Assembly (NCBI GenBank): GCA_963666835.2
Contig: CAXXGO010000003.1
Coordinates: forward strand, 224,001-288,000
Source of the DNA: Phycisphaerae bacterium
GTDB lineage: Bacteria; Planctomycetota; Phycisphaerae; UBA1845
Reading direction: 5' to 3'
Length of the DNA stretch: 64,000 bases
The notes beneath the pieces are model-generated. The model had not been told where the DNA came from and made no database searches. It saw nothing but the letters and a program-made list of their open reading frames with translations. The translations under genes and the position numbers were made by a program. Each line of letters starts with the position of its first letter. The stretch's first letter is position 1. Positions 1 through 64,000 of the stretch are shown piece by piece.

Positions 1-703
1 TGCTTATTGCTATTTGTTATTGTCGCCCGGTCGACCTCCGACGGGCAAGGCGGCTAAGCGGCTCAAGACCATCGAGGAATTCAGCGAACTGGGGGCGGGT
101 TTCCGTATCGCGATGCGCGACCTGGAGATTCGCGGAGCGGGAAACTTGCTGGGACGCGAGCAGAGCGGCTACATCGGAGCCGTCGGATACGAAATGTACT
201 GCCGGCTGCTGGATCAGACCACCCGCCGCTTGAAGAACGAGCCGGACCCGCACCCGCCTCCCGTGCAGGTGGATCTTGACGTGGCCGCCCATATCCCGCG
301 ACACTATATCCACGCGGAGCGATCGCGGATCGAGATATATCGGCGGATCGTCTCGTGCCGGAGCATCGGCGACCTCGAACAGTTGGAGCGGGACTTGCGT
401 GACGCGTTCGGTCCGTTTCCCAGGCAGGTCGGGCGACTGCTGGAATTAGCCGAGGTTCGGGTGCGTGCCCGGCAGTTCGGAATACAGTCAATCAGCCTTC
501 GCCGTCCTGATGTGGTATTCGGAATCAGCCGGCTTCCTGCGGCGGAGGCGTTGTTTGCGGAGGCTCCGGGCTCCGTGCGGATGCCGGATCCGAAGACCGT
601 TCACTTGAGATTACCACCGAGGTACCTGGAACCCGACACCTTGACGGCGATCTTACGAAACATGCTGGTGAAGGCTGCGGAGAGATTGGAGACCATGTCA
701 TGA
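1..703 (+). CDS. mfd: Transcription-repair coupling factor, C-terminal part (gene begins before window)
   Basis: LGAGFRIAMRDLEIRGAGNLLGREQSGYI motif and TRCF domain (AHIPRHYI..RIEIYRRI..DAFGP); frame is open to the window edge. Confidence 0.96.
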   Translation, partial: AYCYLLLSPGRPPTGKAAKRLKTIEEFSELGAGFRIAMRDLEIRGAGNLLGREQSGYIGAVGYEMYCRLLDQTTRRLKNEPDPHPPPVQVDLDVAAHIPRHYIHAERSRIEIYRRIVSCRSIGDLEQLERDLRDAFGPFPRQVGRLLELAEVRVRARQFGIQSISLRRPDVVFGISRLPAAEALFAEAPGSVRMPDPKTVHLRLPPRYLEPDTLTAILRNMLVKAAERLETMS

Positions 704-1860
704 GACAGGCCATCGTAGGGTTTATGGCTGCAGTTCTGCTATCACTGGGCGGTTGCTACATGCCGGTCGGAGCCGACCCTAAGACGGCATCCGACGCGCC
801 AAGTGCGCAGGCGACGAGCGAACACACCGGATTAAGCGATGCTTCGGGCGGAGCGTCCTTGACGGTCTATGGAGAGTCGATCAAGGCGGCGGAGATCGCG
901 ACCGAGTTGCGCGACGAGCTGTCGGTCAAGCGGCGTGAACTATCGCCTGGGGACTACTATGCGTACGTGCAGCAGCGTGCCGCACGTTGGATTAACGACC
1001 GTCTTGCGGACGCGCTGGTATATCACCAAGCCTCACTCCGCTTCCCACCCGAAGCCGACGGCAGGATAGATGCGTACGTTGACAGCGAGATCCGCAATCG
1101 GGTAACCGCCGAGTACGATGGGGTGCAACGCCGTTACGAACGGTACCTTGAGAGCAACGGGCAGACCCTCGAAGACGCCCGGGCCAAGCTGAAACGAGAG
1201 ATTATCATATCGGCCTATCTGGAATCTGACGTTAGACCGAAGATTGCCGAGCCGACTCGAGCTGACCTTTGGACGGTGTTTGAAGCCAATCGGGAAGCGT
1301 GGCGAAAACCGCCGCGCCGGAGCATGTCGCTGATTGACGTACGCGTGATAGACCATTTGCCAGAGGGTGTGAACGAGCCGACGCGGGAGCAGTTGGCTAC
1401 GGCACGAAGGGCGGCCCGCGCGATCATCGAGGAGTCGTTGGCGAGGATTGAGAAAGGCGAGGAGTTCGCGGAAGTTGCGCGCGACCACTCGGACGGACTG
1501 CACGCCTCGCACGGAGGCGCGTGGGGCTGGGTTAAGCCGGATGGAGTTAGAGCCCGGTTTGAGCCGGCCGTCACTGCTCTGTACGGCTTGAATGCCGGGG
1601 AGGTCAGCAAGGTCATCGAGGCTGAGGACGGCTTCTTCCTGGTGCGTTGCGATGAGGTAGACCCGGGCGTCGATCCGAGTTTCGAGGACGTACAACCGGA
1701 ACTCAAGAACCGCCACTTCGTCATGGAGTACAACCGGATCCTCGGCGAACAGGTTGCCGAGCTGCGCAAACGCGCTCAGTTCGATGCCGCCGACTTAGAC
1801 TCGTTTCACGCCGATGTCGTGAGGGTAGCGATGAATCTGCAGCCGGCTGCTACGCCTTGA
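700..1860 (+). CDS. SurA/PrsA-like parvulin peptidyl-prolyl isomerase, lipoprotein
   Basis: Lipobox LGGC; parvulin motif GEEFAEVARDHSD..GGAWGW..GEVSKVIE..GFFLVR; ATGA overlap with mfd stop. Confidence 0.85.
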   Translation: MRQAIVGFMAAVLLSLGGCYMPVGADPKTASDAPSAQATSEHTGLSDASGGASLTVYGESIKAAEIATELRDELSVKRRELSPGDYYAYVQQRAARWINDRLADALVYHQASLRFPPEADGRIDAYVDSEIRNRVTAEYDGVQRRYERYLESNGQTLEDARAKLKREIIISAYLESDVRPKIAEPTRADLWTVFEANREAWRKPPRRSMSLIDVRVIDHLPEGVNEPTREQLATARRAARAIIEESLARIEKGEEFAEVARDHSDGLHASHGGAWGWVKPDGVRARFEPAVTALYGLNAGEVSKVIEAEDGFFLVRCDEVDPGVDPSFEDVQPELKNRHFVMEYNRILGEQVAELRKRAQFDAADLDSFHADVVRVAMNLQPAATP

Positions 1861-2002
1861 TTCGGCGGACAATTGGCAGGCGCTCGGTTTCGAAATCGCC
1901 ACGACCCCCGGCCGACTATGCCGGACACGTGGTGCATGCGATAGATTCACCCGACAAGTGACATTGGTGCGGTGTTCGCGGCGAGTTTGGAAGGACCTTG
2001 CG

Positions 2003-2245
2003 ATGAGCCGGATAAGCAGTAGTCGTTGGTGGCGTCGGGTTGGTACGTTGGTTTCTGGTGGGGCAACGTTGTTCTCGGGTTGCGTTGCCTATGTCGACAT
2101 GCCGAGCGGCTACGTGGACATCTCTCCTGAGGGCGTTTTCGTTGATCTGCCGGGGGTCTCCGTGAACGTAACGGCCGGTGCGCTGGCAATCGACACTCCG
2201 GCCGTGGATGTCGATATCCGCGGCGATTCCGGCTGCGGGGTGTGA
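2003..2245 (+). CDS. Small predicted lipoprotein (80 aa) with short beta-strand repeats
   Basis: AAGGA upstream of ATG; signal ends LFSGC; VDMP/VDLP/IDTP repeats. Confidence 0.55.
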   Translation: MSRISSSRWWRRVGTLVSGGATLFSGCVAYVDMPSGYVDISPEGVFVDLPGVSVNVTAGALAIDTPAVDVDIRGDSGCGV

Positions 2246-2459
2246 ATCCGGTTCGATTGTGCGGGCTCGAATAGCCCATAACCCCGCCGAAAAGGCTCTG
2301 ACGCCAAGTCCGGGTGGCCTTTGCGCCCACCGTTTTGGGTAGTCTTTGGACGGCGGGCCGGATTACCCGAGTGGTTTATTCGGAGCGGGAGCGGACAGGA
2401 GCAGCGTGTGCGGATATAATGCTACCGACATTTTCCACGGAGGGTGAGCGGAGAACCTT

Positions 2460-3059
2460 GTGATGTCGGTGGGGGAGATGATTGGTTTGTTGTTAGCGAC
2501 CGGAGTCGTCGGTGGGGCCGTGGGAGCGGCCGTCACGACGGCGCTGGTGGGACGTCGGCGCGCGGCGGAGGACTGCAGTCGGCAGCAGGTCGACGTGCTG
2601 GGGCGATGGCTGGCGGCGCGGATTACGCTTGGCCGGGTCTCGGCGTCGTTTGTGGCGGCGTTTCGATCGCTGGCCGCCGAGCCCACCGACTCGGATTACT
2701 TCTCACTTCGAACGGAAGAAGCGCAGCGCGCCCGCACCCAATGGTGTGAGGCCGTGGGTGAGCTGGATCTTGCGGAAGCGTCATTGCGGGCGTGGATTCC
2801 CTCATCACTCGTAGATGGGCGAAATGAGTGCTTCGAACGGGTGAGCGCCGAGGTTCTGCGCGTTGCCATCGACGGCAAGGAACCCGAACTGGACCGGTTG
2901 ATGAAGGAGCTGCAGTCTGCGGATCGATCGGCGGCGAAGTTCGTAGAGGAAACGTCGGCTATCCTCAGACCACCGCCGCCCTGGATGACCGGAGAGAGGC
3001 TTCTCGGGCGACTAGCCCTGCAGGTGAGGCGTATCGTCGGTCATTGGGCTCGGGGGTGA
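2460..3059 (+). CDS. Hypothetical protein with N-terminal TM anchor
   Basis: GGAG RBS; hydrophobic Gly-rich N-terminus followed by helical region; TATAAT upstream at ~2415. Confidence 0.65.
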   Translation: MMSVGEMIGLLLATGVVGGAVGAAVTTALVGRRRAAEDCSRQQVDVLGRWLAARITLGRVSASFVAAFRSLAAEPTDSDYFSLRTEEAQRARTQWCEAVGELDLAEASLRAWIPSSLVDGRNECFERVSAEVLRVAIDGKEPELDRLMKELQSADRSAAKFVEETSAILRPPPPWMTGERLLGRLALQVRRIVGHWARG

Positions 3060-3103
3060 GGGACCGGGATGACCCGACACAGCCGTCGCACGCATATCGT
3101 ACA

Positions 3104-3874
3104 TCACGTAGTGCCGAGTACGCGGCGTATACGCCCCGTCTGAGGGTGACTGCGTTTGTACTGTCCGACGATCCGGGCGAGGCGATTGAGCGTACTCATT
3201 CCATCCGCGGTTGCGTCAAGACCCAGGAAGTGAAAACCGAGCGACGCTCGACCGCCTTCCGTTGCTTCCCGGTGCCGCAGGACTGCGTCGAGCATCAGTG
3301 CGGCGGCGCCGTGCCTCGGGGAGAATACGCATTTGTAGGAAGCGCCCACTTCAACGTCGGTGAGATCGGTTGTCTTAATTCTCAATCCACCGGCCGAGAT
3401 ATCCACCAACTGACCGTGACGGACATCTCGGCTCTCCGGAGTGGTTTCTACGTTGCCATCGGTCCGCCAGAATCTTACGGCGACAATCATGCCGGGGGGT
3501 GGGGTCGCTCGTTCAAAGACGCGACGCTGAAGCTGCTGCAGCCCTTCGGGCCAGGCGACGGTAACAACCAAGGACTCGTCTCCGGCTGACACCGACCTGA
3601 CAATGGACCGAAACATGCACTTCTTGTGGCTTAATCGAAAAGTAATGCCGACCGTGGCGCCGACCGGCGGCGCTTCGCTCAGGGATGCCTCGTTCAGATC
3701 TCTGGTCTTTATCCGTAGTATTCCGGATGCTCGGCTTCCTGAAAGGAAGTTCGCTCGATGAACACGCCAGCCGTCGGCATCCTGATGGCTTAGGCTCACG
3801 TGGTACTCGTGGCGAATCGAGTTCTCGATGATCCCGTCGCAACGTTCTTCGACGATTGTCTGTAGTCCTGCCAT
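3104..3874 (-). CDS. PilZ-domain (YcgR-like) c-di-GMP-binding protein
   Basis: QRRVFER (RxxxR) and DISAGG (DxSxxG) motifs; N-terminal beta domain; start placed at MAGLQ. Confidence 0.85.
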   Translation of the reverse strand: MAGLQTIVEERCDGIIENSIRHEYHVSLSHQDADGWRVHRANFLSGSRASGILRIKTRDLNEASLSEAPPVGATVGITFRLSHKKCMFRSIVRSVSAGDESLVVTVAWPEGLQQLQRRVFERATPPPGMIVAVRFWRTDGNVETTPESRDVRHGQLVDISAGGLRIKTTDLTDVEVGASYKCVFSPRHGAAALMLDAVLRHREATEGGRASLGFHFLGLDATADGMSTLNRLARIVGQYKRSHPQTGRIRRVLGTT

Positions 3875-3897
3875 CGTGTAGAGCCTCGCCTGTTTTG

Positions 3898-4620
3898 CTA
3901 GTGGCAATCCTGTAACGTCGCCAGCAGGTGACCGCGTTGGGATCCCGAGTCTCCATTGTCCAGGAACTCGAGACCCAGGACCGCTTGGTCCGGAGTGCCG
4001 GCCTCGGTGCGGCCTGTTACGCGAGCCGCAAAGTCGAACTCCTGTGGGGGAGTCCCCAACTCAAATGCGGCTCTGACCATAGCCCCCTCGACAAGGTGAG
4101 TTGTTTCGCTTGCTCGAACTCGACACGCGAGACCGCCGGCGCTGAGGTTCAACAGGGTGGCCTCGAAAGACCGCTGCCCGGCTGCCGAATCGCTCTGTAG
4201 GGTCACTTTGGTGTGGGGTCTGAGGCGGCGTCGGCGGGTGCGTCGCCGGTCGACGGCGGAGATAGACTCGGGTCGCTGAACCAGAACGGTATTGTCTTCT
4301 CCGGGCTGTTCCAAGCCGACGAAGCGAGTGGCGAACAGATACGTGATGTCGTCAACGACCACTTCGGCCCAAAGGGCCGCATCCACCGGGATCGTCGATA
4401 CGCCCTGCATGCCAAGCCGGACATCGATGAGCAACTGTTCGCCGTCGGCTTTTCGCAGGGTGCCCGAGAGCACCTCCTCGTGTCCCGCGATCTCCAGACC
4501 GAGGGTTATCGGAACCTGCCGGGAAACGGCATTCTCTACGATGAGCGCGGAGTCGCTTGCAGTGAGCGCGCGAACCGGACTGACTGCCACGGTAGTGGGC
4601 ATCGTCATTCTCTCTGACAA
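3898..4620 (-). CDS. PilZ-domain (YcgR-like) c-di-GMP-binding protein
   Basis: DRRRTRR and NLSAGG motifs; C-terminal LGLEF. Confidence 0.85.
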   Translation of the reverse strand: MSERMTMPTTVAVSPVRALTASDSALIVENAVSRQVPITLGLEIAGHEEVLSGTLRKADGEQLLIDVRLGMQGVSTIPVDAALWAEVVVDDITYLFATRFVGLEQPGEDNTVLVQRPESISAVDRRRTRRRRLRPHTKVTLQSDSAAGQRSFEATLLNLSAGGLACRVRASETTHLVEGAMVRAAFELGTPPQEFDFAARVTGRTEAGTPDQAVLGLEFLDNGDSGSQRGHLLATLQDCH

Positions 4621-4907
4621 GTTGCCGGTCTCGCCCGATCGGTGTCAGTCTGCGGGGTCCCCGGCGGTCCATGCCGTCCGACCGAGTCGCACGTCCATTG
4701 CCCCGGGAGCCGGTACGGTAGGACATGCGCGTTGGTCATCTTCAATTCGGACACGGCGGGCGGCCACTTAAGGATGAAACGCCGGCCCCATAATCAACGC
4801 GGATGGAGCGAGTCAGCGATCGTGGGGTCGGGAGTCTGCTCGGCAGCAAACCCGTAACGCAGGCTTCCAGCCTGCCCACGGTTCACACGACGTGTCGAAC
4901 GAAGAGC

Positions 4908-6113
4908 CTACTCGGGGGCGAGCTCGTGCGACGAGGCGGCACGGTCACCCGTTGCCGCGGGCGGATCCGACTCCGCGGCGACCACGTCGCCCGGCTTATA
5001 GGAACCGGTAGCCGTAACGAGCAGGCCCGGCAGAGCGCAGGTCATTGCCACCAGCCGGATGAAAAACGCCACACAGACAATCTGGGACGGGCTGCCGAAG
5101 GGCGCGAGGAAGTAGCGATAAGTGAGTTCGACAGTTCCCAGACCTTGGGGAGGGCCGGGGAGGGTCTGCACGAGTATTCCGGTGAAGAATGACGCGTAGT
5201 ACTCCAGGACGTTGCCGAGATTGGCGTCGAGGGCCAGAGCCACCGCCACGGTGAAATACGCCCCCAAGGCCACGATCTGCAGGAGTATGGTCAGAAGCAT
5301 GGCACCGGTCAGAATGGCCTTGTGCTTGAACAACACGCGGGCCGTTTTGTCGACGCGCTGCAGTTGTTCGTATGCCGGAAGACGCGAGAGCCATTTACGC
5401 GGCAGAAGATGCTCGCGAACCACCGGTGACAGGTAGATCAGCCCGCCCACCACGCCGGCCCCTAAGAAGCTGAGAAAGTAAGGCGCAAGATCCGCCAGCC
5501 GGCTGCCGGCCGGGCAGAAGGTCGTTATCGTCGCGACGATTAGCAGTAGGCTGCTGAGCCCGACCACTCGGTCCAGAAGGACAGTGGTGACGGCCTCGGT
5601 TTTGTGCTCGGTGTGTAGCGATACGAAGTACGCTTTGAATACGTCCCCGGCGTTGGAGCCCAGTGGAGTCGCGAAGTTCAGGAAATTGCCGGCGAAAGAG
5701 AGCTTGAGGCACTCCCAATACCCTACGCGGATGTCCTGGGCGCGGAGTAACCACTGCAGTCTGAGCGATTGCGGGAGAATCACCGGGAAGTGAATCGCCA
5801 CCGCCAACAGCAGCAGCCACTTTGAGCTTTTCCGCCACGAGGTCTTGAGCCCGAATGAGACGCACGGAACTCCGTCGGAATCCGCCGCGATATCAACGGC
5901 CGCGACGGTCTGTTGTTCCCCGTTCGGAAGCACGACGACCAAATGACCGTCTGCCTGAAGGTCGCCGGTGACGCAACCGACGATGTCGGGGCTGCCGTCC
6001 GCCGGGACTACGTGGTCGTGGATAGTGACCCCCTGCACTACGATTGCCAGTGCCGCTACGCACAACGCAATGCGGATGACGTTCAACAGTCTTTTCTTGC
6101 TGAATGGCGTCAC
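4908..6113 (-). CDS. Lysylphosphatidylglycerol synthase TM / UPF0104 flippase-like membrane protein
   Basis: GNFLNFATP..AGDVFKAY, LDRVVGL, PGPPQGLGTVE motifs; many TM helices; GTG start after AGAGG. Confidence 0.85.
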   Translation of the reverse strand: MTPFSKKRLLNVIRIALCVAALAIVVQGVTIHDHVVPADGSPDIVGCVTGDLQADGHLVVVLPNGEQQTVAAVDIAADSDGVPCVSFGLKTSWRKSSKWLLLLAVAIHFPVILPQSLRLQWLLRAQDIRVGYWECLKLSFAGNFLNFATPLGSNAGDVFKAYFVSLHTEHKTEAVTTVLLDRVVGLSSLLLIVATITTFCPAGSRLADLAPYFLSFLGAGVVGGLIYLSPVVREHLLPRKWLSRLPAYEQLQRVDKTARVLFKHKAILTGAMLLTILLQIVALGAYFTVAVALALDANLGNVLEYYASFFTGILVQTLPGPPQGLGTVELTYRYFLAPFGSPSQIVCVAFFIRLVAMTCALPGLLVTATGSYKPGDVVAAESDPPAATGDRAASSHELAPE

Positions 6114-6141
6114 GGTCCGGCCTCTTGATACATCGACCCTA

Positions 6142-7698
6142 TTATCGGTCTGTCGACCCCCGCGGCTCCACGTAGCGTCCGCCATTGGTTTCCGGCCAGG
6201 AGGGCGTCGTAACACGGCCGGAGTTCTGTGAATCGAACCGATTCCGGCTCTCGGGGTTATCGGTCATGGTGCTTCGGACTGCCACTCGCCAGCGGGCCTC
6301 CAATTGGTCGAGTGTAATGCCGTCGTACTGCTCCGCCAGAGCATCCGCGAGAGTGCTGCCCATCTTGAGTCGCTTGACGAACCCCGCAAAACGGGTGGCG
6401 CCCAATGACCTGATGAAATCGACCACGCTTTGCGCAATCGCGTATTCGTGGACATCGATCGGGCCGGTGCTGCGGAGGAGTCGGCCGATAGGCCAATCGT
6501 AACGCACGTACTGCCGAGCCAAGAGCGCGGCATTCTCTCCGGCAGGGCACCGGTCGCCCAGCACGAGCTCGGCCATTGAATCGGCGCAGCCTTCGTTCAC
6601 CCAATGCGGGATCAATCGCGGAGTGTACAAGCGGTGGATGAAGGCGTGAGTGCCTTCGTGGACCAGCGTGCAGGCGAACCGGTCAAAATCCGCCGGAGTT
6701 CGCCCGCGGCGCAGTAAGACAAGGTGAACGTGTCCGTTGCTCGCGATGGAACGTGCGTAGCCGATCGCGTTGTCCCCACTGTAACCATCGAATTGTTGGG
6801 CAAATCTGCGGAAACGGGCCTTGGAACGAAAGCAGAATACCGGGCACTTTGCCAGGAAGATCGAATCTTCACCGGTGAGATCGAACTGGCGGCAAAGCGC
6901 CGCGTACATGGCCTCACACCACTCGGCCAGCTTTGGCCGATCCGGTTTGCGCCAATCGGTCCAGATAAGAAAATGGTCGGTTTCGACGAGAGTCATCTCC
7001 TCTCCGATGACCTCGCGGACCTTCTCTCCGAAGTCTCGGTAGATAGCCAGGACGCGCTCCCGCACCTCCCGGGGTGTTTCGATTGCAGTGAGCTGCAAGT
7101 CAGGCAGCTCGGCGCCAACCTGTTCGGTAAGACCGGATTGAAGAGAGTTGCTGTCGCCTTTCGTCGTACTATCCGGGACAGGATTCGTATGCTCTTCGCC
7201 CAGCGATTCACCGGAGTGGTGTTGCTCCTCCTGCCGAGTTCGATGGGCCTTAAGGGCTTCTCTGACCGGTTCGGAATACGACGGATCAAGCCTATTCGCT
7301 TGTCGAAACTCGGCTGCGGCGGCGCTGCCCCGAGAGTATTGCAGGGCGAAGCACCCCAAACCGAAATGATCCTCCGCGGTCAGATTGTCGTTGCCGCCGC
7401 GCTGGAACTCCAGCAACGCCCGTCGAGCAGCCAAGGCGGAGCCGGGTTCAAGCTCGCTCCAAGCGAAGACGTAGGGGGTAGACTCATGGGCGATCACAAG
7501 ACCGTGGTCCGTATGGTCGACGACAAGCCCGTCCAGGCCGCCTCCGGTCCGCAGTTTCACGTCGACCCGGATGGCCCGCGTCTCAGTCTCGGCGGCAGCC
7601 GGTTGCACAACCACGGCAGAGAACAGAACGACCGCCGCAAGTCGGCTCCACAGCGAACTTCGTATCAAACCCGTGATCAAAACCTCGCCGCGCCTCAC
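6142..7698 (-). CDS. Secreted protein with C-terminal HExxH gluzincin (peptidase MA-like) domain
   Basis: Signal peptide (..QPAAA); LVHEGTH...WVNEG zinc-ligand pattern. Confidence 0.7.
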   Translation of the reverse strand: MRRGEVLITGLIRSSLWSRLAAVVLFSAVVVQPAAAETETRAIRVDVKLRTGGGLDGLVVDHTDHGLVIAHESTPYVFAWSELEPGSALAARRALLEFQRGGNDNLTAEDHFGLGCFALQYSRGSAAAAEFRQANRLDPSYSEPVREALKAHRTRQEEQHHSGESLGEEHTNPVPDSTTKGDSNSLQSGLTEQVGAELPDLQLTAIETPREVRERVLAIYRDFGEKVREVIGEEMTLVETDHFLIWTDWRKPDRPKLAEWCEAMYAALCRQFDLTGEDSIFLAKCPVFCFRSKARFRRFAQQFDGYSGDNAIGYARSIASNGHVHLVLLRRGRTPADFDRFACTLVHEGTHAFIHRLYTPRLIPHWVNEGCADSMAELVLGDRCPAGENAALLARQYVRYDWPIGRLLRSTGPIDVHEYAIAQSVVDFIRSLGATRFAGFVKRLKMGSTLADALAEQYDGITLDQLEARWRVAVRSTMTDNPESRNRFDSQNSGRVTTPSWPETNGGRYVEPRGSTDR

Positions 7699-9125
7699 TG
7701 GAGTTGATTCGGTTCACCGTCATGCGAACGCTCCAGGCATCCTCTGATGATAGATGCACTGGGGTGCCGACCGAGAAGTTGGCGGAGCTGCGCTCTGTTC
7801 ATACAAATATCCGCCTCCACGGCATCCGCAACATATCGGCGGTCCCGAACGTCGGCGTGGCGGTCGATCTCCGCGATGAGCCGTCCATCGCGTTGCGGGA
7901 TACGAATTGTCACCTCCGCCGTCTCGCCGGCCAGCTTCTTGTAGACCTCTTCAGCCAGCTTGTCGAGCCCCGCTCCGGTCTTTGCGGAGATCCGGAGCGA
8001 GGGTGTCTTGCGATGGATCAACAGCTCTGCAAGTGGCCCCGGGTCGGCTATGTCGGTCTTATTGAGCACGAGGATCTGCGGCAACTCGTCGCAACGCAGC
8101 CCGGCCAGCACCTCGTCCACCGCCTGCATCTGCCGGTATGCCGTTGGGGCGGCCGCATCAACGACGTGCAAGAGTAGATCGGCGTGGACGGCCTCCTCGA
8201 GAGTGGCCTTGAACGAGGCGATCAGGCGGTGCGGCAGATCTCGGATGAAGCCGACCGTATCACTGAGCAGGGCGGAGCGTCCCTCGCCCAGTTCCCATCG
8301 CACGGTCTTAGTTTCGAGAGTGGCGAACAGAAGGTCCGCGGCCAGGCGATTCGTGCCGGTCAGCGCGTTCATCAGCGTGCTCTTGCCGGAATTCGTATAC
8401 CCCACCAGGGAGACCGTGAACTGATCGCCGCGGGAGGTTACCTCTCGCCTCTTGCGATCGTCGATCTCCCGAATCTCGCGTTTCAGATGGCTGATCCGCT
8501 TCTGGGCTATTCTACGATCGATCTCGATCTGGCGTTCGCCGGGCCCGCGCGTTCCGACCCCGCCTACCGCGCCCGCCGCAGTCGCTCCGCCCGCTCCCGC
8601 GATCCGCTCCAGGTGAGTCCACAACCCCCGCAGCCGGGGGGCGGTGTACTCGAGCTGGGCCAGCTCGACCTGCAACTGGGACTCCCGGGTCTTGGCGTGG
8701 GAGGCGAAGATGTCCAGGATTAGCTCGGTCCGGTCGATGACCTTCCGATTCACCGCCCGTTCCAGCCCGCGAATCTGACGGGGAGTCAGGTCGTTGTCGA
8801 ATATGACCGTTTCGGCATCGTTGGCCTCAACCCGCTCGACCAGCTCTTGCAGCTTCCCCTTGCCGAGGGCGAACGCGGTCCCGAGGCTTTGGCGCTTCTG
8901 GGACATGGAGTCCACGACCTCGACTCCGGCGGTCTCGGCCAGGGCGCTCAGCTCGCCAAAAGGATTCTGGAAATCAGCCTTCGTGTCCGGTAGCAGAACA
9001 GTTACCAGGATCGCCCGTTCCTGTTGCTGCTCTGTTCCGTCCGCGCCCGGCTCCGGTACGGGTCTGGGCAGGTGGATTCGGGGGCGAAAGTCGTCGGGGG
9101 TGTTCGAGCGAGTTGTATGACGCAT
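7695..9125 (-). CDS. hflX: Ribosome-splitting GTPase HflX
   Basis: GTRGPGE, GYTNSGKS, LFATL, DTVGFI, NKTD, SAKTG motifs. Confidence 0.97.
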   Translation of the reverse strand: MRHTTRSNTPDDFRPRIHLPRPVPEPGADGTEQQQERAILVTVLLPDTKADFQNPFGELSALAETAGVEVVDSMSQKRQSLGTAFALGKGKLQELVERVEANDAETVIFDNDLTPRQIRGLERAVNRKVIDRTELILDIFASHAKTRESQLQVELAQLEYTAPRLRGLWTHLERIAGAGGATAAGAVGGVGTRGPGERQIEIDRRIAQKRISHLKREIREIDDRKRREVTSRGDQFTVSLVGYTNSGKSTLMNALTGTNRLAADLLFATLETKTVRWELGEGRSALLSDTVGFIRDLPHRLIASFKATLEEAVHADLLLHVVDAAAPTAYRQMQAVDEVLAGLRCDELPQILVLNKTDIADPGPLAELLIHRKTPSLRISAKTGAGLDKLAEEVYKKLAGETAEVTIRIPQRDGRLIAEIDRHADVRDRRYVADAVEADICMNRAQLRQLLGRHPSASIIRGCLERSHDGEPNQLQ

Positions 9126-9240
9126 CAGTATCTCGGATTTCCTTCAGGATCATATCGTCGGTATGTCCCGAAGGTCAACCGATGCGGGGGCGCACTTGCG
9201 ATGACGGACCGGGAGGTTCTGACGGGGGGGCGGCTGCCGG

Positions 9241-9915
9241 TTACAGTGCCCGGAGTACACAGAAGATGCTGGATTCGTCCACCTCCTCGATCTTCGCCGT
9301 CGCGCCGACGGCGGACGCCCATGCGGAGAACTCCGCGCGGGTTACGGTGGTCGCTCGGAAACCGTCTCTGCAGACTATCGCGCCTGCGCCCGTGCGGGAG
9401 GGGTCGATTGCCCCGATTAGCCCTTCCTGGGCCTGCAGCTCGAACCACGCCAGCCGATCTTCCCAGAAGCTCTCCGAGTAGCTCGACAGTAAGACCGCTC
9501 CGCCGGGTTTAGTTACCCGCAGGCTCTCACGAAGCAGGGTGGTCTGATCCGCGCCGAAGGCCGAAACGCCGTTTTGGATGCACACCACGACGTCGAAGAT
9601 CCGGTCTTTGAGCCCCAACGCCAGGGCGTCCATTACCAGAAGGTGGCAGTTCGGCCGATCGCCCAGACGGCGGTGAGCCAGAGCGACGCTTGCCGCCGAA
9701 GTGTCGATTCCGACGACGGTGCCCGCCTTTGCAGTCAGTCGGTCCAGCACTCGTCCGTAACCGCAGCCGAGTTCCAGGACGGAATCGCCGCCATGAATCT
9801 CGGTCAAAACGCGTTCGATCTCCGCCTGGAGGTACTGCCGGACTCGCGGCGGAGCAATCTCGTAGCATCTTTGAAGCCGGACGGCTGATAGATGATCTGC
9901 GTAGTAACCTGTCAT
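9241..9915 (-). CDS. Class I SAM-dependent methyltransferase
   Basis: VLELGCGYG motif I, GIDTS, LRVTKPGG. Confidence 0.9.
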   Translation of the reverse strand: MTGYYADHLSAVRLQRCYEIAPPRVRQYLQAEIERVLTEIHGGDSVLELGCGYGRVLDRLTAKAGTVVGIDTSAASVALAHRRLGDRPNCHLLVMDALALGLKDRIFDVVVCIQNGVSAFGADQTTLLRESLRVTKPGGAVLLSSYSESFWEDRLAWFELQAQEGLIGAIDPSRTGAGAIVCRDGFRATTVTRAEFSAWASAVGATAKIEEVDESSIFCVLRAL

Positions 9916-9969
9916 ATCGGCAGAAGGCTTCGCGGCAAGTGTCGGAACCGTGTCATTTTAAGCCTCTGA

Positions 9970-12900
9970 TTACTCCACCATGCGGGTGTTGTAGTTATGG
10001 CGGTAACGCTCGTGGAGTTCGTCGTCGGGGTAATGCTCGCTTGCCGGGTAGGGATAGCTGCTCATACTGCGGAAGGGGAGTGGTTCGATTCCATCCGGCG
10101 CGGCGGTGTAAAGGTCCATGTCTTTGCAGTATGCGTGCGAGACCAGGATGAAACTCCGAGTCATTCCGGGCTGCAGAGCAGGAGCACCGGCAGCGTCAAA
10201 CCGCAAGGCGATCTCGTCTCCGGTCCCGAGGATGACGTACCGGTCATCAAACTCGGCAAGAAGATCATCCACTGCACCGTATCGCGTGTATGCGCCCTGC
10301 GGAGTCTTGAATGACGAGGATGACTCGATGGTGTCATAAGAGTAGATGGTGGGGTGTCTTCCATCGGGGGAATACTCCAGGGGGAATCCGAGCCGCCGCA
10401 GCTCCGCGCCGGTTAGCGGCACCGGTGTGACGGTCAGTTCATCGACTCCACCGTTTCTTGCGATGAAGAGCTGGTCGAAGTAGATCTCCAGGTTCGTGGA
10501 GATGCGTAACCGGCAGTGATCCGGCCGCAGCTTGCCCGTAACGTCCACGGTTATCATGCGTCCCAGACCACCCGGGGCTCCGGCGTCGGGGACGATCGTC
10601 TCCCACGTGCCGTCGGCCGTAAGCTGCTCGATTCTCATGGGGTCCCAGCCGACTTCGGCTTGGCTGGCCGCGTAAGTGGTCTGCGAATACGGGTACTCGA
10701 TCCAGCCATTGATGAACAAAAACACCTCGTCTTCGGATCCAAGGTGGGCGAGACGGTCGGCGAAATCCAACTCCAGGGAGTGGGGGTGACAGAACCCGAC
10801 AAACCGGTGATCGAGGTCGGGCTGGTACGCATACAGCCGGTCGACCTTCTCGAGTTTGGCCGTGCAGATCTCTCCACCCGGAGCGATGCCGGTTACGGGA
10901 AAGACCGGATCATCCGGACGGAGCAGCCGGTGAGTGGGGGGCGGACCTGTTATCGCCAGCCGTTCGTCGGGAAACACCGTTGTCCCGACCGGATGGTCAA
11001 CGGCGAGGAGCTCGAGGCGATCGATATAGGCGACTTCTTCCATTGGCTCAGCCAGGCGGAGCTCGTATAAGCCGTTGCGCTCCACCAGTTGCTCCGGCTC
11101 GATCTTGACGTGTTCAAGCACCTGCGGCGGGGCGTACACTCCCGGTGCGGCCAGGTATCCGACCCCGCCGACCCCCGCGAAATCGCTAATGAACCCAAAG
11201 TGCGTGCCGTTCCAGGCAAACAACACCGGGCAACTCGACACCCGACGTTCCATCTCGCTAATCTGCACGTGAGTCGACGCCGCCAGTCGGGCCTCGTATT
11301 GCGTCACACCGTCAGGCCAGCGGAATCCGAGGAAGTCAGCCCGCGATGCCCCGTTTAGGCCGAACACCACCGGCACGCGCGACTGGCTGAGCCCTCCAGC
11401 CAGGCCGGTGTATGTAAAAACCTGGCGATGCACTCCGGAGTGCAGGGTCATCTTGGCTCCGAACCCGCTGGCCGGGCTGCGCATCCGGCGATCGTCTCCT
11501 CCTCGATCACCGCGCGGAGTGACCTTCAGCCAGTGGGCCGGCGGATCCAGCTTCGTCGTTACTATGTCGATCCGCCCGTCCGCCCCCGGGAGAATCCTAA
11601 GAACATCCGGCACGCCGTCTCCGCTCAGGTCCACCAGCTCACTTCCCAGGATGGCAGCACCCGCGCGGTTGGGCCAGACCTTGGTCTTGGGCGCGAAAAG
11701 CCCCCGGCCGTCGTTGAGCAGAACATGGCCGTCCGGAGTGAACACGGCGATGTCGAGATCGCCATCGAGGTCGATGTCCGCAACTCTGGTGGTCTGGACG
11801 TCGCCCCACGATGAAACCGCCGCGATGCAGCCGTCGAATTGCCCGCTTGGAGCAAGCGACTCCGTGCCGTCTGAGAGCAGAAGCTGCCCCGGCGATTCTT
11901 GTCCAGGCAGAAGCAACAGGTCCGGCTGCCCGTCGCCGTTGAAATCCTGTGCAACGCCGCCCCGGTGACCGGTGACCGGTTCGGCGGTGATCTTCCCTTC
12001 GTGGTATTCACCGAGTCGATCGTTGAAGAAGACCCGCGCCGGGGCGTTTTCGTAGAAGGCTATCAGGTCCGTGTCGCGATCGTCATCGAGGTCGATCGGC
12101 GCGAGCATAACCCCTGATTGGGTGGGCCGATTGGGGTCGGCGAGCGGAGCGAGGTCCGTGAAAGTCCCGTCGGCATTGTTGTTGAGCAATTGGTCGGCCG
12201 TCGGGGAGCCGTCGTCAACGGATAGGGCGTTGACTACGTAGACGTCCAAGTCGCCGTCGTGATCCGCATCCAGGAATACGGCGGACATTGTAATTGTGTT
12301 CGGACCGCCGGTTCCGGTGCTCTTGGTGACGTCCTCGAAGGTGCCGTCCCCGCGACCGCGATACAGTCGGTTCGGTCCGACACATGCTACGAACAGATCT
12401 ACGATGTTGTCATTGTCGTAATCGCCGAATGCTACGGCCATTACGTCGCGTACATCGAGCAACTCGGAGTTGGAGGTCGCGTCGGTAAACCCCTCATCCG
12501 GGTTGCCCAGAAGAAGCTGAAGCCCCTGATGCCCATCGCGGATCACGGCATTCGTTAGAAGATCGAGCACCCCGTCTCCGTTAACGTCCCCCAACGCAAC
12601 CTGCGCTTGGAAGTCGGAAGCTGCGATCGCGCCGGCGTTACCGAAGGGGGCGACGGGCGAGGCTTGGGCTATCGTGCGTACGGTGCCGCTGGACAGCTCC
12701 CCACCGGCTAAACCGTGCTCGGCCCGGACGGTGATCGGTTGGACGGTGGCGAGCGGGCCCATCTGGTTGTAGTTGGGCATCACCACCTTGTCGGCGAGGG
12801 GGCTCTCGCGAAGTCTGACGAAGCGCTCCTTGTAGGTTTGCGCTGTCTCCCGATCGCCCTCCTGACGCGCCACGCGCATCAGATCGTAGTATGCGCTAAC

Positions 12901-13434
12901 CAGCGCGGGGTTTTCCTGAACACTTCGTTCCAGATCTGCCCGGCAGGGTTGTCCCAGGTGCGATTTACTGCGGGCCAACAGGTACCACGCGCAGGCATCA
13001 TGGGGCACCTTCTGCAACGCTTGCTCAAAACAGCGAACGGCTTCCTCGTCTTGTCCCCGGTATTGGTGAGTGATACCTCTGAAATACAGAGCCCGAACGT
13101 TATCTGGTTCCTGTTTGAGGACGGCGTCCAGGAGTTCCTCGCCGCGTTCTAGATCGCCTTTGGCACTGCGGTTGTACATGGCGATGGCGAGGTTAATCTG
13201 CCCTTCCGGAGATCCCGGAGACAGCTTGTAAACCTGCTCAAAGACCTCAACCGCTTTGGCGTAGTCGTACTGCTCCATTAGGGCCACACCATGGTTGGTC
13301 AGGCGGACTACGGGGTCGGAAGTTCGCCAACCGTCGCTGGACTGGGGGACGGGTTCAGCGGCAGGTGCGAGAGTCACGGCCCAAGGCAGACAATAGGCCA
13401 AGACGATTATCAACATACATAATCCGAAACGCAC
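9970..13434 (-). CDS. TPR + FG-GAP/CRTAC1 + ASPIC/UnbV-like secreted protein with large C-terminal extension
   Basis: Signal peptide; TPRs; repeated DxN/DxDGxxD Ca-loops; ASPIC/UnbV (GLSQS..VFGL..WPDG); SSCPVLFAWNG and KDMD C-terminal motifs; GTG start after GAGGAG. Confidence 0.85.
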   Translation of the reverse strand: MRFGLCMLIIVLAYCLPWAVTLAPAAEPVPQSSDGWRTSDPVVRLTNHGVALMEQYDYAKAVEVFEQVYKLSPGSPEGQINLAIAMYNRSAKGDLERGEELLDAVLKQEPDNVRALYFRGITHQYRGQDEEAVRCFEQALQKVPHDACAWYLLARSKSHLGQPCRADLERSVQENPALVSAYYDLMRVARQEGDRETAQTYKERFVRLRESPLADKVVMPNYNQMGPLATVQPITVRAEHGLAGGELSSGTVRTIAQASPVAPFGNAGAIAASDFQAQVALGDVNGDGVLDLLTNAVIRDGHQGLQLLLGNPDEGFTDATSNSELLDVRDVMAVAFGDYDNDNIVDLFVACVGPNRLYRGRGDGTFEDVTKSTGTGGPNTITMSAVFLDADHDGDLDVYVVNALSVDDGSPTADQLLNNNADGTFTDLAPLADPNRPTQSGVMLAPIDLDDDRDTDLIAFYENAPARVFFNDRLGEYHEGKITAEPVTGHRGGVAQDFNGDGQPDLLLLPGQESPGQLLLSDGTESLAPSGQFDGCIAAVSSWGDVQTTRVADIDLDGDLDIAVFTPDGHVLLNDGRGLFAPKTKVWPNRAGAAILGSELVDLSGDGVPDVLRILPGADGRIDIVTTKLDPPAHWLKVTPRGDRGGDDRRMRSPASGFGAKMTLHSGVHRQVFTYTGLAGGLSQSRVPVVFGLNGASRADFLGFRWPDGVTQYEARLAASTHVQISEMERRVSSCPVLFAWNGTHFGFISDFAGVGGVGYLAAPGVYAPPQVLEHVKIEPEQLVERNGLYELRLAEPMEEVAYIDRLELLAVDHPVGTTVFPDERLAITGPPPTHRLLRPDDPVFPVTGIAPGGEICTAKLEKVDRLYAYQPDLDHRFVGFCHPHSLELDFADRLAHLGSEDEVFLFINGWIEYPYSQTTYAASQAEVGWDPMRIEQLTADGTWETIVPDAGAPGGLGRMITVDVTGKLRPDHCRLRISTNLEIYFDQLFIARNGGVDELTVTPVPLTGAELRRLGFPLEYSPDGRHPTIYSYDTIESSSSFKTPQGAYTRYGAVDDLLAEFDDRYVILGTGDEIALRFDAAGAPALQPGMTRSFILVSHAYCKDMDLYTAAPDGIEPLPFRSMSSYPYPASEHYPDDELHERYRHNYNTRMVE

Positions 13435-13564
13435 GGTTGCGGTCTCCTCACTAATGGTACGACAGCCCAAGGAACTTGCGCTTCGCATTGCCGGCCCAAA
13501 CCCGGACCCGATGGGCGGTGCGGGATGAAGCAGAGACTACATCCGGCGCTGATCCCAATCAGGA

Positions 13565-14269
13565 TCACCGGACCCGGACCGGACGCTGCGTTACGGGAGG
13601 CAGCGGGCCGAAGATACGGTCGATGTCGTGGATAATCCGGACAACCCGCCGGCGGTCGCGCACCGCGTGGAATTCGCCCGACAGTTCCGCCCGTTTGAAG
13701 AAATCACTGCTGGAAGTCAAACGGCGAGTCGGCTTGAGCAGGGCTGACTCCAACGTGCCGTTCAGCGTATCCTGTTGCGGGTTGTGCTTGAAGAAGACTG
13801 AGCCTCCACCTTCAAACGTCGCGCCGATCGGGCCGCTGACTACGCCGTACAGCACCTTTCCGTTGATCTGCGTGCGGTCCGCAACCGTGCTTCCGGGGAT
13901 GGAGTGCCACATGGTCCGAAGGTGGATTATCTGCGTGATTTCCTGATCGGCGTCGGTGATACTCGGCTCCGTGCGACGCAGGACGATGTCGACATTGTCA
14001 AGTTCGTCGATGCTGTAGTAGGCTTCTTCGAAGGACTCTTGATACTGTTTCGTCGGCCCGGATTCGCGATAGTCGACGATTGTGAATTCCGCTGTGCGCG
14101 TCGAACAGCCGCCCACCGCCAGAGTCAACGCGACGCCAACGCCGAGGGATCGCGTGCTCCAGGCGCAGATCGCGGTTCGCCTGACCGTGAAGGTTCGGAT
14201 CACCTTGGTTGCTCCTGAGTTGTGGGTTAAATCACCGCACCAACCCGGACGATAGCCCACGGCATGCAC
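13565..14269 (-). CDS. Hypothetical lipoprotein (true start probably ~14203)
   Basis: Hydrophobic stretch ending VGGC; beta-rich mature part. Confidence 0.65.
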   Translation of the reverse strand: MHAVGYRPGWCGDLTHNSGATKVIRTFTVRRTAICAWSTRSLGVGVALTLAVGGCSTRTAEFTIVDYRESGPTKQYQESFEEAYYSIDELDNVDIVLRRTEPSITDADQEITQIIHLRTMWHSIPGSTVADRTQINGKVLYGVVSGPIGATFEGGGSVFFKHNPQQDTLNGTLESALLKPTRRLTSSSDFFKRAELSGEFHAVRDRRRVVRIIHDIDRIFGPLPPVTQRPVRVR

Positions 14270-14467
14270 AGCGTCAATTCGGGGTCATGGCCTTCGCCGG
14301 TTACGCGGAGTAGCTTTCAAAAACGGTGAAACATCCCCGCCCAGACCTTGCGCGATCTGGAGAGTACGCCGCAGCGCGCTATAATCCCGGGCTCGACACA
14401 AGCGTGGGTCCGCGTTGCGGGCCAGCGGTTTCCTGAGCTTAAGAGAACATCGGTGGACGTGAAACCC

Positions 14468-15259
14468 ATGACATCGCCTTCGAAACGGCGGCTCGGTGTG
14501 GTCTCGTTTCTTAATGCCAGGCCTCTGATCGCCGGTATGGATCGCGCCGCAGATATCGAATTAGTGTTTGATGTGCCGGCGCGCTTGCCGGCCCTTGTGG
14601 ACGAGGATCGGGTCGACGCCGCCCTGGTGCCCGTCGTCGATCTTGTACGTGGTGATCGATCCTGGAAGATAATCTCCGACGCATGTATCGGAAGTGATGG
14701 TGAAACGCTGACCGTACGTGTTTTCTCTCGGGTACCGGCCGCGGACGTCCGAGTGCTGCGGGTGGACTGCGATTCACACACATCGGTCATCCTTGCCGCG
14801 ATACTCTGGCGGGAGCTGTACGGAGTCTCGTTGGACATGGTTACGTTTACCGAGGACGTGGCGGGTGGGGATTGCGAGGCCGTCTTGCTGATTGGAGACA
14901 AGGTCGTAAGCCACCGTCTCAGAGGCTACCCGTTCGAAACCGACCTGGGCGCGGCGTGGAAATCACTGACGGATCTGCCGTTCGTCTTTGCCGTGTGGGC
15001 GACGCGGCAGGCGGAGCTGCATGACGGATTGGCGGAACGTCTCTCGCGGGCTCGCGATGAGGGGGTCGGCATAGCGGATTCGCTCGCCGCCACATTTGGC
15101 CCCGAGAAAGGCTGGCCGGTTGAGTTGGCAAGGCAGTATCTTTCGGAGCGGATGAAGTATACGCTGGGTGAGCGACAGCGGGCCGGAATGGTACGCTTCA
15201 TCGAGCTGGCTAAGGCAGCCGACCTGATCGTCCCCGGAAGGGAGCTGATATTTGCATGA
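14468..15259 (+). CDS. mqnA: Chorismate dehydratase (futalosine menaquinone pathway)
   Basis: VSFLNARPL, SHTSV, LLIGD, DLGAAW..TDLPFVFAVW motifs; overlaps mqnC. Confidence 0.92.
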   Translation: MTSPSKRRLGVVSFLNARPLIAGMDRAADIELVFDVPARLPALVDEDRVDAALVPVVDLVRGDRSWKIISDACIGSDGETLTVRVFSRVPAADVRVLRVDCDSHTSVILAAILWRELYGVSLDMVTFTEDVAGGDCEAVLLIGDKVVSHRLRGYPFETDLGAAWKSLTDLPFVFAVWATRQAELHDGLAERLSRARDEGVGIADSLAATFGPEKGWPVELARQYLSERMKYTLGERQRAGMVRFIELAKAADLIVPGRELIFA

Positions 15260-16428
15260 GTGGTCCGCTGGACATACCGGACGAAGCAGTTCTTGGGCGA
15301 GTAACGGATGCCGAAGCCCTGGCGATGCTCCAGGATTGCTCGATCCACGAGTTGGGACGTCGGGCGCATGAAATTACTATGCGGTTACACCCGGAGGAAT
15401 ACCGTACTTACGTGGTTGACCGCAACATCAACTACTCGAACTACTGCACCGCCGGCTGTACGTTCTGTAACTTCAGCGTGAATCCGTCGTCGCGCTCCGG
15501 TGAGCGGGACGATGGGGTGAAGGGCTACGTTCTTTCCACTGAGCAGATCGGTCGCAAGATTGAAGATCTGCTGGAGATTGGCGGGACGCAGATCTTGCTT
15601 CAAGGCGGGCTTGTTCCGGCGGAGATGCTGCCGTTTGAGTGGTATCTGGAGCTTCTTCGTTTCATCAAGCGCGAGTATCCCGGCATTCACGTTCATGCGT
15701 TCAGCCCGCCCGAGGTGCATGCGTTCCACCGGATCTTCGGGATGACGGTTCGCGATGTGCTGCGTCGACTACAGGATGCGGGGCTCGATACGATTCCCGG
15801 CGGCGGCGCGGAAATCCTGGTTGATCGGGTCCGACGCCGAACGGCGCCGGGGAAGGCATCGGTGGACGAGTATCTGGAGGTGATGCGGGAGGCCCACAAG
15901 ATCGGGATGCGTACGAGCATCACTATGATGTTCGGGCACCTCGAGACCATCCCCGAGCGGATTGAGCACCTGCGCAGGATCCGAGATCTTCAGGACGAAA
16001 CCGGTGGGTTTACGGCGTTTATCTGCTGGACCTTCCAGCCCGGTAACACCCTCCTCGGGCGGTTGGTACGAGCGGACGCGAGCGATAATGCGCTTGCGGA
16101 AGGCAGGCTGGGAGCCTGCGCTACAGAGGAACGCCTGGCTCTTGCAGATGCCCATGAGTACCTTCGCACGGTCTCGCTTGCTCGCATTTATCTTGACAAC
16201 GTGAAGAACATTCAGGCAAGCTGGGTAACTCAGGGGGTCGCGGTCGGCCAACTGGCTCTGTTCTTTGGCGCCAACGACATGGGCTCAGTAATGATGGAGG
16301 AGAATGTCGTCTCCGCTGCGGGGACGGTGTATTGCGCGTCCGAGCGGGAGATCAGGCGCGCGATTGAGGACGCCGGGTGGGCGCCGCGTAAGCGAGACTG
16401 CCTCTATCGAATTATTGAAGCAAATTAG
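15256..16428 (+). CDS. mqnC: Cyclic dehypoxanthinyl futalosine synthase (radical SAM)
   Basis: TYVVDRNINYSNYCTAGCTFC, ILLQGG, PGGGAEIL, QASWVTQG, FGANDMGSVMMEENVV. Confidence 0.92.
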   Translation: MSGPLDIPDEAVLGRVTDAEALAMLQDCSIHELGRRAHEITMRLHPEEYRTYVVDRNINYSNYCTAGCTFCNFSVNPSSRSGERDDGVKGYVLSTEQIGRKIEDLLEIGGTQILLQGGLVPAEMLPFEWYLELLRFIKREYPGIHVHAFSPPEVHAFHRIFGMTVRDVLRRLQDAGLDTIPGGGAEILVDRVRRRTAPGKASVDEYLEVMREAHKIGMRTSITMMFGHLETIPERIEHLRRIRDLQDETGGFTAFICWTFQPGNTLLGRLVRADASDNALAEGRLGACATEERLALADAHEYLRTVSLARIYLDNVKNIQASWVTQGVAVGQLALFFGANDMGSVMMEENVVSAAGTVYCASEREIRRAIEDAGWAPRKRDCLYRIIEAN

Positions 16429-16478
16429 AACCAAGAGCCGATGACGTAGGATTGTCGGTTTGGGCTGTTACGCCGACG

Positions 16479-16500
16479 AGAGCATAAGCAGCTCTTTTTT
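16479..16500 (+). terminator. Probable intrinsic terminator after mqnC
   Basis: AGAGC-ataagca-GCTCT followed by a T run. Confidence 0.55.
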
Positions 16501-16796
16501 GTTGGCGTCCGGCCATGTTTATGTGCTAGATTATCGGCTATGGGCAGTTGGGCATGTGCCTGCGAGGTTAGTGCAGGGGGCGTCTAGGCCGTATCATCGG
16601 CTCAGGTAATGCTGCGTGCTGCGAAGACGCAGGCAGTTTGGAAGGTTTTAGGGAGGGGAGAGGACGGGATGTCCAGCGCGCCGGCGTTAATGTCGGCAGT
16701 GCGCTGAGCGGTTACCGGTTTTGCCGCCGTGGGTAGGGCCCTTCAGTGAAGGGGTCTGGTGCGGTGCCCCTTCTGTTTGGATACCGGCGTGTACCA

Positions 16797-17498
16797 ATGA
16801 CACATCTGGACACGATCTGGAATCAGGCTCGTGCGGACCTCGCTATTGTCACGGAACGTGGTGAGGAGGACATTTTCCTCTGGGAACATTCTGCACGGAT
16901 TGCGCGGATGGCATGCGCGATTTCCCGGCTTCCAGACGTCAAAAGGCTCTCGCCCGACGAGACGGCGGTAGGAGCGGCAGCACTCTATCACGAGGCGGCG
17001 TGGCGCCCCAGGATTCGGCAGGAAGAGGCGCGTCGTCAGGAGGTTCTCGTCCGGCAGACGCCTGACACGCACAGCGAGCAGAGTGCGATGATTATGGAGG
17101 CCAGCCTGGGCGGGATCGTAGATCGGGACTCGCTGGATCGCGCCGTGGTTGCGGTTCGTTCGCTCGGGGATCGGCATATCGAATCGCTCGAAGGTCAGAT
17201 TGTGGCGGAGGCGGACAATCTTGACGAGTTCGGGCTGGTCGGGCTCTGGACGGCCATTCGGCGCGGGGCGCTCGATGGCAAGGGCGTTCAGTCGGTTATT
17301 GATACCTGGCATCGCCGCAACGAGTATCAGTTCTGGACCGCACGGCTCAATGACTCGTTCCGGTTCGCGGCCGTTCGAAAGCTCGCCGAGGCGCGACTTG
17401 CCGAATACGAACGGCTCATGGAAGTGCTTGAGGATCAGCACCGAGGTGCCGATATAGAAGAAGCACTTTCGAAGGCTCTGCTGCATCCAGCGCCCTAG
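16797..17498 (+). CDS. HD-superfamily-like protein with HE in place of HD
   Basis: EHSARIA..AAALYHEA..H..S..EADNLD pattern. Confidence 0.7.
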   Translation: MTHLDTIWNQARADLAIVTERGEEDIFLWEHSARIARMACAISRLPDVKRLSPDETAVGAAALYHEAAWRPRIRQEEARRQEVLVRQTPDTHSEQSAMIMEASLGGIVDRDSLDRAVVAVRSLGDRHIESLEGQIVAEADNLDEFGLVGLWTAIRRGALDGKGVQSVIDTWHRRNEYQFWTARLNDSFRFAAVRKLAEARLAEYERLMEVLEDQHRGADIEEALSKALLHPAP

Positions 17499-17568
17499 CT
17501 GACACGTCGGGGGCTTATCTAGGCAAGGGACGCATGAGCGGTGTGGCGAGTGCCGGGAGGTAGCGGTG

Positions 17569-17712
17569 ATGCATCATCATGATTGCGTAATACACTGGCG
17601 GACAACGTCGCACCGGCTGGATCGCCTTACTTGGGTCGTTGGCACTATGGTGTTCCTCCTCAGCCTGCTAACGGTCTACTGGATCGCCGTGGCGGCCTGC
17701 AGCCAGAACTGA
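17569..17712 (+). CDS. Small single-TM protein, 47 aa (absent from ORF track)
   Basis: GGGAGG RBS; MHHHDCVIHWRTTSHRLDRLTWVVGTMVFLLSLLTVYWIAVAACSQN. Confidence 0.5.
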   Translation: MHHHDCVIHWRTTSHRLDRLTWVVGTMVFLLSLLTVYWIAVAACSQN

Positions 17713-17975
17713 GGCATTAGGCGCCGGGCCGTTTGTCCTCGCCGAGCCGACGGCAATCGTGCTCAGTTCCAGGGCACCCCCAGCCAAGCGTCGTTGATGG
17801 CCCACCCCAGAGAACAGAACTCCCCACGCCTTCCGGTAGGATGACCAACTTACTGCGACTCATCGGAAATGGGGCTGTAGCCCGATAAGGGATGTTGTCT
17901 AACGTGTAACGGCAGTGGTACCGCCTCGGTGCGGGGCGGGATAGCCATGTTGCCGGGTCCCGGAAAGGAGACGTT

Positions 17976-18065
17976 ATGTCGCAGCAGTTCATGTGGTTTC
18001 TTCTTGTCGCCGCGGTGTTCTACGGTTTCATCTTCACGTATGTGGTGGAGTGGCCGCTTACGTAG
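17976..18065 (+). CDS. Small single-TM protein, 29 aa (absent from ORF track)
   Basis: AAAGGAG RBS 5 nt before ATG; MSQQFMWFLLVAAVFYGFIFTYVVEWPLT. Confidence 0.6.
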   Translation: MSQQFMWFLLVAAVFYGFIFTYVVEWPLT

Positions 18066-18188
18066 ATCCTCGATCCGCGGACGCACTGGAATCGCCTTAT
18101 CTGACGATTTCTGACATTTCGATGGCAGAATGTGTGGGTGGTTTGCGTCCCGGGCTGAGCTTTCGCCTTTGAATCGGTTCAGGAGGTC

Positions 18189-18225
18189 GGGCGTAGCGCC
18201 GGCTATAGTGGCCGGCGCTACGCCC
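18189..18225. terminator. Perfect 15-bp hairpin between convergent genes (terminator or REP)
   Basis: GGGCGTAGCGCCGGC-tatagtg-GCCGGCGCTACGCCC. Confidence 0.6.
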
Positions 18226-18321
18226 TCGGTCTCGGAGGTACGGAAGACAGAGGCATCTCATCCCCTTATACGCGGTCGGGCCGTGAATGGCTGTATCTTG
18301 TTTGTAACGGTGGTAACGCCG

Positions 18322-18999
18322 TCAGGCTTTGCTGCGTTCGCGGGCTACGAGTCGATCCGCCAGCCGGGTGGGTTCCGGGAGCCGATACCGCCCGCAGCAC
18401 ATCAGCGTAATACGCACGGCTGCCTGCAAGGACAGGCGGTGGCCCACACTGACGAAAACCGGTTTGACACGATCGCGACTTCGCACGCACATGCCGATAG
18501 TCTCGCCGTTGTGCGTGATGACGGAGGTCGACCCCGAGGCCCTACCGGGCATTTGCGTTGTGCCGACCAGCAGGCTCTTGGCGCAACCCAAAGCCGGCCG
18601 ATCCAGAATGACCCCGACATGGCAGGCCAGACCGAACCGGCGGGGGTGGGCATACCCTTGGCCGTCAAACATGAAAACGTCGGGAACACTGCGCAGTCGG
18701 CGAATGACCGCCAGGATGGCGGGGGCTTCGCGAAACGAGAGAAGCCCGGGCACGTACGGAAAGCGCACGGGGCGCCGCACGACGTGTTGTTCAATCATCT
18801 TGGAGCTGGAAAGGTCCCACACGACCGCCCCGGCAATGCACTGCGTGCGGTCACGGGAGAAGGCCAAATCAGTTCCGGCAACCAATCTGACCTCGCTTGG
18901 GCTACCGGCGGCAATCACTTTGTCGGCCAGCTCGCGCTGGATGGCTATTGCCCGACGTGGGCTGACCGTCCAGCGGTGTGGTGAGCGGGGGACCTTCAC
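18322..18999 (-). CDS. nfi: Endonuclease V (deoxyinosine 3'-endonuclease)
   Basis: FPYVPGLLSFREAP, DGQGYAHPRRFGLACH, GCAKS, PVFVSVGH, YRLPEPTRLAD. Confidence 0.97.
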   Translation of the reverse strand: MKVPRSPHRWTVSPRRAIAIQRELADKVIAAGSPSEVRLVAGTDLAFSRDRTQCIAGAVVWDLSSSKMIEQHVVRRPVRFPYVPGLLSFREAPAILAVIRRLRSVPDVFMFDGQGYAHPRRFGLACHVGVILDRPALGCAKSLLVGTTQMPGRASGSTSVITHNGETIGMCVRSRDRVKPVFVSVGHRLSLQAAVRITLMCCGRYRLPEPTRLADRLVARERSKA

Positions 19000-19058
19000 G
19001 TTACTACCTCGGTAATCTCGGACTGGACATCATAAGGGGCCGGCGCCGAGCGCCGACC

Positions 19059-20201
19059 CTATTCCGCGTCGAGCAGGCCCAGGAGTTCGTATCGATCTCC
19101 AAGCGTTACGACCGTCTTCCGCTTCACCGTTCTGCGAAGATAGGTCATCGCCACTTCCGAACCGGCGGGATAATACTGCACAAGGCGAATAAGGTGGTCG
19201 CGGCTTTCGACGGGGACGTCGTCAACGGTGAGGATGATGTCACCCGGTTTGAGCCCGGCTTTGGCTGCCGGCCCGTTGCGTACGCTCAGGTCGGTGATCT
19301 TGGCACCGCGGCAGACCCGTCCGTCAACCACGCGGCGGACTCGTCTGGTTCGAACATCCTCAATGGTGACCCCCATGAAACCGTAACGCGGGGTCTTTCC
19401 GGCTTGGAGGGTCTCGATGATCCCGCGCGTGTTCTTGTCAATCGGGATGGCGAAACCCGTGCCCTCATTCACCCCGGAGTTTGTTTCGATTGCTGTGATG
19501 ACCCCAATCACCTCGCCGTCGATATTGAACAGCGGGCCGCCGCTGTTGCCGGGATTAATAGCGCAAGTCGCCTCGATCAGGTATCCGTAATACTGGATGT
19601 CCGGATTCACCGCGAGCCGTTCCTGGAGAGACCGGCCGATGGCGCTTATGGTGCCGAAGGTCACGGACATGTGCCCGTTGTCGTTGGCCAGCCCGAAGGG
19701 ATTGCCGACCGCAAAGGTCCACTCGTTCACCTTGACATCGGCAAGATCGCCCCAGCACACGGTTGGCAAATCGGTTGCCTCGATCTTCAGCACGGCCAAG
19801 TCGCTCCGCAGATCGGCCTTGATCAAGTCGGCGTCGTACGAGCTACCATTGTCCAGGACGACGGTAAAGTGGTTCGCGTCCTCCAGGACGTGCCGGTTGG
19901 TGGCGATGTATCCGTCGGTACTGATTATCATCCCGCTGCCCTGGTTGATCGGTTCGCGCAGAAGGGTTCCGCTGTGATCCGCCCGTTCGTGGACGTAGTG
20001 CGTGCGGATGGCTACCACTTCCGGCCGCACCTGCTCCGCCAGTCGAACGAAGGCCTGTTCGAGGGCCTTGAGGTCCGCTAACTCGTATTTGGGGGGCAAT
20101 TGGGCGAACGCGACGTTTCCGACCACGACGCACAGCGCCAGGATCAAGGCCGGGAAACACCGCGTGAGGACCGGTTTCTGTGCTACGCACCGTGAGTTCA
20201 T
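19059..20201 (-). CDS. HtrA/DegP-family serine protease with one PDZ domain
   Basis: GSG, TNRHV, DLAVLKI, INPGNSGGPL; PDZ GPAAKAGLKPGD; signal peptide from MNSRC. Confidence 0.92.
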   Translation of the reverse strand: MNSRCVAQKPVLTRCFPALILALCVVVGNVAFAQLPPKYELADLKALEQAFVRLAEQVRPEVVAIRTHYVHERADHSGTLLREPINQGSGMIISTDGYIATNRHVLEDANHFTVVLDNGSSYDADLIKADLRSDLAVLKIEATDLPTVCWGDLADVKVNEWTFAVGNPFGLANDNGHMSVTFGTISAIGRSLQERLAVNPDIQYYGYLIEATCAINPGNSGGPLFNIDGEVIGVITAIETNSGVNEGTGFAIPIDKNTRGIIETLQAGKTPRYGFMGVTIEDVRTRRVRRVVDGRVCRGAKITDLSVRNGPAAKAGLKPGDIILTVDDVPVESRDHLIRLVQYYPAGSEVAMTYLRRTVKRKTVVTLGDRYELLGLLDAE

Positions 20202-20350
20202 TAAGAAATCCTCGCCAGGAGCATCGGGGTCTGAAGGCTCGCCCATTTTATGTATTATAGGCGCAGTGTCCGCAACCGGATGAGTAAAATTGCCGGTGAA
20301 ATCGGACGTGCGGACGGGAAGCCTGTAGAAAGAGGATCGCGGAAGGCAAA

Positions 20351-22267
20351 GTGAACGAGGCAACATTTGAGAAGCTCGAGTTCGACGAAATCCGTAACAC
20401 GCTGGCCGACCACTGCGCCAGCGCTCTGGGGAAGCGGCTCGCGCGCACGATCTCGCCGGCCGTCAAGTCCCATCTTGTGCGAGAGTGGCTCGACCAGGTT
20501 CGCGAGCTGATCAGAGTTGCGGATGAACATTCAATGCCGCCGTTCGGGGGCATACACGATATTCGCGAGTCGGTACGGGCGTCGGCGTTTCCCACTCCGC
20601 TCGAGCCTGAGCAGCTTGCTGAGGTGGCCGAGACCCTGGCGGCCACCGCTGAGGTTTGTGTTTGGTTCGAGCGGATCGGTGATGACGCGCCGGCCATGCG
20701 GAAGCTCTCGCAACGAATCGATGACCTTAGTCCCTTGGCAGCCATCATCAATGAGGCGATTGATTCGCGGGGGTGCGTGCGCGACTACGCCAGCCAGAAG
20801 CTTAGCTCGATTCGCCGGACGATCGAGCATGCCCGGGATCGCACGAAACGCGTGTTCGACCGGATTCTCCGGCAGAATAGTCTGGCGCGGATGCTGCAGT
20901 ACTCCAGTACGACATTCCATGGTGATCGGATGGTGCTGCCGCTCAAGGCGGAGTATCGCGGGCGTATTCCGGGCATCGTCCATCGAACTTCCGACAGCGG
21001 TTCGACCCTGTTCGTGGAGCCATCCGAATCCGTCGAGCTCAATAACGCGATAGTTCGCCTTCGCGACGAGGAAAGCAAGGAGGTTACGCGGATCCTGCGC
21101 GAACTCAGCCAACGACTGCAGCGCAGCTCTCGGGCGATCCTGAGCACTATGCAGGCTATTGCCATACTCGATCTGATCGCGGCGAAGTGCCGCTACGCCA
21201 AGAAACGAAAGTGCGTATGCCCCGAGATCAACGACGAGGGCGTATTAGATCTGCACCAAGCTCGGCATCCCGTGTTGGTTGAGTTGTTCGAGCGGGAGGC
21301 TCGGGAAGAAGGGAGCGTAGCGCGTGAGGTCGTTCCGATCGACGTGCGGCTGGGGGACGATTTCGATGTTCTCGTGGTCACCGGACCCAATACGGGCGGA
21401 AAGACCGTTGCGATCAAAATGGTTGGGCTGATGGCGCTTATGACCCAATGCGGCATCCCCATCCCCGCCGAGGCAGGGGCGCGAATGCCCGTCTACAAGA
21501 ACATCTACATCGACATCGGGGACGAGCAGAGCCTCCAACAATCGCTCAGTACGTTCAGTTCACATCTGGCGACTCTGCTGGATGTGCTTCGCCGAAGCGG
21601 TCCGAAGTCGCTGGTGTTGATAGACGAGTTGGGCGCGGGAACCGATCCGGATGAAGGGGCGGCTATCGGTCAGACGATCATCACCGAACTGCTGGACCTT
21701 AAGGCCATGGCGATTGCGACCACGCACCTTTCCGTGCTGAAAGCTATCGCCTTCACGACCGCCCGGGTCGACAACGCGGCGGTCGAGTTTGACCCGGAAA
21801 CCCTCAAACCCACGTACCATCTGCGCGTGGGAGAGCCGGGCAACAGCAACGCCCTGATCATCGCTAAACGCCTGGGTATGCCGGCCAGAATGGTCAAGCG
21901 GGCTAAGCGCTGCCTGGCCGATCGGACCAGCGCGTTGAATCGCGCAATTGCCGGAACGTTGGACTCCCGTCGTCAGGCGGAAGCGGCGCGGAAGTCATCG
22001 CGCGAAACTCAGCTCGAAGCCGAACGTCAGCGCGAGAAATACGTCAGGGATCACGAAGAACTGAGTCAAACGAAGAAGGCGTTTGAGGCATGGACCACGT
22101 GGGTGGCTACCTTGGGCCCGGGTGACGACGTATACATTCAATCGTTGGACCGGCCGGCAAAGGTCGTGCGGATGCAACTCCACAAACAGCGGGCTCTGGT
22201 TTCCGCCGGAGCGATGGAGATAGAGGTTCCCCTGAAGGACATCCTAGTGCCTCCCGTCGAATCTTAG
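20351..22267 (+). CDS. mutS2: MutS2-family ATPase, ending after the KOW-like domain (no Smr)
   Basis: EKLEFDEI, SDSGSTLFVEP, ARHPVL, TGPNTGGKT, QSLSTFSSH, DELGAGTDPDEG, GNSNA. Confidence 0.9.
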   Translation: MNEATFEKLEFDEIRNTLADHCASALGKRLARTISPAVKSHLVREWLDQVRELIRVADEHSMPPFGGIHDIRESVRASAFPTPLEPEQLAEVAETLAATAEVCVWFERIGDDAPAMRKLSQRIDDLSPLAAIINEAIDSRGCVRDYASQKLSSIRRTIEHARDRTKRVFDRILRQNSLARMLQYSSTTFHGDRMVLPLKAEYRGRIPGIVHRTSDSGSTLFVEPSESVELNNAIVRLRDEESKEVTRILRELSQRLQRSSRAILSTMQAIAILDLIAAKCRYAKKRKCVCPEINDEGVLDLHQARHPVLVELFEREAREEGSVAREVVPIDVRLGDDFDVLVVTGPNTGGKTVAIKMVGLMALMTQCGIPIPAEAGARMPVYKNIYIDIGDEQSLQQSLSTFSSHLATLLDVLRRSGPKSLVLIDELGAGTDPDEGAAIGQTIITELLDLKAMAIATTHLSVLKAIAFTTARVDNAAVEFDPETLKPTYHLRVGEPGNSNALIIAKRLGMPARMVKRAKRCLADRTSALNRAIAGTLDSRRQAEAARKSSRETQLEAERQREKYVRDHEELSQTKKAFEAWTTWVATLGPGDDVYIQSLDRPAKVVRMQLHKQRALVSAGAMEIEVPLKDILVPPVES

Positions 22268-22319
22268 CCTGCGTGCGGGCGGTTAATCCTAGGGGCCGCC
22301 AACCGGGTCGGCGGATCAG

Positions 22320-22622
22320 TCATCCGGTTAGCGTCAACAGCTCGGCCACCTTTTCCTCGTAAGCATCTAAGGCAGTATTAGCGTTCTTGAGCTGGTGGTC
22401 CTTCTCCAGGATTTCCGGAGTGCGTCCGAGGTACCCGCCCACGGCACCGAACAGCGCTATTAGTGCCGAAAGGACCGTCTGTTGCAGTTTGTTGGTTTCT
22501 TTTGAAGGGCGGAAGATCGTAGCGACAATCACGACCGTGGCGCACACCAGAATCAGCGCCAAGATGAACCACGGCGCCCATGAGACGCCCGCCGGCAGGT
22601 TGAGGTTGTTGAGTTCACTCAT
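22320..22622 (-). CDS. Small 2-TM protein with C-terminal coiled coil
   Basis: GGAG RBS; two hydrophobic segments; heptad tail. Confidence 0.6.
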   Translation of the reverse strand: MSELNNLNLPAGVSWAPWFILALILVCATVVIVATIFRPSKETNKLQQTVLSALIALFGAVGGYLGRTPEILEKDHQLKNANTALDAYEEKVAELLTLTG

Positions 22623-22728
22623 TCGTGGCTCCCTCCAATCGATAGTGCCGTCCGATGACAATAGCGCGACATTGTAATTTGTGCCGCCGGCAAGCCGGTC
22701 GCTTGGATCATGCAGCCGCGCCGCCTGG

Positions 22729-23250
22729 TCACGCCCCGAGGAAGATCGCTTTAAGAGCGGTCCCTGCGATTTCCTTGGCCGCCTTCTTCAGCAGGTCCCC
22801 TAAGAGCCGTTCCTGCCACCCGGATTCGATCAGGCAGCCGTTGGAAACCTTCTGCCCGTCCCATACGGGTTTGTCTCGACAGCCCGGAGGTTCGTCATGC
22901 CAAGCCATGACGATATTCCCGTTATTGCTTTTGAAGAGGTGAATCACCCGCGTGAAAGTGTAACTTCCATGCGTTCCTCGATAGAACGCTACCCATTGTT
23001 CTTTGCCGTTCTTGGCAGTCCAAACGTCGATTTCGACGGCGTGATCCGTACGCTTCACGCTTTTGGCCGGGCAGTCCCAGTAGTTCTGCGGCATTTCGAC
23101 CCATGGCCTGAATTGGCCTCGGTCATGTACCCGCATTCGAAACTTCAGATCCGTCTGATTGTGGCATTTGAATGACACCGCCTGGGCTTCGTTTGTTACC
23201 CCCAACGAGCATGCCGCCAGCAATAACCCTCCGAGTAGGTTGACTCGCAT
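22729..23250 (-). CDS. Secreted hypothetical protein with Cys pairs and cationic amphipathic C-terminal helix
   Basis: AAGGAG RBS; signal peptide ending AQA; tail LLGDLLKKAAKEIAGTALKAIFLGA. Confidence 0.7.
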   Translation of the reverse strand: MRVNLLGGLLLAACSLGVTNEAQAVSFKCHNQTDLKFRMRVHDRGQFRPWVEMPQNYWDCPAKSVKRTDHAVEIDVWTAKNGKEQWVAFYRGTHGSYTFTRVIHLFKSNNGNIVMAWHDEPPGCRDKPVWDGQKVSNGCLIESGWQERLLGDLLKKAAKEIAGTALKAIFLGA

Positions 23251-23542
23251 TTGACACTCCTTGTCTTTGCCCTGAATCCGATTTGCAGTATCCGGCGCCG
23301 GAGACTTTCTACGCTGCGCTGCGCACTGTCAAGCTCCGTTCTCCGAAAACCGGGCACGCTGAGGGTGATGGTCGCGTGAGGCGGGATCGGATGCGTGGCG
23401 CTTCGTTTCATTGCGCATGCTTGTGGCACATGGCGCGTTGCGAACACGAACGTCATAGAGCCATAATAGAGACCGAATCGAGGCGTCGCATCGGATGGTC
23501 GAACGCAAGCGCGGAGCCTCGCCCGTAAGTTGCCTCTGTTGC

Positions 23543-24055
23543 CTATCGGCGGTGATTGAATCCGAGACGGCGGATCCACCCTATCGGAAGCACGGCTGGA
23601 GTGCGTCGGCGGTAGGCGCGGTACTCGTCGCCAAACCGCTCGGCGAGGTAATCTTCCTCCGTGCGAATCAGCAGCCTCATGACGACGTAGAGGACCACGG
23701 GTATCGCCAGGAAGATCCACGAATCGAGCAGAAGAGACAATCCCGGCAATATCAGGGTAATCCACGCGCCGTAGATTGGATGTCGACAGACGCGGAACGG
23801 CCCGGTGGTACACAGCCGCCCGCGCGTGAAAGCCCGCATGGCGGTTACGGCTCCGGTGACGTAGAGGATCAACCCGAGGACTGCCGCGATGATGCCGATG
23901 GCCAGACGGACCGAGGTCGGGAGAATGTCGATGCGAAATCGGTCAGGAGCGTAGATGCCCAGCCCGATCAACGGGGCGCAAAGAGCAGCGGAGTAGGCGG
24001 CCAGCTTCAGGCCTATACCCCAGCGGGTCATTGGCGTGTTTGAGTCGTCGGCCAT
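23543..24055 (-). CDS. Isoprenylcysteine carboxyl methyltransferase / PEMT family membrane protein
   Basis: TTGPFRVCRHPIY and EEDYLAERFGDEYRAYRRRTP motifs. Confidence 0.9.
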   Translation of the reverse strand: MADDSNTPMTRWGIGLKLAAYSAALCAPLIGLGIYAPDRFRIDILPTSVRLAIGIIAAVLGLILYVTGAVTAMRAFTRGRLCTTGPFRVCRHPIYGAWITLILPGLSLLLDSWIFLAIPVVLYVVMRLLIRTEEDYLAERFGDEYRAYRRRTPAVLPIGWIRRLGFNHRR

Positions 24056-24091
24056 TGCTCCCTCGATCTCCTCCTCCGGCAGGTATGACGT

Positions 24092-25246
24092 TCAGCTTTC
24101 GCAGAAGTCGGCGACAATACGCTCCAGCAGCCGCGCGGCTTCGGCAAACTCCCGCTTGCCCAGCGATTCGTTCGGGCGGTGGGCTACTTCGATCGTCCCC
24201 GGGCCGAATAGCACGCAATCCAGGCCCAAGCGCTGAAGCGCGCCGGCATCCGTTGCGTAGGAAGCCCCGAACGACTCCGTCTGTCCGAGCATATCACACA
24301 AATGACGGTGGATCGGCGCATCGTCGCCGGTCAGCATCGGCGCGCTCTCGCTGATTACGTCGAACGAGCAGCCGTCAAGATCGCCGCAATCTCTGATGGC
24401 GGTCTCAATACGGGTGAGCAGTGGGCCCGACTCCATGCCGGGCATAAGCCGTGCTCCGAACCGTAACTCGCAGCGGTCGGGGACGATGTTCAAAGCGGTT
24501 CCGCCGGAGATCATGGCCTGGACCAGGGCGACGAAGGGGGTCTCGGGGAAGTATTCACTGTTTTCCGGGCGTTCGTTGCGAAGCTCGCGGGCCAGTTTGG
24601 ACAAAGCGGTGATCACCGGGCCGGCCGGCTCGATTGCGTTGATGCCGAGGTCGGGGAATCCGCTGTGGGCGCTTTTGCCGTGGAAGACGATCCGCATCTT
24701 CAGGTAACCCTTGTGCATACGGATCACTCGAAGCGAGGTCGGCTCTCCGATGATCGCGCTTTGCGGAAGGGGGAAGGGGGCCTGCCACGTATCTGCAACA
24801 TGCTGAGCTCCGAGCGTACCGAGTTCTTCATCGTACGTGAGGATCAAGACCAGCGGCCGGGCCAGGCCACGGCCGGCGGCGCGCCGAGCGGCGTTGATAG
24901 CGAGTGCGAGGAAGCCCTTCATGTCGGCCACGCCGCGACCTACGAAGGACTCTTCAGTTTCAAGCAAGTTGAACGGATCGCTCTGCCATTGGGGCTCGGC
25001 TGCGGGCACTACATCCATGTGCCCGGAAAGCACCAGCCCGTTGCGATTATCGTCGTTCCGCCCGCTAACCCGGATGATCAGATTGACCTTTGCGTGGTCG
25101 TCGTTTTCGTTGCGGCTAATCTCGATCGCGGATCCACCGAGGTAGTCGCAGATGAAATCGGCAATCGGAAGATTGCTCTTCTCGCTGGTGGAATCGAAGG
25201 CGACGAGCTTGCCGAGAAGCTGCGAATCTGTGAGTAACGTAGCCAT
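24092..25246 (-). CDS. argE: Acetylornithine deacetylase (M20 family)
   Basis: LSGHMDVVP, GRGVADMKG, YDEELG, GEPT, SAHS, YATDA, GPG..AH. Confidence 0.88.
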   Translation of the reverse strand: MATLLTDSQLLGKLVAFDSTSEKSNLPIADFICDYLGGSAIEISRNENDDHAKVNLIIRVSGRNDDNRNGLVLSGHMDVVPAAEPQWQSDPFNLLETEESFVGRGVADMKGFLALAINAARRAAGRGLARPLVLILTYDEELGTLGAQHVADTWQAPFPLPQSAIIGEPTSLRVIRMHKGYLKMRIVFHGKSAHSGFPDLGINAIEPAGPVITALSKLARELRNERPENSEYFPETPFVALVQAMISGGTALNIVPDRCELRFGARLMPGMESGPLLTRIETAIRDCGDLDGCSFDVISESAPMLTGDDAPIHRHLCDMLGQTESFGASYATDAGALQRLGLDCVLFGPGTIEVAHRPNESLGKREFAEAARLLERIVADFCES

Positions 25247-25456
25247 AATGGCGGGATGTTAGCCTGTTTGGAGGCATCTGTCTGCAGAAGACGGAGGAGC
25301 CTCCACGTTGCCGCATCCCGTGCCCCCGAGGGGCGCATGAATCTCACCTGGTCTCGGTGACGCTACGCGCAGCGGGGGCGAGCAGACCGCAATGATGCAG
25401 GTGCCCTACACCTGCCGACGCTGCCCGACAGAGAGGCCGCCGTACTGATAGGGCAC

Positions 25457-25557
25457 CGCAGGCGGGTGTAGGGCATGGTCGAGGAACGAGACCTGCCGTT
25501 GGTCTTCGCGCTACGCGCGCTATTGTGGCAGGTCTCGTACCTCGACCGTGCCCTACG
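25457..25557. repeat. 101-bp unit (inverted pair of GTAG-type REPs), copy 1
   Basis: GTAGGGCATGGTCGAGGAACGAGACCTGCC...GGCAGGTCTCGTACCTCGACCGTGCCCTAC; one mismatch to 27423..27523. Confidence 0.9.
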
Positions 25558-25745
25558 GGTGTGCCAACTGGGTGGCATCGGTCAACTTGGTGACCCGTGG
25601 AGTGTGGCGCGCTGCCGCGCATCAGTACCACGACCGTCAGGGAGTGGCCATCGTGCGTCGGTGCAGCACAACGGATCGGTCGAGGGCCGCTCGTTGACAC
25701 TCGCGGTACCGATTGCGTGGGTCTTCGCGCGATATGCATGGTTGC

Positions 25746-25774
25746 GGCAGGTCTCGTTCCTCGACCTGCCCTAC
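25746..25774 (-). repeat. Single GTAG-type REP
   Basis: GGCAGGTCTCGTTCCTCGACCTGCCCTAC. Confidence 0.8.
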
Positions 25775-25788
25775 AAGTGGGCCACGCA

Positions 25789-27222
25789 TTACGGGGCCTT
25801 GCGCGTTGAGAAAGCCAGCTTGCTCAGGGTCATCAGCAGCAGGGTCAGTACGACTAGGCCCCAGGTTGAGACGGTGGGGATGTACTGGGTGCAGTCGGGG
25901 ATCCCGTTGTTGTCGTGGTCGTAGCGGTCGTCGAGGCCTTCGCATTGGTCGATGCAGTCCGGGACGGTATCATCGTCCGCATCGAGGTAGTCGCTTACTC
26001 CGCAGCCGCAGATTCCCGGTTCGATCTTGTCCGGGTCGTTCTTGCAGGCGTCGAGGCAGTCCAGGGTCCCGTCGTTGTCTGAATCGATGTCCGGGCTGCT
26101 GCACCCGCATACGCCCGGCTCGAATTTATCGCCGTTGCCGGGGCAGGCATCACCGCAGCTCCCGTCCACGCCGTCGCCGTCGGCATCGCCTTCACACGCG
26201 GTCAGCTCGCCTTGGGGGACGCCGCCGGCAGCCGTACAGTCTTCCGCCGTGAGGTTTGTGCAGCTACCGTCTGCCTGGCAACAGGCCTCCACGGTTCCGT
26301 AGGCGTACTGGACCACATTGACCGCTGCGCCGTCGTCGAAGGTGAACGTGGTGGTCTCGCCCCGAGTCAGTGGACGGTCCAGGACGACCTGCACGGTATC
26401 GACGTCGTATTCCTCCAGCCGCAGCACTTGGGTGACTACGGGCACGGGTCCGCCCGTAACCCCCACGGCGATCTCGTCAGTGTACACGCTGTTGGCCGAG
26501 TCGAAGGTCACGCTGAACCGATCGAGACCGGGATAGGTGGCGGGGTGAACCTCGCCGGCGGGTGGATCGGTCACAATGATCTGCTCTCCAAGCGAAACGG
26601 TCCCATACCTCAACGCGTCCCACTCGTGCGTCTTGTTGGTGGTCCAATCCCCGCAGGAGTTCCGCCCGGTGAGCTGCACGTATGCCATAGTCTCTGCGCA
26701 TTCTATGGCGCGCTCGACAAACACAATGCCGTCGACCGAATACCGGTAGTTGAAGCCGTCGAGACTCTCGAACCGGTAGGTGTGGAATCCGTCGATATCG
26801 AGGCCCGTAATCGAACCGGCTCCAGACGGCGAGAAGGCCGAATCACCGTAGATGTTGATGTAGTCGTGGCTCTTGCGGAAGACCACGGAGAGCTGCGCGT
26901 CGCATGACGTCCAGATGGGTCCGACTGCCGAATTGGACCGGAGACGCCACTCAACCCAAAGGCTCGGTGGCTGCACCTCGCCCATTCTGGTAATATAGCG
27001 GTGGTAATTGGCCAACCCGCAACAGCCTGCCCAATGAAGGATGAAATGGCCGCCCTCCAGGTTCTCGCTGCACGGATCTTCGCACTCCTGGAAGATCAAC
27101 CAGCCTTCCGAAGGATCGTACGGCAATACGTCGCCCTCGTAGCGGTATAAGACCTCGTCGGCAGGGACGGACGCGGATGAAAACACAAGAACAACAACTA
27201 ACAACGACGAACGCCAGGGCAT
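25789..27222 (-). CDS. Secreted protein with thrombospondin type-3 Ca-binding repeats and IPTL-CTERM sorting signal
   Basis: GGAGGGAGG RBS; signal peptide; DxDxDGxxDC.DxCxxDxxKxEPGxCGC repeats; IPTVSTWGLVVLTLLLMTLSKLAFSTRK tail. Confidence 0.88.
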   Translation of the reverse strand: MPWRSSLLVVVLVFSSASVPADEVLYRYEGDVLPYDPSEGWLIFQECEDPCSENLEGGHFILHWAGCCGLANYHRYITRMGEVQPPSLWVEWRLRSNSAVGPIWTSCDAQLSVVFRKSHDYINIYGDSAFSPSGAGSITGLDIDGFHTYRFESLDGFNYRYSVDGIVFVERAIECAETMAYVQLTGRNSCGDWTTNKTHEWDALRYGTVSLGEQIIVTDPPAGEVHPATYPGLDRFSVTFDSANSVYTDEIAVGVTGGPVPVVTQVLRLEEYDVDTVQVVLDRPLTRGETTTFTFDDGAAVNVVQYAYGTVEACCQADGSCTNLTAEDCTAAGGVPQGELTACEGDADGDGVDGSCGDACPGNGDKFEPGVCGCSSPDIDSDNDGTLDCLDACKNDPDKIEPGICGCGVSDYLDADDDTVPDCIDQCEGLDDRYDHDNNGIPDCTQYIPTVSTWGLVVLTLLLMTLSKLAFSTRKAP

Positions 27223-27422
27223 GACCTACCTCCCTCCATAGAAGACCACCCACCACGGTATCCGATTGCGACGCCCGCGTCAAGATAAACTGACAATTTG
27301 GTAGTGGGCAGATTGTTGCTCGGTCGGTACCGCGACCGCGAAGAACTGGCCACGGTGCGTTGGTAGGCGGCCGCGTATCGCTCGTGGGCGGGTTGCTTAC
27401 GCTCGCCGTACCGATGGGGCAG

Positions 27423-27523
27423 CGCAGGCGGGTGTAGGGCATGGTCGAGGAACGAGACCTGCCGTTGGTCTTCGCGCTACGCGCGCTATTGTGGCAGGTC
27501 TCGTGCCTCGACCGTGCCCTACG
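27423..27523. repeat. 101-bp unit (inverted pair of GTAG-type REPs), copy 2
   Basis: Direct repeat of 25457..25557 with one A/G mismatch. Confidence 0.9.
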
Positions 27524-27550
27524 AGGTCTTCGCACGACGCAAGCCATCTC

Positions 27551-27860
27551 GGCAGGTCTCGTGCCTCGATTGGGCCGCGAGTCAAGCCCCTTGGGGCGAC
27601 AGGTCCTTTTAGCCCCATGGCGTAAGCCTGGGGGAACCGTGCGGCCGCCTCGCGCCAAGCCCCCTCGGGGGCGGCACAAGACATCGAGGTTTGGATCGGA
27701 CGCCGGTGATTCAACATCATAAGAGGAATACGTTGGCGCCGGCCGGGACCTCTTCGAATGCCGAAGTGCCGCCCCGGGGCGGGGCTGGGGTTGACGTACG
27801 ACGCGATCCCGCGGCTGACGCCACGGGCTGGGCAGAGCTGTCGCCCTGACGGGCTGGTTC
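27551..27860. repeat. Cluster of other short GC-rich palindromes plus a partial REP
   Basis: GCCCCTTGGGGC, GCCCCCTCGGGGGC, CGCCCCGGGGCG, CCCGCGGCTGACGCCACGGG. Confidence 0.55.
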
Positions 27861-27915
27861 CGCGGGCCACCCGCGTGGCACATATTCGTGCGACTCGAGC
27901 CATTGCGGCCTTGAT

Positions 27916-28256
27916 GGCAGGTCTCCTTCCTCGACCGTGCCCTACGTGGTCCTCGCGCGACGCGCACCGTTGCGGCAGGTCTCGTTCCTCGACCGTGCCC
28001 TACGAGTTATGCCAACCGGGTGTCATGGGTCAACTTGTTGACCCATGGAAGTTCAGCGGCAGGTCTCGTTCCTCGACCGCGCCCTACGAGTTATGCCAAC
28101 CGGGTGTCATGGGTCAACTTGTTGACCCGTGGTAGTCCAGCGGCAGGTCTCGTGCCTCGACCGTGCCCTACGGGGGATGCCACCGGGGTGGCATGATGCA
28201 ACGTCTTGACCCGTGGAAGTTCAGCGGCACGTCTCGGGTCTCGGCCGTGGTCTACG
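27916..28256. repeat. REP array / BIME-like: REPs at 27916, 27974, 28058, 28142, 28226 (84-bp period from 27974)
   Basis: Unit = GGCAGGTCTCGTTCCTCGACCGTGCCCTAC + conserved linker holding the palindrome GGGTCAACTTGTTGACCC. Confidence 0.88.
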
Positions 28257-28330
28257 CATACCGGCGCCGGCACGCGCGCGTTAGCCTCGTCACGCGACCA
28301 TGCGGCGACGCGCGCATCTTCGGCGATACG

Positions 28331-29758
28331 TCAGCGACCAGCGGCGGCGGGGCATCTTTCGCGGATTTGCTCGAGCGTTGGGCTGTCCGGCCTCAACGGT
28401 TGCCACAGGTCGCACACGTGCTGCAGGCGGACCGGATCCAGATCGTGGTCGGTCCGAAGTCGGGCCGCCAGGGCGTTGAGGACCTCGTCCAACATGTCGC
28501 GGTGCGCCTGACTGTCGATGCCCGGAGGAAGATCGCGGGCGACTTCCACGGCGACCTCGGCGGCGTTTATAGGATCTTCTCGGGCGGCGGCGCGAAGAGC
28601 TTCCTGAAGGAGCGGCTGGACGAAAGCGACGCCGCGGGCGGAAGACTTCCAGGTTTCGACCAGGGTAGGCCAGTATCGCCGCTGCTCGGGCCAGGGCGTT
28701 GTCCGGAACTGCCCGCGAAGGTGAGATTGAGCCTTCGCCGCGAAGTCTTCGGCGATCATGGACTCCACTTCGTTGCTTGGTGTCGCGGGGCGGAGGGAGC
28801 CCCGTACGCGGACCAGCAGTTCATCGACGGTCGTTTTGTGAATCTCGTCGATGTTGTTGAAGAGTCGGCCGACCCGTTCACATCCTGCGGGAGTCACGTC
28901 GGGGAACGGGCGCGAGGTTCGTGCCGCCAGCGTGATGTTGTCGCCGCACTCCCAGAGCCGGTCAACGAAACGGACCCAGGCCGATTCCGCGATGAACGGC
29001 TCACTCGCGCCGTGCGGATCGATGTACTCCACCGGTTGACCCACGATGCGGGTCTTCGTGAAGTTGGTGGCATCAAAGAGCAGGTGCAGGTCGTGACACC
29101 GTCCGACGGAGAACTTCAAACCGGCCCCGAACGAGACCTTCGATCGTAACGGACCGGGCAGGCCCAATAGCAGAGTCTCGGCAGATTCGAGCCAGCCGTC
29201 TTCTATGTTGACGATAAGTCGGCGGTGTTCAAGAAGCCGCTGCAGAACTCGGCATCGCACCGGCGAGGCCAGCGCCGGATGTAAGGCTGCCTGCTGTTGT
29301 GGTCCGGCGGTGCCTTGTACAGACAGCTCAAGCTCCGGAAGCACCGCAGGTGGCTTGAGCTGGGGTGAAGCGGCGTCTGCCGCGACCATGGCACGTAAGA
29401 CGTTGAATGCGTTATAGCCGCAAGCGCAGAACTCGGCTTCATGAAAGACGACATTGTGGGTGTAGACCCGGTGTCCACCGCGCCCGGTGTGTTCGGCTCC
29501 GGCTAGGCAGGATAGCGCCACGCACAGGCGGCCGCTGGGCAACGCATAGAACGCCGCTCCCACGAGCAATCGATCAGCGTCCGCTCCGGTCGGCGCCGGC
29601 GCGCACATCCCCTCGTGGGAAGGGGAGTTTCGGGTAATGGACTGCTTCTCGTCCGCGCGGAGCCCGGGGCTGGCCGCGACTATGCGGTATCCTTCGCCCA
29701 TGGGCGTGCGGATGGACGTGAAGATGGCCTGGTCACAGGTTAGCGTGGTGGAGGACAT
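28331..29758 (-). CDS. GTPase-associated protein 1 (GAP1-N2-like) domain protein with helical C-terminus
   Basis: CDQAIFTS..GYRIVAASPG..FYALPSGR..GAEHTGRGG.RVYTHNVV, recognised from memory of the family; GAGGG RBS; directly downstream of the GTPase. Confidence 0.72.
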   Translation of the reverse strand: MSSTTLTCDQAIFTSIRTPMGEGYRIVAASPGLRADEKQSITRNSPSHEGMCAPAPTGADADRLLVGAAFYALPSGRLCVALSCLAGAEHTGRGGHRVYTHNVVFHEAEFCACGYNAFNVLRAMVAADAASPQLKPPAVLPELELSVQGTAGPQQQAALHPALASPVRCRVLQRLLEHRRLIVNIEDGWLESAETLLLGLPGPLRSKVSFGAGLKFSVGRCHDLHLLFDATNFTKTRIVGQPVEYIDPHGASEPFIAESAWVRFVDRLWECGDNITLAARTSRPFPDVTPAGCERVGRLFNNIDEIHKTTVDELLVRVRGSLRPATPSNEVESMIAEDFAAKAQSHLRGQFRTTPWPEQRRYWPTLVETWKSSARGVAFVQPLLQEALRAAAREDPINAAEVAVEVARDLPPGIDSQAHRDMLDEVLNALAARLRTDHDLDPVRLQHVCDLWQPLRPDSPTLEQIRERCPAAAGR

Positions 29759-29786
29759 TGGGGTCCCTCGCGTTTGAGCCCTCGAG

Positions 29787-30677
29787 CTAGAGTTTGCTGA
29801 GCACCCACTCAAACGGTTCCAGAATCCCGCGGGGTGCGACGTGCAGCGGGTGAGGAACCACGTTGTCGTATTCGTCCGTGCCGTATCCCAGACCACCGAC
29901 GACGCTGGTTGGGAAGAACTCGAAATTGGCGAACCGGCTATCGCAGATGTTCCACAGCCGGTTGAGGTTCGTCTCGGCGAACCCGCGCGGGTCGTCGAAA
30001 CAATCCGGCGAATAGTCGGCCTTCGAAAGTACGATGCCGATCGGAGTTTGCAGACGTTTCTCCTGATGATCGGTGAGGACGCCGTCAAGATAGCTCATCA
30101 GCTTGAGGGCGAAGAAGTCCGGTTGCGGCGATCCGGCTCCGGCGAGGGCTCCGTCAACCAGCAGAATCGCGGCCGCGCTCTTCTCGAGAAGAGACCTGAT
30201 AACCTTGAAGGTCCGCGGAGCGGCAACCTCGGCGGCGATGGCTTCCCCGGCCATGTCCGGCATGACCAGGTCGTAAATCCGCGACTTGCGTTCGCGTTTC
30301 GCAATCTGATAGTACGCCCAGTGCCACTGGTCGGCCTCAACGGCCGTTTTGGGCGGAAACTGCCGGCTGGCAAGATAGCTGATCACGGTGTGTTGGAGAT
30401 TGACCGAGTATGCTCCTTTGGGAACGGCGTTGAAGTCCTCGGCGCGCTTAGAGAGCATATCCAGCAGCATGCCCAGGTAGACCGTCTTGCCGACGTTGCT
30501 GTCGCCGATAACGGTGATGATGCAGGGGTCGCGTTCCTGGGCGACGGCCTCCTGGATCAGCGCCATCGGGGCATAGCAGCTCCCACAAACGATGGCGTCG
30601 GCCGGGTTCTGCTCCTCGCAGATCAGACACGGGAGAGTCGTGCTCTCTGGATAGGTCGATGTCGACATTGTAGTCAC
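29787..30677 (-). CDS. TRAFAC-class GTPase (double-GTPase-like) with N-terminal Zn ribbon
   Basis: CLIC..CGSC; G1 GDSNVGKT; G2 PPKT; G3 DMAGE; G4 SKAD; G5-like TSVVG; AAGGAG RBS. Confidence 0.85.
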   Translation of the reverse strand: MTTMSTSTYPESTTLPCLICEEQNPADAIVCGSCYAPMALIQEAVAQERDPCIITVIGDSNVGKTVYLGMLLDMLSKRAEDFNAVPKGAYSVNLQHTVISYLASRQFPPKTAVEADQWHWAYYQIAKRERKSRIYDLVMPDMAGEAIAAEVAAPRTFKVIRSLLEKSAAAILLVDGALAGAGSPQPDFFALKLMSYLDGVLTDHQEKRLQTPIGIVLSKADYSPDCFDDPRGFAETNLNRLWNICDSRFANFEFFPTSVVGGLGYGTDEYDNVVPHPLHVAPRGILEPFEWVLSKL

Positions 30678-30694
30678 GAAGTCACTCCTTGCGA

Positions 30695-31741
30695 TCAGCT
30701 TCCGGTGATCCAGGTCGCGTCGTTGAGATCCATTGCGCAGCGAATTCCCGTGTTGTGGGTGCGGGCCAGGGCTATCTGCCCGGTTCGAAAGTGGGAGGTA
30801 GCCTGCGTCTCGAAATACGTGTCAAACGCGCCGCCGCGAACGGCGTGCATGGGCATCTCGCCGACGATGGTGCGACCCTCGTCGTCGGTAGTGGTGTACT
30901 CGGTGTCGGTCCACTCCCAGACGTTACCAACAAGTTGAAGCACCTGATTCGGTGCCGCCCCCTTCGGGTAACTGTCGACCGGGACGGTGGTGTGTACTCG
31001 CGAGGACCAGACATTGCACCGCCGCTTATCCATGGCGTCACCCCATGGGAAACGACGCATCAGGTCGGCGGAGCTATCGATGTGCCAGGAGGCGGCCATC
31101 TGCCACTCGGCCTCCGTCGGAAGCCGCTGACCGATCCACAGTGCAAAAGCCTGAGCCTCGTACCAACTCACTCCAACCACCGGGTGGTCCGCAAACCGCA
31201 CATCATGGCGTCCGTGCTGCCAGAACCGCGGTCCCGGCTCTCCGGTCTGGTCCTTCAGTTCGATCAGGTGAGGCCAGATCTCCTCCGGCCAGAGTTCGAG
31301 ATTGTCGTAGCCTTCATCGTCGACGAATTGCTGGAATCGGGCGTTGGTCACCACGTGTACGTCAAGCAGAAACGGTTCGACATCCAGGTCCACCTCCGGC
31401 GCGCCGGGGTGGGCGGACAGAGTCTGGGAAATGGAGACACTCCCGGCCGGTACCAGGGCCATCCGTCGTTCCAACTCACTGACGGCCTTTTTTATAGCGG
31501 TTTGGCCTCCCGGATGTTCCTTCAGCTTAGCCTGGTCGTGCAGGACGACGTTATGCCGGCCTTGCTGGAGGAGTCGCTGGACGGGGTCGGCGTCCCACGG
31601 CTGTCGCGGAGCCGGATGGTACGCAGGTGCCGGCGGTGGTGCCGGCGCTGCTTCGCTCTCGACGGTTTCGCGTTTACGTTTCGCGGGTGCTTCAGGTTTG
31701 GTCTTTGTGAACAGCTTCAGGCCCATGCTCTTGGCTCCCAT
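30695..31741 (-). CDS. FGE-sulfatase (SUMF1-like, C-type lectin fold) domain protein, cytoplasmic
   Basis: VTNARF, HPVVGVSWYEA, RLPTEAEW, FPWG, GNVWEW, RGG, GIRC; no signal peptide; no catalytic CxxxxC. Confidence 0.92.
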   Translation of the reverse strand: MGAKSMGLKLFTKTKPEAPAKRKRETVESEAAPAPPPAPAYHPAPRQPWDADPVQRLLQQGRHNVVLHDQAKLKEHPGGQTAIKKAVSELERRMALVPAGSVSISQTLSAHPGAPEVDLDVEPFLLDVHVVTNARFQQFVDDEGYDNLELWPEEIWPHLIELKDQTGEPGPRFWQHGRHDVRFADHPVVGVSWYEAQAFALWIGQRLPTEAEWQMAASWHIDSSADLMRRFPWGDAMDKRRCNVWSSRVHTTVPVDSYPKGAAPNQVLQLVGNVWEWTDTEYTTTDDEGRTIVGEMPMHAVRGGAFDTYFETQATSHFRTGQIALARTHNTGIRCAMDLNDATWITGS

Positions 31742-31767
31742 GGGGATTAAGTGCGACCGTGCGGGGA

Positions 31768-32673
31768 TCAGACTCCTAGGGCTCTCCGTTTGGCATCGCG
31801 GCGGAGTTTACGGAACTGCTCGGCGGCAGCGCCCGCGGCGGGCTTGGGTCTCGGTGCTGCCGGGGTCTCTGGGGGTTCAGGGGTTGATGTTACCGGCTTT
31901 GGAGTCGGCACGGGGTCGACCTGGAGTTCCGGACTCGCCGTGGCGATAGGGGGAGCCGGTTCGGGGGCCATCCGGTCGACCGGAATCTCCCGGACGGCGC
32001 CCAAGCGACTTAGCAACTCCTGCCGCTGTACCGCCACCTCGCGCTGATCGTGCGCGAGCTGCTCCTGAAGGGCGGCGAGAGCCGCCCGGGTCTCACTCAG
32101 CTCGGTAGCGTATGACTCCAGTTGCTCCTCGCGCGCGGCCAAGCTCTGCTCTCGTCGTTCCAGTGCGAGCCGCTGCGGCTCGAGCTCGCGCAACTGCTCC
32201 GCGATTCTCTGCTCTGACAGGCTGACGGTCCGCTCCCGCTCAGTCAGATCGGAGTTCTTGGCAATGTACTCCTGCCGTTCCGCGGCGCAAGCCTCCTGCT
32301 GCTCCGCAAGTTGCTTGCTTCGTGCGTTCAGTTCCTCCAGCTCGGCGAGAATGGCCGGCTTCTCTTCCTCGATTTGCTGGAAGGCCGACTCGACCTCCCG
32401 GCGTCGAGCGGCGAGTTCCTTTTCCTTGGCTGCCAGATCCGCCTGTTGACTCTCCAGTACCGAACGCTGCTCGTCCAGAGCGGCCAGCTCTTCAGATAGC
32501 TCGGTTCGCTCCTGCTCCATCTGCTCGCGCTCGGCCAGCATCGATTGAGCTTCTTGGTGGAGCTGCTGACGGACCGTCTTCAGCGCCGCCAATGCCTCTT
32601 GGGCCAGTTCCGGGATTTCGCCGGAGCCCAACGGACATTCAGGCACCTCGGTTCTTGGTGGCTGTGAGTTCAA
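31768..32673 (-). CDS. Coiled-coil protein (~300 aa) with Pro-rich linker and basic C-terminal helix
   Basis: About 230 aa of E/Q/R/L heptads, then P-rich linker, then AEQFRKLRRDAKRRALGV. Confidence 0.8.
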   Translation of the reverse strand: MNSQPPRTEVPECPLGSGEIPELAQEALAALKTVRQQLHQEAQSMLAEREQMEQERTELSEELAALDEQRSVLESQQADLAAKEKELAARRREVESAFQQIEEEKPAILAELEELNARSKQLAEQQEACAAERQEYIAKNSDLTERERTVSLSEQRIAEQLRELEPQRLALERREQSLAAREEQLESYATELSETRAALAALQEQLAHDQREVAVQRQELLSRLGAVREIPVDRMAPEPAPPIATASPELQVDPVPTPKPVTSTPEPPETPAAPRPKPAAGAAAEQFRKLRRDAKRRALGV

Positions 32674-33103
32674 ACGAGATCCTCGTTTCTGGCGACCGCG
32701 CCGGACCCGCGGGTCGAACCCGTTGTTCAGAAGTTTCCAGAACGGGGCATATCCCCTTGAAGCCTAATCGGCCCGCGAGGTCGCCCAGCTTACCAAACCG
32801 TACGATATGGTGAGCAGGGTGCCTACTTTGGTGCCAGGGGATACGGGACTTTCATCTGGTTACCGCCCGCAACGGTTGCTTTCGGACCTGAGAAACCAGG
32901 ACGCACGAAGACAACTTGTTAAAGGACCTGCCGGACGAAGACGGTGCAAGCTGCGCGCCTTACGCCCGATGAAATGTACACTTGGCATGACCCCCCTGAA
33001 GCGCATCGTCATCGTTCGCTCGTTGGGAGCGTCGGGCGTTTCGAGCAACGGGCCGGGGACCCAACCGGAGCCCTTTCTCCGGAAACCTGATTCTGCGCAC
33101 GCG

Positions 33104-36100
33104 ATGAAAGACGAACCTATGGTGCGAAACAGTTCCGCGTTGGAGGCGTTAGCGGCGGCTGACTCGGCCGTTGAGGCGCTGGAGCAGGCGTTGACCGGCC
33201 AAGAGTCGCGCATAGCGGCCTGGTCGCAGGACTTCCGCGAGCAGTTGACGAAGCAGGCCGAGCTGCGCGAGGCGGATGTCCAGCGGCGGATGAACGAGAT
33301 TGGACAACGCGAATCCGAACTAGTCCGCGAACGGGAAGAGCTGGTGGCGGCCACCGTCAAGGTTGAGTCGCTGATCGAGAAATCGCGGGATGAAGAGATT
33401 GCCTGGCGGAGCCGCGAGGCGGAACTGGCGGCGGCTACGCAAGAGTTAGCGGAACGGGGGGAATTGCTGCAGGCGCGGGAGCGCGAGATTGAAGAACGCG
33501 CGCAGAATGAACGAGATGAGCTTCGTGAACTTGGCGAATCAACGGCGGAAGCGCGGAGGCAACTGGAGTCGGACCAGAACGCCCTTCGCCAAGCACAGGC
33601 TGACGTTGAAGAGTGGCTCGCCGACCTGTCACAACGCCGGCAGCAACTGGCGGAGGCCGAGGATTTGTTGGCTAGCGGCCGAGCGGATCTCGAGTCGCAG
33701 ACTGCTGAGGTGGCCCGTCGGGCCGACGAGTTGGCCAAGTTCAAGCGGCAGCTCCGCAGCTTCGAAGAGGAAAGCAAGAAACGTATCGCGGAGCAGGACG
33801 CCCGCGAGGCTGATCTTCAGAAGCGAGAGCAGGAGCTGACATCCCGGGCGGATGAGCTGGATACTGTCGCGGGGCAGCGCCGGTCCGTCTTGGACAAGCT
33901 GGAGCAGGAGTTGGCCTCGGCGAACGAGGAGATCTCCGCGCAACGTGAGCAAGCATCGCTGGAAACGCAGAAGGTCAGCGAACTGCAGGCCGAGCTCGAA
34001 CAGCGCGAGCAGGAGTTGGAAAGCCGGGCGGCCGAGCTGCGGGCTGTCGAAGCCCGTCACGAGCAAGCCGCAGCGCAGCGGAAGGAAGCGGAACAGAGAC
34101 TCGCCTTAGAGCAAGAGCAGTTGGAGTCCATCCGGAGCGAGCTCGACGAACGCGCCGCCGCAGCGGCTGCCGGCGAGGACGAACTCCAGAAGCGTCTTAC
34201 CCAAGTCACCGCCCGGGAGAGCGAGATCGCTGCCCGGGGCGAACAAGTCAGGCAAGCCGAACAGGAGCTGGAGAATCGCTGCGGAGAATTGCAGCGGCAG
34301 GCGGACGAGTTCGGCGAGCGAATCGCAGAGTATCAGGCATCGTCCGAGCAACTTGCGGCCCGGCAGGCCCAGGCTAGGGAAAACGAAGCGGACGTCGCCA
34401 GGCGCATTGAGGAGCTGGAGAAACGTCGGGCCGCTCTGGAGCAGGACCGCGCCCGTTTCGAGCAGGCCCACTCTGCGGATGCAAAAGACCTGGAAGAAGC
34501 ACGCCGCGCCGTTGCCGAAGAGAGGGAGGGGCTCGCTACGGAGCGGAGTGCCCTGGCGCAACGTGCTGCGGAGTTGGACGATCTGAGGGACGCCCTGGAT
34601 CGCGATTCGCAGGAGCTGAAGGACTCCCGGGCCGCTGTTGAAGGGGAGTGCGACGCTGAGCGCCGGTCCGTCCTGGCGGAAAGGGAGCGGCTTGCCGAGG
34701 AGCAGGCTGCGCTAGAACAGCAGGCGACACAACTTGAACGTCGGCGTGCCGAACTGGCGGAAGAAGCCGAAGCCGCCCGAGCGGCCGGGGAAGCTGAACT
34801 TGGCCGGGAACGCGGGGGGCTGGCCGAAGAACGCCGGCGCATTCAAGTCGACCGGGATGCGGCCAAGGAACGGGAAGCAGCGTTGGTCGCGCTGCAGCAG
34901 GAGCTTGGTGAGCGAGAGGCTCGGATCGAGTCCGCTCGCAAAGACGGCGCTGCCGAATTAGCCCAGGCGCGCGAGGCGTTTGCCGAGGAGCAGCAGGCTC
35001 TGGCCGCCGAGAAGACTGCGTTTGCGGAAAGGTCCGCCGAGCTGGATGAACGGCAGGCCGACCTGGAGAGGAGAATACAGGAGGAGGAGAAGAGCCGGGC
35101 AGCGCACGAGCAAGAGATTGGATTGCTCCGCCAGGCGCTGTCCCAGGAACAGGAACAACTGGAGTTGGCGCGCGAGAAGTTCCAACAGCGCGATGCGGAG
35201 TCGCAGCGTATTCGGACGGCTCTGGCTGAAGAACGCGGCCAAGTAGACTCTGCCCGCGAAGCTCTCGAAGGAAAGAGCGCGGGTATCAAGGAGCAGCAAG
35301 CGCAGCTCGAAGCCGACCGGGCGGAGTTCGAGAAGGCTATTGCCCAGGATAGGGCGGCTATTCAGCAGGAGCAAGAGACTCTAGCTGCTGACCGTCAACA
35401 GTCTGACACTGAGCGAACGGTTCTGGAAAGACGGGCGCGCGAGCTGGATGAGTTCGAGGTCGAACTGGATCGCCGTAACGAGGAGCTGATCGGCGGTCAC
35501 AAGGCCGGATCCGCCGAGCTGCAGGAGCGGCAGCGGGAGTTGGCGGCGGCGAAGAAAGCTCTCTCGGCAGAGCGAACGCAGCTCGAAAAGCGGTCCGGGG
35601 AGTTGGCCGCAGTGCGGTTAGAACTCAAGGCTCGGACCCAGGAGATCGAGGCGAAGAACGCCGAATACGCCGCCCAGCTTGAGCAGGGACAGCGGGAACT
35701 GGCCGACGCCCGTGCCGAGCTGGACACGGAGCGCACGGCGCTAGCCAAACGAACCGCGGAACTGGACGAGCTTCGCGCCGAGCTTACCGAGCAGAAGCAG
35801 GAAGTCGAGAATGCCGCCCGCTCGGCGGAGTCCGCCGTCGAGGCAAAGCACCTGGAGCTTGCCGAACATCGGTCCCAACTCGAGGCCGAACAGGCCGAGC
35901 TGAACAAGCGAGCTGCGGATGTGGAACAGCAGCACGAGGAGCTGAAGCGGCAGGCGGCCGAAATCGTGGAGACGCGCACGGTCTCCGCCACCGAGCTGGA
36001 CGCCGAACGCGCCTCTATCAAAGAACGAGAGGCGGCCGTCCAAGCCGAGCTCGAGTCGTTGAAGAAGCAAAGCGTCGAGTTGGAGTCATCTCGCGAAGAG

Positions 36101-37369
36101 CTAAACCGGCGGCTCGCGGAAGTGGAAGAGAGTGCGGCGTCCAAGGACTCTCAACTGAAGCAGGCAAGAGAAGCGGTGGCTGCGGCCCGCCAAGACTGCG
36201 AGAACCGTGAGGCTGCGCTCGCTCAACGTACTGCGGAGCTTGACGGTCTGCGGGAAGATCTCGAGCGAAAAGCGGAAGAAGCCGCACAGACTCAGACTGC
36301 GGTACACGCCGAGATGGAGGAGCTGCGCCGGGCCGTGGAAAACGACCGCAAGCGGCTTGATGCGGAACGAGCGGAACTACAGGACGGACGGGCTGCCCTG
36401 GAAAGCGCTCGGGCTCAGATCGACGCGCTTCGACAGGCAGAGAGTGACAGCGTAGCGTCAGCCAACGGTCGGATCCGTCAGATGGAAGGCGAAATCGAGG
36501 CCCTCGGGGAGGAACTCAAGACCGCCAAAGCTCACACCGTTGAGTTGGAACAGGCTTGGGAGGCGGCGGAACAGGCTCAAGAGACGGGTGGTGAGGAGCT
36601 AAGTCAGGCTCGTGCCGAGTGCGTGGCTCTTCGCGAACAGATTGAGCAGGAGCAAAGCCAAGCCGCCGATTTTCTGGCAGCGATCGAAGAGCGTGAGCAG
36701 AGAATCGCGCATCTTGAAGAGGAAGCGATTCAGAAGGAACAGGAGCAAGCGGATCGGGGGGATGAAAACGCGGGCACCCCGATCGACGAGCGCAAGAGCC
36801 GCTTGGCAAGCCATGCGGCCATTGGGGCGTTCTGGCAGAGTCTCGAAGCGACCGCGGAAGAACCGGCGCCAAGCGAGCCAACCGCCCGGATCGACTCCTC
36901 GGCGATGATGGAACTTGCGGTTCTCGAAGAGTCGGATGATAGCGGTCAGCCTGTTGACGAGGGTGAACGGGGAGAGGCCGGCGAGGATTCAATTGACGTC
37001 AGCCAAGCAGCGGCAATGAAGGAAGCCTTAGCAGCGGCGAAGGCGGAGTTGGAGGCGGCCAATGAAGAGCCGGCGCCGGGGATGTCGGTGGAAGAGGTCC
37101 AGAACTTGCCCGAACACGAGACCGCGTCGGAACCTCTGAAGTTCACCGCCGACCTGGCCGGCAACGTTCCGGAAGAACCGGTAACACCGCCCGCTCCCGC
37201 TGCGGTCGAGGAAGAACCCGAGCTAACGCCCGAAGTCGCCATGAAACTGAAGCTGCTCAAGCGACTGCAACCGGGGAAGTCTACGAAGGAACTGCTGGCG
37301 CAGATCGAGGCCGAAAAACCGGCGCAGGCCGCCGCGAAGGGCAAGAAACGCTGGTTCGGCCGCAAGTGA
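33104..37369 (+). CDS. Giant coiled-coil protein (~1420 aa) with 53-aa repeats, acidic disordered region and KKRWFGRK tail
   Basis: Long uninterrupted ORF of heptad composition; no ATPase motifs or TM segment; start probably 33104 or 33119. Confidence 0.88.
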   Translation: MKDEPMVRNSSALEALAAADSAVEALEQALTGQESRIAAWSQDFREQLTKQAELREADVQRRMNEIGQRESELVREREELVAATVKVESLIEKSRDEEIAWRSREAELAAATQELAERGELLQAREREIEERAQNERDELRELGESTAEARRQLESDQNALRQAQADVEEWLADLSQRRQQLAEAEDLLASGRADLESQTAEVARRADELAKFKRQLRSFEEESKKRIAEQDAREADLQKREQELTSRADELDTVAGQRRSVLDKLEQELASANEEISAQREQASLETQKVSELQAELEQREQELESRAAELRAVEARHEQAAAQRKEAEQRLALEQEQLESIRSELDERAAAAAAGEDELQKRLTQVTARESEIAARGEQVRQAEQELENRCGELQRQADEFGERIAEYQASSEQLAARQAQARENEADVARRIEELEKRRAALEQDRARFEQAHSADAKDLEEARRAVAEEREGLATERSALAQRAAELDDLRDALDRDSQELKDSRAAVEGECDAERRSVLAERERLAEEQAALEQQATQLERRRAELAEEAEAARAAGEAELGRERGGLAEERRRIQVDRDAAKEREAALVALQQELGEREARIESARKDGAAELAQAREAFAEEQQALAAEKTAFAERSAELDERQADLERRIQEEEKSRAAHEQEIGLLRQALSQEQEQLELAREKFQQRDAESQRIRTALAEERGQVDSAREALEGKSAGIKEQQAQLEADRAEFEKAIAQDRAAIQQEQETLAADRQQSDTERTVLERRARELDEFEVELDRRNEELIGGHKAGSAELQERQRELAAAKKALSAERTQLEKRSGELAAVRLELKARTQEIEAKNAEYAAQLEQGQRELADARAELDTERTALAKRTAELDELRAELTEQKQEVENAARSAESAVEAKHLELAEHRSQLEAEQAELNKRAADVEQQHEELKRQAAEIVETRTVSATELDAERASIKEREAAVQAELESLKKQSVELESSREELNRRLAEVEESAASKDSQLKQAREAVAAARQDCENREAALAQRTAELDGLREDLERKAEEAAQTQTAVHAEMEELRRAVENDRKRLDAERAELQDGRAALESARAQIDALRQAESDSVASANGRIRQMEGEIEALGEELKTAKAHTVELEQAWEAAEQAQETGGEELSQARAECVALREQIEQEQSQAADFLAAIEEREQRIAHLEEEAIQKEQEQADRGDENAGTPIDERKSRLASHAAIGAFWQSLEATAEEPAPSEPTARIDSSAMMELAVLEESDDSGQPVDEGERGEAGEDSIDVSQAAAMKEALAAAKAELEAANEEPAPGMSVEEVQNLPEHETASEPLKFTADLAGNVPEEPVTPPAPAAVEEEPELTPEVAMKLKLLKRLQPGKSTKELLAQIEAEKPAQAAAKGKKRWFGRK

Positions 37370-37411
37370 CCGGTCCTTGCCGGGGGCACCGGGCCGGCAG
37401 GGGCGTTGCTG

Positions 37412-38038
37412 TTATGACCGCAGAATAGCGCGCACGGGACTGCCGTCGAACCCGACGAGCTTCAAAGGCAATGCTATTAGTTCGTACATGCCATCGGGAA
37501 CATCCTGCAGTATGAGTCCCTCAAGAATCGCCATGTCATGGGCAACCGCGGCCTTGTGGGCGGGCATCGTATCCGCATCGCAGGGGTCGACGCTGGGCGT
37601 GTCCACCCCGATGAGTTTGACCCCGTTCTTGCCCAGCGAGGCGATAAGAGCCGGCTGCAGGGCAACGTAATCCTCGTTGAATTTGCTCGGGTCGGGGTAA
37701 GACCCCGTTGCGAAGAGCACTCGCTCCGCCTCGATAGGGACGTTGATGTCACTCAAAGCGATCAGCCCGCCGCGCGGCACATCAACCGAGATAACCTGGC
37801 ACTGCCCCAGGTAATGCGTCAAAGGCCGCTCGTCGATGCTGGGCGTTCCGTCGGATATGTGACTCGGCGCGTCCGCATGTGCCCCGAGGTGGACCGTTGT
37901 GTGCAACGCGGACAGCGTTGAATGATCGCCCCGGGCGATCTCTCGGAGCACCTCTCGCACCGGTGGGGGATCCCCCGGCCAGACCGCCAGCGAAGGACCG
38001 ATTGGCGGACTAATGTCGTAGATCATGTCTGCCTCCAT
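37412..38038 (-). CDS. kynB: Cyclase family / kynurenine formamidase-like metal hydrolase
   Basis: VWPGD, HLGAHADAP.H, GVDTPSVD, ILEGL, DGSPVRA. Confidence 0.8.
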   Translation of the reverse strand: MEADMIYDISPPIGPSLAVWPGDPPPVREVLREIARGDHSTLSALHTTVHLGAHADAPSHISDGTPSIDERPLTHYLGQCQVISVDVPRGGLIALSDINVPIEAERVLFATGSYPDPSKFNEDYVALQPALIASLGKNGVKLIGVDTPSVDPCDADTMPAHKAAVAHDMAILEGLILQDVPDGMYELIALPLKLVGFDGSPVRAILRS

Positions 38039-38052
38039 CCGTGTTCTTGAAG

Positions 38053-38124
38053 AAGGGGACTGGCTCCGAGCTGATTCCCACTTACGGTATCACGGGACGC
38101 TATCGGCGAGGTGCCTGTACCCTA
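38053..38124. repeat. Imperfect inverted repeat (REP-like)
   Basis: AAGGGGACTGGCTCC ... GGTGCCTGTACCCTA. Confidence 0.4.
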
Positions 38125-38298
38125 TCTCAACGGACTGCTATATCTGTTTTGGATTATAAGACCCTCGGCGTTTGCCGTCGAACGGTTCAATGAGTCCGCT
38201 GCCGCTCTCGACAGCAAGCGATTACCGCCGGACAATCTCCGCAGATACCGGGGATAGGGTGTACAAGGGGCACGAAAACACGAGGTCTGTTGCCGCAG

Positions 38299-39249
38299 AT
38301 GAGTAAGCAGGATGGAACAACGACGGGCGGATCGTACCTTTGTGGGGTGCTGCTGCTCTTGTTGGCCGCGTTGCTGTGGAGCCTTAACGGTGCGTTGATT
38401 AAGCTGATTAACGCGGAGGGGGCGGGTCCGAATGCCGTAACGATTGCGTTCTCCCGGTCTCTCGTTGCCGGCCTATTCTTGCTGCCGCTTGCTCGGGGGA
38501 AGCTGCACACGTTAAGACATCCGTCCGGTTCCCGTGAATGGCTCGGACTCCGTCCTGCAGCGGTTTGCTGTACGGTGTTCTTCGCGCTCATGTCGGTCGC
38601 CTTCGTGGTTGCCAACACCCAGACCGAGGCCGCAAACGCCATAATCCTGCAGTATACCTCGACTTTTTGGGTTTTTGGTTTGTCACCGTGGCTTCTGAAG
38701 GAGCGGCCCAGGCGACGCGATTCCTGGATCCTGATGTTGGCGGTTGCCGGGATCGCGATCATCTTTTTGGGTAACGCGGATACGGACCTGTTTGGGCTGG
38801 TAGTCGGCCTGGGGGCGGGGGTGTTCTTTGCGTTGCTGACAATCATGATCCGGCGTCTTCGCGATGCGGATTCGGCCGCGGTGGTCGTGCTGAACAACCT
38901 GGGCTCGGCGGCTTTGATTCTGCCCCTGGTGGTGATTATGGGGGCAGGGCCGATGTCGACCCGATCCGTCGTACTGCTCGCGATCATGGGGGTTGTGCAA
39001 TTCGGGCTGCCGTATTACTTCTACTCCAGGGGGTTGGTTCGAGTTCCGGCGTATCAGGCCGCGCTGATCACCATGGCCGAGCCGATCCTGGTGCCGGTGT
39101 GGACGTACCTGGCGGTAGGCGAGCGGGTACCGGTCTCGACGTTGAGCGGGGGTAGTGTTATTCTGCTGGCGTTGGCTTTGTTTGTGTGGACTGCGGGACG
39201 GGGCGGCGGCGCACCTGATGTCGAAAGAGTGACAGGAACGGACGGATGA
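38299..39249 (+). CDS. DMT/EamA-family transporter
   Basis: About 10 TM segments in two repeats; ANAIILQYT, LLKER, AEPIL..GE motifs. Confidence 0.9.
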   Translation: MSKQDGTTTGGSYLCGVLLLLLAALLWSLNGALIKLINAEGAGPNAVTIAFSRSLVAGLFLLPLARGKLHTLRHPSGSREWLGLRPAAVCCTVFFALMSVAFVVANTQTEAANAIILQYTSTFWVFGLSPWLLKERPRRRDSWILMLAVAGIAIIFLGNADTDLFGLVVGLGAGVFFALLTIMIRRLRDADSAAVVVLNNLGSAALILPLVVIMGAGPMSTRSVVLLAIMGVVQFGLPYYFYSRGLVRVPAYQAALITMAEPILVPVWTYLAVGERVPVSTLSGGSVILLALALFVWTAGRGGGAPDVERVTGTDG

Positions 39250-40388
39250 AGAAGAAAGCGATTGTGCTCGGTTGCGGGCTGGTAGGGGCCACGATGGCTC
39301 GGGACTTGGCAACGGATGCGGATTATGAAGTCGCTGTAGCCGACATCAGTAGCCGTAACTTGCGCAAGTTGGAGTCGCAGCCGGGCGTCCGAAAGCTGGA
39401 GATCGACCTGAGCGACGCTTCTCGGATTGCCACGGTGATTCGCGATTATGACATTGTCGTGTCGGGCTTGCCCAGCACCTTCGGTTTCCAGACGTTGCGG
39501 GCGGCAATCGAGTGCGGCAAACCGTACTGCGACATCTCGTTCATGCCCGAGGACGCCATGGAGTTGGACGATCTCGCCAAGAGTCACGGGGCGACCGCAA
39601 TTGTTGACTGCGGCGTGGCACCGGGATTGTCGAACCTAATAGTCGGGCACACAATCGGGTTGTTGGATCGCGCGGATTCGATTGCGATCTACGTAGGCGG
39701 GTTGCCCAAGGCTCGCCGCTGGCCCTTCGACTACAAAGCTCCGTTTGCCCCGGGTGATGTGCTGGAGGAGTACACCCGTCCGGCGCGGATGGTCGAGCAT
39801 GGCAAGATTGTGGTAAAGCCCGCGCTTTCCGAACCCGAGCTGCTCGATTTCGCCCGCGTGGGAACGCTCGAGGCTTTCAATACCGACGGGTTGCGGAGCC
39901 TGCTTAATACCGTCAAGGTCCCCAATATGCTCGAGAAGACGTTGCGCTACCCAGGGCATGTGGAGGTAATGCGCGTCTTTCGCGAGACCGGTTTCTTCGA
40001 GAAACAAGCAATCGACGTGGGCGGAGTCATGGTTCGCCCGCTCGACGTAACCTCGAAGCTGCTGTTTCCGAAGTGGCTGCACGAAGAGGGTGAAGAGGAG
40101 TTCACCGTGCTGCGGGTCATTGTGGAGGGCGTCAAAGACGATAAGTCGGTGCGCTACACCTATGACTTGTACGACGAGTATGATAGCAAGACCGGAACCT
40201 CGTCCATGGCCCGGACAACGGGCTTTCCGGCGGTTATCCTGGCCCGCATGGTCGCGCGGGGGGAATTCCGGGAGCCCGGGGTTTTTCCGCCGGAGCTACT
40301 AGCCCCGCATAACGGGCTGTTTGACAATCTCATCCGCGAGCTCGCGGCGCGCGGGGTCAGAATCTCCACGGACGTCGAATACGCCTAG
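39246..40388 (+). CDS. Saccharopine dehydrogenase / lysine 6-dehydrogenase family oxidoreductase
   Basis: GCGLVG Rossmann motif; DCGVAPG, GGLP, EAFNTDGLRSL, KTLRYPGH, SSMARTTG. Confidence 0.9.
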   Translation: MKKKAIVLGCGLVGATMARDLATDADYEVAVADISSRNLRKLESQPGVRKLEIDLSDASRIATVIRDYDIVVSGLPSTFGFQTLRAAIECGKPYCDISFMPEDAMELDDLAKSHGATAIVDCGVAPGLSNLIVGHTIGLLDRADSIAIYVGGLPKARRWPFDYKAPFAPGDVLEEYTRPARMVEHGKIVVKPALSEPELLDFARVGTLEAFNTDGLRSLLNTVKVPNMLEKTLRYPGHVEVMRVFRETGFFEKQAIDVGGVMVRPLDVTSKLLFPKWLHEEGEEEFTVLRVIVEGVKDDKSVRYTYDLYDEYDSKTGTSSMARTTGFPAVILARMVARGEFREPGVFPPELLAPHNGLFDNLIRELAARGVRISTDVEYA

Positions 40389-40440
40389 TCTTGACAGGCG
40401 AGCGGGAACGCGCTGTGGAGAACCGAGGACGGTTGAGGCG

Positions 40441-40524
40441 TTAACGGTCGGGGCCGACCACGCCGTCGTACACCAGGCATGCCACCGCGGCAAAGTACGC
40501 TATCCCGACGATGACTTGTAGCAT
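40441..40524 (-). CDS. Small single-TM protein, 27 aa
   Basis: AGGAGG RBS 6 nt before ATG; MLQVIVGIAYFAAVACLVYDGVVGPDR (only seen as the tail of a longer ORF in the track). Confidence 0.55.
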   Translation of the reverse strand: MLQVIVGIAYFAAVACLVYDGVVGPDR

Positions 40525-40693
40525 GGTCAGCCTCCTATTGGCGAAAAAAGCTTGGTCTCTCTCCTCTTCGGCAGATGACGTGTGCAAACACCAGCCTATG
40601 TCGGTCCGGCCGGTCGTATCGCCGGGTGCCGGCCTCGACTTGTCGTGCCGGGACGCAGCTTCGTTCGGCAGTCCCGGCGCCGTCAGGCCCGGC

Positions 40694-41866
40694 ATGAGCC
40701 GAAGCGCCCTGATGATTGCCGGGATGGTCGTGATCCTCGCTGAAGGGTGCGGACCACAGTCCATCGCGGCGTGGAACCGGATCAGACTTGACCCGCCGCT
40801 CAACGGAATGTGTGGAAACGCAGAGCTGGCCGTACTGATCCCGGATTGCCCCCTTCCGGGAGTGTGTTTTACCGAGGCGTGCAGTGCGCACAACGTGTGT
40901 TACACAGACTGCGCGACATCGAAAGAGGAGTGCGACGCCCGTTTCTATAAGGACATGTTTGCGGCTTGCGGGTATGCGTTCGGACTCGACGACCCGGAAG
41001 AGGTCGCGTGCCGAAAAGTGGCTCTCATCTACTGGCTGGCCGTGGTACTTTACGGGCAGGAGGCTTATGACTGGGAACAGAGCTTCCACGGATGCGATGC
41101 GCCCCGACCTACAGAACGGCCGGGAGCGTGCTGCCGACAAGGCACACCTCCGGTGTGTGACGACACCGGGACGTTGGCCGATTGCCCTGCGGAAGCGGTC
41201 TTCATCGCCGGGTTTGACTGTCAGGACGTCATGGAGACTTTCGGCGCGTGCCCGGCGGTGGCTAACGGCACGTGTGCAGAACGGACTCAGGTTTGTGTGG
41301 GGCAGAGTCCGGAAGAGGACCTGGGGACCTGCACTTCTATCGCCGATCCGGAGTCGCCGCCGCTGACTTGCAGAGTATCTTCCCAGGATTGCCCTGTCGG
41401 AGAGGTCTGCCTGCCGCTTGGTCGAACTGCCTACCGGTGCCACGTCGGATTCGATAACCGTTTGGTTCTGACGGATGGCCCTCAGGCGGGTGGCGCGTGC
41501 AGCGAGTCCGGGGCGAACAGCTTCCAAGCTGACGTGTGGTTTGAATACGTCCCGGCCTGCACCGGTAATTTGAGGATCCGGATGTGCGATTCGAGCAAGT
41601 TTGACTCGATGTTGGCGGTTTATGCCGCAGAGGTGGCAGGAACTTGCCCGGTCGACAACAGTTCGTTGGTAGCCTGCGATGACGATGCCTGCGATATCGC
41701 CGGTTCGGCGCTATCCGCGTTAACGGTCAATGGGGTGGTGGAAGGCGCGGCGTATATTATCCGCGTTGGCGGATGGTCGGCGGACGGTACGGCCGGCGGA
41801 GCCGCCCGGGGCGTCGGCGAGTTGGACATGACGCTCGTTTGCGATCCCTCTTCCGGCCGTAGGTAG
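40694..41866 (+). CDS. Cys-rich predicted lipoprotein with secretory PLA2-like N-terminal domain and PPC-like C-terminal domain
   Basis: ILAEGC; NGMCG..FTEACSAHNVCY.DC..SKEECDARF..DM; GACC module; ADVWFEY..FDSMLAVY..ACDDDAC..YIIRVGG. Confidence 0.65.
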   Translation: MSRSALMIAGMVVILAEGCGPQSIAAWNRIRLDPPLNGMCGNAELAVLIPDCPLPGVCFTEACSAHNVCYTDCATSKEECDARFYKDMFAACGYAFGLDDPEEVACRKVALIYWLAVVLYGQEAYDWEQSFHGCDAPRPTERPGACCRQGTPPVCDDTGTLADCPAEAVFIAGFDCQDVMETFGACPAVANGTCAERTQVCVGQSPEEDLGTCTSIADPESPPLTCRVSSQDCPVGEVCLPLGRTAYRCHVGFDNRLVLTDGPQAGGACSESGANSFQADVWFEYVPACTGNLRIRMCDSSKFDSMLAVYAAEVAGTCPVDNSSLVACDDDACDIAGSALSALTVNGVVEGAAYIIRVGGWSADGTAGGAARGVGELDMTLVCDPSSGRR

Positions 41867-41893
41867 ACGGCGGGGGCAATCCTGCCGCGACCC

Positions 41894-42739
41894 CTATGGC
41901 CCAAACGAGAGAACTCCGCCGATTATCAGGGCTCCTAAAACCACGCAATAGGGTGCAAAGTAGTGGAGTTTGGCGCGGCGGACCGCATGAAGCAAAACGA
42001 GCAACGCGAGTACGCCAACTGCAAGTGACACCGCGCTGCCGGTAATGACCGGTCCCCAGGGGATGGTGTCGAACTGCTCCGCGGGCAATGCCCTTGTGTC
42101 TCTGATCTTCAACAGCGTTGCGCCGGCAATCGCGGGCGCTGCGATCAGGAAACTGAACTCGGCCGCCCATCGCCGGCGCAGGCCGCAAAACAGCGCGGCG
42201 CAGATCGTAGACCCACTCCGAGAAATCCCCGGGAAGATCGCACAAGCTTGCGCCGTTCCGACGATTGCCGCCTGCCACCAGAGAAACCGCCGCCAGCCGC
42301 GATTCGGGCGGCGCACCAACAGAGTCAAGATCAGCAGAATACCGGTGACAATCAAAGCCGCCCCGATCCACTTCGGGCGACCGAACGCGCTCTCAAACTT
42401 ATCCTGGAAGCTCAGCCCTATCACTCCGGTCGGCACGCTTGCTGCAATCGCCAACCCGGCGATGCGAAGCGCGTACCGCGGCCGATTCCACGACCGGTTC
42501 AGCTCGCGCAGCAGTCTGCCTAGGAAACTCGCGATGGACTTTGCGAAAACGACACCAACAGCCACCAGGGTCCCGACGTGGACGCAGACATCGAACAGCA
42601 GCATGGTCGGCGTATGGGCTTCAAGCCCCAGCCATCTCTGAGTCAGGGCTAAGTGCCCGCTGCTGCTAATCGGCAGAAACTCCGTAAGCCCCTGGATGAT
42701 GCCAAGCAGGATCGAAGCTGGGTAGTCAAGCTGGCTCAC
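41894..42739 (-). CDS. uppP: Undecaprenyl-diphosphate phosphatase
   Basis: QGLTEFLPISSSGHL, PGISRSGST, AAEFSFL. Confidence 0.96.
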   Translation of the reverse strand: MSQLDYPASILLGIIQGLTEFLPISSSGHLALTQRWLGLEAHTPTMLLFDVCVHVGTLVAVGVVFAKSIASFLGRLLRELNRSWNRPRYALRIAGLAIAASVPTGVIGLSFQDKFESAFGRPKWIGAALIVTGILLILTLLVRRPNRGWRRFLWWQAAIVGTAQACAIFPGISRSGSTICAALFCGLRRRWAAEFSFLIAAPAIAGATLLKIRDTRALPAEQFDTIPWGPVITGSAVSLAVGVLALLVLLHAVRRAKLHYFAPYCVVLGALIIGGVLSFGP

Positions 42740-43356
42740 GGAGGAGCACTCTCTTCAAGGATGTACCGGGATTTGATCAGGTATTGCACGGTCGACAAGG
42801 CGGTGATGATCACCGTGGCCCAGACCAAGCCGACTTTTACCGAGCTTGGCCAGGAGGCACCGTCCCAGGAGGACTCGTGGGCAACGATGAACAGAATCGC
42901 CGGAGCAGCAATGCTCTGCATCCACATCTTCAACTTGCCGTGGATTGACGCTCCGAATGCCCGTCCTCGAGATTCGTTGAAACCGCGCAAGCCGGTGACC
43001 AGGAGCTCACGCCCGACAATCACCACGACCATCCAGCCCGAAACCTCCGTCACGTTGTGCCCGGCCTTGTCGACGAAGGTGGGTCCGGTAAACAGAATAA
43101 ACGCCCCGCAAATCAGTACCTTGTCCACAAACGGATCGAGCACGCGCCCGAGAGACGTTTCTTGCTCATACTTCCGCGCTATGTAGCCGTCGAGGAAGTC
43201 CGTCGCGGCGGCTAGAATGAAGATCACCACGGCCAAGTCGAGTTTCAACGGTTCCGGCGCTTGTTGCGAGTACGCCGAGAGCAGGACGAAGAAGACGATC
43301 GCCAGCACCAACCGGGCGAGAGTTATTCGATTCGGGAGGTTTAACTTGACTATCAT
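42736..43356 (-). CDS. pgsA: CDP-diacylglycerol--glycerol-3-phosphate 3-phosphatidyltransferase
   Basis: NLPNRIT.AR, TDFLDGYIAR..LGRVLDPFVDK, RELLVTGLR, GKLK. Confidence 0.92.
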   Translation of the reverse strand: MIVKLNLPNRITLARLVLAIVFFVLLSAYSQQAPEPLKLDLAVVIFILAAATDFLDGYIARKYEQETSLGRVLDPFVDKVLICGAFILFTGPTFVDKAGHNVTEVSGWMVVVIVGRELLVTGLRGFNESRGRAFGASIHGKLKMWMQSIAAPAILFIVAHESSWDGASWPSSVKVGLVWATVIITALSTVQYLIKSRYILEESAPP

Positions 43357-44723
43357 GGACGCCTTGTTGCTTGGGGAACTCGAACCGGTCTGGCGACAAG
43401 GTCATACCCATCGCGACCAGTACAATTGACCGCTATGAAATCGCCGGGCTTCGCGGTACACCTCTCGACGTAGGTAACCCCATCAACGGACGGGGCTTGC
43501 CCCTGGTGCCGTCCGATTACCATCCGCGACCGGCCCACCTCATCTATAAGAACCGTCAGCTCCTTGCCAATCCGCTCCTTGGCCAGCTCGAACGCGACCT
43601 TCTGCTGGGTTCGCATCAACTCGTCGACCCGTTGCTGCTTGACCGGCTCGGGAAGCTGATCCGGGAGCTTCCCCGCGGGTGTATCCGGCTCGCGGGAGTA
43701 CGGAAACACGCCCAGGGCGTCGAAGCGAAAAGCCTTGACGAACCGAAGCAGTTCCTCGAACTCGTCATCGGTTTCACCCGGAAAGCCGGCAATCAGAGTG
43801 GTACGCAAAGTCACCCCCGGAATTCGTTCGCGAATCCTCTGGAGCAGGTCCTCGGTACCCTGACGGTCGACCCGCCGCCCCATGACCTTGAGCACTCGGC
43901 TGTTGATATGTTGCAGTGGAAGGTCGATGTACTTACACACGCGGTCGCATTCCGCCACGGCGGCGATCATCTCGTCGTCGAAGCCGACCGGATAGGCATA
44001 CATCAACCTGATCCAACCCACCCCGTCTATGGTGTTCAGCTCCCGAAGAAGCTCTGCCAGTCCGAGCTCGAATCGGTCGTTACCCCTCCCGTATGCGGTG
44101 GTGTCTTGCCCCACCAGTGAGATCTCGACGGCGCCGTCGCTAACCAGCTCCCGCGCCTCCTCCAGCACGAGATTAGGTGGCTTTCCGTGCATGGGGCCTC
44201 GGATTGCCGGAATGGTGCAGAAAGTACAATTGCGGTCACAACCCTCGCTTATGCAGAGAAACGCGTAGTGGCGGGGCGTGATTCGGAGGCGGGCGGTGTC
44301 TATCTGACTGATCGGGTGGTACGCTCCCAGGAAAAGCCCCGTTGTGTCTCGGCTCTGGGGCGCCTTGGCGCCAAGTACCGCTCTGACCACGTCGTCCCGA
44401 TTGTTGACCCCGACCAACGCGTCGATTCCGTGAATGCGATCTGCCAGACCGGCCCCGTCGCGCTGTGCGAGGCAGCCCGCCACGACAACTCGGCGAAGCC
44501 CACCGTCCGCCTTGCGGGCGACAACCTCGCGGATGATCTCATCCGCCTCCGTTCGGGCGGCCTCCAGGAAGCCGCAGGTGTTGATTACGATGACCTCGGC
44601 GTCATCCTCGTTTGCAGTGATGGCGCAGCCCGCCTCCGCCAACTGCCCGAGCATCTTCTCGGAGTCGACGAGGTTCTTGGGGCAGCCAAGAGACACAAAC
44701 GATACCCGCAATCGGTCAGCCAT
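43353..44723 (-). CDS. rimO: Ribosomal protein S12 methylthiotransferase
   Basis: SLGCPKNLVDSE, INTCGF, ISEGCDRNCTFC.IP, RLMYAYP, TRAM domain (APSVDG). Confidence 0.95.
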   Translation of the reverse strand: MADRLRVSFVSLGCPKNLVDSEKMLGQLAEAGCAITANEDDAEVIVINTCGFLEAARTEADEIIREVVARKADGGLRRVVVAGCLAQRDGAGLADRIHGIDALVGVNNRDDVVRAVLGAKAPQSRDTTGLFLGAYHPISQIDTARLRITPRHYAFLCISEGCDRNCTFCTIPAIRGPMHGKPPNLVLEEARELVSDGAVEISLVGQDTTAYGRGNDRFELGLAELLRELNTIDGVGWIRLMYAYPVGFDDEMIAAVAECDRVCKYIDLPLQHINSRVLKVMGRRVDRQGTEDLLQRIRERIPGVTLRTTLIAGFPGETDDEFEELLRFVKAFRFDALGVFPYSREPDTPAGKLPDQLPEPVKQQRVDELMRTQQKVAFELAKERIGKELTVLIDEVGRSRMVIGRHQGQAPSVDGVTYVERCTAKPGDFIAVNCTGRDGYDLVARPVRVPQATRRP

Positions 44724-44825
44724 AAAGTCCGCAATCCCGTCAGGACACAACGCAGCAAGCGAGTTTAGCAGAAGCGTCAACTCGCGGAAGGGGCGACCGA
44801 AGTGTGCATCTGTTATAATGCGGCC

Positions 44826-45575
44826 ATGGATGCCGTTTTGCAGCTTGCGGAGCTTCTCGACACCGCCCGGACGGCAGTAGCCTTCACCGGAGCGGGCATC
44901 AGTACGGAAAGCGGGATCCCCGATTTTCGAAGCCCCGGCGGAGTGTGGTCTCGGCAGCAGCCGGTCATGTACGACGATTTCATCAACTCGCGATCCGAAC
45001 GGGTGCGGTATTGGAAGATGCGAGTCGAGCTTTATCGAGACTTTCTATCCGCCAAGCCGAACGCCGGGCACTATGCTCTGGCACGGCTGGAACAGCACGG
45101 ACGCCTCGCCGGAGTGGTGACCCAGAACATTGACGGACTGCACCAGGAAGCCGGTAGCAAGCAGGTGGTTGAGCTACACGGGACCAACCGCAAGGTCGCA
45201 TGCGTGGATTGTCTGCAGGAGTGGGAGCCCCAGGAGATACTATCTCGGATCGAAGCGGGCGACGAAGCTCCGGAATGTGCGTCTTGCGGCGGGCTGATCA
45301 AGGCCAAGACGGTCCTCTTCGGGCAGGCTATGCCGGAGGGACCAATGATGCACGCTGCCCAATTGGGCAGAGCGGCTGACCTGTATTTGGCGATCGGCTC
45401 TTCTCTGGTGGTCGAGCCGGCGGCGTCTTTTCCCCGACAAGCGAGGTATTACGGGGCGACGCTGGTTATCATCAACAAAACGCCGACTCCACTCGATGAC
45501 ATTGCTCAGTTGGTAATCCGCGATCCGATCGGCTCCACGCTTGAGCGCGCGATCGGCCATCTCAACCTGGATTAG
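44826..45575 (+). CDS. cobB: NAD-dependent protein deacylase (sirtuin, CobB-like)
   Basis: GAGISTESGIPDFR, TQNIDGLH, ELHG, CxxC..CxxC, GSSL; TATAAT at 44814. Confidence 0.92.
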   Translation: MDAVLQLAELLDTARTAVAFTGAGISTESGIPDFRSPGGVWSRQQPVMYDDFINSRSERVRYWKMRVELYRDFLSAKPNAGHYALARLEQHGRLAGVVTQNIDGLHQEAGSKQVVELHGTNRKVACVDCLQEWEPQEILSRIEAGDEAPECASCGGLIKAKTVLFGQAMPEGPMMHAAQLGRAADLYLAIGSSLVVEPAASFPRQARYYGATLVIINKTPTPLDDIAQLVIRDPIGSTLERAIGHLNLD

Positions 45576-45759
45576 TCAGGTCCTCGCCGTTAGCCCGTCA
45601 GCAGCGTTGAACGCGTCGCACTTGGCGTATGCCCAGACGGTGCGTGTAAGAAGTTGTGCCGATTCACCGACGGGGGGATTGGTCTGGGCGGAAGTGGCGA
45701 CCTCAGACGTCTTTACCCTTGCGGGAGTAGACCACACATCGGTTCAAAGGAGAAGCAGA

Positions 45760-47097
45760 ATGGCCCGAATCTTCAACGTTGTTCTTTCGCTGGTCATTGC
45801 GGCCGTCGTTTCTTCGGGGGCAAAGGCCGACGATGCGACGATTCCCGACTCCCTTGCCGGGCGACGCGCCGCGGCTCTGATTGCTGCCGTTAATACCGGT
45901 GATTCCGCGAAGATCCGCGAGTTTGAGCTTGAGCATCGTGCCAAATCGGCCGCGAGGCGTCGCCCCCTCGACGATCGTGTAACCGACTGGCTCAATCGGC
46001 ATTCCGAGTGGGGCAAGCTTGAAGTACGCAGAGTGCTCAGCAGCGGCGAACTCGACATTATGGTTGTGGTTGAACCGGCGCGGGCCAAAGGGTGGGTTCA
46101 CATCGCTATTGAGTTGGAAGAAGAGGCACCCCACGGGCTCTGGCGCATTCGCTTCGATGGGCCGGTCTCCCCCGAATCCAGCAAGGCCAGCAACAAACGT
46201 CTCGATGAGGACCACCGCAACAGATTGGTCAATCGCGTTGCCGACGAGCTGGCACGCGGGTACGTATTCGAAGACGTTGGTAATGCCATGGCCGAGGACA
46301 TTCGAAAGCGGCTGGCGCTTGGTGATTACGACGACATAGAGTACTCATACCCGTTCGCCCAACGCCTTACGGATGATCTGCGGGCGGTTTGTCACGACAA
46401 GCACCTGCGCGTCGTTCCTCGGATTCCGATGACGCAACGCGGCGAGCGCCGCAACCGGCCTACCGATCAAAGACCCAAGCCCGAGGAGAACTACGGCTTC
46501 GCCAAGGTCGAAGTCCTTCCGGGAAACGTCGGCTACATCAAGTTCAACATGTTCGAGGGCAGTCCGGATGCGCGCCCGACCGCGGCGGCGGCGATGGCGT
46601 TCGTGGCAAACACCGATGCCCTGATCTTCGATGTAACGGAGAACGGCGGCGGGTCCGCCGACATGATCACGTTTCTGTGCGGCTACCTGTTCGACAAACC
46701 CGTCCACCTGAACACCTTCGAGAACCGCAGCGCCGGGACGGCCTATGATACTCACAGTAACGAGAACGTGCCCGGGCGACGTTACGGAGAGGAGAAGCCC
46801 GTGTTCGTGCTGACCAGCGGATACACCTTCTCGGCCGCGGAGGAGTTCACCTACGACCTGAAACACCTCAAACGCGCCACGGTGGTCGGTGAGCTAACCG
46901 GCGGGGGAGCGCACCCCGTCACGTTCATGACGCTCAACAAGTACTTTATCCTCAAAATACCGAACGGCAGAGCGGTGAACCCGGTAACCAAAACAAACTG
47001 GGAGGGCGTCGGCGTGATTCCCCACGTCGAAGTCCCCGCCGACCAGGCCAAGGAGAAGGCACACCGGCTCGCTCTGGCGGCCATCAAAGCCGAGTAG
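45760..47097 (+). CDS. S41-family peptidase with signal peptide
   Basis: DKHL, GNVGYIK, NGGG, TFSAAEEF, GE.TGGGAHP, WEGVGVIP; AAAGGAG RBS. Confidence 0.92.
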   Translation: MARIFNVVLSLVIAAVVSSGAKADDATIPDSLAGRRAAALIAAVNTGDSAKIREFELEHRAKSAARRRPLDDRVTDWLNRHSEWGKLEVRRVLSSGELDIMVVVEPARAKGWVHIAIELEEEAPHGLWRIRFDGPVSPESSKASNKRLDEDHRNRLVNRVADELARGYVFEDVGNAMAEDIRKRLALGDYDDIEYSYPFAQRLTDDLRAVCHDKHLRVVPRIPMTQRGERRNRPTDQRPKPEENYGFAKVEVLPGNVGYIKFNMFEGSPDARPTAAAAMAFVANTDALIFDVTENGGGSADMITFLCGYLFDKPVHLNTFENRSAGTAYDTHSNENVPGRRYGEEKPVFVLTSGYTFSAAEEFTYDLKHLKRATVVGELTGGGAHPVTFMTLNKYFILKIPNGRAVNPVTKTNWEGVGVIPHVEVPADQAKEKAHRLALAAIKAE

Positions 47098-47199
47098 GGC
47101 GAGACGCGATTCAGGGCGGTTTCCAGAGAGATCGGTACGCGGCTTTCCCGTTCCCCAGGGTTTGTTCAGGTGGCCGGTCGGAAGCCCGCGCTACCGGGT

Positions 47200-48201
47200 C
47201 TATCCGTCGTGCGCGGAGAATCGGATCTGGAACGCGGCGAAGTCGCCAAGATCGATGTCGCCGTCTTCGTCGTGATCGAGACACCGGCAGGACCATTCGT
47301 ATAGGGAAGGGTCTGTGGGTCCGAGCGGGCTCGTCAGGCATCCCTCGAAAGCTGCGGCATCTTCCAACGTGGCGCGGGCGTCGCCGGTGACATCACCGAA
47401 CGCGAGGCACTCCACGCATCCATCCGTATCCTCATCACAGAACAAGTCGGGCAAACAGGGGGGGACGCCATCTCGGCAGCCTTCGTGTGCGTCGCAGGTT
47501 TCCGAGCCGTCGCAATAGAGTCCGTTATCGCAGAGCGCGTCATCGGGCTGGTGAATGCAGGAGCCGGTTTCGTTTCGGCAGGAATCAACTGTGCAGGCCA
47601 AGCCGTCGTTACAATCCTCGTCGTACCGGCAGCCGATTGCGAGCAAGGCCGTACCCAACTCGCCGGTTACCTCTAAGCCGGGCACGACGCCGTCCACTAC
47701 CATCGTCCGACAGGTTCCATTCGGCATGATTCGGAGGATGGACACGGTCACCGGATCATCGGAGGGAGCCAAGGCCTCGAAAACGAACGTCGTTAGTAAC
47801 ACACCTTCCGGCGGAACCGGAATCGGCTCGCCGAGGACACCGGCACGGTAGAATCCATCACCATCCGCCGGCGGATCGGCCTCATTCAGGTCGCAGTCTC
47901 CACTCGACGGAAACCCGGACATGCTGAGGTCCACGCCTCCCGTCGGATCAAGCCCGACGAGACGGAGATGGGCCGCGTCCCAGGCGAAGACAATCTGCAA
48001 ACCGGACGATGACTGCAACTCGGCACTGTCGGACACCGCAAAGAGGCCTAGGCCAACGCTGTCCCCCACGTAAGTGGCCGCGTTACCCGGTCGCCATTCG
48101 AGGTCGACCTCTGCACTGGCGACACTCGGCGTCAGGATGGTCAGCGCCGCGACAAGAACAGCTAAGGTGCCAACCGGCAGACAGCTAATACCTGGGAGCA
48201 T
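47200..48201 (-). CDS. Secreted cohesin-like + Cys-rich (Dictyostelium-type) repeat + dockerin-like protein
   Basis: AAGGAG RBS; beta-sandwich (LQIVFAWD..L.LVG..LLTTFVFEAL); CNDGLACTVDSC / CDNGLYCDGSETC; two DxxxDxxxxxxD loops at the C-terminus. Confidence 0.7.
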   Translation of the reverse strand: MLPGISCLPVGTLAVLVAALTILTPSVASAEVDLEWRPGNAATYVGDSVGLGLFAVSDSAELQSSSGLQIVFAWDAAHLRLVGLDPTGGVDLSMSGFPSSGDCDLNEADPPADGDGFYRAGVLGEPIPVPPEGVLLTTFVFEALAPSDDPVTVSILRIMPNGTCRTMVVDGVVPGLEVTGELGTALLAIGCRYDEDCNDGLACTVDSCRNETGSCIHQPDDALCDNGLYCDGSETCDAHEGCRDGVPPCLPDLFCDEDTDGCVECLAFGDVTGDARATLEDAAAFEGCLTSPLGPTDPSLYEWSCRCLDHDEDGDIDLGDFAAFQIRFSAHDG

Positions 48202-48411
48202 TACCAACTTCTCCTTCCGGTCCATGTCCAGCAGCGCGCTGGAATACGCGGGCTCCGGCAAGACGGCGCGGCGCTGCCGCATTGAGACGGTACTTCCACC
48301 GACTTTCGTATCCGAAGATGCAACTCCGGCTAATCGCATACGAGCAAAGGGAGAGGCGCCAGGCAGAGCGCCGGTCGGCGCTCTACCTGGCCCTCTATCG
48401 TCTGTGGAAGA

Positions 48412-51400
48412 TCAGTCCGCTCGTGTTCTGGTCACACGAGCCCGCTTCCGTGCGGGGGCTGGCCCGTCTTCCGCAGGAGGTGCGCCGGTTAGCAGCGCGG
48501 CTATGTCCTTATCGTCCACCATATTATCGCCGTTCAAATCGGCCTTCCCGGCTCCACCTAACCCTAGTCGCCGGAGTTCCTTTACGGAGATCGCGCGGCG
48601 CGGTCCGTCCGGGGCGCCGCCGCGGAGCGGCTGCTCCGGATCACAGACGGGATCGGCCCCGCAGCAGTTGGGCTCGCTCCAGTGGAGGAAGTTCACCGAA
48701 ATGAAAGAGAAATCGAGAATGTCCACAGCGCCGTCGCCGTTGATGTCGGCATCGTAGTCAAGCGGGTTTGCGGTCGGACAGAAAGTGTCCGCAACTACCT
48801 CGTTTCCCCATTGCCCAACCAGAATACTGAAGTCGACGATGTCGATGTAGCAGTCATCATTGAGGTTGCCCCCGGGTAGCGCTGCGAAGGTCGCAGAGTG
48901 AACGCCGCCCTCGCTGAGAATGTCCGCGGTTGCCCGGAGGGTGTGCTGGCGATCCCGTACTGTGATGCAATTGTAGTCTGCCGTGGTTGCCGAGACTTCC
49001 ACGCTCGCCGCGGCCGTTGGCGCCTGACCACAGACGCCGTCAGGGCAATCTGCGTCACTGAGACAGGGATTACCGTCGGATCCTCCGCCGCTGCAGACCC
49101 CGGGGAAAGCGACGTCCATCTCGACGACCACCGAGTCGCCCGGCGCCGCGCAGTCGAAGAGTTCGAAGGTCATGCACCGGGTTACGGGAGTGTGGATGAC
49201 GCCGGCAAGCTCGAGGTCCACGAGAATGCGCAGTTCACTGACTGCAATATGCTGCGTGCAGGACGCGGTGTTCCCACAGTCGTCGACCAACGTCCATGTT
49301 AGGACCGTACTCCCGACCGGATAGCATCGCTCCCCGCATCCGTCGCCGTCATCGCTGACACAGGTCGGCGCACACGAATCGCAGCAGTTGTCCGCGTACG
49401 TCGGCATTCCCGGGTCGATTACGGCGCAAGGCGGGTCGCTACCGGCATCGGCGAGAACGGCAATGCCATCCGGACAAGTAATCTCCGGTGGCATGCCGTC
49501 CGTAACCGCCCCCGATGCCCACGGGGTCGTGCGGAGCACCGCGTTGCGCACGTCGCCCCATTGGCCGGCAGCCGCCCCGCCGCCAAAGGACGGATAATCG
49601 GGATCAGGTCCGGCACCGACTCCGACGAAGTCCGCCCGAGCCGTCAAATGAAGGACGGGCCCATCCGAGATCGGGGCAACCGCCTCGGCGTCGGTCCATG
49701 ATGCACCCCAATCCACGCTTCCGCCGGCGTAAACGTGGTGCGTGACGTGTTCGTATCTTGTCAGCTCCGCGGTGACCGACCCGGTCTCACCCCACAGGGC
49801 GCTGTCTGCGGTGAGAGTCCCGCCGACGTAGTTGGTGAAGTACACCCTCTGACCGTTACCATCGCCGTCGATTGTGTCGTCGATCAACACGGCTCCGCTG
49901 TCATCCAAGGTCGGACCGAGCAACTCCCACGCGGTCGCCAAGGCCGTCCCGTCCCAACTTGCGGCGTGTACGACGTTTCCGGGCTGGCCGGCCCCACCGC
50001 CCACATGGCTCTCGGACCAGCGTCCGTCCATTACATTGTTTTGTGAGCCACCTTCATTCCCGCAGCAGTCGGTCGCCAGAATGGTAACGGCGACGGTCGC
50101 CGCGCAATCGTCGAGGTTGTAGACGACCATGCTACCGGTGACTTCGACCAGGCCGTCGCCGGACTGGATCTTCTGAATGGTCGTCGGTTCGATCTGGGCG
50201 TTTCCACCGACGAGGATTACCTCAACGGTGACATCGTCGGCATCCAGGCAGCAGTCGTCCGTTACCATTGCTGAGAAGCTGACGGTCGCCGAACATTCTT
50301 CATCGACGGTCTCGTTACTGACCACCAGATCAACAACGTCCGGCGGTGTAGTATCGACAATCGTAATAACCTGGATGCACTCGGCCGGATTCCCGGCGGC
50401 ATCGGTGGCCGTCCAGGTGCGATTGATGACCGCGGTGTCTCCACAGCCCGTCGATTCCACTACGTCGGCAAAGGCCACATCCAAAGTGTCATCGCAGTTG
50501 TCGGTAACGGTCGGCTCACCGGTCTGCACGGGATCAATTCCATTCCCGCATTCGACGGTTGCGTCGGCCGGACACGAGATCTCCGGAGAAGCATCGTCAA
50601 AGACCTCGACAATCTGCGTGCAGACCTCCGTATTGCCGGAGGCGTCCGTGGCCGTCCACGTTAGCGTAGTCGTTCCCACCGGATAGGGATCCGGGTTTTC
50701 CGGGTCGTAACATGCCAGTCCGTCACTACGCGCACAGGTGGTCTCGCAATCGGGGCAGTTGTCGTCACATGTTGCCGATCCGGGGTCGACCAGCGCGGCA
50801 CACGTACCTTCAGCCGTCGGAGTGGGAGGCGGGTTGGGCGGGCAGTCGATCGAAGGCGCGGTGTTGTCATGCACCGTTACCGTAATCGGGGCGCACTCCG
50901 TCGTATTCCCGGTCCCACGGCACACGCCGTCGTCCGGGCAATCTGCGTCCGTCTCACATGGCTGGCCTCCCTGTGATCCGCCGTCGCAGACGGCGTCCGA
51001 TGCGAACCAGACGATGGTAGTGACACCGACCGGATAGGGGTCGTCGAAGCAGTCCAACCCATCGTCCCTGGCGCAGCCGATACCGCACGGGCAGTTGTCA
51101 TCGCATTGCAGAAACGCGCTAATCGCCACCGGTTCGCTACACTGATCCGGCTTCGCCACGGCCTCATACGAGAACACGGGGCAGCCGGTGAGGGTCGGCG
51201 ATTGGTCATCGATGACGGTTACGGTCTGCCGGCAGGATGACGAGGGATTACCTGAAGAGTCTCTTGCAATCCATGTCAGCGTAGTCGTTCCCACTGGGTA
51301 GGCGTCCAGGAAGCAGTTCTCGTGGTCATCTCGCCGGCAACTGACAGTGCAAGCTCCGCAGTTGTCGGTACAGGTGGCCAGTCCCGGGTCAATCGTCAGA

Positions 51401-52530
51401 AGGCACTCCTCCGACGCGTATTCGATTATGTCGCTCGGGCACACTACGTTTGGCAGTTCCCGGTCAACAACCGTCACGCCGAACGTACACGTGTTGGAGT
51501 TGTCGCAATCATCAACCGCGGTGCAGATAATCGGGGTGTAGCCGATGTCGAAGGTCGATCCGCTGGGCGGGTCACACGTAACTGAGACGTCGGCCGAGCA
51601 GTTGTCCGTTGCCGTGGGGTCTTCCCACGTTGCCACGGCCGTGCATGAATCCGCAACGGTGTCGAGTGTGATCTCGTCCGGACACGGCGTATCAAACGTC
51701 GGTGCTGTAGAATCCACGACGGTGATTGTCTGCGAACATGTCGCTGAGTTTCCGCAAGCATCAACCGCCGTCCAGGTCCGGACGATGAAACTCTCGTTGG
51801 GGCAATCTCCGGCTGTCGTCTCTTCGTTGAATGCGACCACAGGTTCGGGATCGCAGGTGTCGGTTGCGGTTACGTCAGGCGCATCCGGAACGTCCTCATC
51901 GCACTCTATGGTGAGATCCTCCGGGCAGTTGACGAAAGCGGGCGGATTGTTGTCGATGGAGACACCGGCAACGTCGTCATCGTCGAATGCGACGGTCAAG
52001 ACCTGTCCGCCTGGTCCTGACAACTGCGTGGGAGGAGCGTGTGCCAGGTCGAATTGCATCCATGCCGCGCAATCCTCGACGCCGCCGGCCGTCATCGTAA
52101 TCGTAGCAACGGTCACCACGCCCTGGACCGGTTCGTACAGGCCCACGGCGTATTGAATCGTCCCGCCAACGTTGTCGCTGTTTTCGATAATCTCGATCCA
52201 GTCTTCACCGGGCTCGATCGCGGTAACCTGCCAGGCTGCAGCGTCGAAGTCCATGAAGAACTGAGCTCCGACAAGATCGGTGCTCACCTCCGCCGTGATA
52301 GTGAGTATGGCGGTCTCTCCGGGCGCGTAGCACTGCGAATCTGCGGTCAAAGTGACCGTATCCTCAACCACGGCGATTCGACCTTGCGGAACCGGTGAGA
52401 CGGTCGCGCTTCCGGCGGAGATCGTTCCGGCAGCCGGCTGCGGGGGGCTGCCATCGGTATAGCCGCCGTGGACTGCGGCAATGCCGGCGATTCCGATTGC
52501 GAATACGATTAGCAAACAACTGAGTTTCAT
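48412..52530 (-). CDS. Large secreted protein: cohesin-like domain, multiple HYR-like Ig repeats, C-terminal dockerin-like domain
   Basis: AGGAGGAG RBS; signal peptide; GAQFFMDFD; repeats P.I.CP.D..ATDNC..YPVG.T.LTWTA.D.SGN...C.Q.V.V.D; GNLNDDCYIDIVDF, ADINGDGAVDILDF, ADLNGDNMVDDKD. Confidence 0.85.
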   Translation of the reverse strand: MKLSCLLIVFAIGIAGIAAVHGGYTDGSPPQPAAGTISAGSATVSPVPQGRIAVVEDTVTLTADSQCYAPGETAILTITAEVSTDLVGAQFFMDFDAAAWQVTAIEPGEDWIEIIENSDNVGGTIQYAVGLYEPVQGVVTVATITMTAGGVEDCAAWMQFDLAHAPPTQLSGPGGQVLTVAFDDDDVAGVSIDNNPPAFVNCPEDLTIECDEDVPDAPDVTATDTCDPEPVVAFNEETTAGDCPNESFIVRTWTAVDACGNSATCSQTITVVDSTAPTFDTPCPDEITLDTVADSCTAVATWEDPTATDNCSADVSVTCDPPSGSTFDIGYTPIICTAVDDCDNSNTCTFGVTVVDRELPNVVCPSDIIEYASEECLLTIDPGLATCTDNCGACTVSCRRDDHENCFLDAYPVGTTTLTWIARDSSGNPSSSCRQTVTVIDDQSPTLTGCPVFSYEAVAKPDQCSEPVAISAFLQCDDNCPCGIGCARDDGLDCFDDPYPVGVTTIVWFASDAVCDGGSQGGQPCETDADCPDDGVCRGTGNTTECAPITVTVHDNTAPSIDCPPNPPPTPTAEGTCAALVDPGSATCDDNCPDCETTCARSDGLACYDPENPDPYPVGTTTLTWTATDASGNTEVCTQIVEVFDDASPEISCPADATVECGNGIDPVQTGEPTVTDNCDDTLDVAFADVVESTGCGDTAVINRTWTATDAAGNPAECIQVITIVDTTPPDVVDLVVSNETVDEECSATVSFSAMVTDDCCLDADDVTVEVILVGGNAQIEPTTIQKIQSGDGLVEVTGSMVVYNLDDCAATVAVTILATDCCGNEGGSQNNVMDGRWSESHVGGGAGQPGNVVHAASWDGTALATAWELLGPTLDDSGAVLIDDTIDGDGNGQRVYFTNYVGGTLTADSALWGETGSVTAELTRYEHVTHHVYAGGSVDWGASWTDAEAVAPISDGPVLHLTARADFVGVGAGPDPDYPSFGGGAAAGQWGDVRNAVLRTTPWASGAVTDGMPPEITCPDGIAVLADAGSDPPCAVIDPGMPTYADNCCDSCAPTCVSDDGDGCGERCYPVGSTVLTWTLVDDCGNTASCTQHIAVSELRILVDLELAGVIHTPVTRCMTFELFDCAAPGDSVVVEMDVAFPGVCSGGGSDGNPCLSDADCPDGVCGQAPTAAASVEVSATTADYNCITVRDRQHTLRATADILSEGGVHSATFAALPGGNLNDDCYIDIVDFSILVGQWGNEVVADTFCPTANPLDYDADINGDGAVDILDFSFISVNFLHWSEPNCCGADPVCDPEQPLRGGAPDGPRRAISVKELRRLGLGGAGKADLNGDNMVDDKDIAALLTGAPPAEDGPAPARKRARVTRTRAD

Positions 52531-53555
52531 GTCCTGACTCCTCCTGGAAAACTTGGCTACCTGATGGAACGTCAATCCACGGTGTTCGCACCGGGAAATG
52601 GTCGGTAGTTCGGTGAAAAAGGGGGTGGCGCCGAGTCGATGCCCATCCGCGCCACTACGGGCTGTTTCTATGCCCGCCCGCACCCTTTCAGACTGAACTG
52701 CCGGCCGATCAGTGTTCTCGCACGACGCCGTCCGGCACCGTGCTTTGTCGAGTGGACGGTAGAGATGGGCCGCGAGATTTCGGTGGCAGCTTGTAGGCAC
52801 CATCCAACCATACTGGTTGGTCTAGCTTGATGCCTGCCATCCTCGTGGCGTAGAATATGCACACGGCAGGCCGTGCTTCGTGTACGCGCCTGTCCGCGAA
52901 CCGGAGGCGGGCTGGAGAAACCTTGCCCGGGAAACCCAGCCCGTCTCCTCTCTATGTTCCCGTCTTCCCGTTGGACGATCCGATAATTTCTCCTTCCCGC
53001 GTGCCTCGCTATGCAGCGGCGCTAACCGCCGGTGCTGAAAGACAGGGCGTCGCTCTCGCGAGACCCGCAAACCGATGCGCGATCCGCCGGGTACGACCTG
53101 GGCACGCCCCACATGTGAAACCCGAGACTCTCGAGCACACTCGCAAAACATCCAAACGAAAGCAGACCACATCCAACCCATTGAGTTGAAAACCGATAAA
53201 ATACGCTAAACTTGCGAGGGTGTCAAGTGGAATCGCAAACGTGAGTGTCGGCTGGAGTTATGGCGGGGGAATCGGCACTCTGTGTCCAAGTCGGACACTT
53301 GTCCTACTCGTTCATCCCATCCGGTCTCCCCGGTTCGGCTGGCCAACAGCCGCATTCCCGTCCCATAAGCGTGTTTTCCCGGGGGTTGCCCAGGACGATG
53401 TTGCCGATGCGTCGGTCGCGTCCTGAGGGGACCCGATCGGTGGCGAGCGGGTATTTTCCGTGGTCATCGATGCCGGGTGGGGACGATATCACCTCTAACT
53501 AGGCTTGTGATCCCGTCCTGGTCGTTGTTTAGACCATCATTGCCAGGGAGGTCGA

Positions 53556-54062
53556 ATGATGCAAAGGGAATCGCGGGGAGGTCTGGTCGGCAAGGCCAGA
53601 AAAACACATCGGCGCTCGCGCGCCGCCCGAGCGCATGCTCAACAGCTTATCGAGGATTATCTTGCTCCGAAGGCCGACCCGGAGGATGCGTACCTCAATC
53701 GGAAAATCCCGATAGGGCATAGCTATGAGTTCGCCCCATCGGTGATTCCGGAGAACGAGGAAATCGACAGCCGCTGCATCGGCGATGTTGCTGCCGAGGT
53801 ATGCACTGTCGGTGTCACGGCCGACATGCTTGAATCCCCGGGCGTGTGCCTCGTGAAGCCGGGTAATGGCCCCGTTGTCCGACCGAAGGCGGATAAGGCG
53901 CTGGTTCGCGGGGTGCTTGACGTGGGCGGTCCGCCCGCCCGGCGCCTGAGGAAGGAGCGGACGATCGCCGGATTCACATTCCGGGGGTTCTTGTGCGGTT
54001 GTGCGGTGGGGGCTGCCGTTGCCGCATTGGCTCTGCTGATCTTTCAGTTGACCCTCGGTTAG
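53556..54062 (+). CDS. Hypothetical tail-anchored membrane protein
   Basis: GGGAGG RBS; single C-terminal TM helix. Confidence 0.65.
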   Translation: MMQRESRGGLVGKARKTHRRSRAARAHAQQLIEDYLAPKADPEDAYLNRKIPIGHSYEFAPSVIPENEEIDSRCIGDVAAEVCTVGVTADMLESPGVCLVKPGNGPVVRPKADKALVRGVLDVGGPPARRLRKERTIAGFTFRGFLCGCAVGAAVAALALLIFQLTLG

Positions 54063-54069
54063 GGTCTTG

Positions 54070-55164
54070 TCAAAGCTGTTTGAGCCGCTGTTCCTTGTCG
54101 TGGGTCTGTAGCGCTTCGATGAGGCCGTCGAGGTCTCCCTGGATGATCTTGTCCAGGCTGTACAGATCGACGTTGACGCGATGATCCGTCACGCGGTTCT
54201 GCGGGAAGTTATACGTTCGGATCCGCTGCGACCGGTCTCCACTGCCGATCATGGTCTTGCGGGCGCTGTCCCTTTCGGCAACGCTGGCGTGCTGGAAATG
54301 GTCATAGAGCCTGGTGAGCATGATCCGGCGGGCCTTGGCCCGGTTCTTGTGCTGGCTCTTCTCGTCGCGCATCGACACGGTGATCCCGGTTTCTTTGTGG
54401 GAGAGCCGGATCGCTGATGACACTTTGTTGACATTCTGCCCGCCGGGTCCGCCGGCGCGGGATACGAATTCCTCGACATCCGTATCCCAGTTGATTTCTA
54501 TGTTGATTTCCTCCGGCTCGGGCAGCACGGCCACCGTGGCGGCGGAGGTGTGGATTCGGCCCTGAGCCTCGGTTTCCGGGACCCGCTGGACGCGGTGTCC
54601 ACCGCCTTCGTAACCCAGCCAGCGGTAGACTTCCGGCCCCTTCACGTTGATGACGACTTCCTTGAACCCCCCGAGGTCGGAACCGTTTTGATCGAGAACC
54701 TCAACGGTGAACCGCTTCTTCTCGCAGAAGTGCATGTACATCCGGTAGAGGTCCCGGGCGAAGAGGGCGGCCTCATCACCGCCGGTCCCCGCGCGAATCT
54801 CGAGAATGACCGAGCTGATGGCGGCATCGTCGTCGGTGACGATTGCCTCCTTGAGCGATTCGAGCAGCCCGTCCCGACGGTCTCTAAGTGGGGCGACCTC
54901 GGCATCGGCGAGTTCCCGGAGTTCCGGATCCTGGGTCCTGTCCGCGGAAATCTCCTGCGCCTCGTTCAACTCCGTTTCGACCTTGCGGAATTCCCGAAAG
55001 GGGTCGACCAAACGACGCAAACGGCCGAGTTCCTTCGTGATCTCGATGGACTTGGTTGGGTTAGAAGCCACGCCCGGATCGGCCAGCTCCTCGTTGAGCG
55101 CGGCGGACCGATCGGCCAGCTCCTGCAGCTTGGCTATGAGCCGCTTGTCGACTTCGCTGGTCAT
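54070..55164 (-). CDS. prfA: Peptide chain release factor 1
   Basis: GTGGDEAALFA, HRVQRVPET (PxT, RF1-specific), GGQ, SGDRSQRIRTYNFPQNRVTDHR. Confidence 0.97.
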   Translation of the reverse strand: MTSEVDKRLIAKLQELADRSAALNEELADPGVASNPTKSIEITKELGRLRRLVDPFREFRKVETELNEAQEISADRTQDPELRELADAEVAPLRDRRDGLLESLKEAIVTDDDAAISSVILEIRAGTGGDEAALFARDLYRMYMHFCEKKRFTVEVLDQNGSDLGGFKEVVINVKGPEVYRWLGYEGGGHRVQRVPETEAQGRIHTSAATVAVLPEPEEINIEINWDTDVEEFVSRAGGPGGQNVNKVSSAIRLSHKETGITVSMRDEKSQHKNRAKARRIMLTRLYDHFQHASVAERDSARKTMIGSGDRSQRIRTYNFPQNRVTDHRVNVDLYSLDKIIQGDLDGLIEALQTHDKEQRLKQL

Positions 55165-55180
55165 GAGATTGTCCCATCGC

Positions 55181-55225
55181 AAAAAAACCACGCGCGGCGT
55201 CGCCCGGCGACAATCGCGCGTGGTT
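55181..55225 (-). terminator. Intrinsic terminator-like hairpin between rpmE and prfA
   Basis: Minus strand AACCACGCGCG...CGCGCGTGGTT followed by a T run. Confidence 0.65.
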
Positions 55226-55248
55226 CTCGTTTCTTACCAGCTTGGCAG

Positions 55249-55497
55249 CTAACCGCGCCGCCGCTTGACGGGTTTCTTCTTGGCCTGGCCGGAGAAATAG
55301 TCCTGGCCGAATTTCTTGGTGAACCGATCGACGCGCCCGAGCGAGTCGACCATCTTCTGCGTTCCGGTGAAAAACGGGTGGCAAGACGAGCAGATCTCGA
55401 TCTTGATCTCAGGCACCGTGCTGCGGGTTTCCCAAGAAGCGCCGCAACCACACCGGACTTTGCAATCCATATATTCGGGGTGAATACCTTCCTTCAT
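55249..55497 (-). CDS. rpmE: 50S ribosomal protein L31 (Zn-binding, C+ type)
   Basis: [33 protein letters not shown]. Confidence 0.98.
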
Positions 55498-55616
55498 CGT
55501 AACCCTACCTCAAACCTACTTCCGGGAGAATCTACCGAGCCGGGCATTCTAGCGGCCCCCGGGACCGGGATCAACCCCATCCGCGGACCTATAACAAGAG
55601 TGCCCGGGCGTATTCC

Positions 55617-57527
55617 TCAAGCCGCGCCGCTGGCCGGGCGGCTCCGCCACCAGCAAAGCGAGAGCAGGGCGAACAGCAGATCAGCATGCTCCCCGCGACG
55701 CTCAACGTGCTCACAATAAACCTCGCTAATACCATCGTACGACATAATCCCGCATGATGCCACCGTATCGCGCGTTACCGTATCTTGGAACAACTCCCGC
55801 AGAGGCCCTCGGAAGAACTCCCCGATCGGGACTTCGAATCCCTGTTTCGCACGGTCCAGCACCGGGTCCGGTAGCACCCCGCGGTAGGCGTCCACGAGCA
55901 CCTTCTTGCGAATTCCACGGTCGATTTTGAAAACCGTGGGCAACGACAGACCAAGCTCGACCACGTTTGGGTCCAGGAACGGGACCCTGACCTCCAGCGA
56001 GTTCATCATGCTGGCGAGGTCGACCTTCTGGAGCATGTCCGCCGGAAGCTGGTATTGAAGATCAAACGCCAAAATGCCGGCCAGCGGGTCCTCGTCGGCA
56101 AACCCGGCAATAAGCCCCTGGGCGTTTTCGAGCGCGCGGCGGTCCCCGGCTTGCGGGGTGCTCGGATCCCGAAAGACACTCTCGGCCTCCGGAGAGAGGA
56201 TACGCGACCATGCAAGGTGCCTGGGTAACTCCGACGCAGCCCCGGCCCGTAGCAACTTCCGAAGCTGTCGAACGCGGTCGGCTGTCCGAGAGGACTTCGA
56301 TGAGCTCATCATGTTCATCGCCGGCTCGATCAAGAACCGGCGAAGGAACTGCGGGATCCTCTCGTAGGCTTGAAGAGAACGGTGGCCGAGGTACCGCCAG
56401 TATCCGCCGAACAACTCATCACCCCCGTCACCGCTCAGCGCCACGGTTACAGACTGGCGAGCGAACCGGGAGACGAGGGCGGTAGGGATGATCGACGCGT
56501 CCCCGACGGGCTCGCCCAAATGATCGAGGATCCCGGGGATCGACTCCAGGACGTCGCCCTCGGTTAAGATGAGCTCTTCGTGGTCGGTCCCGAATCGATC
56601 GGCCACCAGCCGGGCGTATGCGGTCTCATCGTAGTTCTGCTGATCGGCGTACCCGACCGAAAACGTCTTGATCGGTCGTCCGACAGCCTCGGCCAGGTGG
56701 GCGACGATGATCGAGGAGTCGAGTCCGCCGGAAAGGAAAGCGCCGACGGGAACATCGGACACGCGCCGGGCAACTACGGCGTCCGCCAAGGTCCGGCGGA
56801 GGGCTTGCACCGCTTCCGGGTATGCTCGATTGCGGTCGATCTGAGCCGCGGCAATCGGATTGAAGTACCGGGAAGGCTGTCGGGAAGCGGAGCTGTTGAA
56901 TTCGAGATAATGCCCGGGTGCTAAGCGCCGGGCCGCACGAAAAATCGTCGCGGGTTGAGCAATGTACCCGAACTGCAGATGCTGCGTCACGGCGTCCGGG
57001 TCGAGCTGCGAATCCGTCATGCCGAGAGCGATCAACGGGCGTAGCTCGCTGGCGAATCGTAGCTTTTCACCGTTGATGCTGTAGAACAACGGCTTGATAC
57101 CGAAGCGATCTCTACAAAGGAACCCCCGCTGTTCCTGGGAGTCGTAAAACGCCAGGGACCACATACCATTAAAGCGGGTGAAAGCCTCAGTTCCCCAGCG
57201 AATACAGGACGCCAGAACCACTTCCGTATCGCTGTCGGTGGCGAACTGCTCGCCGTGGGCGGCGAGCTGCCGGCGCAGGCTGCGATAGTTGTATACCTCG
57301 CCGTTGAAGACGAGATGGTATCTCCCATCCGCCCGGTGCATCGGCTGATTGCCGGCGGGCGTGGGATCCAACACCGCTAGGCGGACGGCCCCCAATCCTG
57401 CGAAGCTGTCAATCCAGGTGCCGGCTTGGTCCGGGCCTCGGTGGCGCATCACTGCGCACGCCTTGTCCAACGCCGGGGCATCGACGGGGCATCCGTCGAA
57501 CGAGACGATACCGCAGATTCCGCACAT
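55617..57527 (-). CDS. asnB: Asparagine synthase (glutamine-hydrolysing) family amidotransferase
   Basis: MCGICG, HRGPD, FNGEVYN, RDRFGIKPL, LSGGLDSS, SGDGGDELFGGY, EVRVPFLD. Confidence 0.93.
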   Translation of the reverse strand: MCGICGIVSFDGCPVDAPALDKACAVMRHRGPDQAGTWIDSFAGLGAVRLAVLDPTPAGNQPMHRADGRYHLVFNGEVYNYRSLRRQLAAHGEQFATDSDTEVVLASCIRWGTEAFTRFNGMWSLAFYDSQEQRGFLCRDRFGIKPLFYSINGEKLRFASELRPLIALGMTDSQLDPDAVTQHLQFGYIAQPATIFRAARRLAPGHYLEFNSSASRQPSRYFNPIAAAQIDRNRAYPEAVQALRRTLADAVVARRVSDVPVGAFLSGGLDSSIIVAHLAEAVGRPIKTFSVGYADQQNYDETAYARLVADRFGTDHEELILTEGDVLESIPGILDHLGEPVGDASIIPTALVSRFARQSVTVALSGDGGDELFGGYWRYLGHRSLQAYERIPQFLRRFLIEPAMNMMSSSKSSRTADRVRQLRKLLRAGAASELPRHLAWSRILSPEAESVFRDPSTPQAGDRRALENAQGLIAGFADEDPLAGILAFDLQYQLPADMLQKVDLASMMNSLEVRVPFLDPNVVELGLSLPTVFKIDRGIRKKVLVDAYRGVLPDPVLDRAKQGFEVPIGEFFRGPLRELFQDTVTRDTVASCGIMSYDGISEVYCEHVERRGEHADLLFALLSLCWWRSRPASGAA

Positions 57528-57536
57528 GGTTGGGGG

Positions 57537-58247
57537 TCAGGGTGACTGCCGGGCTTCGCTTACCAATGGGGGCAGAGCCCCGCGCTGGGCCAGTTCGTCC
57601 ACAACCCAGGTAATGCCCGGGTCGCAGCGATAGGCTTGTCGCAGGTGGTACACGGCCGCCGGTTCGTTGTCGTAGTCCAGAAGGAACTTCGCGAAGGCCG
57701 CATGGGCCTTGGCGTTGTTGGGCTCGACGGCAACCGCCTGGCGATAACGCAGGAGAGCGGCATCCTCATCCCCGCGTTCTTGCAGCTCTCGGGCGAGCAA
57801 CATGAACTGTCTGGCCGACGGCCCAACAAAACGCGCCGCCCACTCCGCGTGTTCGAGGGCTTCGTCGTACTGCCCTTTAAGTTTCAAGGCGATCTGTTTG
57901 CCCTCCAGAGACGCCTGATGCCCGGGGTGAGCGTCGATCGCCCGTGAATAATACGCGATGGCCGCGTCAAGTTCGCGCATGGCGGCCGCGTGGTTCATCT
58001 GCGCAAACTTTTCCTGAGCCAGGAGCACACTACAGGCGCCGAGGTCGTGCAGGTTCTCGACCCGGCGCGGTCTGATCTGTTCCGCTTCAAGGAAAAGCAC
58101 GCGCGCCGCACCGTAGGCGCCGTCCAATTGCGCCGCTTGCCCCTGAATCCGCAGGCTGCGATAATCGGGTCCGCAGCCGCCAAGAGGCAATATCGCAGAT
58201 GCGATCGTGAGGATTCCCAGGCTGGATTTCAAAATAAGGTCGTTCAT
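57537..58247 (-). CDS. TPR-repeat lipoprotein
   Basis: GGAGGAG RBS; lipobox LGGC; TPR-like helices. Confidence 0.8.
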   Translation of the reverse strand: MNDLILKSSLGILTIASAILPLGGCGPDYRSLRIQGQAAQLDGAYGAARVLFLEAEQIRPRRVENLHDLGACSVLLAQEKFAQMNHAAAMRELDAAIAYYSRAIDAHPGHQASLEGKQIALKLKGQYDEALEHAEWAARFVGPSARQFMLLARELQERGDEDAALLRYRQAVAVEPNNAKAHAAFAKFLLDYDNEPAAVYHLRQAYRCDPGITWVVDELAQRGALPPLVSEARQSP

Positions 58248-58327
58248 TGTCTTCTCCTCCAACACCCGCGCGCCACGGCGTCAGCCCGAGGCTACCGGTT
58301 TGAGGGGATATCGCTGACGAGTTACCG

Positions 58328-58678
58328 ATGACCACACGGTTCGTCATTCTACACCACCGAACGGGTGAGGGCGAGCACTGGGATTTAATGCTCGAGCGAG
58401 GCGAGGTTCTGCTGGTGTGGCGGCTCGGGCGAGAACCGGAATCCGGCGACGACCTTCCGATTCCGGCTCGGCGGATCTTTGACCACCGCAAGTTGTTTCT
58501 AGAATACGAGGGAACGCTCAGCAAGGGACGTGGGTCGGTTACCCGGGTGGACTCGGGGACTGTGGTTTTTGAAAATCTCACAGATGATTGCGGCACGATT
58601 ACTTTGGTCGGGGAACGGCTGTCCGGGCGTTTTCATATTAGCGGGGGGGACGAGACCGGCGAGCTGAACCGGGCTTGA
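58328..58678 (+). CDS. Stand-alone LigD-type 3'-phosphoesterase (LigD_N) domain protein
   Basis: RFVILHH..HWDLMLE..W..DHR..FLEYEG..GRGSV...DSG. Confidence 0.8.
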   Translation: MTTRFVILHHRTGEGEHWDLMLERGEVLLVWRLGREPESGDDLPIPARRIFDHRKLFLEYEGTLSKGRGSVTRVDSGTVVFENLTDDCGTITLVGERLSGRFHISGGDETGELNRA

Positions 58679-58841
58679 TCTGCGAATGAGACCCGAAAGA
58701 CCGGTCTGCAAGTAATGAGAGGCGGCGGGGACGACCGAGTGATGCCGACAGTATGAGTTGAGGGAAAGTACGAAGGAACCAGATTGCGAGGATCGCCCGA
58801 AGGCATATTCCCGCGATCGAGAACACTAGGAGCATGATGCT

Positions 58842-59300
58842 ATGCCGATTCCATCGATTCAGGACGCGCAGATTTCTTTGGGCACTCTGCAGGACGAAAT
58901 GAGCCGGTTCGTTGAGCGGGTTTGGCATGGCGGCGTGTCGACCAAGCCGTTCGACGGGCAGAACTGGGCTCCGGCGGTGGATCTCTACGAGTATCCCGAT
59001 CATTATGTATTGTACGCAGAAATACCCGGGGTGGCGTTGAAGGACGTCGAAGTAACTCATGTAGGACCTGTGCTGACCCTGCGCGGATCGCGAGTTTGCC
59101 CGGTGGGGGAGGATGAGGGGACAGCCACGCTACGAAACGAGCGTCGTTTCGGCGGGTTCTGCCGGAAGATCGATTTGCCGGGCGATGTCGATACCGATCG
59201 GCTGTCCGCCAAGTGCCAGGACGGTGTCCTGGAAGTCAAAGTCCACAAGCAGGCTTCCAGCATGCCAAGGGCCGTCAAGATCGAGGTCCAGGAGGGATAG
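58842..59300 (+). CDS. Hsp20 / alpha-crystallin small heat-shock protein
   Basis: WAPAVDLYE, AEIPGV, ERRFG.F.R.I.LP, DGVLEV. Confidence 0.94.
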   Translation: MPIPSIQDAQISLGTLQDEMSRFVERVWHGGVSTKPFDGQNWAPAVDLYEYPDHYVLYAEIPGVALKDVEVTHVGPVLTLRGSRVCPVGEDEGTATLRNERRFGGFCRKIDLPGDVDTDRLSAKCQDGVLEVKVHKQASSMPRAVKIEVQEG

Positions 59301-59549
59301 TCGGCCGGGAATCGCCGCGTAGGGGGACCATCCGTTCTCCTGCCGTGTACCGCCCCAGCGGGCATTCGACGGTACAAAGCCGAGCTTGACTATTGCCCGT
59401 GTGAACTTGTCAAAGTCCGTGGTGGCGTCGCGCGCGTAGTTGCCGCTGAAGCCGCCTCGCGATACCCTCGCTCTTTTCGTCGAGCCTATCGGCAGAGGGC
59501 GGGACTGCCGTCGGTGACGCAACCAAAGAGCCCGCCGCGGGAAAGTCTG

Positions 59550-61457
59550 ATGAAGCTGCAAGTCGTTACCGGGGGATATTCGGGGATTGCCATGCTCGGT
59601 TTTCTGCTCGCTTCCGGAGGGTCGTTGTTGGCATCTGATGAGCATCGAGTGCTGGAACGTGACGAGGTCGCTAAGCCCTACAAGTGGGCCACGGAGAACA
59701 TCTTTGCCACAGACGAGGAGTGGGAGGTGGAGTTTGCCGCCCTCGAGAAGGAGATTCCGGAACTAGCGGCTTTCCGCGGGACCCTGGACAAGGGGGCGGA
59801 CAACCTGCTCACGTTCTTCGAAAAGCGGGATAAGCTGGAGCCGCGGCTGAGCCGGGTATACGTGTACACCTCGCTTCTGTCGGATCAGGACACCCGCGTC
59901 GGGAAGTACCAGTCGATGAAGTCGCGGGCCCGATCGCTCTATATCAGCTACGGGCAAGCCATGTCCTGGGTGGAACCGGAGCTGACGGCACTGCCGCTGG
60001 ATCGCCTGCAGGGATGGATGCAAGAGAACCCGGGGCTGAAGCTGTACGATCACGCTCTCGATGATCTCTTTCGGCTGAAGAAGTACATCCTCTCGCCTCG
60101 GGAAGAAGAGTTGATAGCGTTGGGGGGCGAGCTGCGGAGCACTCCGGGGAATGCGTACAACTTCCTCACCAACGCCGATATCCAGTTCCCGACGATCACG
60201 GATGAAAACGGTAATACGCGCGAGTTGGACGACTCGGCCTTCTACCTGCACATGCGGTCGCCGGACCGGCGGGTGCGCAAGGACGCCTACGACGCAATCG
60301 TGGGGACGTACGCTCAATACCGCAACACGGCCGCCGCACTGCTGAACGGTGCCGTGCAAAACCACATCTTCTCGGTCAAAGCTCGCGGGTACGACAGTTG
60401 CCTGGATGCGGCACTGCAGGGAGGCAACATCCCGGTAGGCGTCTACGACACGCTGGTAGAGACGGTCAACAAGAACCTCCCGCTCCTGCATCGGTACCAG
60501 AGCATTCGCAAGCGGGTGCTGGGGTTCAAAGACGGGGTACACGCCTACGACTTGTTCGCTCCGTTGATCGAGGGGCAGAATCTGACGTACACATACGAAG
60601 AGGCGGTGGACACGATCCTGGCGGCGCTGGCCCCCATGGGAAGCGATTATCTGACACCCATGAAGAAGGGGTTCGACTCTCGCTGGGTAGACGTATTCCC
60701 GACTAAGGGGAAACGCAGCGGGGCCTACTCGAGCGGCACCTTCCTGACACAGCCGTACATCCTTCTCAACTATCACGAGAGCTACGAGGACATGTCGACT
60801 CTCGCTCACGAGATGGGGCATTCCATGCATTCGTATTTTTCGAGGGGGACGCAGCCGTATGTGTACGCCGACTACAGCATCTTCTGCGCCGAAGTAGCGT
60901 CCACCTGCAATGAGATCCTCCTGCAGAACTACGTCTTGGCCAACACGAAGGACCCGAAGAAGAAGCTGTATTTGATCTGCGAGTTCCTCGAGGGGATCCG
61001 AGGTACGGTCTTCAGGCAAACGATGTTCAGCGAGTTCGAGCAACGCATTCACGAAATGGGCGAGGCCGGAGAGCCTCTCACGGCGGATTCGCTGGGAGCG
61101 GCCTACCGGGAGATAATGCGGAAGTACTACGGTCCGGATTACATCCACGACGACGTGGTCGACAACTACTGGATCCGAATTCCGCACTTCTACTACAACT
61201 TCTACGTGTACAAGTATGCGACCAGTTGGTGCGCGGCCTCCAACATCGCGACCCGGATCATGAAGAACGAGCCGGGCGCGCGCGACGCGTACATGTCGTT
61301 CTTGAAGGGCGGGAGCAGTCGCTATCCCGTCGACATGCTCAAGCTGGCCCGCGTGGACATGACGACTCCGAAGCCCATCCAGGCGGGGTTGGACCTCTTC
61401 GAGGATCTGCTGGACCAGGCAGAGTCTCTGCTGGATGAGCTGGGAATGAACAAGTAG
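59550..61457 (+). CDS. pepF: Oligoendopeptidase F (M3B) with N-terminal signal-like segment
   Basis: KGKRSGAYS, PYILLN, HEMGHSMH, AEVAST.NE, RQTMFSEFE, RIPHFYYNFYVYKYA. Confidence 0.94.
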   Translation: MKLQVVTGGYSGIAMLGFLLASGGSLLASDEHRVLERDEVAKPYKWATENIFATDEEWEVEFAALEKEIPELAAFRGTLDKGADNLLTFFEKRDKLEPRLSRVYVYTSLLSDQDTRVGKYQSMKSRARSLYISYGQAMSWVEPELTALPLDRLQGWMQENPGLKLYDHALDDLFRLKKYILSPREEELIALGGELRSTPGNAYNFLTNADIQFPTITDENGNTRELDDSAFYLHMRSPDRRVRKDAYDAIVGTYAQYRNTAAALLNGAVQNHIFSVKARGYDSCLDAALQGGNIPVGVYDTLVETVNKNLPLLHRYQSIRKRVLGFKDGVHAYDLFAPLIEGQNLTYTYEEAVDTILAALAPMGSDYLTPMKKGFDSRWVDVFPTKGKRSGAYSSGTFLTQPYILLNYHESYEDMSTLAHEMGHSMHSYFSRGTQPYVYADYSIFCAEVASTCNEILLQNYVLANTKDPKKKLYLICEFLEGIRGTVFRQTMFSEFEQRIHEMGEAGEPLTADSLGAAYREIMRKYYGPDYIHDDVVDNYWIRIPHFYYNFYVYKYATSWCAASNIATRIMKNEPGARDAYMSFLKGGSSRYPVDMLKLARVDMTTPKPIQAGLDLFEDLLDQAESLLDELGMNK

Positions 61458-61480
61458 AGGAGCCGGAAGCCGGGACGCGA

Positions 61481-61885
61481 TCAGGCGGAGGGCTGAGTAG
61501 ATTCCGAGCCTGTGGCGCCCGGGAACAGAGCACTCAGCCCCGACGGCGAATCGGTGGGCATTACCGCGCGAGTAGGGAGCGAGGCTCGGGCGATGACGGT
61601 TGATGGGCGGCGGTGGGCGTCCGGACGCGCGGCTCCGGATGTCCGGCGCCGTGAGTGCGGCTCGGGCTGATGGTGGCGGCGTCCCAAACAGTGATAGTGA
61701 CGATGGGGTGACGAAGTTGCCCAGAAGACTGCGACGACCCAACCGAGAACGCTCCAACCCGCGCAGATATTGAGTAGGCAGATCCAGCCCAGATGCCGAT
61801 GCTCGCGGATGAACGCGATGATGGACGGCAGGAAGTAGCCGAGTAGAACGAACCCGCACAGCACTGGGTACGGTATCGTATGCAT
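61481..61885 (-). CDS. Superinfection immunity (T4 Imm-like) family membrane protein
   Basis: YFLPSIIA..R.H......LLN..GWSVLGWVVA..WA. Confidence 0.8.
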   Translation of the reverse strand: MHTIPYPVLCGFVLLGYFLPSIIAFIREHRHLGWICLLNICAGWSVLGWVVAVFWATSSPHRHYHCLGRRHHQPEPHSRRRTSGAARPDAHRRPSTVIARASLPTRAVMPTDSPSGLSALFPGATGSESTQPSA

Positions 61886-62062
61886 CCTGCGATGGTCCTC
61901 ACGGAAAGGCGACTCTGTCGATAATATCGGCAGGCTGCGGCGGCTCTTGCAGTTATCAGCCTTTCACGGCGTGGCGACGTTTCCCGCTAAACGGGCGTAA
62001 CAATACTGATTCCACGGGTTTTCCCGCGCCCGCCCGCCTGCCGCGAGGACGGCATCAGCCAT

Positions 62063-62112
62063 GTAGGTCGGGCTAAGCCCGACAGTTTCGCGTTGGGCTG
62101 AGCCCGACCGAC
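62063..62112. repeat. Inverted pair of short GTAG-type REPs between convergent/adjacent genes
   Basis: GTAGGTCGGGCTAAGCCCGAC ... GTTGGGCTGAGCCCGACCGAC. Confidence 0.65.
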
Positions 62113-63633
62113 TCAGAAGGGACCCCAAACAGCAGGCTCTCTACGACCTGCTCCATTGACGGGGTGTCCCAATGTTAAGGTTGGGAAGATGACGCCGCCG
62201 ACGTACGTCCAGAGCGTTCCAAGGACAATCCACCAGGGCCACGCAACATACACGACCTGATGACGCTCTTGGAGCCACTTCAAAGCCGCCAAGCCCGCGA
62301 CGGAGGTGAGCATGGCGATCGTATTGACCACGTCTTGCCCGCGGTTTCTCGTGGTCACCCCGAGTAAGAATACGCCGAGCATACCGCCGAAGATGATGCT
62401 CACCCATTGGAAGGCCTGCCAAAGCAGGGCATCGTACCGAGCGAAGGCCAGGGCCACGCCCACCAGCAACGCACCAAACAGCAGCGCGAACAGCCGGGCC
62501 ATTCTCAGGTAGTGTCTCTCATCCGCGTCTGTCCGAACAAACGGACGATAGAGGTCCGTTACGGCAGTTGACGAGAGCGCCCCGAGAGCGGAATCCAGGC
62601 TCGACATAGCTGCGGCGAAGATACCCGCTATCAGCAGTCCCTTGAGCCCCCATCCCGAAGGCATGAGCTTGGCGATCACGTGCGGGAAGATCCGCTCACC
62701 CTTCTGGTGAATTTCCGGCGGCAGAGCTTCTCCGCCCAGCGCGGCCAAGTATATGTAGATGAGCGTCCCGATCAGAAGGAAAAGGCAGACGATCGGCAGC
62801 CCGGCGAGGGCGTTGAACATCAACGAGCGTTGCCCGCGCCGAAGGTCCGGGCAGGTCAGCATTCGTTGCGTAAGATCCTGGTCAACACCCAGGGCAGCCA
62901 TGTTCTGAACCGTGGCGTAAATGAACAGAACCCAGAATGCCTTGTCGTTGTTGGGCCGCCAATCCCAAGTGAAGATCTTCAGTTTGCCGGTGTGGCAGGC
63001 CGTGGCGAGGTTTTCCGCCCATGTTCCGGGGATGGCGTCAAACAGAAACACAACCGCGGCCAGTCCGCCAGCCACGAACACGATGGCCTGCAGGGCGTCC
63101 GTCCAGATGATGGACTTGATCCCGCCGAAAGTCGTGTACGCTACGGCGACTCCGGCGCCCACGACGACCACCCAGGTAAGAGGCCAGTTGAAGACCAGTG
63201 CTATTGCCAGAGATGCGGCCAGCAGCCGGAAACCGCTACCGATAATCCGAGACACCACAAACATGAGCGAAGCGGCGGTCCGCGTCCACGGGCCGAATCG
63301 GCGGCCGAGATACTCGTACACGGTGGTGACCGAGTTGCCGTAGAAGGCGGGGAGAAGCAGCAGAATGATCAGCATTCGCCCAATGAACGCCCCGGCGTAC
63401 ATCTGCAGGTAGTTCCAGTCGCCTCGATACGAATCCGCCGGGACGCTGATGAACGTCAGGGCGCTGACCTCGGTTGCGATGATCGAGAGGCCGACGACGA
63501 ACCAGTGCTGCCGCTTCCCGCCAAGGAAGAAGTCGTGAGTGTTGCGTTCACCGCGGCCGGCATAGAGACCGACTGCCAGAATGGCGATGGAGTACCCCCC
63601 CAGAACCAGCCAATCTAGTAGTCCGAGCCTCAT
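62113..63633 (-). CDS. Sodium:solute symporter (SSS) family transporter
   Basis: DFFLGG, SIIATEVSALTF, YEYLGRRFG, GGIKSIIWTD, DQDLTQR, AAAMSSLDS; TGATG coupling to the upstream gene. Confidence 0.93.
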   Translation of the reverse strand: MRLGLLDWLVLGGYSIAILAVGLYAGRGERNTHDFFLGGKRQHWFVVGLSIIATEVSALTFISVPADSYRGDWNYLQMYAGAFIGRMLIILLLLPAFYGNSVTTVYEYLGRRFGPWTRTAASLMFVVSRIIGSGFRLLAASLAIALVFNWPLTWVVVVGAGVAVAYTTFGGIKSIIWTDALQAIVFVAGGLAAVVFLFDAIPGTWAENLATACHTGKLKIFTWDWRPNNDKAFWVLFIYATVQNMAALGVDQDLTQRMLTCPDLRRGQRSLMFNALAGLPIVCLFLLIGTLIYIYLAALGGEALPPEIHQKGERIFPHVIAKLMPSGWGLKGLLIAGIFAAAMSSLDSALGALSSTAVTDLYRPFVRTDADERHYLRMARLFALLFGALLVGVALAFARYDALLWQAFQWVSIIFGGMLGVFLLGVTTRNRGQDVVNTIAMLTSVAGLAALKWLQERHQVVYVAWPWWIVLGTLWTYVGGVIFPTLTLGHPVNGAGRREPAVWGPF

Positions 63634-64000
63634 CAAGCCCCTCCGGGACGAATCTCGCGTCCGAGGTCTTCGAGCATGCGCGTGATGTCGTCCAGCCCGG
63701 AGTCCTTGTTGCGCATCCGCCAACAATCGGCGAATTCGTCGGTCAACGCGGCCAGCGTCTCAGCCCACGCCTCGCGTTGGCCGGGTGAAGCGGTGGATTC
63801 CGGTGGGTTGGCTCCGGACCGACGAGTGAACCGGATCTTATCGACGAACAGCTCGGTGAACCGGCAGGCCAACAGCAATTCGCGAAGGTCCTGCTGGTCC
63901 GTTCCGACAGCCCCCGATCGGTCTTCGAGCCACCGCGCCGCCTCCGCGGCAGCCTGCGCCGTCTGATGAAGCTCTGCCTCGTTCGGCAGGCCGGGTTCGT
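63633..64000 (-). CDS. C-terminal fragment of a gene extending beyond the window, possibly GH20 hexosaminidase-like
   Basis: Frame open to the edge (EPGLPNEAELHQ...FADCWRMRNKDSGLDDI); W..RN..G.L resembles C-termini of some GH20 proteins; coupled to the SSS gene. Confidence 0.45.
   Translation of the reverse strand, partial: EPGLPNEAELHQTAQAAAEAARWLEDRSGAVGTDQQDLRELLLACRFTELFVDKIRFTRRSGANPPESTASPGQREAWAETLAALTDEFADCWRMRNKDSGLDDITRMLEDLGREIRPGGA

Follow-up and report, generated by a model that had tools for sequence, protein, structure and literature searches.

Myosin II and paramyosin rods and tropomyosin are long two-stranded coiled coils whose regular irregularities or quasi-repeats are tied to assembly or to the spacing of partners. 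In Scy and FilP of Streptomyces the repeat is 51 residues long. Walshaw and colleagues reportedly described Scy and FilP in 2010 as coiled-coil cytoskeletal proteins with non-heptad repeats. Scy has more than 1,000 residues and an internal duplication, and the hendecad cores of these proteins contain small residues (PMC9858780, available text). Lamin, vimentin and crescentin combine a head-rod-tail layout with a four-residue stutter that breaks the heptads (PMC3087291, available text). GAP1-N2 systems are described as having a variable repeat component and effectors that likely form multimeric assemblies, and some planctomycete systems have FGS effectors (Kaur et al. 2020, PMC7159879, available text).

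Here, we analyze a giant coiled-coil protein encoded in a 64,000-nucleotide stretch of a Phycisphaerae genome (the window) and show that its residues 512-1225 consist of tandem copies of a 53-residue alpha-helical module, predicted to form a coiled coil, in which each copy makes 15 helical turns. We favor reading the array as a regular but lineage-specific lengthening of the rod whose register is maintained by the usual constraints on coiled coils; an 8-nm spacing may be under selection, but this is unproven. As in Scy and FilP, so far as the available text describes them, the rod is very long for bacteria, departs regularly from the heptad, appears to have grown by internal duplication and has small residues in its hendecad core. 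However, six of the seven sub-repeats of its unit are heptads (periodicity 3.533-3.535) and hendecads are not dominant, a Pfam search of the whole window protein at E <= 0.01 did not detect the DivIVA-like N-terminal motif that marks Scy/FilP, and phylum, tail and gene neighborhood all differ. Lamin, vimentin and crescentin have a single stutter at a fixed site in the text available, whereas the window rod has one in each of approximately 13 tandem units; this comparison with intermediate-filament-like rods is one of sequence. In contrast to myosin II, paramyosin and tropomyosin, the window rod has neither a significant charge stagger nor a known partner filament, and its periodicity is not conserved across its family. 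The neighboring operon resembles GAP1-N2 systems in having DO-GTPase (PF19975/PF19993) and GAP1-N2 (PF20013) genes within 8 kb together with an FGS protein, but the two coiled-coil proteins of the locus are not mentioned in the available text on such systems, and a scan of 16 ORFs at 24-47 kb did not turn up the FNIII-repeat component typical of them. Single-copy and syntenic across a whole family, the system resembles a housekeeping module more than a mobile defence island.

Results

The open reading frame occupies positions 32807..37369 of the forward strand (1520 codons counted from the first ATG). Its true start is probably the ATG at 33104 (M100) or 33119 (M105), giving a protein of ~1420 aa, because homologues have their start methionine 13-18 residues upstream of a head motif that lies at residue 118 here. 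The conserved head motif (33143..33226, residues ~113-140) is matched by a regular expression in 15 of 35 family sequences, and a similar motif can be recognized by eye in others. C-terminal of the rod, family alignments reveal a conserved aromatic motif (36812..36835, residues 1336-1343), which is helical in an AF2 model and serves as the rod-end marker for all head-to-tail distances below, and a conserved helix-turn-helix-like tail module (37229..37336, residues ~1475-1510), for which the AF2 model of a 235-aa fragment has helices at 190-202 and 208-225 with pLDDT >90. The last ten residues, KGKKRWFGRK (37337..37366), form a basic-aromatic tail, and at their extreme C-terminus family members conserve a run of Lys/Arg with Trp-Phe directly after it. 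A Pfam search with the whole protein found no family at E <= 0.01, and a profile of the tail region, run against 1.84 billion cluster representatives, retrieved 288 of them at E <= 0.001. Judged by its sequence, the protein is a member of an uncharacterized head-rod-tail family conserved in Phycisphaerae, without a Pfam domain. Residues 111-1290 contain no proline, which supports a proposal in an earlier note on this DNA of a helical rod of ~1200 residues and ~180 nm; the proline-free stretch of ~1180 residues corresponds to roughly 175 nm.

The same note had proposed a hidden 53-residue periodicity, which we confirm in the array at 34340..36481 of the forward strand (714 aa). In a BLOSUM62 autocorrelation of residues 512-1225, lag 53 has z = 14.6 at 25.7% identity, with higher harmonics at lag 106 (z = 11.1) and lag 159 (z = 7.5) and negative values at the neighboring lags 52 and 54, whereas the per-shuffle maximum over 200 lags has a 95th percentile of 3.6 (300 shuffles). 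The signal also survives controls that preserve coiled-coil character, including the shuffled-heptad comparison named in the note. With 500 heptad-block shuffles the best lag averaged 0.023 and never exceeded 0.179, against 0.950 observed. Mean pairwise identity between units is 26.9%, compared with 17.3 +/- 0.5% when the core pattern is kept (z 17.4) and 18.9% when the composition of each heptad position is kept (z 14.9); 0 of 1000 permutations reached the observed value under either null.

The array comprises twelve units of 53 aa, a single unit of 50 aa and a 28-aa piece, one unit more than the note had counted. The layout given there is otherwise matched, and the start at 34340 stands; its eleven 53-aa units together with the 50-aa and 28-aa pieces would sum to only 661 aa, and the true end is nt 36481 rather than 36480. 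Units were scored by leave-one-out profiles (bits) against 348 control windows from the N-terminal rod, and nine of the twelve 53-aa units, starting at residues 565, 721, 802, 855, 908, 961, 1014, 1067 and 1120, beat every control. The first unit (512-564, 34340..34498) is marginal at 7.9 bits. It is followed by a unit at 565-617 (34499..34657; 44.6 bits, reached by 0 of 348 controls), the 50-aa unit, three residues short, at 618-667 (34658..34807; 18.5 bits, with no control above 15.1), a second marginal unit at 668-720 (34808..34966; 11.9 bits, reached by 49 of 348 controls) and a unit at 721-773 (34967..35125; 42.0 bits). The 28-aa piece at 774-801 (35126..35209) comprises four heptads, weakly matches profile columns 2-25 and displaces the 53-residue phase. 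Beyond it lie seven uninterrupted solid units (35210..36322) with scores of 21.6-43.8 bits and a local lag of 53 or 106 throughout, and then the last, again marginal, unit at 1173-1225 (36323..36481; 9.1 bits). The three marginal units fall below the control maxima of ~15-16 bits and keep the hydrophobic register alone. Local best lags agree with this layout: 53 gives way to 50 near residue 608, returns, changes to 81 (53+28) at residues 712-738 and then holds at 53 to ~1115, with lag 106 locally exceeding lag 53, for example at residues 829-855 and 972-998. The 50-aa unit and the 28-aa piece do not add up to a multiple of 53, so the array loses its global phase (a 25-aa break).

Both the core columns and the hydrophobic Fourier spectrum bear out the proposed division of the unit into six heptads and one hendecad, that is, a regularly placed stutter. 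Hydrophobic columns occur at 5, 12, 19, 26, 33, 40, 47 (weak) and 51, and the spectrum has a sharp peak at 3.535 (53/15 = 3.533; power 10.2) with harmonics at 2.305 (53/23) and 6.61 (about 53/8). One core position per heptad is strongly conserved, with Leu, Ile or Val in 9-12 of 12 units, and forms a seam along six columns that lie 7 residues apart. No more than this one position per heptad is clearly hydrophobic; Arg, Glu, Ala or Ser predominate at the second core position. In the hendecad (columns 40-50), the inner positions hold small residues (Ala, Ser, Thr, Gly), and Gly, Ser and Thr are concentrated in columns 42-49. Conservation between units extends to non-core columns (24.3% identity against a null of 14.0%, z = 17.4), among which particular Arg, Glu and Ala columns are prominent. 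Overall, the rod is rich in Ala (20%), Glu (19%) and Arg (13%), with 20 Gly in 714 residues. An AF2 single-sequence monomer model of residues 802-1119, made with no alignment, predicts helices at 2-95 and 101-317 (mean pLDDT 88), broken solely at a Gly-Gly site (residues 897-901), and the longer helix of 217 residues crosses four unit boundaries. Opposite-charge pairs are enriched at i,i+5 (z = 3.8), i,i+3 (z = 3.0) and i,i+4 (z = 2.3), and a search for an optimal charge stagger found none preferred in parallel (p about 0.13) or antiparallel (p about 0.10) pairs. The regular stutter would relax the left-handed supercoil, its pitch rising from ~14.5 to ~19.7 nm (arithmetic from 3.63 residues per turn), and would loosen the packing locally at intervals of ~7.9 nm.

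The copies are old. Synonymous sites are saturated (353 same-codon pairs of 940, against 337 expected), third-position identity in register is 0.318 compared with 0.30-0.31 in shifted controls, and TRF found no 159-nt repeat in the DNA. The observation that unit length has been kept while the sequence diverged is thus true. A sister orthologue of 1479 aa (L041), which groups with the window protein in a quick tree (SH-aLRT 94), has the same periodicity in its rod (z53 = 16.6, z106 = 15.8), and the window unit profile matches it eight times at spacings of 53 or 106. Its A-type units are 55-68% identical, compared with 38-51% at third codon positions, which places them under purifying selection that exceeds any coiled coil's needs. 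L041 has two odd pieces, 14 and 39 aa long, which together make up precisely one unit, so that its global 53-residue register is kept. Head-to-tail distances in the sister pair are 1218 and 1231, only 13 aa apart, in rods about 30% identical. Together, the purifying selection, the 14+39 compensation and the near-equal rod lengths give some indication that register or length is under selection in this clade.

Across the wider family, lag 53 ranks first in only 4 of 51 rods, the others favoring 56, 113, 120 or plain heptad multiples, and the 106 harmonic is confined to the window rod and its sister. Head-to-tail distance ranges from 629 to 1402 aa (14 sequences with both motifs located). Two closer orthologue pairs, at 63% and 83% identity, differ by one rod indel each (85 aa and 21 aa), indicating that the scarcity of small indels is a general property of these rods.

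The rod gene is divergent to an operon on the reverse strand. Closest lies the gene for a coiled-coil protein of ~300 aa (31768..32673), whose strongly conserved basic C-terminal tail is near-identical in all 14 loci compared, followed by genes for an FGE-sulfatase (FGS) domain protein (30695..31741; PF03781, E = 4e-41), likewise present in homologous loci, a DO-GTPase family protein (29787..30677; PF19975 and PF19993, E about 2e-11) and a GAP1-N2 protein (28331..30088; PF20013, E = 8e-16), which is single copy in the genome. The true start of the last is probably further downstream, because the listed ORF overlaps the DO-GTPase gene. Of the 23 genomes with both the tail motif and GAP1-N2, 14 have the two within 8 kb of each other on one contig; for genomes within the family the figure is 13 of 17. 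The rod gene is always paired with the small coiled-coil gene, and the DO-GTPase/GAP1-N2/FGS operon usually adjoins. No fn3 family was found in the homologous loci scanned either. On the basis of this conserved gene order, the rod protein probably teams with the products of the adjacent genes.

Discussion

We put a probability of about 60% on the reading that this is a regular coiled-coil rod derived from ancient tandem duplication, that its unit length is constant without selected spacing, and that the protein is a tether or scaffold with binding ends. Segments of 53 aa and 106 aa would have been duplicated in tandem to give the array before the window protein and its sister orthologue diverged. 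Each duplication would lengthen the rod by whole units, and a coiled coil would accept register-compatible indels only; the length exceptions in the arrays (-3, +28, +14 and -14) are consistent with this. Given whole-unit duplication and register-compatible indels, a constant unit length needs no selected 8-nm spacing. The protein would then be a head-rod-tail tether or scaffold of ~175 nm, in which the conserved ends do the specific binding.

The earlier note had instead suggested selection on axial spacing. In this view the 7.9-nm unit would act as a ruler, set a filament stagger or provide a series of docking sites, as tropomyosin does for actin. That length was held through synonymous saturation, that non-core columns, including specific Arg, Glu and Ala columns, are conserved, and that the sister has units under purifying selection, compensating pieces and a rod of nearly equal length all speak for it. 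However, 53 is not the top lag in 47 of the 51 family rods, rod length varies more than two-fold, the array of the window has itself lost phase, no charge stagger reaches significance, three of its twelve 53-aa units have decayed to generic coiled coil, and small indels are rare in these rods in general; we regard selected spacing as rather unlikely. The composition, the mostly charged second core position and the excess of oppositely charged pairs at i,i+3 and i,i+4 would also suit a Glu/Arg-rich single alpha-helix (ER/K-type) spacer that is not a coiled coil and in which the periodicity is a relic of duplication, but the conserved hydrophobic seam, the sharp Fourier peak and a charge enrichment that is greater at i,i+5 than at i,i+4 make this improbable. 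Even harder to sustain are spectrin-like repeats, that is, 106-aa helical bundles with loops at Gly/Ser-rich unit ends: the local dominance of lag 106 and the clustering of Gly, Ser and Thr in columns 42-49 fit them, yet AF2 predicts a helix running unbroken over four unit boundaries, prolines are absent, glycines are few and Pfam gives no match at E <= 0.01. For a recent DNA tandem repeat or an assembly artefact we found nothing in favor, and it is rejected with near certainty by the TRF result, by third-position identity at background level and by the presence of the unit in an independent genome.

Regularly interrupted coiled coils are already known, which makes the periodicity alone a modest result. 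The array nevertheless offers a clean natural example of a stutter that recurs every 53 residues along a stretch of ~700, and the sister protein allows a comparison. It lends itself to work on the tuning of supercoil pitch by stutters and on rod growth through duplication. More important is the head-rod-tail protein family itself, conserved in Phycisphaerae and linked to a single-copy operon. To our knowledge, the phylum Planctomycetota lacks FtsZ. A bolder and distinctly speculative idea, to which we give little credence, is that the giant rod and its small coiled-coil neighbor serve as the structural part of a DO-GTPase/GAP1-N2/FGS machine specific to Phycisphaerae, standing in for the variable components, FNIII-repeat or tubulin, described in other GAP1-N2 systems, with the 53-residue module as a true periodic 7.9-nm docking or stagger unit. 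If so, partners or neighboring rods would assemble on the module in the clade of the window, and the locus would encode a new bacterial cytoskeletal or scaffold system. Should the rods turn out to be the structural part of this GTPase system, these predicted 'conflict systems' would acquire a function in cell biology that can be tested.

Results

The giant coiled-coil gene is an open reading frame (ORF) at 32807-37369 of the window, on the forward strand and 1,520 codons long, and its 53-residue repeat array spans residues 512-1225 (nt 34340 to about 36480). Over these residues, BLOSUM62 autocorrelation at lags 53, 106 and 159 gave z-scores of 14.6, 11.1 and 7.5, with an identity of 25.7% at lag 53; the maxima of shuffled sequences had a 95th percentile of 3.6. 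Lags 52 and 54 had negative values, and the side peaks at 39, 46, 60 and 67 equal 53 +/- 7 or 14. The 53-aa periodicity claimed in an earlier note is thereby borne out, and it also stands against shuffled heptads, with 0.950 observed versus a mean of 0.023 and a maximum of 0.179 for the best lag in 500 heptad-block shuffles. Observed identity was 26.9%, compared with 17.3 +/- 0.5% when the 53-periodic core pattern was kept and residues were permuted, and 18.9% when heptad-position composition was kept (0 of 1,000 permutations reached the observed value in either case). Because these permutation controls never reach the observed identity, the array units are homologous and the signal goes beyond a periodic hydrophobic pattern.

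Local lag analysis gave the order 53, one 50-aa unit, 53, an extra 28 and then 53, which reproduces the register order first noticed by eye; the original count was one 53-aa unit short, given that the array is 714 aa long and has twelve units of 53 aa, a single unit of 50 aa and a 28-aa piece. With 348 windows of the N-terminal rod as controls, leave-one-out profile scores were higher than every control for nine of the 53-aa units and also for the 50-aa unit; the units starting at residues 512, 668 and 1173 failed to clear the controls and retain the hydrophobic register only. Leu, Ile, Val or Phe occupies columns 5, 12, 19, 26, 33 and 40 of the 53-aa unit in 9-12 of the 12 units; the signal fades at column 47 and returns strongly at column 51, so that the core spacing is five steps of 7, then 11, then 7 into the following unit. 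The hydrophobic Fourier peak at 3.535 and harmonics at 2.305 and 6.61 match 53/15, 53/23 and 53/8, and together with the core-column spacing they confirm the proposed build of six heptads plus one hendecad per unit. The hendecad inner positions (columns 43, 44 and 47) are occupied for the most part by Ala, Ser, Thr or Gly, in agreement with a passage of PMC9858780 stating that dimer hendecad cores require small side chains. With the 3.63 residues per turn of PMC9858780, we calculate that the supercoil pitch is about 1.36 times as long as in a coil made of heptads only. The second heptad core position is mostly Arg, Glu or Ala, which makes the seam leucine-zipper-like and rather polar.

Proline is absent from rod residues 111-1290, and i,i+5 pairs of opposite charge are over-represented (z = 3.8). 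The helical rise per residue is 0.1485 nm, and one unit is about 7.9 nm long. MAFFT grouped overlapping fragments by identity, not register, and residues 802-1119 were therefore folded alone; the AF2 single-sequence model is helical throughout (mean pLDDT 88) and unbroken at unit boundaries. This predicted continuity argues against the alternative of spectrin-like bundles. At 35495-35509 (residues 897-901), Gly-Gly-His-Lys is the sole predicted helix break in six units and may act as a hinge. A two-copy complex prediction for residues 855-1066, run without controls, gave a score of 0.02 and a mark of 0.32 and speaks neither for nor against dimerisation.

The array duplications are old. No 159-nt repeat was detected by Tandem Repeats Finder (TRF), units in register were 50% identical at codon positions 1 and 2 (39-44% in heptad-shifted controls) and 31.8% identical at the third position (30-31%), and 353 of 940 identical-residue pairs had the same codon versus 337 expected. 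The same gene contains a probably trivial 13-nt unit x 2.2 at 34270-34297 (TRF score 42). Weaker periods occur in the N-terminal rod (33140-34339, residues 111-511), at lag 42 (z = 7.0) near residues 400-480, at lag 28 around residues 231-270 and at lag 123. As a whole, the rod resembles a mosaic of duplicated segments.

Homologues have their start Met 13-18 residues ahead of the conserved head motif, which lies at residue 118 in the window protein, so comparison of the sequences suggests that translation probably starts at M100 (nt 33104) or M105, giving a protein of about 1,420 aa, and that the first ATG is an unlikely start. The first 99 ORF codons (32807-33103) are probably untranslated.

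Of 41 genomes in the same family and order, 23 had a match to the whole protein, the C-terminus being the conserved part, and a tail profile detected the giant gene in 33 of the 41; the relatives of the sister genome are the same set as those of the window genome. Family members, assigned by record titles to Phycisphaerae (phylum Planctomycetota), have ORFs of 813-1616 aa from stop to stop and have in common a head motif, a rod that varies, an acidic/Pro-rich linker carrying two conserved short helices, and a C-terminus with a confident helix-turn-helix-like module followed by a Lys/Arg-Trp-Phe tail. Family counts exclude loci L032, L033 and L038, which yielded no ORF carrying the tail motif, and locus L031 (G004:C1) is a doubtful member, given that the tail profile puts the copy of genome G004 on a different contig. 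At E <= 0.001, a profile of the tail region matched 288 cluster representatives, most of which are fragments. Homologue searches with the whole protein and with residues 1300-1520 returned none at E <= 0.001 among 8,000 candidates each, both being swamped by common coiled-coil words, and two scans of metagenome contigs yielded no closer relatives. Against Pfam, the whole giant protein matched no family at E <= 0.01, and 16 C-terminal regions gave only scattered coiled-coil noise at E <= 5. The C-terminal AF2 model, with an overall pTM of only 0.25, had 0 Foldseek matches in the PDB at E <= 0.001, and the top score of the C-terminal 235 aa in the ESM Atlas (0.82) was under the lead threshold.

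A lag of 53 is the top lag (>= 30) in 4 of 51 family rods, namely the window, its 1,479-aa sister orthologue L041, locus L029 and the partial locus L056, and the 106 harmonic is found in the window and L041 only; the remaining rods follow either simple multiples of the heptad or periods of their own. Strong arrays of other unit lengths occur at loci L037 (G040:C78; 56 aa, z about 25), L024 (G019:C13; 120 aa, z about 14) and L043 (113 aa, z about 13). L041 (positions 2214-6650 of the locus, from CP070744.1) groups as the window's sister in a quick tree (SH-aLRT 94), and its array (residues about 411 to 1152) alternates A and B units into a 106-aa super-repeat and includes one piece of 14 aa and one unit of 39 aa, together 53. 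Its A units are 55-68% identical, with just 38-51% identity at third codon positions, and are old copies under purifying selection. This array also contains duplicated segments at lags of 67 and 92, together 159 and so equal to three units. Best unit-by-unit matches between the window and L041 are not positional, and global alignment of the two rods gives about 30% identity with unreliable gaps. Head-to-tail distance is 1,218 aa in the window and 1,231 aa in L041, and spans 629-1402 aa across the 14 sequences where both motifs could be located; in closer pairs elsewhere in the family the rods differ by a single indel, of 85 aa in a pair with 63% identity and of 21 aa in a pair with 83%.

Divergent from the giant gene lies a conserved operon (28331-32673, reverse strand) encoding a small coiled-coil protein, an FGE-sulfatase domain (FGS) protein, a DO-GTPase and a GAP1-N2 protein, with its start about 130-430 bp upstream of the giant gene. 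In most relatives, operon and giant gene show conserved synteny. GAP1-N2 is single copy in the window genome and lies <= 8 kb from the giant-gene tail in 14 of 23 genomes with both markers (13 of 17 within the family); genomes lacking this linkage are mostly fragmented assemblies. GTPase-centric systems with GAP1-N2 have been described, and planctomycete versions with FGS effectors noted, in Kaur et al. 2020 (PMC7159879), passages of which do not mention the two coiled-coil proteins; its source-data tables may list such neighbourhoods. The small coiled-coil protein ends in a basic tail (C-terminus at 31768-31830) that hardly varies in any of the 14 loci compared. The last ~17 residues are of the Phe-Arg-Lys-Leu-Arg-Arg type and loosely resemble a Lys-Leu-Arg-x-Leu-Arg-Arg stretch in the giant protein tail, a likeness that may represent a shared docking motif.

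Discussion

Regular non-heptad rods are already known, as in Scy/FilP, myosin skip residues and IF stutters. We found no published description of a 53-residue coiled-coil repeat, the search for one having matched an unrelated plant MYB paper, and a literature search on Phycisphaera coiled-coil and cell division proteins found none of the giant protein family.

The array is a lineage-specific mode of rod building, and other genera use other segments. For the constant unit length the earlier note had proposed selection on axial spacing; whole-unit duplication, together with the poor tolerance of small indels that is general to coiled coils, would suffice. The exceptions (-3, +28, +14 and -14) are all register-compatible. 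A strict ruler or stagger role is opposed by the phase break inside the window's own array, its decayed units, the lack of a charge-stagger optimum (the analysis was not significant, p about 0.1) and the variability across the family. The sister pair of window and L041, however, leaves genuine scope for selection acting on register or length, in that unit conservation is strong in L041, its odd pieces compensate (14 + 39 = 53) and the two rods are near-equal in length. Of greater interest than the number 53 are the protein family itself, so far uncharacterised, and the GTPase genes in its neighbourhood.
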